A stretch of DNA of 64,000 nt, taken from positions 620,001 to 684,000 of the forward strand of contig NW_027191458.1 in the NCBI RefSeq assembly GCF_011745625.1. The letters run 5' to 3'. How positions within the stretch are numbered: the first letter of the stretch is position 1; each line of letters opens with the position of its first letter. The notes below the pieces were generated by a model that saw nothing but the letters and a program-made list of their open reading frames with translations, was not told the origin of the DNA and made no database searches. This DNA is from Cladosporium halotolerans. Its lineage: Eukaryota. Positions 1 to 64,000 of the stretch are shown piece by piece. The translations under genes were made by a program, and so were the position numbers.

Positions 1-18
1 TCAAACGCACCGCAAGGC

Positions 19-2363
19 ATGACTCCGATAAACGTACAACAGGCTAATAAGTCGCCCTCTCCAGGCGCCTCCGGACAAGGACCTTCAAGTCCGCCGCCAC
101 TGCCTGAAGGCTGGATTGCTCACCTTGACAGCAACTCTGGCCAATATTATTACATCCACCTTCCGACACAGAGCACTCAGTGGGAATTCCCCAAGGGCCC
201 GACTCCATTGAATCTTCAGGAGCCCATGTCTCCAGTTGGCACCTACCAGAATCCACTGGCTTCGCCTTCTGCATCCATGTTCAAGCAGCCACTTGCATCG
301 CCGGGCTTCGGTCCAGTACCGCAGACGGCCAATTATGATCGTACAAGCATGATGAGCATGGCTTCCGTTGCATCTCCTACTGCTGCAGGCTTCACCGGTC
401 CGCCACCTAGCGCAGGTGTCGATATGTACAAGATCGCACCGACAAACAGCGTCTACTTTGGTCCTTACCTCCGTTACACTAACATGGATCTAGAACGTGG
501 GTTGTGGCTAGGCAGCATTATGCTGGTCACAGACGTAGCGCAGCCTCCATCCATCCACATCCATCAGTCTACCGATCTGTCTCCGAATCCAAGGCAGCTC
601 AAAGCTCACCCCATTCATTCGCATCAACGCTGGACGTTCTATCGCTATGATATTGACCTTCGTATGGAAGATCAGCCGGCTAAATGGACGTACGCCATCA
701 CTTCTCATCTCGGGTGCACTCGTTACGAGTTTTTGGTTGCTGCACGCCACGAGCAAAGCTGGCGTTTCATCGCACATTCAGGCAACGACTTCGCTATCAA
801 CGTGAGTGCCAATGACCGCGCGAAGCTGGGAGGCATTAGCCCAATGTGGAAGGACGTCCTTCTGAAGCATCAGGAATGCGGCGGCTTTCACACACAAATC
901 GGGCTGGGTGGTCAAATCTACGCAGACAGGCTTTGGAAAGACATTCCCGCCCTCAGACAATGGACGCAAATGAGTGGCAAAGAGAACCGAAAGAACGCTC
1001 AGTGGACGGCTAAAATGGATGAGGATGCCACGCACGCTTACTTCCATTACTATACCTCCCACTTCGACCAGCCTGCCATTCGCGAAGCGTTTGCTCAGAT
1101 CCCTCACGTCTGCTGTCTCGACGACCATGACATCTTCGACGGATTCGGAAGTTACCCAGAATACATGCAGCAGAGCCACGTCATCAAGAATGTTGGTCGG
1201 ATCGGTATTGAGATGTACCTCCTCTTCCAGCACCACACGACCTTCGAGATTCTCCGCGCTGTATCAAACGACATCGACCTCTTCACCATCACCGGCCAAG
1301 GATGGCACTTTGTCAAGTATCTCGGCCCTAGCGTGGTCGTCGTTGGACCAGACACTCGCAGCGAGAAGACCACCAACCAAGTCCTGGCCGGCCCGACATA
1401 CCAAGGCATCTTCCCGAAGGTCGCAGTGCTTCCTCCAAGCGTCCAACATTGCATTTGGCTACTACCTGTGCCTGTCATCTACCCTCGGCTTGAAACCATG
1501 GAACATGTGGCCAGCGCTGCTGCTACGGGCAAGAAGGTCGTTACAGGCGGCTTCAACGCGATTGGCAGGCTTGCGGGTGGCGTGGCTGGCGTCGTCGGTG
1601 CCAAAGGGGTGGTAAACTCCGGTTTCGACGGGGTCAAGAAAGCCATCGGCAAGTCTGGCTTGATGCAGGGCGTGCTGAGTCCGTTCGGCGAGGTCGAAGT
1701 GCTCGACGAGCTGCGTGACATGTGGACGCACGAAAGCAAGGTAAGCGCTCTCCCATTCCTCAAAACTATCTCCTAGAGACACCCGGCCGCTAACAAAAAC
1801 CCAACCAGGACCTCGAACGCACCTACCTCATCCGCACCCTCCAAGGCATCTCGCACAACAAATCCATCCGCATGACCTTCCTCTCCGGCAGCGTCAACGC
1901 CTGCGGCGCCGGCCTCGTGCACGACCCGGCGCACCCCTCCGACCACAAGACCATGTACCAGCTGATCACGGCGCCCATCGTCAACGCCCCGCTGTCCAGC
2001 TACATCCTGCGCCTACTCAACTCGCAGAAGCCCATCTACGTGCCCGCCAACGGCCACCGCAGCACGCCCTCGCAGCCCACGGACACCAAGGAGGACATGA
2101 TGGAGATCTTCGCCGCGGATGTTGACGGGAGGCAGCGCGAGCATAGGCGGTTGATGGGGCGGAGGAATTACCTCGCGTGCGTGGCGTATGATCCGGAGGT
2201 CGTGCAGGGCGCTTATGGGAATCCGGTCGGGGGTGGCGGGAGGCAGCATGGTGCTGGGAGGCTGAGTCTGGCGGCGGATTTCATGGTGCAGGGGGATGGT
2301 GGGTTTGGGCAGCCGATGAAGTATGGGCCGGTGATTGTGCCGAGCTTGGATTTCGGTCGGTAG
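19..2363 (+). CDS. WW-domain + PhoD-like phosphatase-fold protein (probably 5'-truncated by the window; exons 19-1740, 1809-2363)
   Basis: WW motif LPEGWIAH..YYY..TQWEFP; PhoD-like segment DDHDIFDGFGSY. Intron 1741-1808 (GTAAGC..GCTAAC..CAG) joins ESK|DLERTYLIR in frame with the 1872-2363 ORF. The frame is open back to base 1. Confidence 0.8.
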
Positions 2364-2731
2364 AAAGGGGGCCTAGGATGACACACGTTCGTTGATGAGT
2401 ATGAATCGAATGAAAGTAATGATCAAAGGAGAATGGGTTCAAAGCAATCCGAGAACGAGATGCCTCGCTCATGTGTTTGTATACATTTGATATCCTGGAG
2501 ACGGCGTGCTGTTGCGCGGTTGGGTATCATGAGAGGTTCAAGGAGCTAAACCGCGCTTCTTCTACGGGCGGCACTTGAGCTGCTTGAATATATGCCGTTT
2601 TGGCGAGGTCGCTCGCACCCTATGTCTTGCCGCGTGTCGACTCGCCAGGAAGAAGTTCTTTCGCCGCATAGTGCCCGAGATTATTACGTGGGGTTAAAAG
2701 GCTGTCAATCGACTTTCTGCCTTTTGCCGTT

Positions 2732-3755
2732 TCACCGCGCCACATTCTGGGAATCCCGGCTCAGTAGCTCGTGCGCGGCGATCAGCTCTGCTTCGCTGTA
2801 GCCGTCGAATCCCTTCTCGCCGGATTTGCTGCGCCGCACGATCTCGGAGAGTTTGGCGGTCGCTGCTTCGTTGAGCTTCTCTGTGGTCTTGACGGATGGC
2901 GGCGGCAGTTCGGCGGTGGAGGTTTTTTGGGAGGAGGCCGAGAGCAGAGGAAGTAGGCGGGAGGTTGTCTGCTCTGTTGTTAGTTCTGGCTTCGAAGTAG
3001 CATGGCTGCTTTGGACTTACAAGCTTCAAGCCGTAGTAGCCGCGCAGATAGTCGTCGCAAAGCTCGATACATCTGCAAAACCGCCTCATAGCTTCGCTCA
3101 GCCCCTTGACCTGCTCAGCACCCTCCGAGTGGTTGGCATTGAGGTACAGAACCTCACCCAGGCGCGCGTGAATGTTCCAAGCATTAGGCGTCACCAGCAG
3201 CACCTCCTCCAAGCTGAAGATGGCCTGCTCGTACAGCCCTTGCGTCAGATACACATCCGCCAGCTCCGCCCAGCTCTCAGCATCTATAGGCGAAGCGTCC
3301 AGCAGCTCCGTCAGCGCCGCGACCGCCTCGTTCGTCCTGCCCATGGACCTCAGCAGCGCCGCTCTCCGCTTACGCACCGCGAACAGCGTCGGGTCATCCT
3401 GCAGCAGCTCCTCATACCTGCCCAGTACCGCCTGCAGTTCCGTATCGTTCTTCGCCGTCGCTTCCTGGTACAGTCCATTGAGCGCCATTACGCGCTCGTT
3501 CTCTTTGCCGAAGCGGTCGGTGATCTCTTCCAGGCACAGGTAAGCGCTTTCGCTGTCGCCGGACGCCAGGCAGGCGATGAAGATGTTGTTGTATATTTGC
3601 CATTTTTCTTGCGACTCCGAGGCTGAGAGGAGGGAGAGCGGCCAGGGCAGGTTGAAGGAGGCTTGCGAGGCGAAGAAGGACGGCGCGGCTTGGGACAGGT
3701 GGAGGGCGGATTCGGGAGAGGTGTTTGATGGCGGGGCGAGGAGCGCGGATGCCAT
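2732..3755 (-). CDS. EMC2: ER membrane protein complex subunit 2 (TPR protein); exons 3755-3021, 2968-2732
   Basis: TPR motifs DAESWAELAD and FSLEEVLLVTPNAW, plus FCRCIELCDDYLRGYYGLKL. Intron 3020-2969 (GTAAGT..ACTAAC..CAG) gives C-terminus ..ELIAARELLSRDSQNVAR*. Confidence 0.85.
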
Positions 3756-4267
3756 GTTGGACAATTGCGGCGACGGACTGTAGATGTTGGAATGGCTGTT
3801 CACGGATAGAATGTCGGCTTACTCGTGAGGTCGGTGGAGGGCAGAGGTGGCATTCAAGGGTCCGGGGAGCTGGTTGATGGACAGTTCACTAGACGTCGGC
3901 TAAACCCCATCAATTTGGGGGCGCGAGGCGCGAGCTGGCAGCCCATGATGAAACCGCTCAATTTCGCGGGGCAGCCGCAGCCACGCGAGCACGAGCATCT
4001 GCATGTGTCAACGACCCTCGAGACACTTTCGCTCCGAATAATCTGCTACCGAGAACAAGACTGGATCAACACAAGGACTCCGCAGTGGGAATGATGCAGT
4101 TCCTTTACTGAGAGATGCGCCAGACTCTCATTCAGAGCAGGATGCGCCCGGCGTATTACAAACAGCACTACTTGGATAATTCGCAACCGTCTATACGAAC
4201 GTTTTGAAACCCAAGAGACTCTGAAAGCGACATAGTACGATAACCGCGCGATTCTTTCAAGGCCATC

Positions 4268-7200
4268 ATGTTCGAGAAAGATGTGCTCCAGCTCATTCGG
4301 GGCCTCAGAGCCCACAAGGGCGAGGAGCGCGAGTACATCCAATCGTCATTGCGAGAATGTAAGAAGGAGATCAAGAGCAACGACATGGACCAGAAAGCTA
4401 CGGCGCTTCTGAAATTGGTGTATCTGGAAATGTTTGGACATGACATGGGCTGGGCTTCGTTCAACGTTCTGGAGGTCATGTCCTCGCAAAAGTACCCGCA
4501 CAAGCGAGTGGGATATCTGGCGGCGGTGCAGAGCTTCAGGCCGGATACTGAGGTCTTGATGCTGGCAGAAAACCTGTTGAAGAAGGATCTGACAAGTCCT
4601 GACAAGAATCTGATCCATTTGCCGCTGAATGCAATCCCGCATCTGATCAACCCGAGCATGGCCAACTCATTACTTGCGGATCTGCTCCCGAGGCTATCTC
4701 ATTCTCATCCTGCTGTGCGGAAGAAGACGATCGTCACTCTCTACAGGCTTGCCGTCGTCTACCCAGAGACCCTTAGGCCGGCTTGGCCGAAGATTAAGGA
4801 ACGACTTCTAGACGAAGACGAGGACCCTTCTGTCACTGCTGCCATTGTCAACGTGGTGTGCGAGCTGGGATGGAGACGACCACAGGACTTTCTGCCTCTG
4901 GCACCTCATCTATTCGAGCTCCTCACTCAGGGTGGCAACAACTGGATGGCAATCAAGATCATCAAGCTCTTCTCACAACTTGCGCCTCTGGAACCTCGTC
5001 TGGTGAGAAAGCTCCTTCCACCACTCACAAGTATTATCAAGACGACTCCTGCGATGAGTTTGCTGTATGAATGTATCAATGGCATTATTCAAGGAGGCAT
5101 CATGGAAGTCGCGGCAGGCACAACCGAGGGCGACGAAGTGGCTCGCTTGTGCGTGAGCAAGCTCAGGGCTATGCTAGTCGTGCAAGGCGATCCAAATCTG
5201 CGGTACGTTGCGCTCTTGGCCTTCGGCAAGATCACCGCATCGCACGCAGACTTGGTAGCGGACCACCAGGACGTCATCCTCGAATGTATTGACGACGCGG
5301 ACATATCCATTCGTACCCGAGCTCTGGACCTCGTCGTCAACATGGTGAACAGCAACAATCTCCAATTAGTTGTAGAAAGACTTCTCAAACAGCTTAAGAC
5401 CGCGGGCAAGCAGTCTCCTGTCAACGAGCCGGAAAATAGCAGGACTTTCCATGAGGGCGTGATACCTATGGCAGATGACGACGATGAGGGAACTGCTACT
5501 CCGGTCAAGAACAAAGACCAGAAATCAAACCAGCCGCCTCCACTACCAGAGGACTACCGACAGTCAGTAATCGAGCGCATCCTTGAAATGTGCTCGAAGG
5601 AGAACTATGTCAACATGGACGATTTCGAATGGTACATCACAGTATTGGTCGAGCTTGTTAAGCAATGCCCATCTTCTTCCCCAAGTGGCACCTTCGGTTC
5701 AGCGGCTTGGAAGAAAAGCATGGCTGATGCCATTGGCGACGAGCTTCGCAATGTCGCAGTACGCGTGAAGGGCGTTCGTCCTGAAGCTGCAGCCGCAGCG
5801 CAATCGTTGCTTCTCTTGGATAATCGGGAAGAGCACTTCGCTCAAGCGACAGAGAACGCCCAAAACGTCCTTTCAGCAGCAGCTTTTATTGCCGGCGAAT
5901 ACGCTGCAGTGCTGCCTGATGCCGGTGCTGTCATGGCTTCTCTGGTTCACACAACTACCACCCAATTGCCAACGCATGCTTTGGCGAGCTACATTCAGGC
6001 GATACCCAAGGTCTTTGCTGCATTGACAAGCAACGAGCAGGTACCATGGACTGATTCCAGGAAATCGGAGGTCGTGCTTCTAATTGCACGTATAACTCAT
6101 TTCTTGGAGCCTCTGAACTTGCACCCTAGCTTGGAAATACAAGAGCGGGCTGTAGAATACCTTGACCTTATGCGATTGGCATCCGAGGCAGTCTCGGCGC
6201 AGCAGGTCGACTCTGAAAATGGAGGTTATGCGGAGCCGCCTTTGCTTCTAACACAAGCTATTCCATCACTATTCACTGGCATGGATCTCAACCCCGTCGC
6301 CCCGGATGCTGTGCGCAAGGTAGCAGCGCCCGAATCACTCGACTTGAATGCACCGATCAACAGCAGTCTGGAAATGATCCTCCAGCAGGCCGAATATGAC
6401 ACCGAATACGACTCTGGAGAGGACGAAGTACGCCGGTTCTATTACGAGAAGCCATCAATGGTCAAGACAAGCTACGTAAAACCTGCGTCTGAGCTCCTTG
6501 AAGACAGAGACTCCGGGAGTGCATCCTACCAAGATACCGACCGTGACTCTCTTCTCGACCCGGAAGCTCTCGAGCGAAAACGCGCGGAGCGTCGCGAAAG
6601 GTACCGCGACGATCCCTTCTACATAGACTCTGAGCGAAACTCAGGCACGTCCACGCCGATGCACAACATCCTCCGCTCAGCCAACGGCTCTGACCTGGAC
6701 GTCGACGCAATTCCTGTAATGGAGCTGAAGCTCGACAGTGGCTCCGGCGACAGTTCCCGGGCCCCCAAACCCAAGGCTCACAAGAAGCCCAAACGCCATT
6801 TCGAGATCACATCGGACGAGACCATTGATGGCGGCGAGCCCACGTCCTCGTCCGCTCCAATCTCGTACTCTTCCAGCCCCTCTGGCCGCGGCGGAATTAC
6901 GCAGCGCGGGAAGAAGAGCTTGCTCGAATTTAACAGCGCTGGTCTTTCTGCTCTTTCGTTAGAAGATGGCCCGAGCGCTGGAAGTAGCAGCCGCGGTAAC
7001 GCAGGCAGCAAGCTGGACTTCGAGCGTCGCATACAGGAGGAGGAAGAGTTGGCGAAGGCCATGAAGGAGGTTGAGCGGCTGCGCTTGGAGATGCAGAGGC
7101 AGGCCGAACGAGTTGAAGAGCCTACGGAGGAAGGGACGGTAGTTAAGAGGAAAGGACGCAAGAAGGTTCGAAGTGGCATTGCAGCTGACGAAGGGCAAAG

Positions 7201-7369
7201 CCTTGGAGGCGACGACGGAATTAAGAAGAAAAAGAAGAAAAAGAAGGTGAAGGAGAGCGAGGCGCCAGCAGCAGAAGCGTCGGCCAAGGGTGAGCAAGAA
7301 CAGGAGAAGGAAGAGGCGCCCGTCAAACCCAAAAAGAAGAAGAAGAGGCAAGTAACATTTGACGAGTGA
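4268..7369 (+). CDS. APL5: AP-3 adaptor complex subunit delta
   Basis: 1033 aa ORF. N-terminus MFEK..LIRGLR, adaptin-N motifs KRVGYLAAVQSF and NNWMAIKIIKLF, LEIQERA, DDPFYI, lysine-rich tail. Confidence 0.93.
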   Translation: MFEKDVLQLIRGLRAHKGEEREYIQSSLRECKKEIKSNDMDQKATALLKLVYLEMFGHDMGWASFNVLEVMSSQKYPHKRVGYLAAVQSFRPDTEVLMLAENLLKKDLTSPDKNLIHLPLNAIPHLINPSMANSLLADLLPRLSHSHPAVRKKTIVTLYRLAVVYPETLRPAWPKIKERLLDEDEDPSVTAAIVNVVCELGWRRPQDFLPLAPHLFELLTQGGNNWMAIKIIKLFSQLAPLEPRLVRKLLPPLTSIIKTTPAMSLLYECINGIIQGGIMEVAAGTTEGDEVARLCVSKLRAMLVVQGDPNLRYVALLAFGKITASHADLVADHQDVILECIDDADISIRTRALDLVVNMVNSNNLQLVVERLLKQLKTAGKQSPVNEPENSRTFHEGVIPMADDDDEGTATPVKNKDQKSNQPPPLPEDYRQSVIERILEMCSKENYVNMDDFEWYITVLVELVKQCPSSSPSGTFGSAAWKKSMADAIGDELRNVAVRVKGVRPEAAAAAQSLLLLDNREEHFAQATENAQNVLSAAAFIAGEYAAVLPDAGAVMASLVHTTTTQLPTHALASYIQAIPKVFAALTSNEQVPWTDSRKSEVVLLIARITHFLEPLNLHPSLEIQERAVEYLDLMRLASEAVSAQQVDSENGGYAEPPLLLTQAIPSLFTGMDLNPVAPDAVRKVAAPESLDLNAPINSSLEMILQQAEYDTEYDSGEDEVRRFYYEKPSMVKTSYVKPASELLEDRDSGSASYQDTDRDSLLDPEALERKRAERRERYRDDPFYIDSERNSGTSTPMHNILRSANGSDLDVDAIPVMELKLDSGSGDSSRAPKPKAHKKPKRHFEITSDETIDGGEPTSSSAPISYSSSPSGRGGITQRGKKSLLEFNSAGLSALSLEDGPSAGSSSRGNAGSKLDFERRIQEEEELAKAMKEVERLRLEMQRQAERVEEPTEEGTVVKRKGRKKVRSGIAADEGQSLGGDDGIKKKKKKKKVKESEAPAAEASAKGEQEQEKEEAPVKPKKKKKRQVTFDE

Positions 7370-7401
7370 GCTGCAGATACCAAAAACAACATGATAGAAA
7401 G

Positions 7402-8400
7402 TTACCCGGCGTGAAGTCCGGCCATCCAACTCGACGTCGAGATCATCTCATCAGGATCGTCACCATCCTTCGAGTGCCCGCCTAGGATCTCCGGGTGCTC
7501 CATGAACTCGTTCCCTCGACGCTCCAGTAGGATGCAGTGTCTCACATGCCAGAGTGTCTCAGCGAGCGAGAAAGCTCCAATCCCAAGTACCAGCAATTGC
7601 CCCATACCCAGCCACCAAGGCCTGTCACCTCCAGGTCGGACGACCGCCTCTACCATGGTGATGCAGACGGCGTAAATCGGTAGCTGGAAGCTCAGTAGCA
7701 GCAGCGCCTTGTTCGATGTCCTGTCGGATGGTAGTTTGAGCCACAACCGCGTGAATTTCCTACTAAAGACTCCCGGGCAGTTGAATGGGTACGACCAAAT
7801 CATGAGTGGGATCATCAACGATCCAAAACTGTAGAGGACCAGAATCGCCCATCGCGAGTAATGTGTAAAAAGTCCCCTCCCTCCGAGGCTGGACTCAGGC
7901 GTATTGCAGACCAGTTCGTCGCTTTGTGTGTACAGTTTGGCCCAGAAGAGGAAAGCCTGAATGTAAGTGAACAGGATGGCGATCAATCCAAGGACATTCT
8001 TGAAGCGACCAAGGTCCCTCCACCGACCGAAGAGCATGGTGAAAGGTACAATCGTCGTGAGCAGGAAGAGTAGTGTCTGTGCCACCCAGAAGTCTTGCAC
8101 GATGGAGACGGATCCGAAAAGTTCCATCGAAGATTTCATTGCTAAGATGATATTGATGATCAGGACGATCGTGATTGACGACATGACCACGCTTTGAGAG
8201 TGCTCGAGGCCCGTGACGGCGGCGAGAGACAATGCTATGCATAGCATGTAGAGACCAAGTCGGATTCCGACACCTGTAAGATCGGCATCTGGGTCAACAT
8301 GTTGCTGGCACAGAGGATCAGTTGGTAAGATGCGAGGAGCGATGTGCACAATGTCAGAAAATGGAGTGTAAGCGTCCTGTATCGGCGGAGGCGGTACCAT
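7402..8400 (-). CDS. Hypothetical multi-pass membrane protein (~7 TM)
   Basis: Open frame from ATG 8400 (~332 aa) with several hydrophobic segments and a DADLTGVGIRLGLY motif typical of fungal hypothetical membrane proteins. Confidence 0.65.
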   Translation of the reverse strand: MVPPPPIQDAYTPFSDIVHIAPRILPTDPLCQQHVDPDADLTGVGIRLGLYMLCIALSLAAVTGLEHSQSVVMSSITIVLIINIILAMKSSMELFGSVSIVQDFWVAQTLLFLLTTIVPFTMLFGRWRDLGRFKNVLGLIAILFTYIQAFLFWAKLYTQSDELVCNTPESSLGGRGLFTHYSRWAILVLYSFGSLMIPLMIWSYPFNCPGVFSRKFTRLWLKLPSDRTSNKALLLLSFQLPIYAVCITMVEAVVRPGGDRPWWLGMGQLLVLGIGAFSLAETLWHVRHCILLERRGNEFMEHPEILGGHSKDGDDPDEMISTSSWMAGLHAG

Positions 8401-9110
8401 CTTGGCGCCTTTAGATCTAATTGAGACGGTACCGTCTTGCGAAAATGCTTGTGATGTAAATGGCAAAGCTGTATTGTCACTTTGTGTTTGAGAATGTCAG
8501 GAAATGACTAAGAGAGTTTTATATCCTTCCGTGCGAGAAGATTTCGGAAGATTGATGTTCTCAACTCCGAGCCGTGGGCGTACCGTCGGATCACGGTTGA
8601 TGCTTTAAGCTTCATCTGACCTATATATATTTGTAGCTATTAGCTACATGACTGCATTAACCACTACTCGCAAAGCACATCAGTATCATTGAATTGATCT
8701 CCTCCAAATAGTTGAGTAGAAACAAGTAACTTGACATGCGTTGTCGAAATATGCCTCTTACTACATCGGCTCATTGCCTCTTTTTCCGACAATCGTCTCA
8801 TTGAAAGTAATAGCGAAACCGACATCCCACGTCCTGGAGCTTGCTATCAACAATGATACGCGTGGACCATGCAGCTTATGTGCGTCGTCAGAGCTCTGCT
8901 CGGGATATGAGCTGGTTTGTGGAACCGACGGGAAGCTTGCCTGGGGTACGTGGACTACATGGTGGGGGATTCTTGCACAAGACAGATTATTGCCTTTCCA
9001 ATGATACGATTCTCCGATAACATTGCAACCACATGTGAAATTAGTAATTTGCGGGGGATCATTTCGAAGTTGCGGTCAATTGTTGTGTTGATTCTTTGTT
9101 TGCGCAACAT

Positions 9111-11297
9111 TCACCCAAGTCGGCTCTGCCTCGCCTCTTTGGTCCACAAGTCAGCAATGTGCGAAGACTTCCTACTTGATCTAAAAGAGGGCTTCGGCAA
9201 CGGCGACCGGACAGTATCAACGTCGGGCATTGTAACGTGGTCCGAAAACGACGTTTCACGTGAGAAGAATCGATGGAGACCACTTTTGCGACGCTGTGCC
9301 ATCAAGTGTGTGATCTGCTGCGTCTCAGCTTCCATGTCAGAATCAATGCTCTCCACCACGTTCTTTCGCCTGCCGCAACTGCCAATCCATGCAACCATCA
9401 GCCCAGCGAAGTGGAATATCATCAGGAATTGCTCACGCCAGAAGCGCATGCCTCGTGTGGTGTTGAGCGAGCCGATCAGTATGAAGAATGGCACGCAGAC
9501 CGTCGAGATGACTATGGCGAACATCCAATAGTCATGCTTCTGAGGCATATTGCTCATACCGAAGACTGACGTGACAAACGTGAGTGGCAGAAAGAATATG
9601 TTGACAAGAGTCAACAGCTTGATGTTGTGACCCTGCTGGATGGCGACTTCGGTGTTCTCGACGGACTTTCTGCTCTCTTGGATGGAAGTGCCGACGAACA
9701 GTTCCTCGCGCAAACCTTTTATGTCGTCGCGCTTCTGGTCATTCTCGGCCATCTGAGCTCGTAGACGTGTGATTTCAAACCCAAGCTTTTTGCGCAAGGC
9801 GGCCATGCGCTTTTTGAAGTACAGATTTCTTGGACTGTCTTGGTCAGGCAGTGGCCAAAGAGTCTTGTGCTTGCCCTCCCAGACTTCGTCAGTGAACGTA
9901 TCTTCGTAGGCATCTACGATGGCCTTGAGAGAGTCATTCACGATCCCGAGGGTCTGATATGCCCAGAAGTAGCGGCGGCAAAGCGTAAAGTCAGAATCCT
10001 CGAAGAGTAGATTGTCTCGGACCGATGAGTCGAACATGAAGTTTAGCGGAGGCGTAATTAGTTCGGTGATCGCTTCGTAGATCTGTTCGAACCTTTTCGC
10101 CGCATCTCGGAACTCGCCCAGCAAGGCGACCATGAAGGCTTCAACTCCATTCACATAGTTCCTCGAAGGCTCATGGCTATCACCGGAAGAAACGCAGTCC
10201 GGATAGCAATGTACGTTGAGCAGTTGCCATGGCGCAAAAGGATCGTAGACGTAACCGTGCTCAGTGGTCCTTCGCCGTGAGCGGTTCTTAATTTTCTTGA
10301 TCGGCTCACCGGCGAGGGACAGAGCCACTACCGAGCTGCAACGAGTGATAGGCGTGTGGTGAGGCTTTCTGCCATTCTGTCGGTCTGTCATTTGCCATGC
10401 CATGGGCTCGCAGTCTTCTCCGATAATAGTGAAATACTCGAAATTGAAGACAAAACTCCTGCGTCTTCGATGATCCTGATCGTAGGCCCGGTGTACATTC
10501 GCGGAAGAGCGGCTGATACTGACAAGGTGCTGAAAGATCTCGTCCACATCAAAAGAAGCTTTGGAGGTGAAATGAATCGCACCAAACAAGCTAGGACTAG
10601 GTTCGTGCAGGTTCGTGATTCTGCCAACTGCTTTACGTTCTTTGCCCGGATTGTTGATTTCTTTGATAGTGTTCCAGATTTTGAAGGCGTTGGAAGGTCC
10701 TTGCTCAGGCTCAGGCAGCTCGACAAGCAGCGGCGCTCCGTCGGTACCAATGTCAAACACCTCCAAATGGCTGATGTGGCTTCTGTCACTCACGAGACCA
10801 CGTATAGTAGGGAATAGCGGCGGCCGTGTGAGACGCCTTGACTTATCGATGGCATCCTGTAGAACTTCCTTGCCATACCTCGTCCATGGATAAGACTTCA
10901 AGTGCTCTCGTAAGCCCTCGTGGTCATAGAATTCGTGATCAAGAGGTGATTGCACATAATAAGACTCATCATCCTCATCTTCACTAGATTCCTGACCTGT
11001 CGCTCGCGAGTCCGATGTTGTCTCTAGCGTAATTACACCGGCTGAGGACTTCCGGATGTCCCGAGGGCGATCGGTCGTGTCATACGATACCATAGACGGA
11101 CGAGGCGAACGGGCAGTCGGCGTATCAATGCTAATGCTCGTCGCCCGAGCAATGGCAGGGATGGTCGTCTCTCGTCTGACGGAGGCTTCAAGGTCTTTCA
11201 CCAGCACATCGTGGAGCTGAGTAAAGGTGGTAGCGAACGCGTTCCTCTGCGTCTCCAATCGCTGGAGCAGCGCTTCGACACCCGGAGAATCGCCCAT
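9111..11297 (-). CDS. CorA-like (Mg2+ transporter superfamily) membrane protein
   Basis: C-terminal two-TM hairpin IKLLTLVNIFFLPLTFVTSVFGMSN after a coiled coil, preceded by a long soluble domain. Start chosen at ATG 11297 (MGDSPG). Confidence 0.75.
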   Translation of the reverse strand: MGDSPGVEALLQRLETQRNAFATTFTQLHDVLVKDLEASVRRETTIPAIARATSISIDTPTARSPRPSMVSYDTTDRPRDIRKSSAGVITLETTSDSRATGQESSEDEDDESYYVQSPLDHEFYDHEGLREHLKSYPWTRYGKEVLQDAIDKSRRLTRPPLFPTIRGLVSDRSHISHLEVFDIGTDGAPLLVELPEPEQGPSNAFKIWNTIKEINNPGKERKAVGRITNLHEPSPSLFGAIHFTSKASFDVDEIFQHLVSISRSSANVHRAYDQDHRRRRSFVFNFEYFTIIGEDCEPMAWQMTDRQNGRKPHHTPITRCSSVVALSLAGEPIKKIKNRSRRRTTEHGYVYDPFAPWQLLNVHCYPDCVSSGDSHEPSRNYVNGVEAFMVALLGEFRDAAKRFEQIYEAITELITPPLNFMFDSSVRDNLLFEDSDFTLCRRYFWAYQTLGIVNDSLKAIVDAYEDTFTDEVWEGKHKTLWPLPDQDSPRNLYFKKRMAALRKKLGFEITRLRAQMAENDQKRDDIKGLREELFVGTSIQESRKSVENTEVAIQQGHNIKLLTLVNIFFLPLTFVTSVFGMSNMPQKHDYWMFAIVISTVCVPFFILIGSLNTTRGMRFWREQFLMIFHFAGLMVAWIGSCGRRKNVVESIDSDMEAETQQITHLMAQRRKSGLHRFFSRETSFSDHVTMPDVDTVRSPLPKPSFRSSRKSSHIADLWTKEARQSRLG

Positions 11298-11688
11298 GTC
11301 CGGAATCCGCCACGGCACGACGCGGCAGCATTTGTGAAAGTAGGTAGCACGAACGCGTCCTCGTTGAGAGAAAGTGATGCCCACGCATTTCGCCACTTCG
11401 CCTTCGTCGTGAGGCTGAGATTCGTCTCGTGCACCGGCCTCCTGCAAGCATGCGCTAGCTCGCTCGCGTAACTGCAAGCCTTCCGATTTCTCCGGCCTCT
11501 CGTGGTCTCCAAGATGCGCACCGTGGATATATATCTGGCGAATTGTAAATGTACCGGTTTAGGTCGTGGGAATTTAGTCTTCTTCTCTGCTTATTATATG
11601 ATCATATAGTGTGCCTCTCCGCACATGAGCCAGTACATCTCTCATTAGCACCCAACATAGCGAGCCACACAGGCGCACCTATCCACCA

Positions 11689-14600
11689 TCAACCTTCCAT
11701 CCTTCTCATCTCAGCAGCATGCCCCCTCAAATTCCTCGCTAGATCACTCTCCGTCTCCTCATCAAGCTTGACAGAACTCTTCCCAGCCTTGCCAAACAGA
11801 CAACCCCACAGATCATCCTTGCCCACCAGCTCACCCCCCGCCTTCCCGCCCATAAGCAACTTCTGGATCGGCGCACTCTGCATCTCCTCCGTATCCGCCG
11901 CCTCAATCGCCATCTCCCCCAGCGGCCCCGGCGTCGCGCTCCGCGACTTCGCGCCGCGCTGACGGGACTGCACATGAGCCAAGCGGCGGGCGACGGAGAT
12001 CTCGTAGATGCTCTCCTCAACAGTGTCATTGATAAGGTACATCCAAACGGTCGTCTGGCGCGTCTGGCCAATTCGATGAACGCGCGCGACGGCCTGGAGT
12101 TCGACGGCGGTCTGGATGAGGGGCTCGCAGACAAAGACGTGCGTGGCGTTGACGAGCGTCAGACCGGAGGAGTCGGTCTTCGCGTCGAGGAGCAGGCAGT
12201 CGATGCTGGGGTCGTGGCGGAACTTCTCGACGGCGCCGGCGCGGCCGAGGCGGCTGTAGCCGATTTTGTAGGTTGTGAAGGCGCGGCCGAGGACGTCGAG
12301 GAAGTCGCGGTACTGCGAGAAGACGATTGCTTTTGCGCCGGGGTCGTTTTCGCGGATCCAGAGGAGGTGGCGGCCTAGGGTGTCGATCTTGGTGCCGAAG
12401 CTGGCGGGCAAGTCGATGGCTTTGACTTCGTCCATGAGCTTGCTGTCGACCTCGGAGTAGATAGCAGACGATCCGGCAGGTGATTCGTTGTTGCTCGCGG
12501 TGCGGTCGCGCCCAGGAGAACTAGACGTACCGCTTGTCTCCTCTTTCGCACGGAGCTCTTGCGGCTTGTACGTGATGTTGTGAAAGTCAACGAGAGCCAA
12601 GCCCCTTTTGCAGACCGGACAAGTGCGGTGTGCTCGCCACCAATGCCCAATACACTCTTTGCAGTACTGGTGTCCACAGACTGTGAGAACGCCGTTCTCG
12701 AAAGTACACTGGCAGATCACACAAATCCGCGGACCTTGTGACCCCGTCTCATCTCGTAGATGCATGAGGAATCGGTGCTTCGTCTTAAGCTGCGACAAAG
12801 ATGTGTTCTGCTGTTCTTCCTTTGCCATGATCAACTCAAGCGCCTGCAGGTCAAGTTGCTCATCAAGCTGTTCCTTGTACGGCGCGACAGCGTCGGATAC
12901 TTCTTGCAGCTGTCTATAAAACTCTAGACGCTGGTTTTGAGTAGACCGAAAGAGGTCAACTTCCTTCTCCAGACCTTCCAACGCCTTGGTGTAGCTGTTG
13001 AATACTGCTTGAAGTGCTTTGATATGCTGCTGGAGAATCATCGCCTCTGTTTCGGCTCTAGTAGTGCTGTTCTGCCACTGCATTGAACTCTCAAGGGCGC
13101 GAGACTCTTGAATAAGGCCGCGGACTGAGCCAACCTCTTCTTTGCGAGACCGAAACTTGTTGCGAATTTCGAAAAGCTCAAGAATCTTTTCAGGCGCATT
13201 GCATGGTGCTAGCAGCTCGTCAACGTCCTCTGGGTCTAGTGTTCTCTTCGCCAATCGAATGGACGTCCTCACTTCATAATCGATAAGCGCAGCGTCTTGT
13301 CCGGTGATGAAAGTGTTGAGATCGGCTTGCACGGCCTTATAAGCATCGAAGTAGACGTACAACTCATCCTGCTGTTTTGTCGATTGCTCATATTCCTCGC
13401 CAGTGATCTCGTTGCCGTCCTCATCTTCATCGACCAGTGGCTTCAACAGAAATTCAGCCATTTTAGCTCGCCATTGGACGATGATGGGCCCTTGTTCGCG
13501 TATGACATCGAAAAGATCATCACTCTTCTCAATGATCCTTCTGTTCTCAATTCCACCACGATCTTTGAGGTCGTTGATTTCCGGTATGATCGTATACCTC
13601 TTGCTGCTCGCGAGGTCTTTCATTTTCCTCATAAGACCCTCTGCCTTGCGAGAAGCGTCCCGCAAGATCTCACGACGAACTAATTTTGCCCGCTCGTAGA
13701 GATCAACTTCCTGCTCCTCAAGCCTTCGAAACTCCTCAGAGTCTGGTTTTGTGAGCGTTTCATTGACTTTGATTTGGTAGTACGCAGTGGCCGCGAAAAA
13801 GAGGCACACGTGTTGCAACTCCAAAGCGGTGCGAAGACTATTCCGCAAGCTACCGAGAAGTGGCGTTGACTCTGCAGAGGACTCGTCGGAATCGCTGACT
13901 GATGAATGCCCCGACGTATCATGTTCGGCTTTCGCGGCTTCCAGGCGTTGACGAGCTTCTGTGACCATAGTATTGCTCTTCTCCATGGCAGCTTTGTAGA
14001 TTTCCAAAGCTTTCTCGCTGCGGTGTTGATCGTCGCGATTGTTACCTAGGACGTGAGCCCTCTGCAACTGGGTTTGCAGTGCAGCACGCTCTTCTATCCT
14101 TGTGGCCGTCTCATTCTGATCTATCATGGCTTCCAAAACTTCTGAGACTGTTCGCAGCGGCGCCTGTCCTTGACCGCGACCAAGAGCTCTACGGTTCCTC
14201 CCTCCAACTTGCGGGTGTAGACAGGTCTGTCTGAGCCTGATCAGCCATTTGCGCATTCCATCAACAGTACCGGGATTATCTGGATCCCAGTAGCCATCGT
14301 TCGGTGACCCATCAGGTTGCAGTCCAAGCTCTTCGCACATTTCCGAGAAGATGTTATTGTAGTGTTGGTGTTCGACAGCTGTGAAAGGCATGGTGATGAC
14401 GACTCGTTTTTGTGGTGGTAAATGCAACTCATCTCGTATGTGACTTTTGGTATGCCTCAAGGCTATGGCGCCAAACAAGTCCCGAAATATGTGTCTATGA
14501 TTGGTGACCAGATGGCTCCAAAGACGAACATCGTCATCGAGAGGCTTGAATCTCAAGAAAATGAGAAGTCCATGCAAGTCCTGTGCATCCTTGCGTAGCG

Positions 14601-16203
14601 GTGTTCCAGATACAGCCCAGGAGTGCATCCTAGGAAGCCGACGAGCAACCTTCGCAGCTGCGGTGACGCTTGTCTCGATCATCTGAGCCTCGTCCATGAC
14701 AACCCTCCAGAATTGCACTTGTACAAGCGGGCTGCGTTTGCGTTCGAATTTACGCTCTCGACGCCGACTGCGTTCAGGCGGATCCTCCGCGAAGTGAACC
14801 TCACGAGCCAGCACTTGGTATGTGGTGAGGATCACATCATGATTCTTGGTCAAATCTTCGAGGATTTTTCCCTCATCCATCTTCTTCGTCGCAGGCGGGA
14901 TGCCTTCGTAATGCATGACCTTCAACCGTGGAGCGTGTCTTGCAAGTTCCGAGCGCCATTGAGGTAGAATTGAGTTTGGTGTGACAATCAAGGTCGCTTT
15001 GGAAGGGAGGACGTCTGTTTCTGACATTGCGTCAAAGATCCGACCAGCTGGTAGATCGTGCCGCCGATGAAGAGAAATTAGAGCCATCAGCTCAACTGTC
15101 TTCCCCAGGCCCATTTCCTCTGCTAAAAGACCTCCAGACATGCGATAGTTCCTAGACTCGGGTTTGTGACGTGAAATTGTCGCCTGAAGATGATTAACAT
15201 AGCATGTTCTTCCATCAGCATCCTGGACCTCTTCATAATTTACAGGACTGAATTCTTCCAGGTCATCTGTTGCAGCAGTGATAACACCTCCGTCTACGAC
15301 GTTTACACCTTCACGCTTCAGCATCCATTTGACGGCTCGCTCTTGAAATGGATACAGCTGGCTTTCCAGCACGTCTCCAAGATCAGCATGTTCCTTCCGA
15401 TCCGGGACGTGTACGTTGTCGTAGAAGTCCCGAGGTGTCCATGGCTCGCTTTGGTCCATCTCTTTCCTCGAAGTGTCCGGAAAGAGGCGAGCTTTCAAAT
15501 CGTAATCAGGATAGACCCGAGCTTTGCCAACGGGGACACCAGCTGGGAAAGCGGATGCTCCATCCCTCCATGCTATTGATGCCTCTAACCGCACCACATT
15601 GTAGAACTCCCCATTTGATCGTTTCAAGATGCACTGCGTCGTCGAGGCCGGGTAGTCTTTCAAGGCGGTAGCTGACGAGGTGGCTCTTTGACGGTGCGAT
15701 ACTGTAATAGCCTGCAAAGCGCTCAAAACATTCGACGGAATGTGACCTAGGTCAGCTTTGAGGACAGCGCCTTTCTTATCCGGATGTGAAAGTCGCATTC
15801 GAACACCTAGCTCGTCCTCACTGATGCCATACACGACAACCGGCACTTCATCTACTTCCGTAAAATTCAAGAATTCATCGAGCATCTCTTGTCGAGGAGT
15901 CTTCATTGCCAGTGTCTCAGGAAAGTGCAGGTCTATCGTTACGCGCGAGAGTGGAATGGTATTGGATGGTGATTGTACGGAAGGTTGCAATTTCGGAGGT
16001 CTGCTGATCCTCGCGCGCTTCCTCGGCGGTTGATGATGTTCCTCTCCGTCCTTTTCCGCATCTTGGTAATGGTGAGCGCCTCGCTCCAGGAACCATCGCA
16101 TAGGCGTAAAGCCACCGGCCTCCACGAGGATGGATTTCTCGTCCTGGGTGACGACCTGGGTGGATATCACACTTGCAACAGCACGTGTATTCGTTGGCGC
16201 CAT
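11689..16203 (-). CDS. IRC20: SNF2-family helicase / RING E3 ligase (IRC20/SHPRH-like)
   Basis: GGLLAEEMGLGKT (motif I), DEAQ (motif II), SGTP, RING CVIC..CGHQYCKEC..CPVC, HelicC GLTLVNATHV..QAVARVHRIGQ. Confidence 0.85.
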   Translation of the reverse strand: MAPTNTRAVASVISTQVVTQDEKSILVEAGGFTPMRWFLERGAHHYQDAEKDGEEHHQPPRKRARISRPPKLQPSVQSPSNTIPLSRVTIDLHFPETLAMKTPRQEMLDEFLNFTEVDEVPVVVYGISEDELGVRMRLSHPDKKGAVLKADLGHIPSNVLSALQAITVSHRQRATSSATALKDYPASTTQCILKRSNGEFYNVVRLEASIAWRDGASAFPAGVPVGKARVYPDYDLKARLFPDTSRKEMDQSEPWTPRDFYDNVHVPDRKEHADLGDVLESQLYPFQERAVKWMLKREGVNVVDGGVITAATDDLEEFSPVNYEEVQDADGRTCYVNHLQATISRHKPESRNYRMSGGLLAEEMGLGKTVELMALISLHRRHDLPAGRIFDAMSETDVLPSKATLIVTPNSILPQWRSELARHAPRLKVMHYEGIPPATKKMDEGKILEDLTKNHDVILTTYQVLAREVHFAEDPPERSRRRERKFERKRSPLVQVQFWRVVMDEAQMIETSVTAAAKVARRLPRMHSWAVSGTPLRKDAQDLHGLLIFLRFKPLDDDVRLWSHLVTNHRHIFRDLFGAIALRHTKSHIRDELHLPPQKRVVITMPFTAVEHQHYNNIFSEMCEELGLQPDGSPNDGYWDPDNPGTVDGMRKWLIRLRQTCLHPQVGGRNRRALGRGQGQAPLRTVSEVLEAMIDQNETATRIEERAALQTQLQRAHVLGNNRDDQHRSEKALEIYKAAMEKSNTMVTEARQRLEAAKAEHDTSGHSSVSDSDESSAESTPLLGSLRNSLRTALELQHVCLFFAATAYYQIKVNETLTKPDSEEFRRLEEQEVDLYERAKLVRREILRDASRKAEGLMRKMKDLASSKRYTIIPEINDLKDRGGIENRRIIEKSDDLFDVIREQGPIIVQWRAKMAEFLLKPLVDEDEDGNEITGEEYEQSTKQQDELYVYFDAYKAVQADLNTFITGQDAALIDYEVRTSIRLAKRTLDPEDVDELLAPCNAPEKILELFEIRNKFRSRKEEVGSVRGLIQESRALESSMQWQNSTTRAETEAMILQQHIKALQAVFNSYTKALEGLEKEVDLFRSTQNQRLEFYRQLQEVSDAVAPYKEQLDEQLDLQALELIMAKEEQQNTSLSQLKTKHRFLMHLRDETGSQGPRICVICQCTFENGVLTVCGHQYCKECIGHWWRAHRTCPVCKRGLALVDFHNITYKPQELRAKEETSGTSSSPGRDRTASNNESPAGSSAIYSEVDSKLMDEVKAIDLPASFGTKIDTLGRHLLWIRENDPGAKAIVFSQYRDFLDVLGRAFTTYKIGYSRLGRAGAVEKFRHDPSIDCLLLDAKTDSSGLTLVNATHVFVCEPLIQTAVELQAVARVHRIGQTRQTTVWMYLINDTVEESIYEISVARRLAHVQSRQRGAKSRSATPGPLGEMAIEAADTEEMQSAPIQKLLMGGKAGGELVGKDDLWGCLFGKAGKSSVKLDEETESDLARNLRGHAAEMRRMEG

Positions 16204-16725
16204 GATGGAGATGGAGACCTGCTCCTCAGAGAACCAAGGTGGGGGTCAGCGAAAGCGAGAGAGGTGAAGATAGGTTTGATTTGCGACTGAAGGAAGACGT
16301 CAGGCCGAGGCGAGCGATAAGATAAGGCAGGCAACCGCCACCGTGCAGCGGCTGCGGGAAGGCTCGCTACCGCCCCGCTGCGAACCTTAGGCGGCAAGGA
16401 GACACGTGCTGTCGACATCCACACCTCAATTACGGTACGGCATTAAGGCTGACCGGATCGAAAATCAAAGACGTCACGCCGTAAGCCGCAATGATCGATC
16501 ATGACTTCCGAGTTCTTGTCATATACTAAACTGCAAAGAAGCGACCCGTGCCAATCCTACATCAGCCTAAGCTCGTGGCGGGTATCCACTTTACGCCACT
16601 ACGGTACTTCGCAATTCTAAAACGACTCCGATGGGGCATCAGAAGCATAAACGTGGGGCAAAGATACAACGACGAACAAGACAGGATCTCGTGCCAGCAC
16701 ACGTAGGCACGACACTTACAGCAAG

Positions 16726-18164
16726 ATGACGGTCGCCGACAATACCCCACAGACGCCTCGTCTGGAAAAGGTATCATTTGAAAAAGCTTCCGCCTGCTCC
16801 GGATCACCTCACTAAACAAAACCAGGCACGGCATGTGAAATACTGGCTAAGATGTTTGAAAACTCTCTTACCCAGCATGTATACATCAAACGACTCAAAC
16901 CGCATGTACCTCGCCTACTTTATTCTCTCCGCCTGCGACCTGCTCGACATCATCAACACCTCAACATCACCAAAGGAGAGGCAAGAATGGATCGACTGGG
17001 TTTACTTCTGCCAGCATCCAGGTGGTGGTTTTCGAATGTGGCCCGGCACAGATTTTGGCGAGCGTGCGAATAGCGAGAATGCGAAATGGGATCCAGCAAA
17101 CATCCCTGCCACCTACTTCGCTCTAACCTCACTCCTTATCCTCGGAGACGACCTCAAGCGCGTGCACAGGCGAGAAACTCTACGCTGGGTTTACAAGATG
17201 CAAAGAGACGACGGCTCGTTCGGCGAGACCCTCGTAGAAGGCAAACAAGAAGGCGGCAGAGACCCCAGACTGGGCTACTGCGCCACCGGCATCAGATACA
17301 TTCTGCGAGGAGCAACCGAACCCGGCCCCATCATCATCAACAGCGAGTCGATACCCGACATCAACATCGACACCTACGTCAACTGCATCCGACTATCAGA
17401 AGTACGCCTCCCATCCCCCTCCCTCCACCCTCCAACCCAGCTAACACCCCCACCAGTCCTTCGACGGCGGCATCGCCGACGCGCCCTTCCACGAGCCCCA
17501 AGCAGGCTACACCTTCTGCTCGCTCGGCTCGCTCGCCTTCCTCAACCGCCTCGAAGCCGGGCACCTCTCCACCGCCCGCGCAAACCACGCCCCCTCGCGC
17601 CCCTCCGCCGCCGTCCGCTGGCTCCTCAGCCTGCAAACCGACTTCACAGACCCCGAAACCCCCCCTCCCCTCGCCCTCAACCTCCCACCCCCTCCCCCCA
17701 CGCCCTCAATCCAGCAACCCGCCCCAGCAGACCTGCACCAATCCCCCGACAAATCCACCATGTGGACCGGCTCCGTCCCCAACCTCGCCATCTGCCCCTC
17801 CCACCCCTCCTCCGCCCAACCAACCGGCCTCTCCGGCCGCCCCTCCAAGCCCGCAGACACCTGCTACGCCTTCTGGGCCGGCGCCTCGCTGGCCCTGCTC
17901 TCGCAACCGCTCCACGACACCCCCTCGCTCCGCGCGTACCTGCTCGCGAGCACGCAGCACCCCATCATGGGCGGCTTCAGCAAGTTCCCCGGCGACCGCT
18001 GGGCGGACCTGTACCACAGCTACTTGGGGCTGGCGGCGCTGAGTCTGTGCTCGAGCGCGGAGGAGAGGGAGGTTGATGGGGTCGCGGAGCTGGATGCGGG
18101 GATGTGTGTCGGTAAGGGGGTTAGGGGGAGGCTGGAGGGGGTTTGGAGGGGGTTTGAGAGCTGA
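16726..18164 (+). CDS. CDC43: Geranylgeranyltransferase type I beta subunit; exons 16726-16770, 16826-17401, 17457-18164
   Basis: LEK|ARHVKYWLRCLKTLLP..YTSNDSNR, prenyltransferase repeats, Zn ligands KPADTCYAFW and DLYHSYLGLAAL. Two canonical introns restore the frame. Confidence 0.85.
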
Positions 18165-18392
18165 TTTCTGGGAGGGGTTGTGCTGGGAGTGGATTGGAGG
18201 ATGGATTTTTGGGGTGGTTGGATGGGCGGAGGAGACGGGCGATTTGGGACGAGCGCGAGGACGAGAGGTGTTTTGCGTGCACAGGCGGAATTTGCAAAAG
18301 CATAGGATGAGACGAGAGATGAAAACGGACACGGAGAACTGTCGCACAAGCATAGCACAGCATAGCATAGCATACACCACCCTCTGTCAGAT

Positions 18393-19848
18393 CTACCTCC
18401 TCGCCTTCCTCCTCTTCACCTCCACTCCAGCTCCCGCCGACGCCCCTTTACTAACCGTCCTCCCAATCCCACCTCCACCGCCACCAACATACCTCCCCGC
18501 CTCCGGCAAAACCTGCACCCCCTGATCCTCACTGCTCTCCCCACCCCCACTGCTCTCCTCCTCGCTCTCCTCCCCAACCTCCTCCCTCAACCCACTCCCC
18601 TTCATCCTCCCGGCAGCGCCAGCGAAAGCGGACGAATCCCCCCACGCCAGCGGCGAGCTCCCCGGCGGCACGCGGCGCAGCGCGGCGAAATTGATCTCCG
18701 CTGGCGAGCCGAGGCTGCGGCGCCCCGGCGCGGCAGGCGAGGGCGGCATGGCGTTGGAAGCGGCGCGCGAGCGGCCGGCGGCCTGAGGCGGGGTGGGAGG
18801 CGGGTACCAGTCCTGGTCGTCGTGGTAGGAGCGGGAGGAGCTGGAGGAGCCCGGGCGGCCGCTGGGGCCGGGGCCGTGGTAGAAGCGGGGGGAGTATTGG
18901 GGCTGCTGGTGGGGGGCGTAGACGGGCTCGGGGGGCGTGGAGCCGCGGCGGGTGTGTTTTGAGGTTGAGCGGGAGCGGTCGCGGGTTGTGGGTGGGTGGG
19001 CGCGGGAGAGTTCGGGGCTGGGTGGTGGGTAGTAGGGCATGCCGGGGGCGTAGATTGGGTAGCCGTTGGGGCCGGCGACGATGTAGTTCTGCGGTGGTGG
19101 AGGGCCGGGGGAGAAGGGTGGTGGTTGGTCGGAGGAGACGGACATTTTGCGGCTGGACTTTGATTTCGACTTTGATTTCGAGGGCGGGGTTGATGGGCCG
19201 CCGCCGCCGCCGCCGAAGAGGCTGCTGCTCTTCTTCTTCCCCTTCGTGCTGGAGAGGCTGGCGGAGCTGTTGTTGCGGCTGCTGCTCTTGCCCTTGGACG
19301 TCTTGACCGGGGTCGCGGGAGGAGAGGCAATCTGCAGAGGCGGTGGGTGTACGGGCGCCGGCTGCTGGAATCCTCTCCTGCGCTCGAGCGCCTCCATCTC
19401 ATCCACCGACAGATTGATGTTCGTCTGTCCCGAGGCCCTGGCCTTTGCGATCCGCTCGTAAGCCGACTGCGCCAGTGCTTCCTCCCTCCCTCTGTATGCT
19501 GATCTTCCTCCCTGGTAGTATGCGTCCTCCTCCGACTCCCCTTCGCCGTAATATGCATTAGGATAACTTTCGCGCCGATGCTGCCCCGTGTCGTAACCGG
19601 TAAAATACAATTCGTCGCCGGCGAAACCGCGCTGGCGAGCGTCCCTGTAGGGGTATCCGTTGGGATCCAAATAAACGCCTTGTCCGTCATCTTCGTCACT
19701 CTCCATTTCTTCAAAGCGCTCGCCGTAATGACGAGCAGCCTCACGAAGCTCCCACTCTTGCGGTCTCAGCGATCTTCGCCCACCGCCTCCAAGGGTCACT
19801 CCGGGTGGTCTTCCCGTATCATAGGGCGAAGAGGGCGCGGCCGACCAC
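18393..19848 (-). CDS. Pro/Ser-rich ~485-codon frame, probably the frameshift-dependent C-terminal extension of YIP3
   Basis: Open frame from the splice acceptor (CAG 19851-19849) to stop 18393. First in-frame ATG is ~46 codons in. It lies in the +1 frame relative to YIP3 after splicing of intron 19901-19849. Confidence 0.75.
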
Positions 19849-19901
19849 CTGTGGTTGTCAGTGGTTGATTTGGACTTTCAAGAAATTCTCTCCAAACTCA
19901 C

Positions 19902-20432
19902 CTAGACCGCTTCCTCAGAGAAAGATGCTGCTACATCTTTATCCATGAGCGCAGCATGCCCGAGAATGCTGACGCCAGATGCACCGATCAGCCACAGAAC
20001 GGTGCTGATCGGAGAAGACCAAATGCCCAAGGGAACAGCGATGACCAGGAGACCGGTGTAGAGCTGGGAAGAAGTCGCGCGCGCGAATCCCACGTCGAGG
20101 TCGGCGCCCTGCAGCTTGCTGATACCGAACATGCCGCCGGCAACGAAGATGATGACGAACAGCATGAGCAGGTTGGTCAGCAGGCTGTAGATGCTGAGCA
20201 TGACGAAGACGACGGCATAGTTGCTGCTGAAGTAGGACAGGTTGTAGTTGACGCGGGTCTGGACCTCGCCGAAGTTCTGCGGCTTGGACAGGCGCTTGAG
20301 GTCGAAGAACTCGCTGAGCGGCTTGAGGTTGGCAAAGCGGCTGCCGATGCCCTGCGAGCGCACGCTGTCGAAGCGGCCCTGCAGGTTGAGCCGGCTGGTC
20401 AGGGCCTCGTAGGGGATGTTCATGGGAGCCAT
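19902..20432 (-). CDS. YIP3: PRA1-family Rab-GDI displacement factor Yip3 (short form, 176 aa)
   Basis: PRA1 motifs RVNYNLSYFSSNY and LGHAALM, two long hydrophobic hairpins, C-terminus FSEEAV*. Confidence 0.9.
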   Translation of the reverse strand: MAPMNIPYEALTSRLNLQGRFDSVRSQGIGSRFANLKPLSEFFDLKRLSKPQNFGEVQTRVNYNLSYFSSNYAVVFVMLSIYSLLTNLLMLFVIIFVAGGMFGISKLQGADLDVGFARATSSQLYTGLLVIAVPLGIWSSPISTVLWLIGASGVSILGHAALMDKDVAASFSEEAV

Positions 20433-21324
20433 CGTCTGCAGGGAGTGAAGCGAGCGGTGTTGCGCGGTGGCGTGTCTACCTTATTATGGCGGTTGTGTGC
20501 CTGGGATAGGGGTCAGTCTTCGACACGGCGCCAGTTTCACGTGCTGGAGGCGCTGCCGTCCGGCGCAAAGCCAGAGGGCCGCCGTGTGGCACAGCAGGCG
20601 CGGGTACGTACAGGACGTGGAGCGGGCAGGGGCGCTGAGCGAGCGAGTGGATGCGCGGCGGGGATAGCTGCGGCGTGGTATAGCGTCCGGAGGGGAAGGA
20701 GCCTGTTCGTGGTGGGCGCGAAAGGGGCGGACGTGTGGGAGGATGGCGTTTTTGGGTTTTTGGTGTTGCTGACGCCGCACGCGAGGCTTGTGGCCAGGGA
20801 ATGCGCGGATCCTCTCAATGGGGCCAGGGATGCGCCGTTGGCTGGCCCGCGCGCGCGATCCCGAGATCCCCTTGTGGCTAGCCTCAGCCTCAGCCTTACT
20901 GCCGGGCGGGCGTGCTGCTGCTGCTTGGCCGGCGCTGGCAGGGGGTGGAGGAGGCCGCGTGCAGCCTGCGGACGGCGGAGTGAGGTGTAGAGGAGGTGAA
21001 GAAAAGGACGACGGCACGCACGCGGCGCCTCGCCGGTGAAGCAGAAAAAAGCCAGCGGTATGCGGGCGGTGCGGGCTCGACAGCTGTCTTATTACTGCGA
21101 AACCGCATCGAGCTTCGCCGCAGCTCCCCACCGTTTCACGCGCGTAGCGTGCCACGAAGCGCCCGCCCAAGCGAGCCTAATCCGCCCAATCGCCCGCAGG
21201 GGAGAGCTGGCCTCGCTGGCACCGCCGCCAAAATAATGCTGCAACGTGCCAGCAGACGCAGACGCAGCGCCCAAGCAGCCCACCACCGGCCGCCTCCCTG
21301 CCCGCTCTCCTCCGCCCGCCAGCA

Positions 21325-22646
21325 ATGAATCTCCTCCTTCGGGCAGCCCTGCTGCTCGCCTGCCTGGCCGCCCTCGCCGCCGCCTGGTCCAAGGAGGACC
21401 ACGAGATCTTCCGCCTCAAGGACGAGGTCCAGGCCTCCGAGGGCCCCAATGCCACCTTCTACTCCTTCCTCGGCGTCAAGCCGTCCGCCGGCAACGACGA
21501 CATCAACAAGGCCTACCGCAAGCTGTCGCGCTCGCTGCACCCCGACAAGGCCCGCAGCAACTGGATCGCCGCCTACAATGCGCCCAAGCAGGGCAAGCCC
21601 AAGGCCGGCGCGAAGCCCACCACCCACGTCCACAAGAACAAGCAGCCGTCGCAGAGCGAGGTCAACCGCTTCATGAAGCAGGCCTCGGCGCGCTTCGAGC
21701 GTCTCAGCCTGGTCACCAACGTCCTCCGCGGCGCCGAGAGACAGCGCTACGACCACTTCCTGCACAACGGCTTCCCTGCGTGGAGAGGAACCGGTTATTA
21801 CTACGAGCGTTTCCGCCCCGGACTCGGCAGTGTCTTACTCGGCCTGTTCGTCGTCATCGGCGGCGGCGCCCACTACGGCGCCCTGTACGTCGGCTGGAAG
21901 CGCCAGCGCGAGTTCGTCGAGCGCTACGTCAAGCACGCCCGCCGCATGGCATGGGGCGACGACAGCAACCTCGCCAACATCCCCGGCCTCGGCGCCGGCC
22001 AGTCCAATGGCTCGACTCCCCGCCAGCAGACTCCCTCCGACAACGATGAGAGCATGCAGTGGAACAGGAAGCAGAAGCGCGCGATGGAGCGCGAGAAGAA
22101 GAAGAGCGGCAGCAACGGCGCGGCGAAGAACTCTCGCGCGGTCGAGAAGGCCAAGAACGAGGGCGTCAGCACGCCCGTCGAAGCCGAGCTGACCAGCGGC
22201 CCCGTCGGCGCGAAGAAGCGCACCGTGGCGGAGAACGGCAAGATCCTGATCGTCGACTCCGTCGGCAACGTCTTCCTGGAAGACGAGACGGAGGAGGGCG
22301 ACGTGCACGAGTTTCTCCTCGACGTGAGTTCAACCCACCAATCAACCAATCAACCAACGCACCCATCCACACTCGTCCACGCTGCTAACAAACCTCCCCC
22401 TCACAGCCCGAAGAAATCCCCAAGCCCTCCATCCAAGACACCTTCCTCTTCCGCGGCCCCAAGTACCTCTACAACAAGTCCGTCGGCCGCTTCCTCTCCA
22501 AGCAGACCGCCGACCACGTCGCGTGGGAAGCCAACGGCGAGCCCCTCGCCAGCGTCCCCGAGGTCTCCATCTCCGAGCCCTCGCTCTCCTCCGCCATCCC
22601 CGCCAACGCGCAGAGCGAGGGCCGCAGGCGCAAGATGAAGAGGTAG
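21325..22646 (+). CDS. ERJ5: ER-luminal DnaJ protein (ERJ5-like); exons 21325-22323, 22407-22646
   Basis: Signal peptide, WSKEDHEIFRL, J-domain with HPD (LHPDK), RYDHFLHNGFPAWRGTGYYY, TM segment. Intron GTGAGT..GCTAAC..CAG. Confidence 0.82.
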
Positions 22647-22998
22647 AGACAACATGTACGGCATGTGGAAGCATATGCGCTTCATCAAAAGTTACAGCGG
22701 ATTTGATCGTTGGGGGAGTATGTCATATTTGGCACGCATGGAGAGTAGTGTACACGTATAGATAGCAAGACCCGCTTGGTGTATGAACCTACATCGCGGC
22801 GAAAAACGAGTTGTGTTTCGTCTCGATATCGCCTCGCTCGTTTCCTCCTCGCTCCACGGCAGTGTCGCATGCTCAGCTTGTATGTCCCGTTCTCGGCCAT
22901 TGCTTCCGGTAATCAACGAACACTTTTGCTCAAACCCAACATCAAAGACTCCCAAAAACGCCACGCCAGTATGCCCAAATCTACCCCTCCAGAGAATC

Positions 22999-23375
22999 CT
23001 ACTCAAAAAACCCCATCACCAACCTCAGCGCCTCGAAAATCAGCCCACCGCAGACCACGAACAGCAGCAGATCTGTCCGCACCGTCAGTCAGCCCCCGCG
23101 CTCCGTCTTCCCCAGGGAATGTACGAAGCAACTTACAAAGCCAAATCTTGCTCACGGGCGCCTTCTGCACTTTCCCGCCCTTCTTCTTCTCCAGCAGGCG
23201 GTCGACGTCCGGCTGCGCCTTGCCGCGCTTGGCCGCCTCGCTGCGCGCGTAGGCTTCGTTTGCGCGGCGCTGTTGGGGGGTTTGGACCTGTTTTGTCGAT
23301 GAGTCGTTAGCGGGGGGGTTTGGTTTCTTTTTACGAGGCCTTTCTTCTTTTCTTGGGGAAGGGAGGGGTTACCAT
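22999..23375 (-). CDS. Ribosome-associated membrane protein RAMP4/SERP1 (Ysy6-like), 75 aa; exons 23375-23373, 23287-23137, 23072-22999
   Basis: Spliced product MVQTPQQRRANEAYARSEAAKRGK..KAPVSKIWLYLLLFVVCGGLIFEALRLVMGFFE*. Canonical introns. Missed by the ORF track. Confidence 0.85.
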
Positions 23376-24032
23376 TGTTGCTGTTGGTTGGTTGTTGGGT
23401 TTGGGGTTGGTTGTTTGGTGGTTTGGTTGGATGCGATGCGGGAGTTGGATTGGGGACTTGGGGTGTTTATGCGGATTCTCGTTGCGCAGGCAGCAGACTG
23501 TGCCGGTTCCGAGTCACGGCGTGCGGGTGAGTCGATTGAGTAAAAGTGTCGTGTTGTCGCGTGAGGTCGATCCAGGCAGGGTAGTTTAAAGGTGGCCTCT
23601 CGCTAGTACCTTAGCTGCTCGAGCGCGAGCGCACCCTGGGAACTTCACTCGGTCGGTCTCTGGAAGGACAGCAGAGCTTCTAGGGCCGCGGCTTGCGGCT
23701 GCCGGTGCTGGCTGCAGGCGCCGGGCAGATTGTGGCATGGCGTCGCGCACATGGCAGCACGGGTGCTTTGCGCGGGCGTTGGGCGGGCAGGCTGCGTGTG
23801 TGAAGGCGGGCGAAAGTTCGAGGCTTGAGATGAGTTGGATATAACCATACGCTAATGATATAACCACTTTTGAGCGACGGGGAGAATTGTTGCGCTGTAC
23901 ACGTCGGGATAACTAGACTAGAACCGTCTCTATGATTTAGTCAGGGGCCAAAACATTCTTTCTGGACGACAACGGCGTGCAAAGGAAACAAGGCATTTGC
24001 GGACCTGATCACTCATTCGCAAAAAATAAAAA

Positions 24033-26144
24033 ATGGCCAAATACCCAACCTACGACGAATACCGCGACAAGCCCAAAAAGGGCATCGCAAAATGCGACGA
24101 GCTCCTCAAACGCACGCCGAAAGACATCCACCTCCTCGCCACCAAATCCCAACTCCAAACCGAGCTCGGCGAAACCACCAAAGCAAAAGCGACAATCGAC
24201 GCCCTCCTCGCCCTCTCCCCTCCAACCCGCGACCTGCAAGAAATCAGCCTGATCGAAGATGCTGTCGTCGAGCACCTCTTCTCTTCCACCTTCCCGCAGC
24301 CCGCCACCGCGGGCCCCGAAGTGGCCAAGCTGTGGGAGAACGCGGCGAAATCGGCGACGGCCGTGAACTACAAGCTGGACTTGCAATCGCTGCGCTTCAC
24401 GCGGGCCGTCTTCGACAACAGACTTCAAGATGCGCAGCAGGCGCTGATCCAGCTGAAAGCGCTCGCGCCGAAGAACCGCGTCTTCTACATGGCGCACGCA
24501 GCCGTCACGCAGATGCTTGCGAGCACCGGTGGGGATGAGTTGTCGGGTCGGTTGGCGTTGATGCTGGCGAAGAAGGCTGTGGCTGAGAAGTTTGACGAGG
24601 TGAGCGGGCTGGATTGTAGGGTTCCGGGGCAGATTTTTGCGTTGCAGGGGAAGAGGGAGGAGCTGGAGGGTGTTAGGGGAGGACGGTTCGGCGAGAGCAA
24701 GCAGGTTCACGATGCGTTGAGGGAGCCGAAGCAGAATGACGAGGAGGCGCTTGCCGGGTTGAAGATTGAGGATGCTAAGCTTGGGACCCCGGAACGGCTC
24801 GATGCTTTGATTGCGGAATCGAAAGTCAAGTTTTTGAATTTGTTGAATGGTGGTGGCGATAAGTCGGCGTTCTACAACTTCGCGGCTGACGCCACAGAGA
24901 ACTACCGCAAAGCTGTCGCGTTGATCGATCAATTCCGATACAGACACGTTTGCCAGCTCATATTCCTAGCTATTTCCGCCCTGGTCAAAGTCTGGGAACA
25001 ACACGACGAGACGAACGCTCTGCTGCAAGCCGCGTTCATCGCGGAGATGCTCCTTCGAAACAACCAACACATTCACGAAGCCAAGGTCATTCTTGTCTAC
25101 CTCTACATGCGTTTAGATCTTGCAACTCTTGCCTTGACGCACTGGGACTCGCTCTCCGTCAAGGAAATCCAATTCGACACCATCGGCCACGCCTTCCTCG
25201 CAAAGCTTTCAATCACACACCCACACAAAGCCACAACCTCCACAGCCAAGAACAACGACCCTCTCGCCATCACCACCCAAGCTTTAGGGATGTATACACG
25301 CTACGAGCAAAAGCTCGCCGAATGCGAAGCCAACGTGCTCAACAACGGCCAAACAGGCATGATGCTGGACCTGCACGAGCTGCGCCAAAACCTCCGCCTC
25401 AGCCTGACCCGCCGCCTCCTCTCCCTCGAGCAAAGACGCTACGCCCGCTTCTTCCGACACCCACCCCTCGACACCAACGCAGTCCACATCGAACCCCGCC
25501 TCACAGCCCACTGGCTCGCCAGCAAAGACAACCGCGACTTCGCCGCCGCCTTCGACCACGGCTACAACGCCGAGCGCGCCCTGCACGGCAACGACGACCC
25601 GCGCGCCTGGCTCCTGCACTCCCTCGCGGCCGACACCGCCTGGTGCCTGTCGAACAGCGCCACGCCGCCCGTGAAGGACACCTCCGTGCTCCTCCAACAC
25701 CTCTCCGACGACAAACCCACCCCCTCCCCGACCTCAGCCCTCTCAACAGCAACCCTCCACTTCCTCGCCGCCCCCACACCCGAAACCCTCACTCCCCTCT
25801 CCACCGCCCTCGCCGCCCTCCCCTCCCCTCCCCCAGACCTCAAGGAAACCTACCTCTCCCTCGACGCCCTGCGCACGCTGCCCGCGGCGCTCAAAACCGC
25901 CGAGCAGCAGAACCCGAAGGCCCTGCCGAAGGCGAAGGTCGACGCGCTGCGGAAGGGCGCGGAGGAGGCGATCGCGGGCTTGCAGAGCTTTGCGAAGGAT
26001 CAGGCGAGGCGGAGCTCGCGGACGGGGTTTGAGGGCAACGAGGGGATCTGGAGATTGTTTGGGAGCGAGGAGGTGGAGGGGTTTGAGCGGGGGGTGGCGG
26101 ATGCGAGGGGGAAGGGGTGGGAGGGGGTGGGGAGGGTGAAGTGA
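24033..26144 (+). CDS. MDM20: N-terminal acetyltransferase B non-catalytic subunit (MDM20/NAA25-like)
   Basis: 703 aa helical/TPR-like protein with LVYLYMRL..LSVKEIQFDTIGH motif and DNRDF motif. Confidence 0.72.
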   Translation: MAKYPTYDEYRDKPKKGIAKCDELLKRTPKDIHLLATKSQLQTELGETTKAKATIDALLALSPPTRDLQEISLIEDAVVEHLFSSTFPQPATAGPEVAKLWENAAKSATAVNYKLDLQSLRFTRAVFDNRLQDAQQALIQLKALAPKNRVFYMAHAAVTQMLASTGGDELSGRLALMLAKKAVAEKFDEVSGLDCRVPGQIFALQGKREELEGVRGGRFGESKQVHDALREPKQNDEEALAGLKIEDAKLGTPERLDALIAESKVKFLNLLNGGGDKSAFYNFAADATENYRKAVALIDQFRYRHVCQLIFLAISALVKVWEQHDETNALLQAAFIAEMLLRNNQHIHEAKVILVYLYMRLDLATLALTHWDSLSVKEIQFDTIGHAFLAKLSITHPHKATTSTAKNNDPLAITTQALGMYTRYEQKLAECEANVLNNGQTGMMLDLHELRQNLRLSLTRRLLSLEQRRYARFFRHPPLDTNAVHIEPRLTAHWLASKDNRDFAAAFDHGYNAERALHGNDDPRAWLLHSLAADTAWCLSNSATPPVKDTSVLLQHLSDDKPTPSPTSALSTATLHFLAAPTPETLTPLSTALAALPSPPPDLKETYLSLDALRTLPAALKTAEQQNPKALPKAKVDALRKGAEEAIAGLQSFAKDQARRSSRTGFEGNEGIWRLFGSEEVEGFERGVADARGKGWEGVGRVK

Positions 26145-26457
26145 AGTGAGGTTCGATCGTGAAGGATCGATGTTTCACGCAGCGTGCATAATTCTGCGAT
26201 GTGGAGAATGTACATTGGATGACTGTCTAGCACTCATGCGTACCGTGCATTCTCTACGAGATGCTCTGATCCCCTGTATTCAGATCATTTGCACCTTGAT
26301 GTGCAGTCCTTTTTGGACTTGCGGAAATTCTTTCTTTTGCTTCCCTTCGATGTGACCCTTGAACCCAACCCAGAACGCCGTGCTTGAACGCTGCAATTAA
26401 ACTTCGTGAAGTGAGGCCGTGGCTTAAATGCGCTTGATATCCGGCATGCTGTTGTCT

Positions 26458-27642
26458 TTATTGCGCATTTCCCAAATCGTCTTTTGGCGAAGCATCTGAC
26501 TCGTTCTCATGATGCTCGTCAGGTTCCGCGGCGGTGCTCTGGTTCACAAGGACAGCATCGCCGGCTTCTCGTTGCGCTTCAGCAAGCCCTCGTTCAGCAG
26601 CCACACGCTTTGCCTCTTCTCGTTTGCGCGCAATCTCTGCTTCCTCTTCTTCCGCCAGCTTGCGCTCTTCCTGGGTCAGTTCCTTCATGGTAGGGACTTC
26701 CACCTCTTTTGGATCAACGTCTTCGATCCCACTCGGACGCTCTTCATCCACCGGCGTCTGTACAACACTACTATTCCGGCTCCTTCCATCCCTCCCCAAC
26801 GAACTCCTCGAGCTCACCGTCCGCCGACTCGACACCCTGCTTCCCCCCGATGGCCTCTTCCCCCTCTTCTTCGGCGCCACGCTCCCCGTCTTGCCCGAAC
26901 TGCTCTCCGTCTCCGGGCCCGACTGCGTATTCCTCCTCTCCAACACCATCGCAAACTCATCATCCAGCGGCACCGCATCGTCCTCCTCGTCCGAGGGGAA
27001 AATATCCCCACGGCTACTCAGACTATCCGCGGTCTCCCTGCTCTCCACCGTCCCACTCCGCGTCCTTCCATGCTGTCTCCTACTACTCCTCCCCTCCAAC
27101 AACCCCTCCGTCTCCCCGCTCCGCCCCTTCCCAGGATGCTCCTGCAAGTCCGCCGCCGAAGGCTGATACCTCACCGCGCGGCCCGCGCCAAACAACCTGC
27201 CCAGCAACCCCCCTGCCCCGCCTCCTCCTCCCCCTCCCTCCCCTCCTCCACCATCAAGCACACTCTTCCGCCGCCCATAACTCATCCCCCTCCCCCTCGC
27301 CGGCTGCTCCTCGACAGCCACAGTCCCATACCCCCCAACCTCATCCTCCCCCCACCCAAGCAACCCCCCCTCCTCCTCCTCTTCCCAATCATCGTAGAAA
27401 TCAAAGTTCAGCTCCGCCCTGCCCCTCCCTCCTCCTCCCCTGCCTCGCCGCAGTCTCTCGCGCTGCGGACACGCGGCGTCGATGCACGTCCCCAGGCAGG
27501 AGCCGCAGGCGGAGAAAGCGGGGCGGATGTAGCGTTGTGTGAAGATGTAGAGGCCGGACTGCGCGGACTCGTTGGCGGACTCGAGCGTCGCGGAGAGGTC
27601 GTTGAGGCGCCGGCGGAAGCGCGGGTCGGTCGTGCGGTACAT
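26458..27642 (-). CDS. Conserved hypothetical fungal protein (Cys-rich patch, acidic/disordered)
   Basis: ATG 27642 MYRTTDPRFRRRLNDLS; motifs LNFDFYDDWE, YQPSAADLQEHP, DAVPLDDEFAMVLERR; biased codon usage. Confidence 0.75.
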   Translation of the reverse strand: MYRTTDPRFRRRLNDLSATLESANESAQSGLYIFTQRYIRPAFSACGSCLGTCIDAACPQRERLRRGRGGGGRGRAELNFDFYDDWEEEEEGGLLGWGEDEVGGYGTVAVEEQPARGRGMSYGRRKSVLDGGGGEGGGGGGGAGGLLGRLFGAGRAVRYQPSAADLQEHPGKGRSGETEGLLEGRSSRRQHGRTRSGTVESRETADSLSSRGDIFPSDEEDDAVPLDDEFAMVLERRNTQSGPETESSSGKTGSVAPKKRGKRPSGGSRVSSRRTVSSRSSLGRDGRSRNSSVVQTPVDEERPSGIEDVDPKEVEVPTMKELTQEERKLAEEEEAEIARKREEAKRVAAERGLAEAQREAGDAVLVNQSTAAEPDEHHENESDASPKDDLGNAQ

Positions 27643-28249
27643 GCTTGTAGGTTGGTTTTTGAGGTAGGGTGAGGCGAGGTGGAGTGCGCGCGCGCGTGCG
27701 CCGGTGGGCGCGGGGTTGGCGTGCTGTGCTGTGCTGGGTGTGCTGGTTGTGAGTGCGCGCCGGCGGTGGTTTTGCGAGGCGGACGTGCGCGCGGGCGCAC
27801 GGGCGTTGAGGGTGTCGTTCAATGGTGATGGAGATGGAGAGCGAGAGGGCGTGCGCAAGGTTGGGCGCAAGGCTGGGGTCGGGTCGGGCGGTTGTGGAGG
27901 GGAGCGGGCGTGGGCTGATTGGAGTCTGGGGAAGCTTCCATGGCTTCCATTGCGCTTCCGTTTCTGCGCTGATCGTGAGAGCTGGTGGCTTGGAAGGGCA
28001 CGTGATGGGCGGTGGGAGTGAGGTCGGTATTTTTTTTGGTCTGCATACGAAAAGAAGTGAAGTTCATAAGGCAAATCTCAGTGGGTTGTGTCAAGTGAAT
28101 CGAAAAAAGACGGTTCCATGAAACTCATCGCGCCAATCGATCAAGCTCACAACCACAACACTACCTCATCAACCTCGGAACGTCTTCGAGGACATGGCGC
28201 CCAACGGCTATAGGACAACGATCCGATATACAAGAATGACCTAGGTCTA

Positions 28250-28480
28250 AAATGATGGCGCGAATTACGCAAATTCGCTACGAGTGAGGTTTACTGGGTT
28301 ATCTTCGCCGGTGATGAGTAGCTGCTGCCGAAACCGGAGGATCATGATTACTTGATCGCCGAACCAGACAGGATCAAGACCTTACCAATGCAACACAAAA
28401 GGTACAGTACCTAAGCGAGCCCCATCCATTTTGCTATTGACATCCTGCTAGCTCACATCGAAAGTGCTGTCCAGTGCTGT
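28250..28480 (+). pseudogene. Decayed copy of the adjacent gag-like gene N-terminus
   Basis: Reads K*WRELRKFATSEVYWVIFAGDE*LLPKPEDHDYL and later FAIDILLAHIESAV. These match QWWREFRTLARAKGYWALFTGEEQLLPKPERKDYF and LATELLLAQIKPAL of 28878-29636. Confidence 0.75.
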
Positions 28481-28877
28481 CTAGGAGGAACTTCAAAGTG
28501 CACAGGCTGAATTTGTCTAATCATACCGTACATTTCGAAAGAGGCTTCGTGGCAGGCTGAGACCGAATGGAAAGTCACTCAAGGCTATGTGCTTTCAATC
28601 GCTCAGCCGCCCACAGAAGATCGATCCTGGTAGTACGAAAGCCTCGCCGCGCACCTGCCACTCTTAAAACACCCTGGCTCCTCCCGATGACTAGTGTACA
28701 TCAGCCGTTTCCTCTTTCTCTCGCCGCGCTCCTTTTTCTTCCCATCTCTGTCTTCATCTTTCTCTCGATCAACGTTGACGACCGAGACGCTCTCAATCTC
28801 GAGACTCACGACCACGAGCCTCACAGTCTGCAAACTCACGACCAAGGCACTGCCAGTCGTCAAACGTCTGCACCAAC

Positions 28878-29636
28878 ATGGGGACCAACGACTCCACCAC
28901 CAAGAATCACCCAAGCCTGAGTATTACGCCACTCAACGGGCAGGACAACTTCACCCAATGGTGGCGGGAGTTCCGTACCCTCGCTAGAGCCAAAGGTTAC
29001 TGGGCTCTCTTTACCGGCGAAGAACAGCTGCTCCCTAAGCCCGAACGCAAAGACTACTTCGTCTCGATCAAGGACCGTACTCAGACGGACTCTCAAGAGG
29101 TGAACAACGTCGTTGGATCGATCGAAGAATACCGTCTTGACGTCGATTTGTACGAAAAGCAATTGAGACGTGCTGGACTTGCGACCGAGTTGCTGCTTGC
29201 TCAGATAAAACCGGCTCTCCGGGGCCTTCTGGCAGATTCTACCAGCCCCAAGGCAACACTCGATCTCGTCAAGGCTCAGCACCACAGGAAAGGTCCGCTG
29301 GCACTTCTCGACGCTTATGGTGCCATAGCAGAAGTCTCCCTTTACGATCATGATTACTTGATCGACTACTTCCAAGAGCTCTGCCTCCGCGCCGAAGACA
29401 TCAAAGACTTAGGAGGTCTGCTCTCGGACGACCAGTTCCAATATCACCTCATCCACGGTCTTACGGAAGATTTCGACGAGTTCGTCAGATTCTTCAAACT
29501 GCAGCTGGGTTCCCCGTCAGCTCCTCCAGCTTCCCCCGAGACCACGAAGGCACTCCTGAAGCAGCTTCTGGTGGAGGAGGCAAGCTTCAAGCTGAAGACG
29601 CCGATGCCGAACCAGCGTTCATTAAACGGAAAGTGA
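28878..29636 (+). mobile_element. Ty1/copia-type gag-like ORF (252 aa) without pol or visible LTRs
   Basis: PLNGQDNFTQW..AKGYWALFTGEE resembles the copia gag N-terminus. DLGGLLSDDQF..LIHGLTEDFDEFV resembles the gag UBN2 region. Confidence 0.65.
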
Positions 29637-29997
29637 AAGCCGAATGTACGGTGTTGAAGCATATGCGAGGCATGTCTGAGCCAGTGAACATCCTTGTCAA
29701 AATTGCTGATCAGGGAGGTACGGAGAGTAGCTGTCACAACAACATCGGCTTTCAAAAATGCACGGAGCAATCAGCATTCGCTGTGTTTCTCAACGAGGTG
29801 GTCGGATATGATGTTTTTTAACCTACGTCGTCATGCTATATTTGAAGGCACCTGCCTATCCCCATAGCAATACAAAGCTTTCCTTGCATACTTGTCATTA
29901 GTCTCTTTCCTATTGCACAAACACCGAAGCTCGCAAATACCAAGGCTCAAATGCACTGGATCATCATGGCCACGACCTATACCAAGGCGTGACCTTA

Positions 29998-31097
29998 CTA
30001 CGACCTCGCCCTGGCCTCTTCCAAAGCTTTGATGATACCCTCTCGGACCTCCTCAACAATTTCAGCCGCAGACTGTTCCTTCGTGACCAACCCTACTCCT
30101 GTACCCGCCCACATCGCCGCCCTACCCTTACCACCAACACCATACCCGCCATCCGCCTGCTGACTAGCCTCCGTAAACTGCTTCCGAACATGCTCCATTC
30201 CCGCCCCCGTTCTAAAATCCTCCGAACTCTCATTAACAATCCCCCGCCCATCATACCCCTCCGGCCAAACACTCTCCCCCCTCAACTCATCAAACACCAT
30301 CGTCTTCACAGTCTCCTGCCCCCCATCCTTCGCCGCCAGCACCGCCTCCCTCCAAACCGGATGCAACTTCGTCTCCCGCGCCCCCAAGAACCTCGTCCCC
30401 ATCACAACCCCTTCCGCCCCCAGCGCCAACCCCGCCGCCGCACCCCTCCCATCCGCCATCCCCCCCGCGCCAACAAGCATCACATCCCCCAACCCCTCCC
30501 TCTCCAGCGCACTCCTCACCTCAGGCAAAAGCGCCACCAACCCCGCGCTCCTCGCCAGCCCGTGCCCGCCCGCATCCGCGCCCTGCACACACAGCACGTC
30601 CGGCCTCGCTTCTCGCGCAACCCGCACCGCGCTCGCGACATTCCCGACCTGCACCCAGACCATGCTCGCGGGGCTCGCCTGCCTCGCCCTCTCAGCCCAA
30701 GCGGCGTAGTCGCCGAGCTCGTTGGCCGCGAAGAGCCAGACGACGGCGGGGCGGTGCTTGCGGACGATTTCGGCCGCGCGGTCGAGGTTCGCGAGGAAGG
30801 CGAGGAAGCCGACGCCGATTGGTAGGAGGCCGTCTGATGTCCGGGTTAGCTGGCTGGAAGTTGAGAGGGTTTGCAGTTCGGTTTCGAGCGCGGCGAGGTC
30901 GTTGGTTGAGCCGATTTGGCCGAGGCCGCCGGCGCGCTTGACGGCTAGGGCGAGGGGGGCGGTGGCGGAGTTGGCCATCTGAAGATTGTTAGTTTTGTCG
31001 ATTGGTTGTCAGGATGGGGTGGTTCGGCCCTTACGGGTGCGTTGATGATCAGTGGTGCCTTCGTCCATGGGAGGCGTTTGGCGAGGAGGGACGGCAT
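29998..31097 (-). CDS. Nitronate monooxygenase / 2-nitropropane dioxygenase family; exons 31097-31035, 30978-29998
   Basis: LPWTKAPLIINAP|MA, VQGADAGGHG, AGGMADGRG..ALGAEGVVMGTRF, WAGTGVGLV. Confidence 0.88.
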
Positions 31098-31522
31098 TTT
31101 ATTTGTCCGTCTTGGACGATTCGGTCCAAGCTTTTTATCTTCTATTACGGCGTAAATCGGTCTATCTGGATCTTAAGGTAGGGCAGCGTGGTGATGAGAT
31201 ATATATCTTGATCCTAATCGGAGATACGCGGGGACAGGGTCCGCGGACGCACTCCACCTGCAGTAGCACGCAAGCATCGTTTGTTGATCAGATCCGAGGT
31301 CCAATTGCTGAGTTTAATTTCACCTCAGCTCTGATCATGAACTCAGCTGACATACGCAAGGATCGAAGATTTGGACGAATGATGTACTCTTGTTGCATGC
31401 GAAGAGTCGCACATCTGACTATCGAACTTTGAGGCGGTGAGGGTAGTGCTACGGGGACCTCTGAAGTCTTCATTAAACGATTCTAAACATATGTTCCCGT
31501 AGGATTATGCCTCAATCGAAAT

Positions 31523-33334
31523 CTAAAGCTCCATTCCCTCCCCATCATCCTGATCATCGTCGTCGTCGTCAAAATCGTCCATATCCCCCTCCGTATCAAA
31601 CGCCATCAACTTCTCGCCCTTGCTAACCGTGCCCACCTCAACCACATACCCCGGCGCGACCTCACACTCCGTCAACTTCGTCCTATCATCCTCGCCCTCG
31701 CCATCCCCACCCTTCTTCTTCTTCTGCTTCGCCGGCTTCTCGCCCTCCGCCGCGCCCTCCGCAGGCGCCGCCGCAGGCTCCGCGGGCTTCATGCCCTCGA
31801 TCTTCGCGCGGCGGCCGACGATGCAGCCCGTGAGCTGGACGCCGTCGCCGACGCTGACGCCGTCCATGAGCAGGCAGCGGGTCAGGCGGGCGTTGGCGCC
31901 GATTTCGCAGTTGGGCCCGATGATGGTCTCCTTGATGTTGGAGCGCATGCCGAGCTTGACGTTCTCCGCGACGAGGCTGTCTTCGGTGCTGACGCGGGCT
32001 TGCATGCCGACGTTGGCGGAGGGGTGCACTTTGTGCTCCTGCGCGAGAGGGTTGTCGGAGGGGTTTTGTTTGGCGAGGTAGAGGGAGGTGTTGAGGAGGG
32101 CGGCGGAGGTGTCGATGCGGCGGATGAGAGGGTGGGCGGTGGTAGGGGCGGTTACTGTTGAGGGGAGAGAGGGCTGGACGTAGGCGAGGAAAGGTGGAGG
32201 GTTTGTTGGCTGTGAAGGCGGGGTGGCGGTGGTGCGTACTCTGCTGGCGAAGACGGGAAGGTTGCCAGTGGGGTGCGGTGTGTGGTTGGAGGAAGTTGTG
32301 GACGACATGGCGGCGATGTCAATCTCCTCTCCTGTGGCCATGTCGTCTTCGTGGATGCTGTCCGAGGCCTTCTGTCCCAGAATGTCGTCCAGCCCAAGCT
32401 TTGAACCCAGACCATCCTGCCATGAAGCCTTCGCCCACCAGCCCAGCACATCCTCCGATATCGAATCAAACTTCTCATTCTTCGCAGCGAGCTCTTTGAC
32501 CCATTTGGGGAAAATGTATACGTGCGCATCCCTGTGCTTTGTCTTGATCTTGACCCTGCCATGTTGCGCGATCAGAGTCTGCCGAATCTTAAGACTCTTG
32601 CTGCTATCCTCCTCAATCAAGTCTCTCAATGTGTCCGTCGGCATACTGGTGACCAGTTCCTCGACGTCCGGTCTCAGCGAGCCACTCGGGGCTGGCACGG
32701 GAGGCTGTGGGAGCGGCACCGTAGCGATAAAGTCCGTCTCGTCTTTCTTGTGGCTAATTCCCTCCAGACCTTGTGTAGGATAGAATACTCCCATACCGCC
32801 CTTGTGGTGGCCAGTCTTCTCCGATACCGTCAACGGGTTGAGAGTGAGCCATTGCTGGACGATCTTGCTACCCTCGACCTCCGAGATCAAATCGCAAGGC
32901 AGGATAACGAAGTCGCTTGTGATCGCTTTCTGCACCTCGGGTAGTCGGAGCAACTCGCCAGTACCAGTCGTCTGTGTCAGGTCGGCCGGGGAGAGCACTT
33001 CGGGTTTCGGGGTCAGACTCGTGAGGGCAGGGTTGGTTTTGAGTGCGGATTCAAGTGGAGGGGCGGATTCGGGAGGTGTGATCAAGGTGATGTCTGTTCA
33101 GAGCTTGCGATCAGCATTCGGTCACAACCATTCAGAGCTTCTTTCCGTGCGCATACCTGTGACTCCCATGCGATAGCACCAGTCAAGCGGGTACCAGACC
33201 ATAGGGCGATTCGCTATGGGAATGAGCGCTTTGGGCAAATCCTTCGGCGAAGATGTGAATGTGTTCAGCGAAACACCAGGTCCGCATAGAATGAAGGCCT
33301 GCAGGCCCGGCGAGGGCTGGGTTGCGTGAGGCAT
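31523..33334 (-). CDS. GCD1: Translation initiation factor eIF2B subunit gamma; exons 33334-33157, 33093-31523
   Basis: QAFILCGPG..PKALIPIANRPMVWYPL NTP-transferase-like N-terminus, DFVILPCDL, C-terminal left-handed beta-helix repeats. Intron 33156-33094. Confidence 0.88.
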
Positions 33335-34093
33335 TGTGTATAGTCGCGAGGGGTCTCAAAGTGCGCGTAGGCGCGCGGATGTCGGTTCGCTCTGCGCCTC
33401 TATGCGCGAATGCGTTGTTGTATTTGTTGCTTTCTTCTGGCGAAAGTTTCGATTAGAGCTTCTTCGAGGTCCTCGGTTGGAGTGCTGGAGATGGGTTGTT
33501 TGGTGGCAGATCACTGCGTCAAGCCATGACTCTTTTTTCTGGAGACCGCTGCGAGATGTTGCCCCGCGCTGCGTTGGCGTCGGCTGGTGGGAGCATCCAT
33601 CCAGACGAAAGGCAATGCACGACGATCGCATATTCACATCTTTTCGTCTCCAATCATCCGTATGTCGGTGCCTCGATTCGACTGATTGACAGGGAGTCCG
33701 TGACATGTTGCGAGATACCTATGTTGCGCATGGACATTACTTGTAGGCCGACGTGTTGAGCTTGCTCGATTATAGCGTTTTTGACAATTGATCTCTTCGC
33801 GAAAAGGTCAATCATTGGCATAATGTCCAAAGGTATGTTACCACATGGCATAAAATTGGGACAAAAAGGCCTTTCAACATTTCGAAACCCAAAAGACCGG
33901 TTCTCATGCGACCTGTAACAACGACGAAAAGTTGTTGACCGTCGACTCAGGGATAGGAGGGTTAGGGTTGGGGTTGACCAGGCGGTAGCAAAATCCGCAA
34001 GTACAAGCGCGAACGGACAAAAGGATGCAATAGGATACAGCAGGTGTACTGATGAAGAATTGAAATGGTACTTAGATCTCATGGATATCACGT

Positions 34094-35245
34094 TCACCTG
34101 GCCCTAACAGCCAACCCAACAGCCCCAGTGTCAAACAGTTCGACCAATCCACTTCCCACGCACTCTGCTAGTACGCAGTCGAACTTCATGCCATAAAACT
34201 CCTTCCACCTCTTCGTCTTACCAGGTAGAACACCACCCCACTCTCCACGCTCCCTCTTTAGCCTATTGATAGGGTCGTTCGGCGTATTGCCTTCCCACTT
34301 CTCCCTCAAGATCTCCATCGTTGCCTCTTTATGTCGGGGTGATATCGACTTGAGAATGTGAAGTAGGTGTTGTCGCGCGGCAACTAGAAGCTTGAGATAA
34401 ATGCCAGTGCCGGGAAGGGCGAAGGTCATCTCGCGCTCTTTGCCTCTGATCAAGTCGGAGGGCCGCTTGTCTCTGGTGGCGAGCGTGCTGCCGCTTCCAC
34501 CAGAGTCGTGGACGGCGCCTGCGCCACCGATGGCTGCCAGAGTACCTGTTGCTGCTCTGGAGCCTGCAGAAGAGACCGTCGAAAGAGAGTTGGATGAGCC
34601 CGGTGGCATGAAAAGATCTCCAAGTGACGCAGAAAGCGCCGCGGGAGATGTGAGGAAGCCGGCGTTGACCAAGTCGCGCTCCTCGGCATCTGACAGCGAG
34701 CTCACAGGTGTGGTGGGAGAAGTGCGATGCGCCGACAATAGACAGGTATATTTCTGCTTCACGCCATCGTCTAATGCCTCCTCGTCTCTGAGGTGCCGCA
34801 CCCACTCCTCGACCAGGACCACACCATCACCCACTGCAGCGCCTCCCCTCCCCCTCCCAGGCACAGTCACCTTCCTCACCTTGCCTTCTGCGATCAGTTT
34901 CGCAAGCTCCCTCTCGGTCTGTGTACTGCTGCGACTGATCGCGTGAAGATGCGCCAGAGTCACGATTGGCGGGAGAGCCTTGCGAAACCTCAAGACTTCT
35001 GAGATGCGCTCGCTGTTCATCCCAGCGGCGCGCTCCGGCACATCGTCGAAGGCGCGCGCCTGGATGTGTCGCATCAGACTGATGACATCTCGGGGCGTGC
35101 TGCTGCTCGCCAGAGTCGCCACCAAGCCAGTGTCTTCGAGCCGTTGTTCTTTGTCTGCGCCACGTGAGGCGGGCTTGCTGCGCTGCGCGTTCGCAAACGG
35201 CGAAGAGGATTTGCGCCGGATCAGAGGGTTCGTCGATTTGGGCAT
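34094..35245 (-). CDS. STK19-family protein
   Basis: LPPIVTLAHLHA..TQTEREL, LVNAGFLT, KRWKEFYGMKFDCVLAECVGSGLVELFDT. Confidence 0.72.
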   Translation of the reverse strand: MPKSTNPLIRRKSSSPFANAQRSKPASRGADKEQRLEDTGLVATLASSSTPRDVISLMRHIQARAFDDVPERAAGMNSERISEVLRFRKALPPIVTLAHLHAISRSSTQTERELAKLIAEGKVRKVTVPGRGRGGAAVGDGVVLVEEWVRHLRDEEALDDGVKQKYTCLLSAHRTSPTTPVSSLSDAEERDLVNAGFLTSPAALSASLGDLFMPPGSSNSLSTVSSAGSRAATGTLAAIGGAGAVHDSGGSGSTLATRDKRPSDLIRGKEREMTFALPGTGIYLKLLVAARQHLLHILKSISPRHKEATMEILREKWEGNTPNDPINRLKRERGEWGGVLPGKTKRWKEFYGMKFDCVLAECVGSGLVELFDTGAVGLAVRAR

Positions 35246-35912
35246 GGTGGCGTTGAAGGTGGAGCTCAAAACACGGTACACTCTCTGCCCTTGCCCTCCA
35301 TGCAGAGCCGAGGTGTGGTTAGGTGCTGTATTGCTGACAGTGTGGAAAAGGGCCCGAGACGGACATGCTGCAGCCTGCAGTGCGAGGCTGAGATAATCGG
35401 CTCAGGGTCTCGTCGCCGCTAGACGCGAACGGCCATACATTGACCACCGGACAGAGCGAGGACACTGGTGTGTTGGTGTGTGTATTTGACAAGTGCTCAA
35501 TCGCGTCGCGTCCGTGCCATCTCAATTGCTGCCAGACCCGAGCCCACGGGCGCCGCCCGGCTCTCCGGGCGATCTTCCGGTGGCAGACGCTCACTCTCTC
35601 CCAGCCGCCTGGCCAGCCGCACGTGAAAGCACGCGACGTCATCGCCTGCATGCGCGTCGGCAGAGCGCAAGAAACGCCTGGTACAGGAGGTTACAGAGCT
35701 AGTTACAGCTCGCCGCGCCACCCAACGTGCATGCTGCGCTGATCCCGCCCCCAGCTCAGCCATTGCAGCTGTAGTAGCACGACTGCTGCCCCATCGCCGC
35801 CGACCCCGTCTATCAGTACAGGTGTGTCTGCCCGTTGTCTCGCTCATCCTGCCATGCTCTGCGCCAGCACCATCGCCGCCGCCGCCTCCCGATACCGCGT
35901 CGCCCACATGCA

Positions 35913-38173
35913 ATGACCGACTGGCTGACTCCTCCAAGCTCGCCCGTCACACCCACGCGCCTCACCCTCCCCATCACTCCGCGTCGCAAGGTCTTCCCCA
36001 TCAACCCGCCCGGCTACGTGAGCCCGACCATGGCCATCAACAGCGACCCGGCCGACCCGGCCGTGCGCGAAGAGAACCACCTGCCTCCCAAGAGCTACGC
36101 CGACGCCGCCGAGGAAGCGCTCCAGCACGATGACGACGACGTGTTCGACGAGGCCGCGATTAAGGAGACGCCGCCGCCGAGCAGTGGTCCGCGCAACCAT
36201 GGGGAGCCTCGGCCGCTTGGCGAGGTGATCGAAGAGGACGAGATGTCGCTACCGCCCAATAGCCCGACCCTGCGCCATGTCGTCGGTAGGCTGGAGAGGA
36301 ATGGAAGCAATGGCCACAGCTACGCGGGTGCCGTGAAAGAGACCGAGCCGACATCACCGCACGTCGACGAGCAGAACGGGACCAGTTATGGCGACGCGAA
36401 GAAAGAATCGCAGTCGACTGCCACTCCAGGCGAAGATGCCCAGAATGGCCACAGCTATGCCGACGCAGTGAAAGATGAGGAGCCCACTTCTCCGCATGTC
36501 GACGAGCAGAATGGATCCAGCCTTGTCGACGCGAAGAAAAAATCTCAACCGACTACCGCTCCTAGCGAAGATGTCCAAAATGGTCATAGCTACGCTGACG
36601 CAGTGAAAGACGAGGAGCCCACTTCTCCGCATGTCGACGAGCAGAATGGAGATCTCATCAATGGCGGCGCTGCTTCCAAGGACGACGCGCCTACAAGCTA
36701 CAGCGGCGTCGGCAGTGATGACACTCCTCGCTCGCCAACCCCGAAGAAAGCTCACAAGCGCGTCTCATCGCGCTCCCTCAATGGGACCGCCAGCAAGCAG
36801 GCCCAGCAGGCGAAGAACGACGGCGTGATGGAATATCAGCGCGAGTGGCAGAAGGGCTACCAACCAAATGCTGCTGAAAACGGCAACGGAATCGGAATTG
36901 TTTTTGAGGAGAAGTATAGGAGCAAATCTGGACAAAACCTCGTCACGGCGCAGGCTAAGGACCAATTCGAGAACGCCAGCCTGCAACAGCGAGAAAACAA
37001 GGACATCACTACCGAGCCGGATGCGAAGCCTAGACGCCAGAGACAGAATAGCGAGCTGGTCTCGGGTCGTCGTGCTGGCGCCGGCTGGTCTCAATCTGCG
37101 ATTCGCTGGGCTCCTTTGAACGTTCCTCTGCAGCGTCGTCTACAAACCCTGATGGTTCTGGTTCACACACTCTCCATTGCTGGCGGTCTGGCACTGTTCT
37201 TCCTCTTGTGCACAATCCCGCTTCTGTGGCCGATCCTTCTCCCCTACCTAATCTACGTTTTGCTCTCAAATGCTGGCACATCAGGTGAACTTAGCCATCG
37301 TTCAGAGTGGCTGCGACACAGCCGCATCTGGTCGCTCTTCGCCTCCTATTTCCCCGCCCGACTTCACAGAACGGTGCCACTGGAGCCCACCCGGAAATAC
37401 ATCTTCGGCTACCACCCGCACGGCATCATCTCCCACGGCGCCTTCGCCGCCTTCGCCACTGAAGCCCTCGGATTCAGCCAACTCTTCCCGGGCATCACCA
37501 ACACCCTCCTCACCCTCGACTCCAACTTCCGCATCCCGCTCTACCGCGACTACGCCCTGCGCATGGGCCTCGCGTCCGTCTCGCGCGAAAGCTGCGAGAA
37601 CATTCTCTCCAAGGGCGGCCGCAACGGCGAGGGCATGGGCCGCGCCATCACGATCGTCGTGGGCGGCGCGCGCGAGTCCCTCGACGCCAAGCCGGGCTCG
37701 CTCAAGCTCGTTCTCAAGAAGCGCAAGGGTTTCGTCAAGCTCGCGATCCGACAGGGCGCCGACCTGGTGCCTGTGATCGCGTTCGGCGAGAACGATTTGT
37801 ACGACCAGTTCGACTCGAACAGCCACCCTTACGTGCACAAGGCGCAGCTGCTCGTCAAGAAGTTCGCGGGCTTTACTGTGCCTCTGTTCCACGCTCGTGG
37901 TAAGTTCAGACTCCCCTTTCAACCTATTCATACACAGACCCGCTGACAGGAATAACAGGTGTTTTCAACTACGACGTCGGCCTCATGCCCTACCGTCGCC
38001 CCGTTAACATCGTCGTCGGCCAGCCCATCCCCATCCAGCAAATGAAGAACCCTGATCCCGCGTACGTCGAAAAGATCCACGAGCAGTACATGGACGAGCT
38101 CGTGCGCACGTGGGACGAGTGGAAGGATACGTTCGCTCGAACGCGGTTGAGTGAGATGGAGATCCTGGAATGA
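35913..38173 (+). CDS. DGA1: Diacylglycerol O-acyltransferase 2 with long repetitive N-terminus; intron 37900-37958
   Basis: WAPLNVPLQRRLQT, YFP, YIFGYHPHGII, GGARESL, RKGFVKLA, FGENDLY, GLMPYRRP. Start may instead be ATG 36030. Confidence 0.9.
36309..36650 (+). repeat. 135-bp (45-aa) coding tandem repeat, ~2.5 copies, in the DGA1 N-terminus
   Basis: Units start at 36309, 36444 and 36579: NGHSYA(G/D)AVK..EPTSPHVDEQNG. Confidence 0.95.
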
Positions 38174-39497
38174 TCGTCCTTTTCGTCCGGGCACTCGTTT
38201 CTCGTTTCTTTCCTTTTCGGCCGGGATGATGATAACGATGGGTGGTTGGGCGGTCTGGAATCCAGTTTCGGACCGGGACCGGTCGTGAATTGCGTATGCA
38301 GCGTCATGGCTCGCTGATCGTGTTGTTGAATCATTATGCAAAATTGGGCCGGCATGGCTTGTACAGTACTTTGCGCACCAGTGATACCTTACGGCTGTGG
38401 CGAGGGGCATTTGAGGCCTTAATGTATTGTCCATTTGATTGACACCTTCGACGAATTCCGGGTTGACCCGTCCTTCTTGCTCATCATCACGTACCTTCTT
38501 CGACTATGTCTTCAGCCATCTTGACAATGATGATTGAGCGAGCATTTGAGAGAAATGAAGACAATTGCGGAGAGCAAGGCTCTCGATCGATCCTTGTTGA
38601 CATTCTGACGCTGTCCAACCGAAGCACTGATCATTGGGTTGAAATCGTAGCAACACGGCCTCGATCATTTCAAGCGTTGGCGTTGGTCGTTCAATGGACA
38701 TCGATCCATTGATGCTCCAATCGAACCCAACGCGCATCGTTCGCCCAATCCGTTCGTCGATATTGACAAGACACTAGCGTCGTCTCCATTCTAGCCAACG
38801 AGAGAGCAGCCCGGAGATGAATTCTTTTTGTCGGTTGAACTCGACGCGCATCGTGCTGGAGTACTGGATGTAAGAATGAATAGTGAGCTGACCTGAGCAA
38901 AAAATTAGCGCCGTCTTGGATTAGGACAATCATAGAGCGGGATTTTGACTCGAGGTGGGGACCGTAAGTCGAATGGGACGCGTGTGGGATTTTCTTGAAG
39001 CAAAAACACAGACGACAGGTGCCGTTGCGTTTGTTTCTGAGTGAGTATCTCGGTGAACCATGTATCTGCAGGTCTTGAAGATGTCGTCAGCGCCCGGAGA
39101 CGATTTGTCAATATCTTCTCGAAGTACGGATGGCTTCTGGCCTGTCTATCTTCTATCTAACCTGCCTCTCAGCATCTATTCATCTCCCCATTCAACTTGT
39201 CATCTTTCCAATATCTCGTTGACCTACAGGACGATAGATCCATTCCCTACATCTCCTCGTCGCCTCATCGCGACGCATCAGAGCATTGCTCCTCGAATTG
39301 ACGGAGCCCCACGACGAAGACCCGTGGATGGCGAAGTCAAGTCGCCAGCCAGCCGGCGACTACCTATCCATTCCGATCAACGCTGTCTCCACACATCCAG
39401 AGACAAAGTATGCCAGACTCGTCACGTCAGAGCACGAACACGACACAGCCGCGACAGCGTGCACTCTCCCACCTCAGGAAAAAAGCCGATCGCACGC

Positions 39498-41063
39498 TCA
39501 ACACATAAACATCTTCGTCGTGCTCACGTTCAACCGACTCCACTTCCTCCCCAGCACGAGCGCGAGCGCAAACTGCACCGGCCAGTAGACGTGGTACAGC
39601 CACCACGCGGGCCAGGGGTCCCAGAGCTCGAACGTGCCGTCTTTCCAGAACAGCAGGTGGTCGACGAACGTGGACACGTTCTCCGACGCTTCCGACAGAT
39701 TCGACCCGGAGCCCGTGAGCAGGCGGAGCAGCGGCAGCAGGAGCAGCTCGACGAGGTCGTGCCCGGCCCAGTAGTACTTCTTCGTCGGGGCGGCGGGGAA
39801 GATGGGCTGCTTGGCGAGGCCGTTCGTGAGGCCGTTCTTGCTGGCGCGCTCGAGCTGGGAGCGGGAGGAGGGCTCGCCCAGGACCTCGAGATAGGCGTCG
39901 GCCATCTCGGGCGTGTCGTTGAAGAGCGCGACGGCCGTGTGCGCGCGCGGGTTGCACTCGATGGGGTGCAGGCGGACGCTGCGCGTGGGGTCCTTGAGGC
40001 CGGCTTCGGCCTCGCTCATCTCCACGAGGAAGTCGAAGCTCAGGTGGCCGGTGAACGAGTCGCCGGCGGCGGCGGCGAGCTCCTGCGTGAAGCGCAGCAT
40101 GCTCTGCGAGAGGCCGGAGTTCGCGGGCAGGGCCTCGTAGTGCATGAGGAGCTCGGCGGAGGGGCAGGCGACGAAGACTTTGACCTCGCCGCGGATGACG
40201 AGCGCGTGCGTGCAGTATTCTGGGCCGGCGATGTACTGCTGCAGGATCCAGGGGCGGTCTTCGGAGATGGGCAGGCGGGAGATGTGGGCTTTTGTGGCGG
40301 CGGGGGTGTCGAAGGGGAGGAGGGTCATGTCGGCGCGGACGGAGTCGTCAGTGCCGATGTATTTCATGATGTACTTCATGCCTGCTCGCTTGCCCTTCTC
40401 TGCTGTCGCTTCGTCGAGCATCTTGAGAGCTGCTGCTTTAGAGGTGATCGTGTGCGTGTCCGGAGTAGGCAGGCCGATGCTCTTGGTGTACTCGATGAAG
40501 GAATGCTTCTCGTGTAGCTTCTTCGTATTCGTAACGTCAAACTGAATCGCCTTGCACTTTGTCACCAGCTCCACCATCTCTTTAGCCTCGCCGTCCTCAA
40601 TGGCAGATGCAACGCCCGAGCACGACACCCAAATGTCCACGTTCTCCTTGCGGATGATATCCAAGATGCTCTGTGTGTACTTTGCGCTGCCATCTGCGCC
40701 AGGTTTCTCCAGGCGGTGGAAGGCCTTAAGAGCTTTGGACGTTCGTCCACAGGATACGGGTAGCAGAAGAGGCTCAAAATCAGCTCCAATGACAGTGTGA
40801 CCAGCCGCGAAAAAGTTGCGTGCCAGTGCAAGGCCCTTGGTCATGCCGACGCCGGTGACAAGAATCGTCTTGGTCGGACGAATAGGCGTATAAGGAGAGC
40901 GAATGGCACGGCGGTGCTTCTCGGCCCATGACTTTTTGAACAGCCCGACAAACACGCTGGCGCCTAAGATAAATGTATCCAGAGGGAGAAAGACGAAGCT
41001 GAGGAGGAGCAGGGCGGCATTCTGGGCAGCGTGTGCCAGCCGAGAAGAGGATGCGTCCAGCAT
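39498..41063 (-). CDS. mysC: ATP-grasp ligase of mycosporine biosynthesis (MysC-like)
   Basis: TILVTGVGMTKGLALAR, PWILQQYIAGPEYCTHALV, GHLSFDF, PIECNPRAHTA, DGTFELWDPWP; clustered with OMT and DDGS genes. Confidence 0.88.
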   Translation of the reverse strand: MLDASSSRLAHAAQNAALLLLSFVFLPLDTFILGASVFVGLFKKSWAEKHRRAIRSPYTPIRPTKTILVTGVGMTKGLALARNFFAAGHTVIGADFEPLLLPVSCGRTSKALKAFHRLEKPGADGSAKYTQSILDIIRKENVDIWVSCSGVASAIEDGEAKEMVELVTKCKAIQFDVTNTKKLHEKHSFIEYTKSIGLPTPDTHTITSKAAALKMLDEATAEKGKRAGMKYIMKYIGTDDSVRADMTLLPFDTPAATKAHISRLPISEDRPWILQQYIAGPEYCTHALVIRGEVKVFVACPSAELLMHYEALPANSGLSQSMLRFTQELAAAAGDSFTGHLSFDFLVEMSEAEAGLKDPTRSVRLHPIECNPRAHTAVALFNDTPEMADAYLEVLGEPSSRSQLERASKNGLTNGLAKQPIFPAAPTKKYYWAGHDLVELLLLPLLRLLTGSGSNLSEASENVSTFVDHLLFWKDGTFELWDPWPAWWLYHVYWPVQFALALVLGRKWSRLNVSTTKMFMC

Positions 41064-41697
41064 GCCGGCAGGGCGAGCGGCGCGACTGCTTCAGTCGAGA
41101 TGTAACTGTGAATCTATAATATGAAAGAAGAAGAATTACAAGAGAAGTTTGCTGTAGGCACGGGTTGAGTGGGCACGGGTAGTGTCGGTCGGCCAGTCAG
41201 TGGCCGATTGTATGAGGTTACGTCATGATTGGCACGCATTCTTGGAGCATTGATAGGCTGGGGAGGCTGACGGGCGCAAACTGGACTGCTGGGGCGGTAT
41301 TCGCACCGGTAGATATGCTGGTGGGGGTGTGTTGCAGCAGGGTGGCACAGGGAGACTGCACGACACAGGGAGTGTGATAGAGAACGGAGGACGGGGCTGC
41401 GAGCCGGAGTTGCTGGTGCTCGCTGAGTTCGGCGTCTGCCTCCGGCGCAGCTGACAGGAGCGCTCGCGAGATCACAGCGCGGCGAGACTCAGCCTGCTGG
41501 GAAGCAGGTGTTTCGCAAACATCGTCTATCCAATTTTGTACCTTGCGCGAGGCACTCCGCTATCTTCCTCGTGAAGCCGTCTGGCAACCGATTCTACCGC
41601 GTTTCTGGTCGCACGTGCACGGCGCGTCGACCGCGGCCTGACCGCTCTTCTGCTCCCATCCATCAACCCTCCGCAAAAGCGCCCACCGCCACGGTAC

Positions 41698-42671
41698 TTA
41701 TGATTCCTCGCCGACGCAACGTGTGATCTCAACGCCATCCTGTCTCGAATGTCAGCCGCCTTGTCCTCAACTACCCACATCCGGCAAATGCGACTTACCG
41801 GCACGCCGGTTGGCTCGAAGCTGTTGACCAGCTCGCTCTTGTAGATCAAGTTCGGGTTGCCTTGGGACAGGTGGAGCTGCTCCTGTCCTTGTCTCTTTGC
41901 GTACTGACCAGCAGTCTTGTCCGCGAATCGTGCATCGGGGCCGGACTCTCCGTTTGATTTCGTGATCGCCTCGCGCTTCTCCGCCACGCTGCTCCTGACG
42001 TACTCCAGGTAGGGCGGGTTGCCGGGCTTGATCACATTGTCCGCTGCCAGCACGCTGCCCGGTGTGACCAGCTTCAGCTCCTCGCAGAGCTTCAAGTCAG
42101 TCTTGTACGCAGGCTTGTAGTGGTCAAGGAACATCAGGTCGATGTGCTTCAGGGTTCCGGAGTCGTACAGACGCTTGATCGAGGCGTCGCTCGAGCCAAT
42201 CTCAACCTTGACAACATCACTCAGGCCTGCGAGAGAAACGAGAGCAATGATGACCGCGCCGAACACGGGATCGCGCTCCAGACTCCAGAAGCGCTTGCCA
42301 CCGGCCTTGCGCACGGCGTTGCCAAAAAGGATGCAGGAGTAACCGATGTACCCACCGAGTTCGACCTACCTTTTCCATCAGCCAAAGGGCGCGGCTGCGA
42401 GGGTTTCTACAGGGCAGCTGACCATGGTTTGCGGCTTGACCTCTGCGATCAGATTGCTGACGATCTTGCCCTTGTCTTCGCCGACGTTCATCAGATACTT
42501 CTGTGTGCGACCATACTCGTCGATGGCGGCCAGCACCTTCTCTGGCGAGCCGCGGATCTCGTCGATGTCAGGCTTGTCGTAGATGAAGCGAAGGAGCTCG
42601 GTCTCGCGGCCGTCGTCGAAGAAGACGTCCTCCTGGGAGGCGTAGGCCTTGGACTCGTCGAATTGCGACAT
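41698..42671 (-). CDS. mysB: Catechol-type SAM O-methyltransferase (MysB-like); exons 42671-42423, 42365-41799, 41739-41698
   Basis: YLMNVGEDKG, M|VELGGYIGYS, MFLDHYKPAY, LAADNVIKPGNPPY. Two canonical introns. Confidence 0.85.
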
Positions 42672-44219
42672 TGCGTGTCAATTGCTGGAATATTGTCTTG
42701 ACGGATATACGCTGGGAAGCTCAATTCGTCCTCAAGATACAGAGGTTGGGCAAGAGAGGCAGTAGAAAATTTTGGCAAGGACACGAGCGACGGCAGCACC
42801 AGCTGGACATTTTGCACGCGATCGGCATCTGTCAACAACCACACGACCGCATCGTCACGGCCGAGCGCGGCGTGGGCTCGCCGACAGCTGCCTCCGCAGC
42901 TCGTTGCTTCGTTGCGACACGGCGGGGCAAGGTGGGGCACAAAAGCAGAGGCAAGCCTGCAAGCCCGCAGCGCGCACGAAATCCGCGGCGTCGGAGCACA
43001 CTCCACCGCCCATCTCGCCCTGCCAGCACGACCACGCTGCGTTCATCCTCTCGTCATCACCCAGCGCAAACGGCTTAGGCCTGGGCATAACGACGAGTCT
43101 ATTGCATGGCAGGGCCATTCTATTACAGGCACTGCCGCGTTAATCCCAGGCCCCCACTCCTCCAGCAGGGCTGCGAGCCGCGTGCGCGACATACCTGGCA
43201 GAAATCCTCCGACCAACCGCGTCGACCTGCGTGACGAGAGCGCCTCGTCCCTGGCCATTGGGAAGCAATCGCCCGTCCGTCTGAACCCTGCTGCTTCCGT
43301 GATCGCCTGTGTTGCTCGGCTCTTCACACGCTTCGCTGCATCCATACGCAGGGGCGGCCGGCACCAGAGGCTACTACGCGTGCCGTGATCGCATTGTTTG
43401 CAATACAATACATCATGACTTCGCGCTACGCAACGCAAAACGACATCGCTCCCCACAGTATTGGCCTGTCTGGGCGGGTCCCGGGCCCGTCTTTCACATC
43501 TGATCGCCTACAACGGCTGCACGGGCCAGACGTCAGATCTCAGCGAGCTGCTCGCTAGCGCGATCTCGCAGGCCCACCAACGTGGGGGGATCTTGTCGAT
43601 GAGCGCCATCCGACTGGCCTGCCCTGACATGCAGTCAACACAAGCGCACATGCTAGGGTTTGCGTTCCAGATTACCTTTCAATGGCAGCGTGCCACACTG
43701 TCAATCCTACCATCTTGGGCTGCGGCGTCACCATTGTCGCCATCATCACTACTGCACCCTGTTGCATCTGCCACACGCTATCCCTGCCTGCAGCCTGCAA
43801 CCCATCATCACCACGCGGTCACTCGTGCTGAGAAGACTGGATACCTGTTTTAGATTTCCTGTGGAACGCTTGGACGAGGCCCTAGACGCTTCGCTCCATA
43901 TCCATCCCACCGAACCGAGTGCACCGGCCAGGCCCACGGTCTGTAGCTTTGCGCGGCATTGGTGGGGTGATGTCGACGATTCCACTCGTGCTAATTCATG
44001 GGCGTCTTCCATCATCTATGACTTTCCCATCTTGATCGTCACTGATCGGCGAGCAGCGCTGGAGAGCTCCCCGACGTACATGTAGGAGCTCCCCTTCCGT
44101 CTCAAGTTCAACAACTTTTTTTTCCCACCTCCCACCTCTCCTCAACCCCTCCTCCCCATTTTCCCACCACCCACATTCTTCATCACCCCCCTCCCGATAC
44201 TTTCCACAAGTCGCCCATC
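42672..44219. promoter_or_regulatory. Divergent (bidirectional) promoter region between mysB and mysA
   Basis: Head-to-head ATGs at 42671(-) and 44220(+). Pyrimidine-rich tract at 44115-44200. TGATCG at 43300, 43386, 43501, 44033 and 44043. Confidence 0.6.
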
Positions 44220-45926
44220 ATGTCTGATATGTCAGCTCAGGTCGTGGAGACCAAGCAAGGTTTCCACGTCGAGGGATATGAGAAGATCGAGTACGACTTC
44301 TCTTTCACCGAGAACATTTTCGACAAGAACAACGATGGCCTTGCCGTTCAGTTCTCCCGTCTCAACCGCTGCCTGGCTGTCATGGACGCCAACATCTTCA
44401 ACGTCTACGGCCAGCAGCTGAAGGATTACTTCGACCACTACAACATTGAGCTCAAGGTGCACAAGACTATGATCGGCGAGAAGGCGAAGTCTATGGAGAC
44501 TCTCCTCAGCATCGTTGACTCTATGACCGAGTTCGGTGTGTACATCATATTTTTGCAGGGCATGTGAATCCGGCTAACAATCTTGTAGGCATCATCCGCA
44601 AGGAACCTGTGCTCGTCGTTGGCGGTGGCCTGGTCACCGATGTTACTGGGTAGTTCTACAATTTCACCGCAAACGATGACTTCAAGGCACTCTGGCTAAT
44701 ATGCCCTATTGGTGCTCTTTGCAAAGTCAAGAATCGTGCTAACTATCTCTCAGATTCGCTTGCGCTGCCTACCGCCGTAACACCAACTACATCCGTATCC
44801 CCACCACAGTCATTGGCCTGATCGACGCCTCCGTCTCCATCAAGGTCGCCGTCAACTACGGCAACTACAAGAACCGCCTGGGTGCCTACCACGCCCCCAA
44901 GCACACCTTCCTCGACTTCGGTTTCCTCCGTACACTCCCCACTGCGCAGATCAGGAACGGTTTCGCAGAGTTGATCAAGATTTCGAGCTGTGCTCACCTG
45001 CCCACATTCAACCTTCTCGACAAGTACGCCGAGAAGCTCATCAGCACCGCTTTCGGCCACGCCGACGGTGCCGAGCAGGAGGTCAAGGATGCGTCCGACC
45101 AGATCAACAGGGCTGGTATCCACGAGATGCTGAAGCTTGAGACACCCAACCTTCACGAGATTGGTCTTGACAGAGTCATTGCCTACGGTCACACGTATGT
45201 CCCTCTCTGTCACTCCAATATCACCCACCACTAACCTTCCCTCACAGATGGTCTCCCCTCCACGAGCTGACCCCTGAGGTTCCCCTCCGCCACGGCCACG
45301 CCATCTCCATCGACATGGCCTACTCCGCCACGCTCGCCCACATCCAGGGCTACCTCTCCGAGGAGGAGATGAAGCGCCTGCACACCCTCTTCTCGCGCTG
45401 CGGCCTGTCCATGGACCACCACCAGTTCGACGAGGAGATCCTCGACAAGGCCACGCAAGCCATTCTCAAGACGCGCGACGGCAAGCTGCGCGCGGCCGTG
45501 CCCAACCCGCTCGGCTCCTGCGCCTTCATCAACGATATCAGCAAGGACGAGCTCGCCTCCGCCCTGCGCAAGCACAAGGAGATCATGAAGAGCTACCCGC
45601 GCAACGGCGAGGGCGTCGAGGCCTACGTCGACGCCTCCGACACCGGCTACACCATGAACGAGCAGACCGCCGAGCAGAAGGTCAAGAGCTCCGTCTCCGA
45701 CGCTCTGAAGGCCTGCGTGCTGAACGACGACGTCGCCGCCGGCAAGCAGAACGGCGGCCTCGGCGCGAACAACATCGACGGCATCACGGGCAACCCGGCG
45801 GAGGCGAAGGCCAACGCTGCGGGTGCTGAGATGAATGGCCACGGCAAGGATGGGCTGAAGAACGGCCTTAAGAACGGCAACGGCACCGTCAACGGCGGCG
45901 CGCTCAACGGCTGTGGATGCCATTAG
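44220..45926 (+). CDS. mysA: Demethyl-4-deoxygadusol synthase (sedoheptulose-7-P cyclase, MysA); exons 44220-44535, 44589-44649, 44754-45194, 45248-45926
   Basis: [80 protein letters not shown]. These are DDGS-type signatures rather than DHQS or EEVS. Confidence 0.92.
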
Positions 45927-46624
45927 ATGCTGTTCTTGAGTTTTGATGCTGCATGACGACACTTTCCACAATACAATGATCTAAAGACTTGAAAAAGCAA
46001 GGATGAAAAAAAAAAGGCCCTCCTCGATATTGGAAAGATACAATTCCTAGACTTATTACATTATGTAGTCCGCTGATAGGCGCGGCACGAGGAATGAAAA
46101 ATGATTTAAGAAAGACAACTTCGTTGATCCTTGAGAGACTGTTCGTTGCCTGATTTGTTCTTGTGACGGTGAGAAGCCCGGCAGTGGAATCAGAGGCTTA
46201 GCGGATACATAGCGGTAAGGCTACGCGGTTGTTCAGTGTTAGCACATAATGCTACAATGTCTCTGCCGTCCCGCGGGCGGGTTTGGCTGGACCGAGACAT
46301 CCGGCGTCACGTCCCACCGTCGGTCTCTGTGTCTACATGGCTCATGAGCCAGTAAAGCCTCTTCGAGCACAACGGTAGGCTAACCACGTGCTTTGGACGT
46401 CAAGCTCAAAGAACATCCAAAGTGTAGGGAGGGCATCAATAGCACTGCAGCACAATCGACACAAGAAGACTGAACTCAAACGTGTGTTTTCTTCCGAGGG
46501 TATATATCTCTCTCTATAGCTCTAGCGGACCAACCTCTCTTGATTCCCCCCTCCCTCTCAAATCCGTGACAATTACAACACGCTCTCCCTCCTACTCATA
46601 CCATGCATGATTCGAATCCCCGCA

Positions 46625-46653
46625 AGCAACGCAACGCAACGCAACGCAACGCA
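46625..46653 (+). repeat. (GCAAC)n pentanucleotide microsatellite
   Basis: gcaacgcaacgcaacgcaacgcaacgcaa seen directly. Confidence 0.9.
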
Positions 46654-46670
46654 AACAGACCCAAAACCCA

Positions 46671-48314
46671 TCACCCCCTCCCGTCCCAGCTCCATCCCCT
46701 TCCATCATCAAAATTCGCCCACCTCCCCTCCCCAACCCCCTCCCAGCCAACCATGACCCCCAAAACCCTACACGCGGCCCCGCTCACCGCGCACACGACG
46801 CCCTCCCCGCTCCCCGCGACCGCCAAATCAAGCAAGAAGCCCCTGCCGACCAGCTCGCGCACCCTGCTCTCCTGCGGGCCCGCGAGCGACGCGAACAGGC
46901 TCGGGTAGAAGCCGCCGTCCCAGCCGGCGTTCTCGTCGACGTGCTTGACGTAGGCCGAGCCGGGCGCGCGGATGGGCTCGGCGGGCGAGGAGGCGTCGAG
47001 GGCGGCTTTGGTGGCGAGCTGGATGCGGGTTTGCGCGGGGGCGAGGGCGTTGGGGAGAAGGGCGAGGAGGAGGTCCGGGTGCGTGGGGAGGGTGGGGTCG
47101 TCGGAGGCGAGGAGGAGGGTTGCGGGCTCGCCGGAGGGGTGGGGTTGGAGGCGGGAGAGGAGGCGGTGGGCGGCGGAGGCGTAGCGCTCGAGCGGCAGGT
47201 AGTCGCGGCTGTACTCGTACTCGAAGGGGTGGAGGTCGCCGCGGCGGATTTGGAGGGCGATTTGCGGGTGGGAGAGTTCGCGGGTGCGCTGGGCGACGTA
47301 TTTGGCGTCGTCGCCGAAGAGGTGGAAGAGGGCTTCGTAGCCGGCGCGGAGGAGGGCGTAGGTGTGGTGGTTGTTGGTTCCGCCGTTGCCGCGCTCGAGG
47401 CCGTAGCGGGGGGTGGCGAACTCGGCTTTGAAGGCCGGGCCGAAGGTCCAGGGGGCGGTGGCGGCGGAGACGACAATGTGCTGGGCCGTGTGGGGGCAAG
47501 GGACGATTTGGGTCCTGGGGGGAGGCGTGCAGCCTTGGGACGGTGGCGGGAGGAAGTAGGTTGTGTAGCTGCCGTAGGGCCAGTGGGAGTCGTCGATGAA
47601 GAAGGCGCGGCCTTCCTTCTTTGCGAGGCCGTAGCTCATCCAGAGCAATAGGAGAGTCTTGCCGAAGCTGACGTCGTCGGTTGCCATTGAGAAAGTCATG
47701 CTAGACTGGCATGTCTGGTTGCCTGCCGCGGGAGATGCTGGCAGGACTCCGGTCCTTTGTGCCTCCGCGACGTCAAGGTAGGCGGGATCTTCGCGGTAGT
47801 ACACGCTCTTTCTGCGCCATTCCTTGACTCTCTCGAGACGTGATCTTTGGGCAAAGCTGCTGCTCAGAGCCTCGGACTGCGTGCAGATGTCCTGATACTG
47901 GCCAGCTTTGAGCGGGAAGGGGGCGTTGGCCGGGATCGAGACCGTCCAGCGTTGTTCGCCTGCTTTGTCGGTGACTAGCAGAGCGGTGGGTTCCTCAGGG
48001 AGATCTTTAACATCATGAGTCGTCGTTGTCTCTGGGACGGCTTGTGTTGATCGAGTCCATGCGGAGTATGACAATCCCCAATGAAGAAGCCAGAGGAAGG
48101 TGAAAAGCGCGGCAAAGTACCTCAAGACAAGGTTTCGTCTCGACAACGGGCGCGACTTGTTCTCCTTCGTCACGGGCAGAGGCAGCAAGCCCTTGTCAGG
48201 CGGCGGGCTTGTGTAGCGTTTCTCATTGAGGCTGGCGCGAGGCGGGGCGGATGTTGAAGAGTTGGTCGAGCCAGCCGACGAGGTGGAAAGGTTGGTGTTC
48301 CTGCGGTCCCGCAT
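46671..48314 (-). CDS. Type II membrane protein, glycosyltransferase-like (fucosyltransferase/GT23-like fold)
   Basis: Single N-terminal TM (RYFAALFTFLWLLHWGL), IALQIRRGD motif resembling HVRRGD of alpha-1,2/1,6-fucosyltransferases, LASDDP, FLLDL..VVCAVS. Confidence 0.6.
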   Translation of the reverse strand: MRDRRNTNLSTSSAGSTNSSTSAPPRASLNEKRYTSPPPDKGLLPLPVTKENKSRPLSRRNLVLRYFAALFTFLWLLHWGLSYSAWTRSTQAVPETTTTHDVKDLPEEPTALLVTDKAGEQRWTVSIPANAPFPLKAGQYQDICTQSEALSSSFAQRSRLERVKEWRRKSVYYREDPAYLDVAEAQRTGVLPASPAAGNQTCQSSMTFSMATDDVSFGKTLLLLWMSYGLAKKEGRAFFIDDSHWPYGSYTTYFLPPPSQGCTPPPRTQIVPCPHTAQHIVVSAATAPWTFGPAFKAEFATPRYGLERGNGGTNNHHTYALLRAGYEALFHLFGDDAKYVAQRTRELSHPQIALQIRRGDLHPFEYEYSRDYLPLERYASAAHRLLSRLQPHPSGEPATLLLASDDPTLPTHPDLLLALLPNALAPAQTRIQLATKAALDASSPAEPIRAPGSAYVKHVDENAGWDGGFYPSLFASLAGPQESRVRELVGRGFLLDLAVAGSGEGVVCAVSGAACRVLGVMVGWEGVGEGRWANFDDGRGWSWDGRG

Positions 48315-50433
48315 GGTGACCGGCAGCGGGTGGGAGCGAGTCCAGAAAATAGTGATGTAGTGAAGGTAGGTAGAGGCCGTTGCGGTCGTTCTTCCCCAGT
48401 TTGGCGAGGTGGGGGAATTTGTTGAAGCGTGCTTTGCACGTGAATGCAGTTATGACCGGTGATCGAGGCGAGACGAAGGGCAGACGACCGGCGGTAAGTA
48501 TTTTCGAAAAAGAGAATTGGTGTCCAAAGCGACTGATTATTGCGAGCGAAGGGAAATGATCGGGAGTCCAGCTCGTTCGACGTCGGGTTTGCGAAGAGAA
48601 GGCACAGCCAACGGCATGGAAGCAGACGAAAATGGCGAAGGCGGCGGCATAAGCACAGGCGGTCGCAGCGGAGGAGAAGAGATGCTCACGACATGTGGCG
48701 GACCTGCGCGCGGGAGAGGCGAGAAGAGGACGAGACGAGACGAGACGAGGACGAAAACGAGATGGACGAGGAGTGCGGTCTGGCAGCAGTCTTACTACAC
48801 AGGCGAGGCAGACAGACAAGCAGAGACATGCAAACGGCGGAGAGGCGAGGGCAGGCAGAAGAAGAAACGGCCGCTTGTGTCAGGTCAGGGTAGCGAGGGC
48901 TCGTCGCACGGCATCCGGTCGGCTGGGCACAGCGAACAAGCAGCGAGTGCATGCGCGCGCGCCCGCCGAGCTGTAGGCAGCGCAGAGTCTCGTGTCTCGT
49001 TGGCGGCATGCAGAGAGCCAGTCGGGAGCGCGAGCCCGTCTATAGCGAGTGGCCCTGAGTGGTAGCGCACCGGGAGCGACAATCAGCAGCGCAGGCCGCG
49101 CAGAGTGTAATCCTCGTGTCCGCCCGCCAGACACGCCAGACACGCCAGACTCTGCGCTCACACACGGCACGGACGGGGGCCGTGGAGTCGCAAGGTGGAG
49201 TGTGTCGTGGTCCGGCCGGCTCCCGCGCCAGCCAGCCGGGCTTGATGAAACGACGGCGCCGGTGCAGCTTGTCGCAGCCCGTGGCACCGCCGGAAGGCTT
49301 GACGGCGATCCTCTGCAAGGCGGACGTAAGCTACATGTACAGCAAGGTACGTACATGTGTAGAGACTGCTCTCCCTTACCAGCTTGGCGTTGGCAGCATG
49401 GTCTCTGTTTAGCCTGTATGACAGAGTAACAGCAGACCCACAAAGTAGGTAAACCAAGAACAGATAGGAAATCCCACTGCACTCACCCGTCGACAAGTCG
49501 CATCAACCAGTCTGCACTGTACCACGCCACAGCCCAGACCTTCCAAACGCCAGCCGTCTCCGACAAACACCCCCTCTGCAGCGCGACGAAACCGACAAAC
49601 AGTGCAGCCGTTCAGTAGGAGACAGACAGCAGCCACGCTTCAGGCCGCGCAGTCAAGGACAGAAGTCGTCAAGCCCGCCTCTCATTAGCCGCCGCTTATA
49701 GTACCTACTTCAAAGACCCTGCCTACTACCGCCGTGGCTTCCACGTGCGAGCATGCGAAAAAGCCAAAGCCAATCTCGACTTCCGAGGTAGGTGTGACTG
49801 CCCAGGTCCAGTTGAAGAGGAACGCATTTCCCCGCAGTCAATGAAGGTAAAAGGGCTCTAATAAACCGAGTGAAAGGTACTCTTCAAGGTAAATGATTCA
49901 CTTCCCCTCCCTCGCCTCCCTCCCATCTCAAATCTCTCTATCGTACAACCCTTGAAATCACCTCCGCTCGCCCTCTTATCTCATGCCTGTAGTGAGTCAT
50001 CGATACCGCTCTCGCTGCCTCTGAACAATATTGGTAATAATAAAAGAAAGTGTAAAAAGAATGCCCGGCCAAGACGCTCAGATCGATCCGAAAAGGAGGA
50101 TAATAAAAAAGTAGTCAAGAAATCAGAAGCCGATCGGCCGTCCCGTCAATCCATCCATCCATGCCGTCCCATTCCAGCATCTCTCTTTTTTATTCCCGTC
50201 TCAATGTACAAATGAAGTCCTCAGGAGGAGGAACCTGGTGGTGGTGGTGATGGTGGTGGTGGTCCTTGGCCCCCAAGTCCTCTCCGTGTATCCCCCAGGT
50301 GCCGGAAAAAAGAACAACTGAAAAAAGTAGTCAAAGGGTATCTCTATCCGCAATCCGCAATCAGTACTCAAGAAATCACTCGCTGCTGCTCGCTGCCGTC
50401 CACCAGCCCGCCAGCCTGCCAGCCATTACTCAC

Positions 50434-53400
50434 TCACTCCCTCTCAGCCCCGCCCTCGGCCTCGCCCATCGCGACCCCCAGCCCCAACTTCTCCATGACC
50501 GTGTCCCTCTTCGCGCGCAGGCTCCCCCGCTCGCCGCGCACCATGTGCCCGCTCTCGACCTTGTCCGCGATCATCTGATCGAGCAGCGCCGTCATCTCGT
50601 CCACGCTCCGGCGGCGCGTCGCGCCGTGGAGTCGCGCGCTCGCGGCGCGGGAAGCGTCGGTCGCGGGGGCGTCGGCGCTGCGGGAGGGGGAGAGGAGGGC
50701 GACGGGCGAGAGGGTGCGCTGTTGCTGGCGGCGGTGGGAGGTGCTGGAGGCGGAAGCGGTGGAGGGCGTGCTGCGGTGGCTGGGGCTTGTTTGGCGGGAG
50801 CGGGAGCGGGGGGCGAGGGGGAGGTGGGGGATGGGGGCGGCGAGAGTGGGGGTCTCGGAGGGGGTTGTTGTCTGGGTGGAAGCGTCTGCGAGGGCGGGTT
50901 TCTGGGCGTTGTCGAGGGTCTCGCGCTTGCGGGTTGCGCTGCGCAGGGCCTGGACCATGCGGGTTTGGTCGTCGAGTTTGGCGCGCAGGGACTCGATTTC
51001 GCGGTCTTTTTCGCGGACGGCGTCCTCGACGGTGTGCTCTTCGGTGGGCTCGAGGATGACGCGGTTGGCGTGGCTCATGCTTGTGCGGCTGTGGCTTGTT
51101 CGCCGGGCCTGCCAGAGGCGCTTCTCCAGTGTGGCGATGTAGCGGTTTTTGTCGGCCAGGTCGGCTTGCAGCATGTTGTTCTGGCGCACGAGGCTGGCTT
51201 CGCCGTCTCCGCGTGGGCCACCTGTGTCGTCCTCGTCTTCTGACTCTTCTGCTAATTGTGAAACTTGCGCTACGGGCATCACTCCCGTTGTAATCGATCC
51301 CGTCGAGAAGGTGCGCTTAAGACTGTTCTCGCCGGTGTTGGGAACCTCCAGAGTATTCGTACTCGTCCGTGGACTGTCGCGGTAACTCTCGACCTGGCTC
51401 TCGTGTCGACTGTACAGGCTCTCTCGACTCCGCAAGCTCACCGGACGCCCGAAATCCGGCTGGCTCATCTGGCTCATTGAACTCATTCGATGCACCGGCA
51501 TGCTGGCGCTGGAGAAGCGACCAGACGAATTGACGCCGAGCGACTTCGAAGACAAGATCAAGCGGTTGAGGTGGCCGATCCGCTCCTTCAGAGCGGTTCG
51601 CGCCAGCTGCATCTCGAGCATCTGCTCCTCGTGCCTCGTGCGCTCCTGTCTTTCGAGCTCCTCTTCCTTCTTGCGGTCCTGTTTGAGCTCCTCGTCCTCC
51701 TCAGCTTCCGCCTTGGCCTTGTTCTGCGCTTCGAGTTGGGCTCTCAGCTCCTGTATCTCCAGTCTATACCTATCGAGAAGAGCTCGACTGTTCGGGTCTC
51801 CACTCGTGTTGGACTCGTTGCGCTTGGCGTGGCTGACAATGTTATTCTTCGCCCTGCTGGCGAACTTGAGCGTGTTCAGCGTTTCTCCCGTGTGCGCGCC
51901 GGTGCTGGCTGCGCTCGTCGCTGCCGAAGACAGTTGGATTGTGCATAGAATCGAGACCAGGGAGTCTCCCGAGAGGGCAGGCTGAAGTAGCCTCGTGAGC
52001 TTGCTGTCACGATAAGGCAGGTGCTTGAGGCTCTTCTCCTTGTCCGCGGGTTTGGCGCCGTCTTCCTTTTCGTCGTCTCCTGACAACCTAGCGATGACGG
52101 TTCCGAGGGTGAGCAACGACTTGTTGATGTGGCCACCTTCTGTCCTCCGCTCTTTGTTCGCGGCGGCCTTTTCTGAACCTGCCAGATCAATGAGCGACAA
52201 AGTCGAGACGAGGACACCACCAGGCAAGACCTTGTCTGACCGCTTTGGATTAGTCTCGTAGCCGCCAACGCGTTCTCGCGACTCCACCACAATCTGAACG
52301 ACAGCATGCGATCGCGAAGATCTCGCGTTGAACTGCGTGCTGCCCGTTCTCCTCGCCTGATCACCTCTCGAGATGACACGCAACAGCTGGTTCGGCGACT
52401 GCACGATTTCCTCCTTCAAGGGAGACGCATAGACTCCCCGTTTGCTGTCTTCGCGCAATTTGATCTCCTCCTGCTGCGTGTTGCCGGGCGTGCTCGCATT
52501 CAGCAGGTCGAAGATCTTCTCGTTGTAGATCTCCAGGTAGCTCACTCGCAGTAGAAACTCACGATCCGGGTTCTCGCGAATGTACGAAAAGATGTCGGTG
52601 ATGGCGAGGGGTATCGTGCCGGGTTGGTTGGCCGTGCCTTGCATGGAAAAAGTTTTGCCGGTGCCGGTCATACCGTATGCGAACACAGTACCATTGTAGC
52701 CTTCCATGACCCGTCGGACCAGTCGCTTCGCAGCATTTTCGTAGACTCGTGCATTGCCGTCGTGAGGTGAGAAGACGTTATCTGGGCTAGGTCAGCGAAG
52801 TCAATGTTCAATGCTGGCAAATTCGGACATACCATAGACATGATCACCGCCTTCCTTGCCGCGGTAAGAAATAAGAGATCGTCGGCCGTCCACCATCCAC
52901 TCTCCTTCATCAGATCGAGCATCGCCTCCTCCAGCATCTGGCCTGACACGCACGCTGACAATCACATTGCCCTTGCTGCTGTCCTTGGCCGTACCGGAGC
53001 TCCTCTTGCTGTCCATGCTCTTCTTGCGCCCCCGCACGGTAGGTTCTAATTCAAGATCTTCAAAAATGGTATCATCTGTGTTGTAGGATTCGTCGACGGA
53101 GGAGCTCTGGCTCTGAGGAGGCGAGGGCAGGCTCAGGAACCCGTCTGATCCTCTGGCTCCTTCGGCGCTCGAGATGAAGCTGTTCTCACCGGAGCCATTG
53201 AGCAGGCTCGGTGCGACTGTGTGGTTGGATGCCGCACCCGCAGATGCTCGAGCCCTCAAGCCATACCCTGAGCTCCTTGGAGTCCTCGTCCTCTTCAGCC
53301 CGCCACTGTCTGACGGCCTGCTCTTGTTCTCCGTCTTCTGTTTCTTGCTAGCTGATTGAGCTGCGCTATGAAGGTCCGAATACGACTCCGAAGTCGACAA

Positions 53401-53805
53401 AGGGCTGGGCGGAAGACTGGATATGCGAGGGGTGCTCTTGGACGGCGGTAGAGGGAAGGCACCGATGCTCGAGACTTTTCGCAGGCTCGGTAGTGATGTT
53501 CGCGGTGTTTGAGCGGCCGGGCTTTCAGGTTTCTGAGGTGTCGGGAAAGTCGTGTTCACCGTGGGCACAGATGAGGCCGACTGTGATTTGTTCGATTTGG
53601 GAGTGGGTAGGGCGGATGCGGTTGCGGACCGCGGAGTGGGCTTCGAGGGAGACCTTGGAGTAGGCAAGCCGGTGCCAGACGGCCGCGGTCGGTCGTCCGA
53701 CACATTGGCAGAGCGGGTTTTGGCGACAGGTAATGATGGTAAGGGCTTCGAGGGAGGTGGTCGCGGCGGCTGTCTGATCGAGGTCATGGTGGCGGTAGGG
53801 CTCAT
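50434..53805 (-). CDS. kipA: Kinesin-7 (Kip2/KipA-like); exons 53805-52833, 52781-50434
   Basis: VIVSVRVRP, FAYGMTGTGKT, NARSSRSH, LIDLAGSE, HINKSLLTLG, HLPYRDSKLTRLLQ; N-terminal S/P-rich region and C-terminal coiled coil. Confidence 0.88.
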
Positions 53806-56800
53806 GACACAGCGTCAAGTCGCTGCGACGAGCCGGCGTCCTCGGCAAGCGGCAGCGCGCAGTGTAACGCGAGGACGGGCGGCGCGACTGCGCTGGGTGT
53901 GCGTGGTACTTCAGTTGTATGCGGCGCTGCCCATCACTCGATCTTCCTCGGCGCCGCGGTGGTGTGCAGCAGGTGGTATGAGTCGGGCAGTGAAGGTGCG
54001 AGTGTCTCACGGCTACCAGCCCTGAGCGTGCTCTGAAGGAAGCAGGCCAGCCAGCGTAAACTGTTTTCGCCCACAGACGCAACCCTGCCAACCTTATTGT
54101 GCCACTGACCCAGAGCAGTCAGTGCGCACGGGGAATTGCACGCGGCGGAGGCGTAGGAAGCGGCGGCTCGATCGCGTCGGCCGACCGTTGGTGGGAGGGA
54201 CGGACCCGGGTGAGGCCACAGGCACGCCGCCGTGAAGTGAGCCGCTGGCAACGGGGGCTGATCAGCTCGCGAACCACGGCTCGATCACCAGCACCACGGG
54301 TGCCTGGCTTCGTCACGTCTGCAGACGCGGACGGGCGAGGGCGAGCGATCGCGTGCGGGCGTTGGCAGCAGAGCAGACGCTACGGCTACCGGTGGAGCGC
54401 CCTGGAGCCAGCCGTCGCTGGTTCAACGCAGGGGAAGAGGGAGAGAGGACCGGTGCTGAGCTTAGCGAGCGTCGGCGGCGGCTGAGGCGCCCTCTTCACG
54501 GCACTTGGCTCTCTTAACACACGCGCTCGCGGGGTCGCGCGATATGGATGGTGAAGGGTGGAGGGAGGGTGCGCCGGCGTGTACACGACAAGAGAGGTGT
54601 GCCTCGCGCGCAGGCGCCCTTGCGCGCTCGTCGCTCGGATGTTGCGTGCACATGCATACCGGGCCAAAATATGAGCGGGCGCAACAACAAGGCCGCGTCG
54701 ATCTACACAAGGGGCCCCGGTCCAATAGTCCATGGTTTGGCGGCTCCGAAGCCTGATGTGCAGCTGCGCGTCTGGGGCAGCGCGGCTGGCACTCGACAGC
54801 CTCGCACGCCTCTCTCATTCCACAGACTTTCCTCGCCGCGGCACATCGAATTCAATCGTGCCCCGACAGAGATCTGCCATCCACTGTTCGGGCGACTTGG
54901 ATGAAACGCATACGCATTGGACCGAGGCAGCGCGCCCGTGCCCCTGCATCACACCTCCATCACCGCGCCAGTCGTGCCAGTCTCCCCCGGAGCACGTCTC
55001 CGCTATCAGGCCCTGAGCAGGGATGTGATGGGTGATAGGGCGCTCGCTGCGCATACCGCGCACCACGCCCAGCAGCCTGCTGCCTCGCGCAAATGAAGCG
55101 TATATCAGCTTCATCAAAAACACACCCAGGCACCGCAAGCAGTTGCCGGCCCGAACTGCGTGCGCATAGTGGCCAACTCCTAGAATCCTAGAATGGTCGT
55201 GCCGGCATTAGCGTGCCCCCGATCTCGGCCGAGCGATTGATGCCTTACCTCGATAGAGGGTCCCTAGTCTCCGTAGTTCTCCCACTAGGAGCCGCCTACT
55301 GCTCTCGTCGGGGGCTCTTCAGGAACCGTCGTGAAAGATCGTCACTCTCTTCAGTCTCGGCCGAGGAGGTATTTGCTTCTGCTTGCCTCAACTATCGCGA
55401 ACATGCTGGTACCTGGTAACCCACCGTCGCTTGAAGGACGCTTGACCACACCCAGCCCAGCCCAGCCGCCATCACATACGCCCGACATCATCCCATACAG
55501 CCAGGCCCTAAAACCCTCAACACTCCAAGGTCACCCCGCTAGTTCGTTTCACGAGCACAATGCTCGGCCTCCACTTCGCGTCGCTGATCGTCGTTCGGCG
55601 GCATCGAACTCGCACCACCTGAAGGCGAGCGATCAATTGCATGCCTGCCTCAGGTACAGACGTTGTCCCATCGACCCGGTTGCGGGTTTGCTCGAAAGGA
55701 GCCGTTGGAACTTGCCGTGCGAGAATTCCAGTTCTACCAGACAGGTATCTGACCCGCGCCTGTCGCCCACGTGGAATGGTTTGCGTCTTCTCCGAGCCCT
55801 TATTGCGAACTGCGCATAGCATACAGCGACTGGCCTGTAAGCAGCACCAGGGTCATGACTCGCTTGGTTCGTCTGTTGCTTTGCGGCTGTCTGCTTCCCG
55901 CTGAGAGAGCAGGATGCGATAACGCCCTGATTCGCTGCCTGCAAGCGCACGAGCAATCAGTCAAAGCCGTCACCTGTTCATTAGAATTTTTCAGCCATGT
56001 CGCATCCTGTGTCGCAGAGAGTAGGGCCATCCCTCGTGATACCACAAGCTTCTCTCGACCGAGCTGCGTCACGAGTCAATACACTGCAAGTACCTTGTAT
56101 ATAGGTCGACCCTCGGAATTCAGTCGGCTGCTTTCCGTGATGTGAAGTGCCGTTTGTGCTAAGTACAGCAGTACATCTTCACTGAATCACGCTATAGCGG
56201 ACGCCTCTTGACCATGACTAGGATTCGCAAACGTTTCAATCGCGTCGTGTGGCCCGCAAGCAGGGACACTCGAGTGCTCAACAACCGTTTCTCAGCCAAA
56301 GAGATTGACGTTGATCACCGATCGAAAATGCGTTGGAAGCGATGCAACGGCACACGCCTCTCGTGTGAAAACACAGCAAATGACACGCATGGCAAGATCA
56401 AACCGCCACCCGCGCTGCCGCTGCAGGCACTGAATCATCGTATGATGATATCAGAGTGCGAAAGAATTGGCAAGGTCAGGTGATGTATCACTTGCAAATA
56501 TGGATGGCACATTCATGCCGCTGTCTCAAGGTCATTAGGCACTTCTGCAGGCGGAATATCTGAATTGCAAATGCGTTAGGGATTTCCCATGCAGACGATT
56601 CATTGAGCCGCTTTTCAATTTCTCTTCAATCAAAGTGCGGTGCCTCCGTCATACAATAACAGACGCATCAACACTGGGAAATATTGGAAAGATCAGACGG
56701 CCAAAACCTGCATTTCGTCTTGTCACTCGTGCAGGTGGATCCGTTGGCTTGACGGCTTCACCAAGCGCGAGCTTCACCGCAGCCGCCATTTCAAATCGCT

Positions 56801-57857
56801 TGCAAGTCGTCTCCAACACCACCTCACACCAAATATGTCTTTGCAAAAAAGCTCACATTATCTCCGGCCATCCCGTGTAGACGCTGACGAGGAAAAAGAG
56901 ACGCGTGGGGCTCCTCACACGTGACATAAGCAGATCGTCGCAGGAATGCAGAGCTGTAAGCGCCCGGAATAGAGACCGGCTGACGATTGGCTGGCGGCAC
57001 CTCAGCGTGGCTGCAAAAGCGCTCGCGCCCATGCACCTTACAGCGTCCCATCACCAATCGTCTTCAGTCGGCGTATCACAAGTCCACGACCCGGGCGCGT
57101 AGTAGATTGACGTCTCATGGCCACTGTAACCTGGGCCCTTGGCCTCGCCGGCCGCATACCGCTCCCAGTCAAGCTCCGTCAGCGCTGGCGAGGCTGAGGT
57201 ATGCGTGGGTGTCGAGAATACAGACGATCCTCTTTGCACTTCACAGGCCTCCTTTTCGCTCTTGCGTTCTACATACAGCAAACCAGACAGCGATCGTTTT
57301 GTCCTGCCCTACTCTGCCACCTGATCGACTAGACCGCTGCTCGACTGCCACGCGTTTCCACCAGTCTTTCCTGCAGACCGCTGCAGAGTGCTGTCCTGCA
57401 CAAGCTCTCGAAATAGACGCGGCCGACATCACACTCGCCCACCCTCTGCGACCTATCGCAGCAACCCGCCTCCGAACCTTGTTCTGGCACGGCGGTTGAG
57501 AGAAGGTCAGTATCCGTTCCTTGCCTCGCGCATGTCTCCTAGCAGTCGGCATATTTAGCATCCACCCACCACAGCGGTCGTGGCGCCTATGGCATAGCAC
57601 CGGCCAATCCTCATCAGTCTGTGCTAAGCGCCCATCGCTGAGTGCCGGATTCTTGAACACTTCGCGCCCAGCTCTGCCGCACCTACATTGCCCAGTCTCA
57701 TTCTGTCCGCGTGTACATTTCCTTATAGCTATCTTCCTCTCAAACCAGGACGAAAGAGCTGGTCTCTGTTTCCTTTGCCCGTCATCGTCGCCGTCACCTT
57801 CATAGTCATCGAGGCCTGCTCACGTCAGGCGTTCTTGTGGCGAATCCTCTGACCAAC

Positions 57858-59416
57858 ATGTCAGACCCAGAGAAGAAAGTCCCGCCTCAGATCGTTGTCA
57901 CCACGCGGCCTCGAGCCTCATCGGGAGATTCTGTCGCGACTCGCACCTCGCTCAAACCTCCTTCGCTAAGATCACCGCGCGCCGCACGCTTTGCTGAGGC
58001 AACCGCTGGGCACTCTCCCATCGAGCCCAGGTCCAACCACTTCATGGCTCAACCGCAGGTCTCAGACGTCGGCTTCGGCTACGTGAACAACAAGCACGAG
58101 TCCGTGGAGATGCCCGACACCGACCACAACGACTACCCACCCATGAAGTCGCCGTTGAAGAGTGCCATGAAGACACCAGGGGCTCCTCCGCGGGATCTGG
58201 GCAATATGCTCAGCCCGACTTTCAAGGAGGAAGACCAACTCGAGAAGCAAGAAGCGCTCACCGACAAGGAGCAGGCGAAAGACCTAGTACGTTTGAGTCC
58301 GACGATGCATCGGAAGGCCGGTACTAATCGTTGCTACAGAAAATCAAAGCTCGCGTGCGCATTGCCAAGTTCTTCCTTCGAGGTATCAACTTCTCATGCG
58401 CTCTGATCATCATCTCCATGCTTTCTGCGACCTTCATGATCTTCAACGCAACCAAAGCACTGCCACCTCGAAATAACCTCCCGCCATGGGCCGAAAACCA
58501 GAAGATCTGGCCTCAGGTCCTCCTTCTCACCATCGCATCCATCATGCTTGCTGCAACAATCTGGGTCTTCTACTCATACTGGAAGGGCGGACACCGAAAA
58601 GCCGAGAAAACCGCAGTCTACTACTCCGCCTTCGCCGTCGGCTTCTTCATCTTCAGCATCATCATGTGGGCCGTCGCAGCCGGCGCCCTGCAAGGCTCCC
58701 GATCCAGCGGCAACAACAAAGACATGTGGGGCTGGGCCTGCGTCGACAACCAGCGCAAGCACCTGTTCGAGAAAGAAGTCTCGTATGACCTCATCTGCCG
58801 CCTGCAGAACTGGAGCCTCGTCTGCATCATCATCGAGATCGTCGTCGAGACCATCACCATCGCCGTCTACGCCATCGTCTTCTACCGCTTCTATTCCAAG
58901 CGCCAGCTGCGCAAGTCCATGGCCGTCCGCGACCGCGCCCGCTCAGACCTCTACCTCGCCCAGCTCCGCTCCCAGTCCGCCCCCAACACCCCCGGCCTCG
59001 CCCCCGCCGGGCCCCTCAGCCCCCGCGACGGCGGCTACAAGCCCTCCGTCCACACCTACGTCAACGGCCCATCGGCCGAGGAGGCCGCGGACGTGCAGTA
59101 CGTCGACGCGACGCAGCACGCGCCGCCCAAGGCCTTCCAGCTGCAGGCGCCGCCCATCCGCGTGCAGACGGCGACGCCCCGCGTGAACCAGATGGGTTTC
59201 GCTCCGGTCGAGACCGTCGGCCGGGAGCGCTCGCGCACGCCGTCCCCGCCCGTGCCGGAGCAGGAGCAGCGCAGCCCGCTCATGGCGGAGATGCCGCGCG
59301 AGCAGTCGCAGGGCCACTTTGAGGCCGCGCCGGGCGAGCAGGTGTACGAGGCGGTGCCGATTCCGGGCGCGTACCAGCCGATGAGCCCGACGCATACGGG
59401 GGGTTTCGCGAGGTGA
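57858..59416 (+). CDS. 4-TM MARVEL-like membrane protein, HAM-8 (hyphal anastomosis)-like; exons 57858-58286, 58340-59416
   Basis: PRAARFAEAT, KIKARVRIAKFFLRGINFSC, four TMs, RDRARSDLYLAQLRSQSAPNTPG. The HAM-8 label is from recall and is unverified. Confidence 0.7.
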
Positions 59417-59848
59417 GAGTGGAGGAGTTTGAATACAGAAGGAAAACGTTTTGGCGTAATTCGGATTGGAATCGGGGCTGGGATACCATAGGGCTTTTCT
59501 CATTCGTTCGCAACGCAATACACCCTCGCTTTGAGGGCGGAGTCGATATGGACTACCGCTGGGTATGTCATCGCCTGTCTCATGGTTAGACACGACAAGA
59601 AAATCAAGAACTCTCTACAAGGACCCCATTCCCTCTCAATCGCCTTCTCAAACCGCGTGTGACCCCCCAACTCCAACTGCCCTGATGAAACGTAACGTCG
59701 CACAACAGCCCCCCTCCCCCCATCAGTGGCACCACGCCCCCTCCCCGACGCGACCCATCACATTTCCCACAGCGATAGGCCCGTCAAACACCCGCAACCC
59801 ACCCTCCCCTCCCCTCCTCACTTCTCACTCGACCAATCTCAAACCCCA

Positions 59849-60568
59849 ATGCCCCACCACGACAAACACCCCAAACCAACGCCGTGCCTAAAGCGCCACG
59901 AAGCCGACACAGCCTCCTTGATCGCCTCGGCCTCAGAACTCCAACTCGCGGCTCTGCTGCAGCAGGTGTGCGCTGAGAGCAGGATGGCGAGGAAAGTTGT
60001 TGAGAGAGTACTTAGGCCCGGGACGACCTTGAAGCCGAGCTTGAAGCAGGGGAACGCGAAGAGGCGGGGAGAGGAGGCGTTTGGCGAGGCAGAGGGGAAG
60101 TGGGAGGATGGGGATGCAGGAGACGGGCACGGGGCTGGGGAAGAGGAAGAGCGAGAGGACTTCCTCTCGGCGCCGAAGAGCAAGTTGAAACCAAGGGCTG
60201 TGTGCCGGAACTGCGGGACGAGATACCTGCTTTCCGGCGCCGAAGGTGGCGATGGCGGCGGGGACGTTTGCGTCTATCATCCCGGTGAGTCCTCGCATCC
60301 GGTCCAGCGTTGCCAACCGCACACCTCTCGAGCTGATCAAATCGATCTTCCAGGCACGCGCGACGTCAACCCCGCGCACCCCGTGTGGGAGAACTTCGAC
60401 CCGAAAGTGTCGGGCGACGCGTGGACGCTGATGGAGTACGAGGAGTTTGCTGAGGGGTTCCAGTGGTCGTGCTGCGAGGGGGAGTTTGGGGAGGGGTGTA
60501 CGGTTGGGAGGGGGCATGAGGCGGCGCCGGTTGGGGGGTGGAGGAGGGGGAAGAAGAGGAGGGGATGA
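59849..60568 (+). CDS. Hypothetical protein with putative Zn-binding Cys/His domain; probable in-frame intron 60285-60353
   Basis: CRNC..CVYHPG|..WSCC..GC..GH pattern; intron GTGAGT..GCTGAT..CAG. Confidence 0.7.
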   Translation: MPHHDKHPKPTPCLKRHEADTASLIASASELQLAALLQQVCAESRMARKVVERVLRPGTTLKPSLKQGNAKRRGEEAFGEAEGKWEDGDAGDGHGAGEEEEREDFLSAPKSKLKPRAVCRNCGTRYLLSGAEGGDGGGDVCVYHPGESSHPVQRCQPHTSRADQIDLPGTRDVNPAHPVWENFDPKVSGDAWTLMEYEEFAEGFQWSCCEGEFGEGCTVGRGHEAAPVGGWRRGKKRRG

Positions 60569-61213
60569 GGGTAATGAGGGGTCGGGGATTGGGAGGGCAT
60601 GGTTTAATGTAAGCGTTGTGGGTTTGCTGACTGTTGGTATAATCTTAGATGATGGGTATCGTATGCGAGGCGCAAAGGAGGCGAGAGCTGGATGCTGGAG
60701 GATAGCGCTGGGATAAATCTGATATTGAGAAGCAAAGGTTTGGTATGCATATATTGTATATTAGCGGGCGCGATGAAGATATTACGTCAGTTGTAATGGC
60801 AAATGTTGGCAACATGATGATACGCAAAGGCGCAGCAAGATAGCTGTAAAACGAAGTGCAACATTGAACAGGCATCCAATCGTCAATGCACAGTTTCGAG
60901 GCGGTCAGAACCATTCCGCTTCCAGAATCGAGTGTAGGATCGAGTAATCAGAAAACGGTCGTGCAATCGGATATCCAGCAAGTCAATCGGAAGCTTGGGC
61001 GGAAATGAAGAGGGCTGTCATTTCGGAGTTCAGATATTCATTTGATCATCCTGCCAAACCCCAAGGTTCGGCAGCGAGTCTCCGTAACGCCAAACAATAG
61101 CTGCTTGCCGCTATGCATGCAACCGTCCCTGAAGAACATCGCAACGAAGCTCCTTTTCCACATTCCTCCTCGCCCTGCTTCACTCCCGGTATCGCACACA
61201 CGCCTCGGCGCGT

Positions 61214-61642
61214 TTACCTCAGCCTCCTGGCCTCACGCTCAGACTCGAGCAGGCACAGAATGTCGTCCTCGCGAACTGTGTTTCCAGCGTTAGCCTCCCA
61301 ACTGTCCAGGTTCTTCGGATTCCGGCTGTCGCATCGTACCTGGGCCCTTGACGTTGCGGATGATGGAGCGGGTGGTGTCGTCCATGAACTCGACGCGGAC
61401 CTGGGTCACGCCACCGCGGGAGCCTGGAAATCTCGCCGTTAACATCCTCCTCCATCGCGTGTGCATTTTCTCTTTCAGAATCGTGGAATCGTACCGGTGC
61501 GGCCGAGGACGCGGGTGACCTTGACGAGCTTGACGGGAACCCTTTCGCGCACACGTTAGCCTCTGTGTCCCTCCCCATGCTCCTTCCAGGCGCCGGAGCA
61601 GCATTCCGGCGCAGCAGCGCAAACTCACTTGGCAGAGTCCAT
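61214..61642 (-). CDS. RPS28: 40S ribosomal protein S28 (68 aa); exons 61642-61629, 61541-61495, 61423-61340, 61275-61214
   Basis: Spliced product [68 protein letters not shown]. Confidence 0.95.
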
Positions 61643-62300
61643 CTTTGCGAGAGTGGAATTATGTGACGGGGAGGTGTCGGGTGGTCGTTTGTTCGAGGGT
61701 CGGCGTCGAGAGTGCGTGCGATCGGGCTCGTCGGTGGAGTCGGGTGGCCGTGAACTTTTGGCGAGAAATGCCAAGAGCCAGAATTTCGCAGAAGTGGCAG
61801 TCGCGGCCTGAGGCGTGGTGGAAGCCGGTCACGTGCGGGCGGGCGGATCGGCGTGGGCACTAGAGGCTCTTCAAATCGCGGGGGTTGTGACTCGCAGATG
61901 GTGGGCTGGTGGGCTGTCGAGCGGCGCATTGGGATGACTGGTGAGCTGAGTGAGCTTCTTCACACTGGAAAATTACAGGTGCGGCATACACAGAGCGCCA
62001 ATCGCCTGTCCCCGTGTCGCAACGTTCTCTATACCATTATCCTGTCAATCTCGTCGGTACAATTTACACACTACCTACTCTGCCCTCTCGCCCACCCGCG
62101 CCCATCCACGCCCGCACGTGGAGTCTCTGCTGCGGATCTTTTTCCTGTGACGCTTGCCAGCCCGAACTCGCAGCGGCGCAAATCACTGCCACCTCTGCTG
62201 CCGCCCTCTAGCCTGGCCATAGGCAACATACTAGCCACTAGTACCCACCGCCGTCTGAGTCAAGCGGCCCTACAACACATACCGTCCGTCCTTCGCAGCC

Positions 62301-63444
62301 ATGGACCTCGTCAACTCGTACGTCTCTCGCAACACCACCCTCCTCCGCTCCGCCTCCCACCGCCGCCCCTCCCGCCATGGCTGAAAGACCCGGCCCCGAG
62401 AATGGCGCAATGCCTCGCCGCTTCAGCCGCGCCCTGCCCACCCTCACTAACCTCGTCGGCAGCCTGAACGACCGCCTGCTCTTCGCCGTCCCTAAGAAGG
62501 GCCGCTTAAATCAGGCCTGCATCGAGCTACTCGCCGGCTCCGACATCCAGTTCCACCGTCACAACCGCCTCGACATCGCCTTGGTCAAGAACCTGCCGCT
62601 CGCCCTCGTCTTCCTGCCCGCCTCCGACATCCCCACCTTCGTCGGCGAGGGCAGGGTCGACCTCGGAATCACCGGCCGCGATGTCGTCGCGGAGCACGAG
62701 GCCGTCACGCCTGCCACCGAGACGTCCGGAATCAAGGAGCTGATGGACCTGGAGTTCGGCCGCTGCAAGCTGCAGGTGCAGGTTCCAGAGAAGGGCAACA
62801 TCCACTCGGCGGAGGCGCTCGTGGGCAAGACGCTTGTGACCAGCTTCACCGGCCTGTCGGAGCAGTACTTCAGCGAGATGGAGAAGAAGGTCGCTGGCGC
62901 CAACGGCGAGAGCGGGGACAAGCTGAAGACAACGATCAAGTACGTCGGCGGCAGTGTCGAGGCTGCGTGCGCGCTCGGCGTCGCGGACGGCATTGTCGAT
63001 CTCGTCGGTATGTCAAATTGAACTTCTCCCGTCGCTCGCACACACCCACTAATAACTCAACCCCCAGAATCTGGCGAAACCATGCGCGCCGCCGGCCTCA
63101 AAGCCATCGCGACCGTCGTCGACTCCACCGCCGTCCTGATCTCCAGCAAGCACCCCTCAGACCCCAAGCTCGTCGAGCTGATCACGAACCGCATCAAGGG
63201 CGTGATCACGGCGCAGAAGTTCGTGCTGTGCACCTACAACGTCGAGCGCAAGAACCTCGCCAGCGCGTCGAAGATCACGCCCGGCAAGCGCGCGCCGACC
63301 GTCATGAGCTTGGACGACGAGGCCTGGGTCGCGGTGCAGGCGATGGTGGAGCGGAAGACGATCGCGAGCGTCATGGACGATCTGAGCGCGATGGGCGCGA
63401 CGGACATCATGGTCACCAAGATCGAGAACACGAGGACTTGCTAG
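62301..63444 (+). CDS. HIS1: ATP phosphoribosyltransferase; exons 62301-62317, 62463-63007, 63068-63444
   Basis: MDLVNS|LNDRLLFAVPKKGRL, DIPTFVGEGRVDLGITG, GSVEAACALGVADGIVDLV|ESGETM, ITPGKRAPT. Confidence 0.95.
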
Positions 63445-64000
63445 AGGGTTCCGAGAGGGGTTTTGAACAAAAAGAAGCACGGGAAATGGGGAGTTTCAGG
63501 ACGAGCATGTCACGGCATGGTGTCCGGCGCTACTATACTCACGAACGGAGATAGATTTTTGACGGCTGAATGATACAACATATTTGCATAGAGAAATGAT
63601 TCCCAGAGGCTGCAGACACGGATTTGTTGTCTCATGCTGAAGATCGTTGTTCTTCACAGCAGTGCCAGCCAGCCATGAACGCGCACCTCCCAGCATCCAA
63701 TCAGCTCTTGGACTTGCCTGCGTGTAAGTGAATTGTCACCTTGGTATTGATTGAATGATAAGATGTTGACTCGAGAAGGGAAGATATGCAGACAGCCGCT
63801 AGCGCGCGAATCTCACTGCCCAATGACCGCTTTCGCTATCCATGCGTTTCTCGCAACTCGTCGATGCTTTTCCAACGACACTCTTAGAACCTGGAGATGT
63901 CCCGTCCGAAGAGCCAGTTGACAAACCTGGACGTCCGTTAGCGCAGTTCAGCTCCGAAGTGCAATCAAACACAACTCACCAATAAACGGGAATTAGAATT

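Follow-up and report, generated by a model that had tools for sequence, protein, structure and literature searches.

How is a reading frame translated that begins behind the stop codon of another one, in a different frame and without a start codon nearby? This question is raised by a two-ORF locus on the minus strand of a 64,000-nucleotide stretch of DNA from Cladosporium halotolerans (NCBI RefSeq assembly GCF_011745625.1, contig NW_027191458.1, positions 620,001 to 684,000), hereafter the window, from whose first letter all positions are counted. The first reading frame, ORF1 (19902..20432), extends from the ATG at 20432 to the TAG at 19904-19902 and codes for 176 amino acid residues. The second, ORF2 (18393..19847, 484 codons and a TAG), corresponds to the Pezizomycotina-specific extension of YIP3 and had been proposed to be reached by a programmed +1 frameshift. 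When the sequence was read again, the coordinates and frames of this original prediction were all found to be correct (TAG at 19904-19902, intron at 19901-19849, +1 frame open to 18393), and so was its assignment of ORF1 to YIP3: the product is a PRA1/YIP3 prenylated Rab acceptor, which exceeds the cut-off of the Pfam family (PF03208, 141.2 bits against 30.1, E 2.2e-41, residues 32-171).

The obvious precedent is PaYIP3 of Podospora anserina, in which a 61.6-kDa form is produced by -1 frameshifting at U UUU UCC and a pseudoknot starts 2 nt downstream of the slip motif, and whose two-ORF arrangement is conserved in Pezizomycotina (Malagnac 2013, PMC3777964). The original prediction had invoked this case as a model; a long form made by frameshifting does exist there, but the Podospora shift is -1 and not +1 (PMC3777964). 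The same study described ORF2 in the +1 frame in eight species of Capnodiales and one of Ophiostomatales, offered the Capnodiales case as a hypothesis only and stated in its Discussion that neither the slippery sequence nor the pseudoknot is conserved in Capnodiales (PMC3777964). The locus is thus less new than had been implied, since the Capnodiales +1 arrangement was already reported there. These findings are repeated in one passage of a review (Atkins 2016, PMC5009743), and our literature search for YIP3/PaYIP3 frameshifting found no study later than these. By sequence comparison, the locus is the orthologue of Podospora PaYIP3, both ORF1 and ORF2 being orthologous, in a Cladosporium-like lineage that, judging by its homologues, belongs to the Capnodiales +1 group. 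Capnodiales is used here with its earlier, wider meaning; the current placement of Cladosporium is in Cladosporiales.

Both ORFs are carried by one mature mRNA, on which they are out of frame and joined neither by splicing nor by editing in the assembled contigs, which miss rare forms. In contigs of four out of four runs (four studies), position 19902 is joined to position 19848, skipping 53 nt with GT..AG borders on the minus strand. This intron (19849..19901) lies directly behind the ORF1 stop codon, as had been predicted, and has the signals GTGAGT from 19901, a branch-like CTGAC and CAG ending at 19849. A second intron of 111 nt, located in the 5'UTR (20501..20611; GTACGT...CTGAC...CAG), is skipped in contigs of the same four runs; PaYIP3 likewise has an intron in its 5'UTR. 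The RNA nature of the runs, at first a guess, was shown by these two GT..AG joints: with both segments skipped in all four, the contigs must derive from spliced RNA. The bin depths across the 53-nt intron fit zero cover, and spliced contigs of three runs (X3, X8 and X10) bridge ORF1 and ORF2. No joint besides these two introns is among those listed for the contigs of the four runs, and the contig differences listed include no base or indel difference in 19902-19935, with the reservation in both cases that contigs drop rare variants.

After removal of the 53 nt, ORF2 is in the +1 frame relative to ORF1, as anticipated and as borne out by both the sequence and the junctions of relatives described below, whereas in the unspliced DNA it lies in frame 0, with TAG and TGA in between. 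With the intron in place, the +1 frame runs into a TGA within GTGAGT. ORF1 ends ...TCT TTC TCT GAG GAA GCG GTC TAG; beyond this stop codon, the 0 frame of the spliced RNA has nine sense codons and then a TGA, the -1 frame meets a TGA at once, and the +1 frame is open down to the TAG at 18395-18393. The AGG codon preceding ORF2 spans the exon junction, and the stop-to-stop frame that holds ORF2 comprises 494 codons (19877 to 18393). Because the +1 frame is closed upstream by a TAG at 19933-19931 and the 0 frame by its own TAG, any change of frame has to take place within 29 nt (19902..19930).

The length of ORF2 alone is weak evidence for translation, since this GC-rich stretch has ORFs of 387 and 289 residues in other frames. 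That it is a real coding region rests on homology, on dN/dS and on the indels between strains. A protein search retrieved 72 homologues, of which all the named ones are from Cladosporiales, Mycosphaerellales or related Dothideomycetes (Cladosporium, Meristemomyces, Recurvomyces, Friedmanniomyces, Hortaea, Zasmidium, Cercospora or similar), and loci of the -1 type were reached from ORF2 by tblastn at 31-36% identity; no Pfam family matched it. In comparisons with seven close relatives, dN/dS of ORF2 is 0.10-0.18 at dS 1.0-1.3 (ORF1, 0.05-0.11; dS 0.6-1.3 across the comparisons of both ORFs), which shows that it is under purifying selection. The strain indels that contigs reveal within ORF2, among them four of 6 bases each, are all multiples of three.

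Might ORF2 then be translated separately, by reinitiation or internal initiation at the ATG at 19706 or at a non-AUG codon, without any fusion protein? The original prediction had noticed that there is no start codon near its beginning, and indeed the first in-frame ATG is codon 48 (19704..19706). Many homologues begin at the methionine of this codon in gene calls (90% query cover) and some lineages have an ATG at ...PYDMGRPPG, but neither ATG is conserved across lineages: the former is not conserved outside the clade of the window and its position holds leucine or isoleucine in most other lineages in the protein alignment. Furthermore, the 47 codons upstream of it stay in frame and their protein sequence is conserved across lineages, as in GRPPG and a motif of the DWELR type (PQEWELR in the window; in close relatives, PQDWELR), and codons 18-47 show a pN/pS of 0.22-0.58 in six of seven comparisons. 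Reinitiation after an ORF of 176 codons is inefficient in eukaryotes. A fusion protein was found in Podospora (PMC3777964). We consider a separate start the least probable of the readings weighed here. ORF2 is a homologue of the Pezizomycotina-specific extension and lacks a conserved start codon.

A scan of metagenomes with the ORF2 alignment yielded 28 loci, 21 of which hold both the end of ORF1 and the start of ORF2; junction counts refer to these and leave out the seven of 28 that have no ORF1 end (L004, L006, L011, L017, L020, L025 and L026). Frame conservation in relatives, which had been put forward as a check, was found in the form of two configurations: once introns, real or inferred, are taken out, 15 of the 21 loci have ORF2 in the +1 frame; the other six (L021, L022, L023, L024, L027 and L028), with the motif GCU UUU UCA, have it in the -1 frame. 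The 21 junction sequences represent 16 distinct rows, 13 of the +1 type and three of the -1 type. Within the clade of the window, the genomic loci share the position of the intron (L001/L002, which do not differ at the junction, L003, L008, L010 and L012, with 50, 50, 56, 53 and 52 nt, respectively), and three others (L005, L007 and L009) have none and read TAG/GTGGTC, exactly as in the spliced window; L009 is derived from a transcript, since the 5'UTR intron of L001 is absent from it as well. L013, L016, L018 and L019 are of the +1 type without intron. Two further introns were inferred from consensus signals only, one of 62 nt located eleven bases upstream in L014 (GA/GTACGA...) and a GC-AG intron of 61 nt between GCG and GTA in L015; their removal restores the common mRNA, ...EEAV followed by the stop codon, in the +1 configuration.

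The intron length is 3n+2 in five of the six distinct loci of the clade, by which ORF2 falls in frame 0 of the unspliced RNA. We gave this pattern no weight, as three of these five have a further stop codon in the intron; the lengths seen in the clade could stem from two or three indel events.

The original prediction had itself named an alternative splice that joins the frames as a competing explanation. In this case, a minor splice form would connect ORF1 and ORF2 in frame and frameshifting would be unnecessary. Models of this kind are produced by gene finders (e.g. P0008, where ...GASG continues as HLSLRKRSRW), rare isoforms are not visible in contigs, and retention of the intron would fuse the ORFs directly in L014 and in the models P0026, P0036 and P0050, where the unspliced sequence stays open in frame. 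In the window, however, a transcript retaining the intron still ends at the TAG, with a TGA following in the intron. None of 294 single introns that would join the frames has a GTRNGT donor, a YAG acceptor and a CTRAY branch, and the only one that complies with looser rules would delete about 85 PRA1 residues; likewise, none of 45 possible second introns has a consensus donor or branch. The contigs of all four runs list only the two joints, and the only junction in the transcript-like L005, L007 and L009 is again the one behind the stop codon. A frame-joining splice form is therefore very unlikely, if marginally less so than a separate start.

Immediately downstream of the candidate slip motif at this locus, we identified a putative H-type pseudoknot, into which all 16 distinct rows fit. 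Stem 1 is formed by a 5' arm (GAGGAAGCGG, 19907..19916) and a 3' arm composed of CCGC, a 3-nt bulge (GCC) and CUCUUC (19828..19840); stem 2 by a 5' arm made of the first bases of exon 2 (GUGGUC, 19843..19848) and a 3' arm, GACCACC (19804..19810). Loop 1 (UCUAG, 19902..19906) contains the ORF1 stop codon, whose last G can also form the first pair of stem 2. Across the rows, GAGGARGCGG pairs with CCGC, the 3-nt bulge and CUCUUC in stem 1, and (G)GUGGUC with GACCAC(C) in stem 2; the inner four pairs of the former and four of the latter hold in all 16 rows, and the compensatory variants of stem 2 include GGCGGUC/GACCGCC, GGUCGUC/GACGACC and AUGGUC/GACCAU. An independent covariation test, conducted on nine naturally intron-less rows, agreed with the hand count of pairs on the 16 distinct rows, both sets being small and interrelated: 92.2% of cells are paired, in comparison to 33-71% when the partners are slid, six of 17 pairs show compensatory change on both sides, and the covariation score of 0.271 (0.156 in shuffles) was reached by none of 500 shuffles. 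The Cercospora-like locus L019 has perfect stems (10/10 and 7/7 pairs); in the clade of the window, stem 1 includes one A x C mismatch as well as one G.U pair. These pair counts show that a two-stem pseudoknot, as predicted by comparison, is conserved in the +1 lineages.

Other results, to which the A x C mismatch belongs, speak against the structure. Thermodynamically, the spliced element is of ordinary stability (folding energy -22.1 kcal/mol, z-score 0.02 relative to shuffles), and the minimum-energy fold of the window places the outer part of stem 1 in another register than the comparative one (-16.4 and -8.1 kcal/mol, respectively). Stem 2 of the window has an energy of -11.0 kcal/mol. 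Rfam gave no match in L005, L018 and L021. Another stem 2, drawn by eye between UCUUCGCCC and GGGCGAAGA, was dropped, its 3' partner changing synonymously and without compensation in L001 and others.

In the clade of the window, the compact knot would exist only in the spliced mRNA, because the intron is located at the 5' edge of stem 2: the predicted loop 1 has 58 nt in the pre-mRNA and 5 nt once spliced. The synonymous sites of this region, for which the original prediction had recommended an alignment, are conserved. In eight sequences of the clade, no change is seen in the 11 codons at the end of ORF1 (0 of 8.3 synonymous sites), in comparison to 0.45-0.54 changes per synonymous site in the rest of ORF1, and in ORF2 synonymous change is 0-0.07 in codons 1-17 and about 0.65 beyond codon 48. 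This island of synonymous conservation covers the slip motif and both stems.

The candidate slip site itself, UCU UUC UCU (19917..19925), falls within these last 11 codons and aligns with GCU UUU UCA of the -1 loci, occupying the position of their U UUU UCA motif. A U-rich candidate slip motif is present at about codons 170-172, the same codons as in PaYIP3, with an altered sequence (UUUCUCU here, UUUUUCC in PaYIP3). Two bases upstream of its last UCU (19919-19917), the same triplet recurs (19921-19919). More generally, the last codon before stem 1 is UCU, UCC or UUU in the +1 rows, and a triplet read by the same tRNA is found two bases upstream of it in 13 of 13 +1 rows and in none of the three -1 rows. 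The knot differs between the two types in a corresponding manner. Pair 20-59 brings stem 1 up to the slip site: it is A-U in 12 of 13 +1 rows, and an A x G mismatch in all three -1 rows. Stem 1 is longer by two base pairs in the same proportion of +1 rows (12/13), and the spacer is thereby reduced from 2 to 0 nt. Loop 3 is shorter by 4 nt in all 13 +1 rows, a loss by which ORF2 would have moved from the -1 frame to -2, which equals +1. Shifting by -2 is optimal at a spacer 1-2 nt shorter than for -1 (Lin 2012, PMC3458567). The re-pairing triplet and the short spacer that a -2 slip would need are present in the +1 rows, and suggest such a slip; on the grounds of the same-tRNA triplet, the shortened spacer, the loss in loop 3 and the spacer optimum of Lin (2012), a -2 slip of a single tRNA at 19919-19917 fits best.

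One point against this reading is the spacer: with 0-2 nt, it falls far below that of classical sites, so that the knot would have to be partly melted while the slip codons are decoded, which was called unusual also in PMC3777964.

We propose that the locus is a two-ORF YIP3/PRA1 recoding orthologue, in which one spliced mRNA is decoded with a minority change of frame, probably of -2 at U_UUC_UCU, and we regard this reading as likely. One mRNA, spliced at the 5'UTR intron and at the 53-nt intron, would carry ORF1 and ORF2 in the +1 frame. Most ribosomes would stop at UAG and release a short form of 176 residues, the Rab acceptor, while a minority would change frame within 19930-19902 and produce a form of about 662 residues (172 + 6 + 484). 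The likeliest site would be U_UUC_UCU, directly 5' of the conserved H-type pseudoknot, where the tRNA-Ser on the second UCU could re-pair perfectly two bases back and so land in the +1 frame. Frameshifting in C. halotolerans, as well as its site and direction, is inferred from the comparison of sequences.

The net +1 shift and the 0-frame stop codon at the site are shared with antizyme and prfB, and antizyme also has a nearby pseudoknot. A true +1 shift at the stop codon (GUC UAG G) would proceed in that manner: the ribosome would pause on UAG, skip the U and read the AGG across the junction. Such a site lies inside the permitted 29 nt, all 16 distinct rows have the 0-frame stop codon in identical columns of the alignment, and a G follows it in 12 of 13 +1 rows. 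Nevertheless, the stop position is kept equally in the -1 loci, where shifting does not need it, and the codon that precedes it is non-slippery and variable: it is GUC, GUU or GUA depending on the +1 lineage, thus read by different tRNAs, none of which can re-pair at +1. In addition, the knot begins 5' of the stop codon and encloses it, and by the time UAG occupies the A site both stems would have entered the ribosome, which would leave a conserved knot without a role. The locus therefore does not seem to be of the antizyme/prfB type, and we consider this mechanism unlikely, though less so than either a separate start or a joining splice form. Neither is it a case of canonical -1 frameshifting (X XXY YYZ with a spacer of 5-9 nt), as ORF2 is in the +1 frame.

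The preferred -2 slip shares with -2 frameshifting in other systems (HIV U6A with a short spacer, PMC3458567) the landing in the +1 frame, a re-pairing triplet two bases back and the short spacer. In the cases of which we know, all viral or artificial, among them reportedly arterivirus nsp2TF, the setting is a different one from that of a cellular gene; here, moreover, a single tRNA only can re-pair, judging from the sequence. If correct, the proposal would mean that a cellular gene of a eukaryote uses programmed -2 frameshifting. To our knowledge, very few cellular genes of eukaryotes have a conserved programmed frameshift of other than retroelement origin, and YIP3 is already one of them.

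Compared with PaYIP3, taking the -1-type metagenome loci L021-L028 as stand-ins, the predicted knot is the same, with two stems, a 3-nt bulge in stem 1 and the stop codon in loop 1, whereas ORF2 is in the +1 instead of the -1 frame and stem 1 reaches the slip site. The intron lies within the knot here, while in Podospora there is no splicing between the ORFs (PMC3777964). The '+1 configuration' of Capnodiales in that study, e.g. Mycosphaerella graminicola, has ORF2 in the +1 frame as well, likewise with UUUUU changed to UUUCU (PMC3777964). Its text reports only a small stem-loop in Capnodiales, whereas both stems are kept in the +1 rows analyzed here, and its available parts mention neither an intron between the ORFs nor a -2 shift. 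What goes beyond them are the spliced intron within the knot, the conservation of the predicted knot in +1 lineages and the proposed -2 slip. The locus offers a concrete candidate slip site for YIP3 of the +1 type, and indicates that the predicted stimulatory pseudoknot survived the change of frame and that elements of this sort can accommodate an intron.

A broader version, which we put forward only tentatively and hold to be somewhat doubtful, is that the '+1' YIP3 genes of Capnodiales in general are decoded by a pseudoknot-driven -2 slip of tRNA-Ser from UCU to the UCU overlapping it, and that splicing licenses frameshifting in the Cladosporium-like clade, since only excision of the intron at stem 2's edge would complete the knot. 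The base of the ancestral knot would have grown by two pairs after the 4-nt loss in loop 3 had moved ORF2 by one frame.

The expectation that gene finders would mis-model this locus is confirmed by existing annotation. PF03208 is present in 16 of the 72 ORF2 homologues, which therefore represent gene models that fuse both ORFs; in the nine of these that were inspected, the ORFs are bridged in several different invented ways, and the ESM Atlas yielded only clusters that bear the names of fused gene models. Automated annotation thus mis-models the two-ORF YIP3 gene in practice.

In three lineages, an intron was found at three different places within the same short recoding region, which holds the slip site and the pseudoknot. 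In the window clade, the 53 nt intron (19901-19849, minus strand) lies directly behind the TAG of ORF1, and in the Friedmanniomyces-like lineage, represented by metagenome locus L014 and by protein models P0026, P0036 and P0050, the intron is located eleven bases upstream of that position. A third position, within the same 14 nt, is observed in locus L015, in which a GC-AG intron of 61 nt, recognized by its consensus signals only, is placed between GCG and GTA TAG (L015:1925-2000 region). No intron is present in the recoding region of loci L013, L016, L018 and L019. The three positions may reflect repeated gain or intron sliding.

The L014 intron (62 nt, GA|GTACGA...ACAG|AGAGG, L014:1560-1680 region) was delimited by splice sites taken from consensus only; with these sites, the spliced RNA reads SFSEEAV followed by a stop, with ORF2 at +1. 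Frame 0 is open through this intron in L014 and in the three protein models, and thus the unspliced RNA would encode a direct ORF1-ORF2 fusion. Judging from the sequence, intron retention could therefore yield the long form in this lineage, without frameshifting.

P0041, an ORF2 homologue known from its protein only, has the upstream ORF2-frame peptide ...VVFQKRRSRWSAAP, which implies a +1-type locus with a slip region resembling the U-run of the -1 type (..UUY CAR..), and with the stop absent from its usual position. If so read, this locus would not fit the -2 re-pairing rule, by which tRNA-Ser would slip from UCU back to the overlapping UCU. Locus L005 is 99.9% identical to L001 in ORF2 (L005:546-1449) but only 85.7% in ORF1 (L005:15-552). 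Possibly, sequences from two strains were fused into a chimera during assembly, with the join in the invariant recoding region.

The stop codon of ORF2 is closely followed by a short imperfect tandem repeat of TATGC/TGTGC units (18345-18383, minus strand), which was passed over as repeat in the comparison with the run contigs. The open frame of the convergent neighbour, a prenyltransferase alpha-alpha toroid protein (16730-18076, plus strand; PF00432, E 8e-43), ends approximately 300 nt past the stop codon that closes ORF2 in the prenylated-Rab acceptor gene. Since a single spliced contig of 6.6 kb from run X3 spans the entire stretch compared, the 3' ends of YIP3 and this neighbour may overlap. 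Upstream, the divergent neighbour contains a DnaJ domain (21181-22638, plus strand; PF00226, E 1e-10). The 5'UTR of YIP3 has an intron of 111 nt (20501-20611, minus strand), spliced in all four runs, a likeness to Podospora PaYIP3, for which a 5'UTR intron of 173 bp is reported (PMC3777964).
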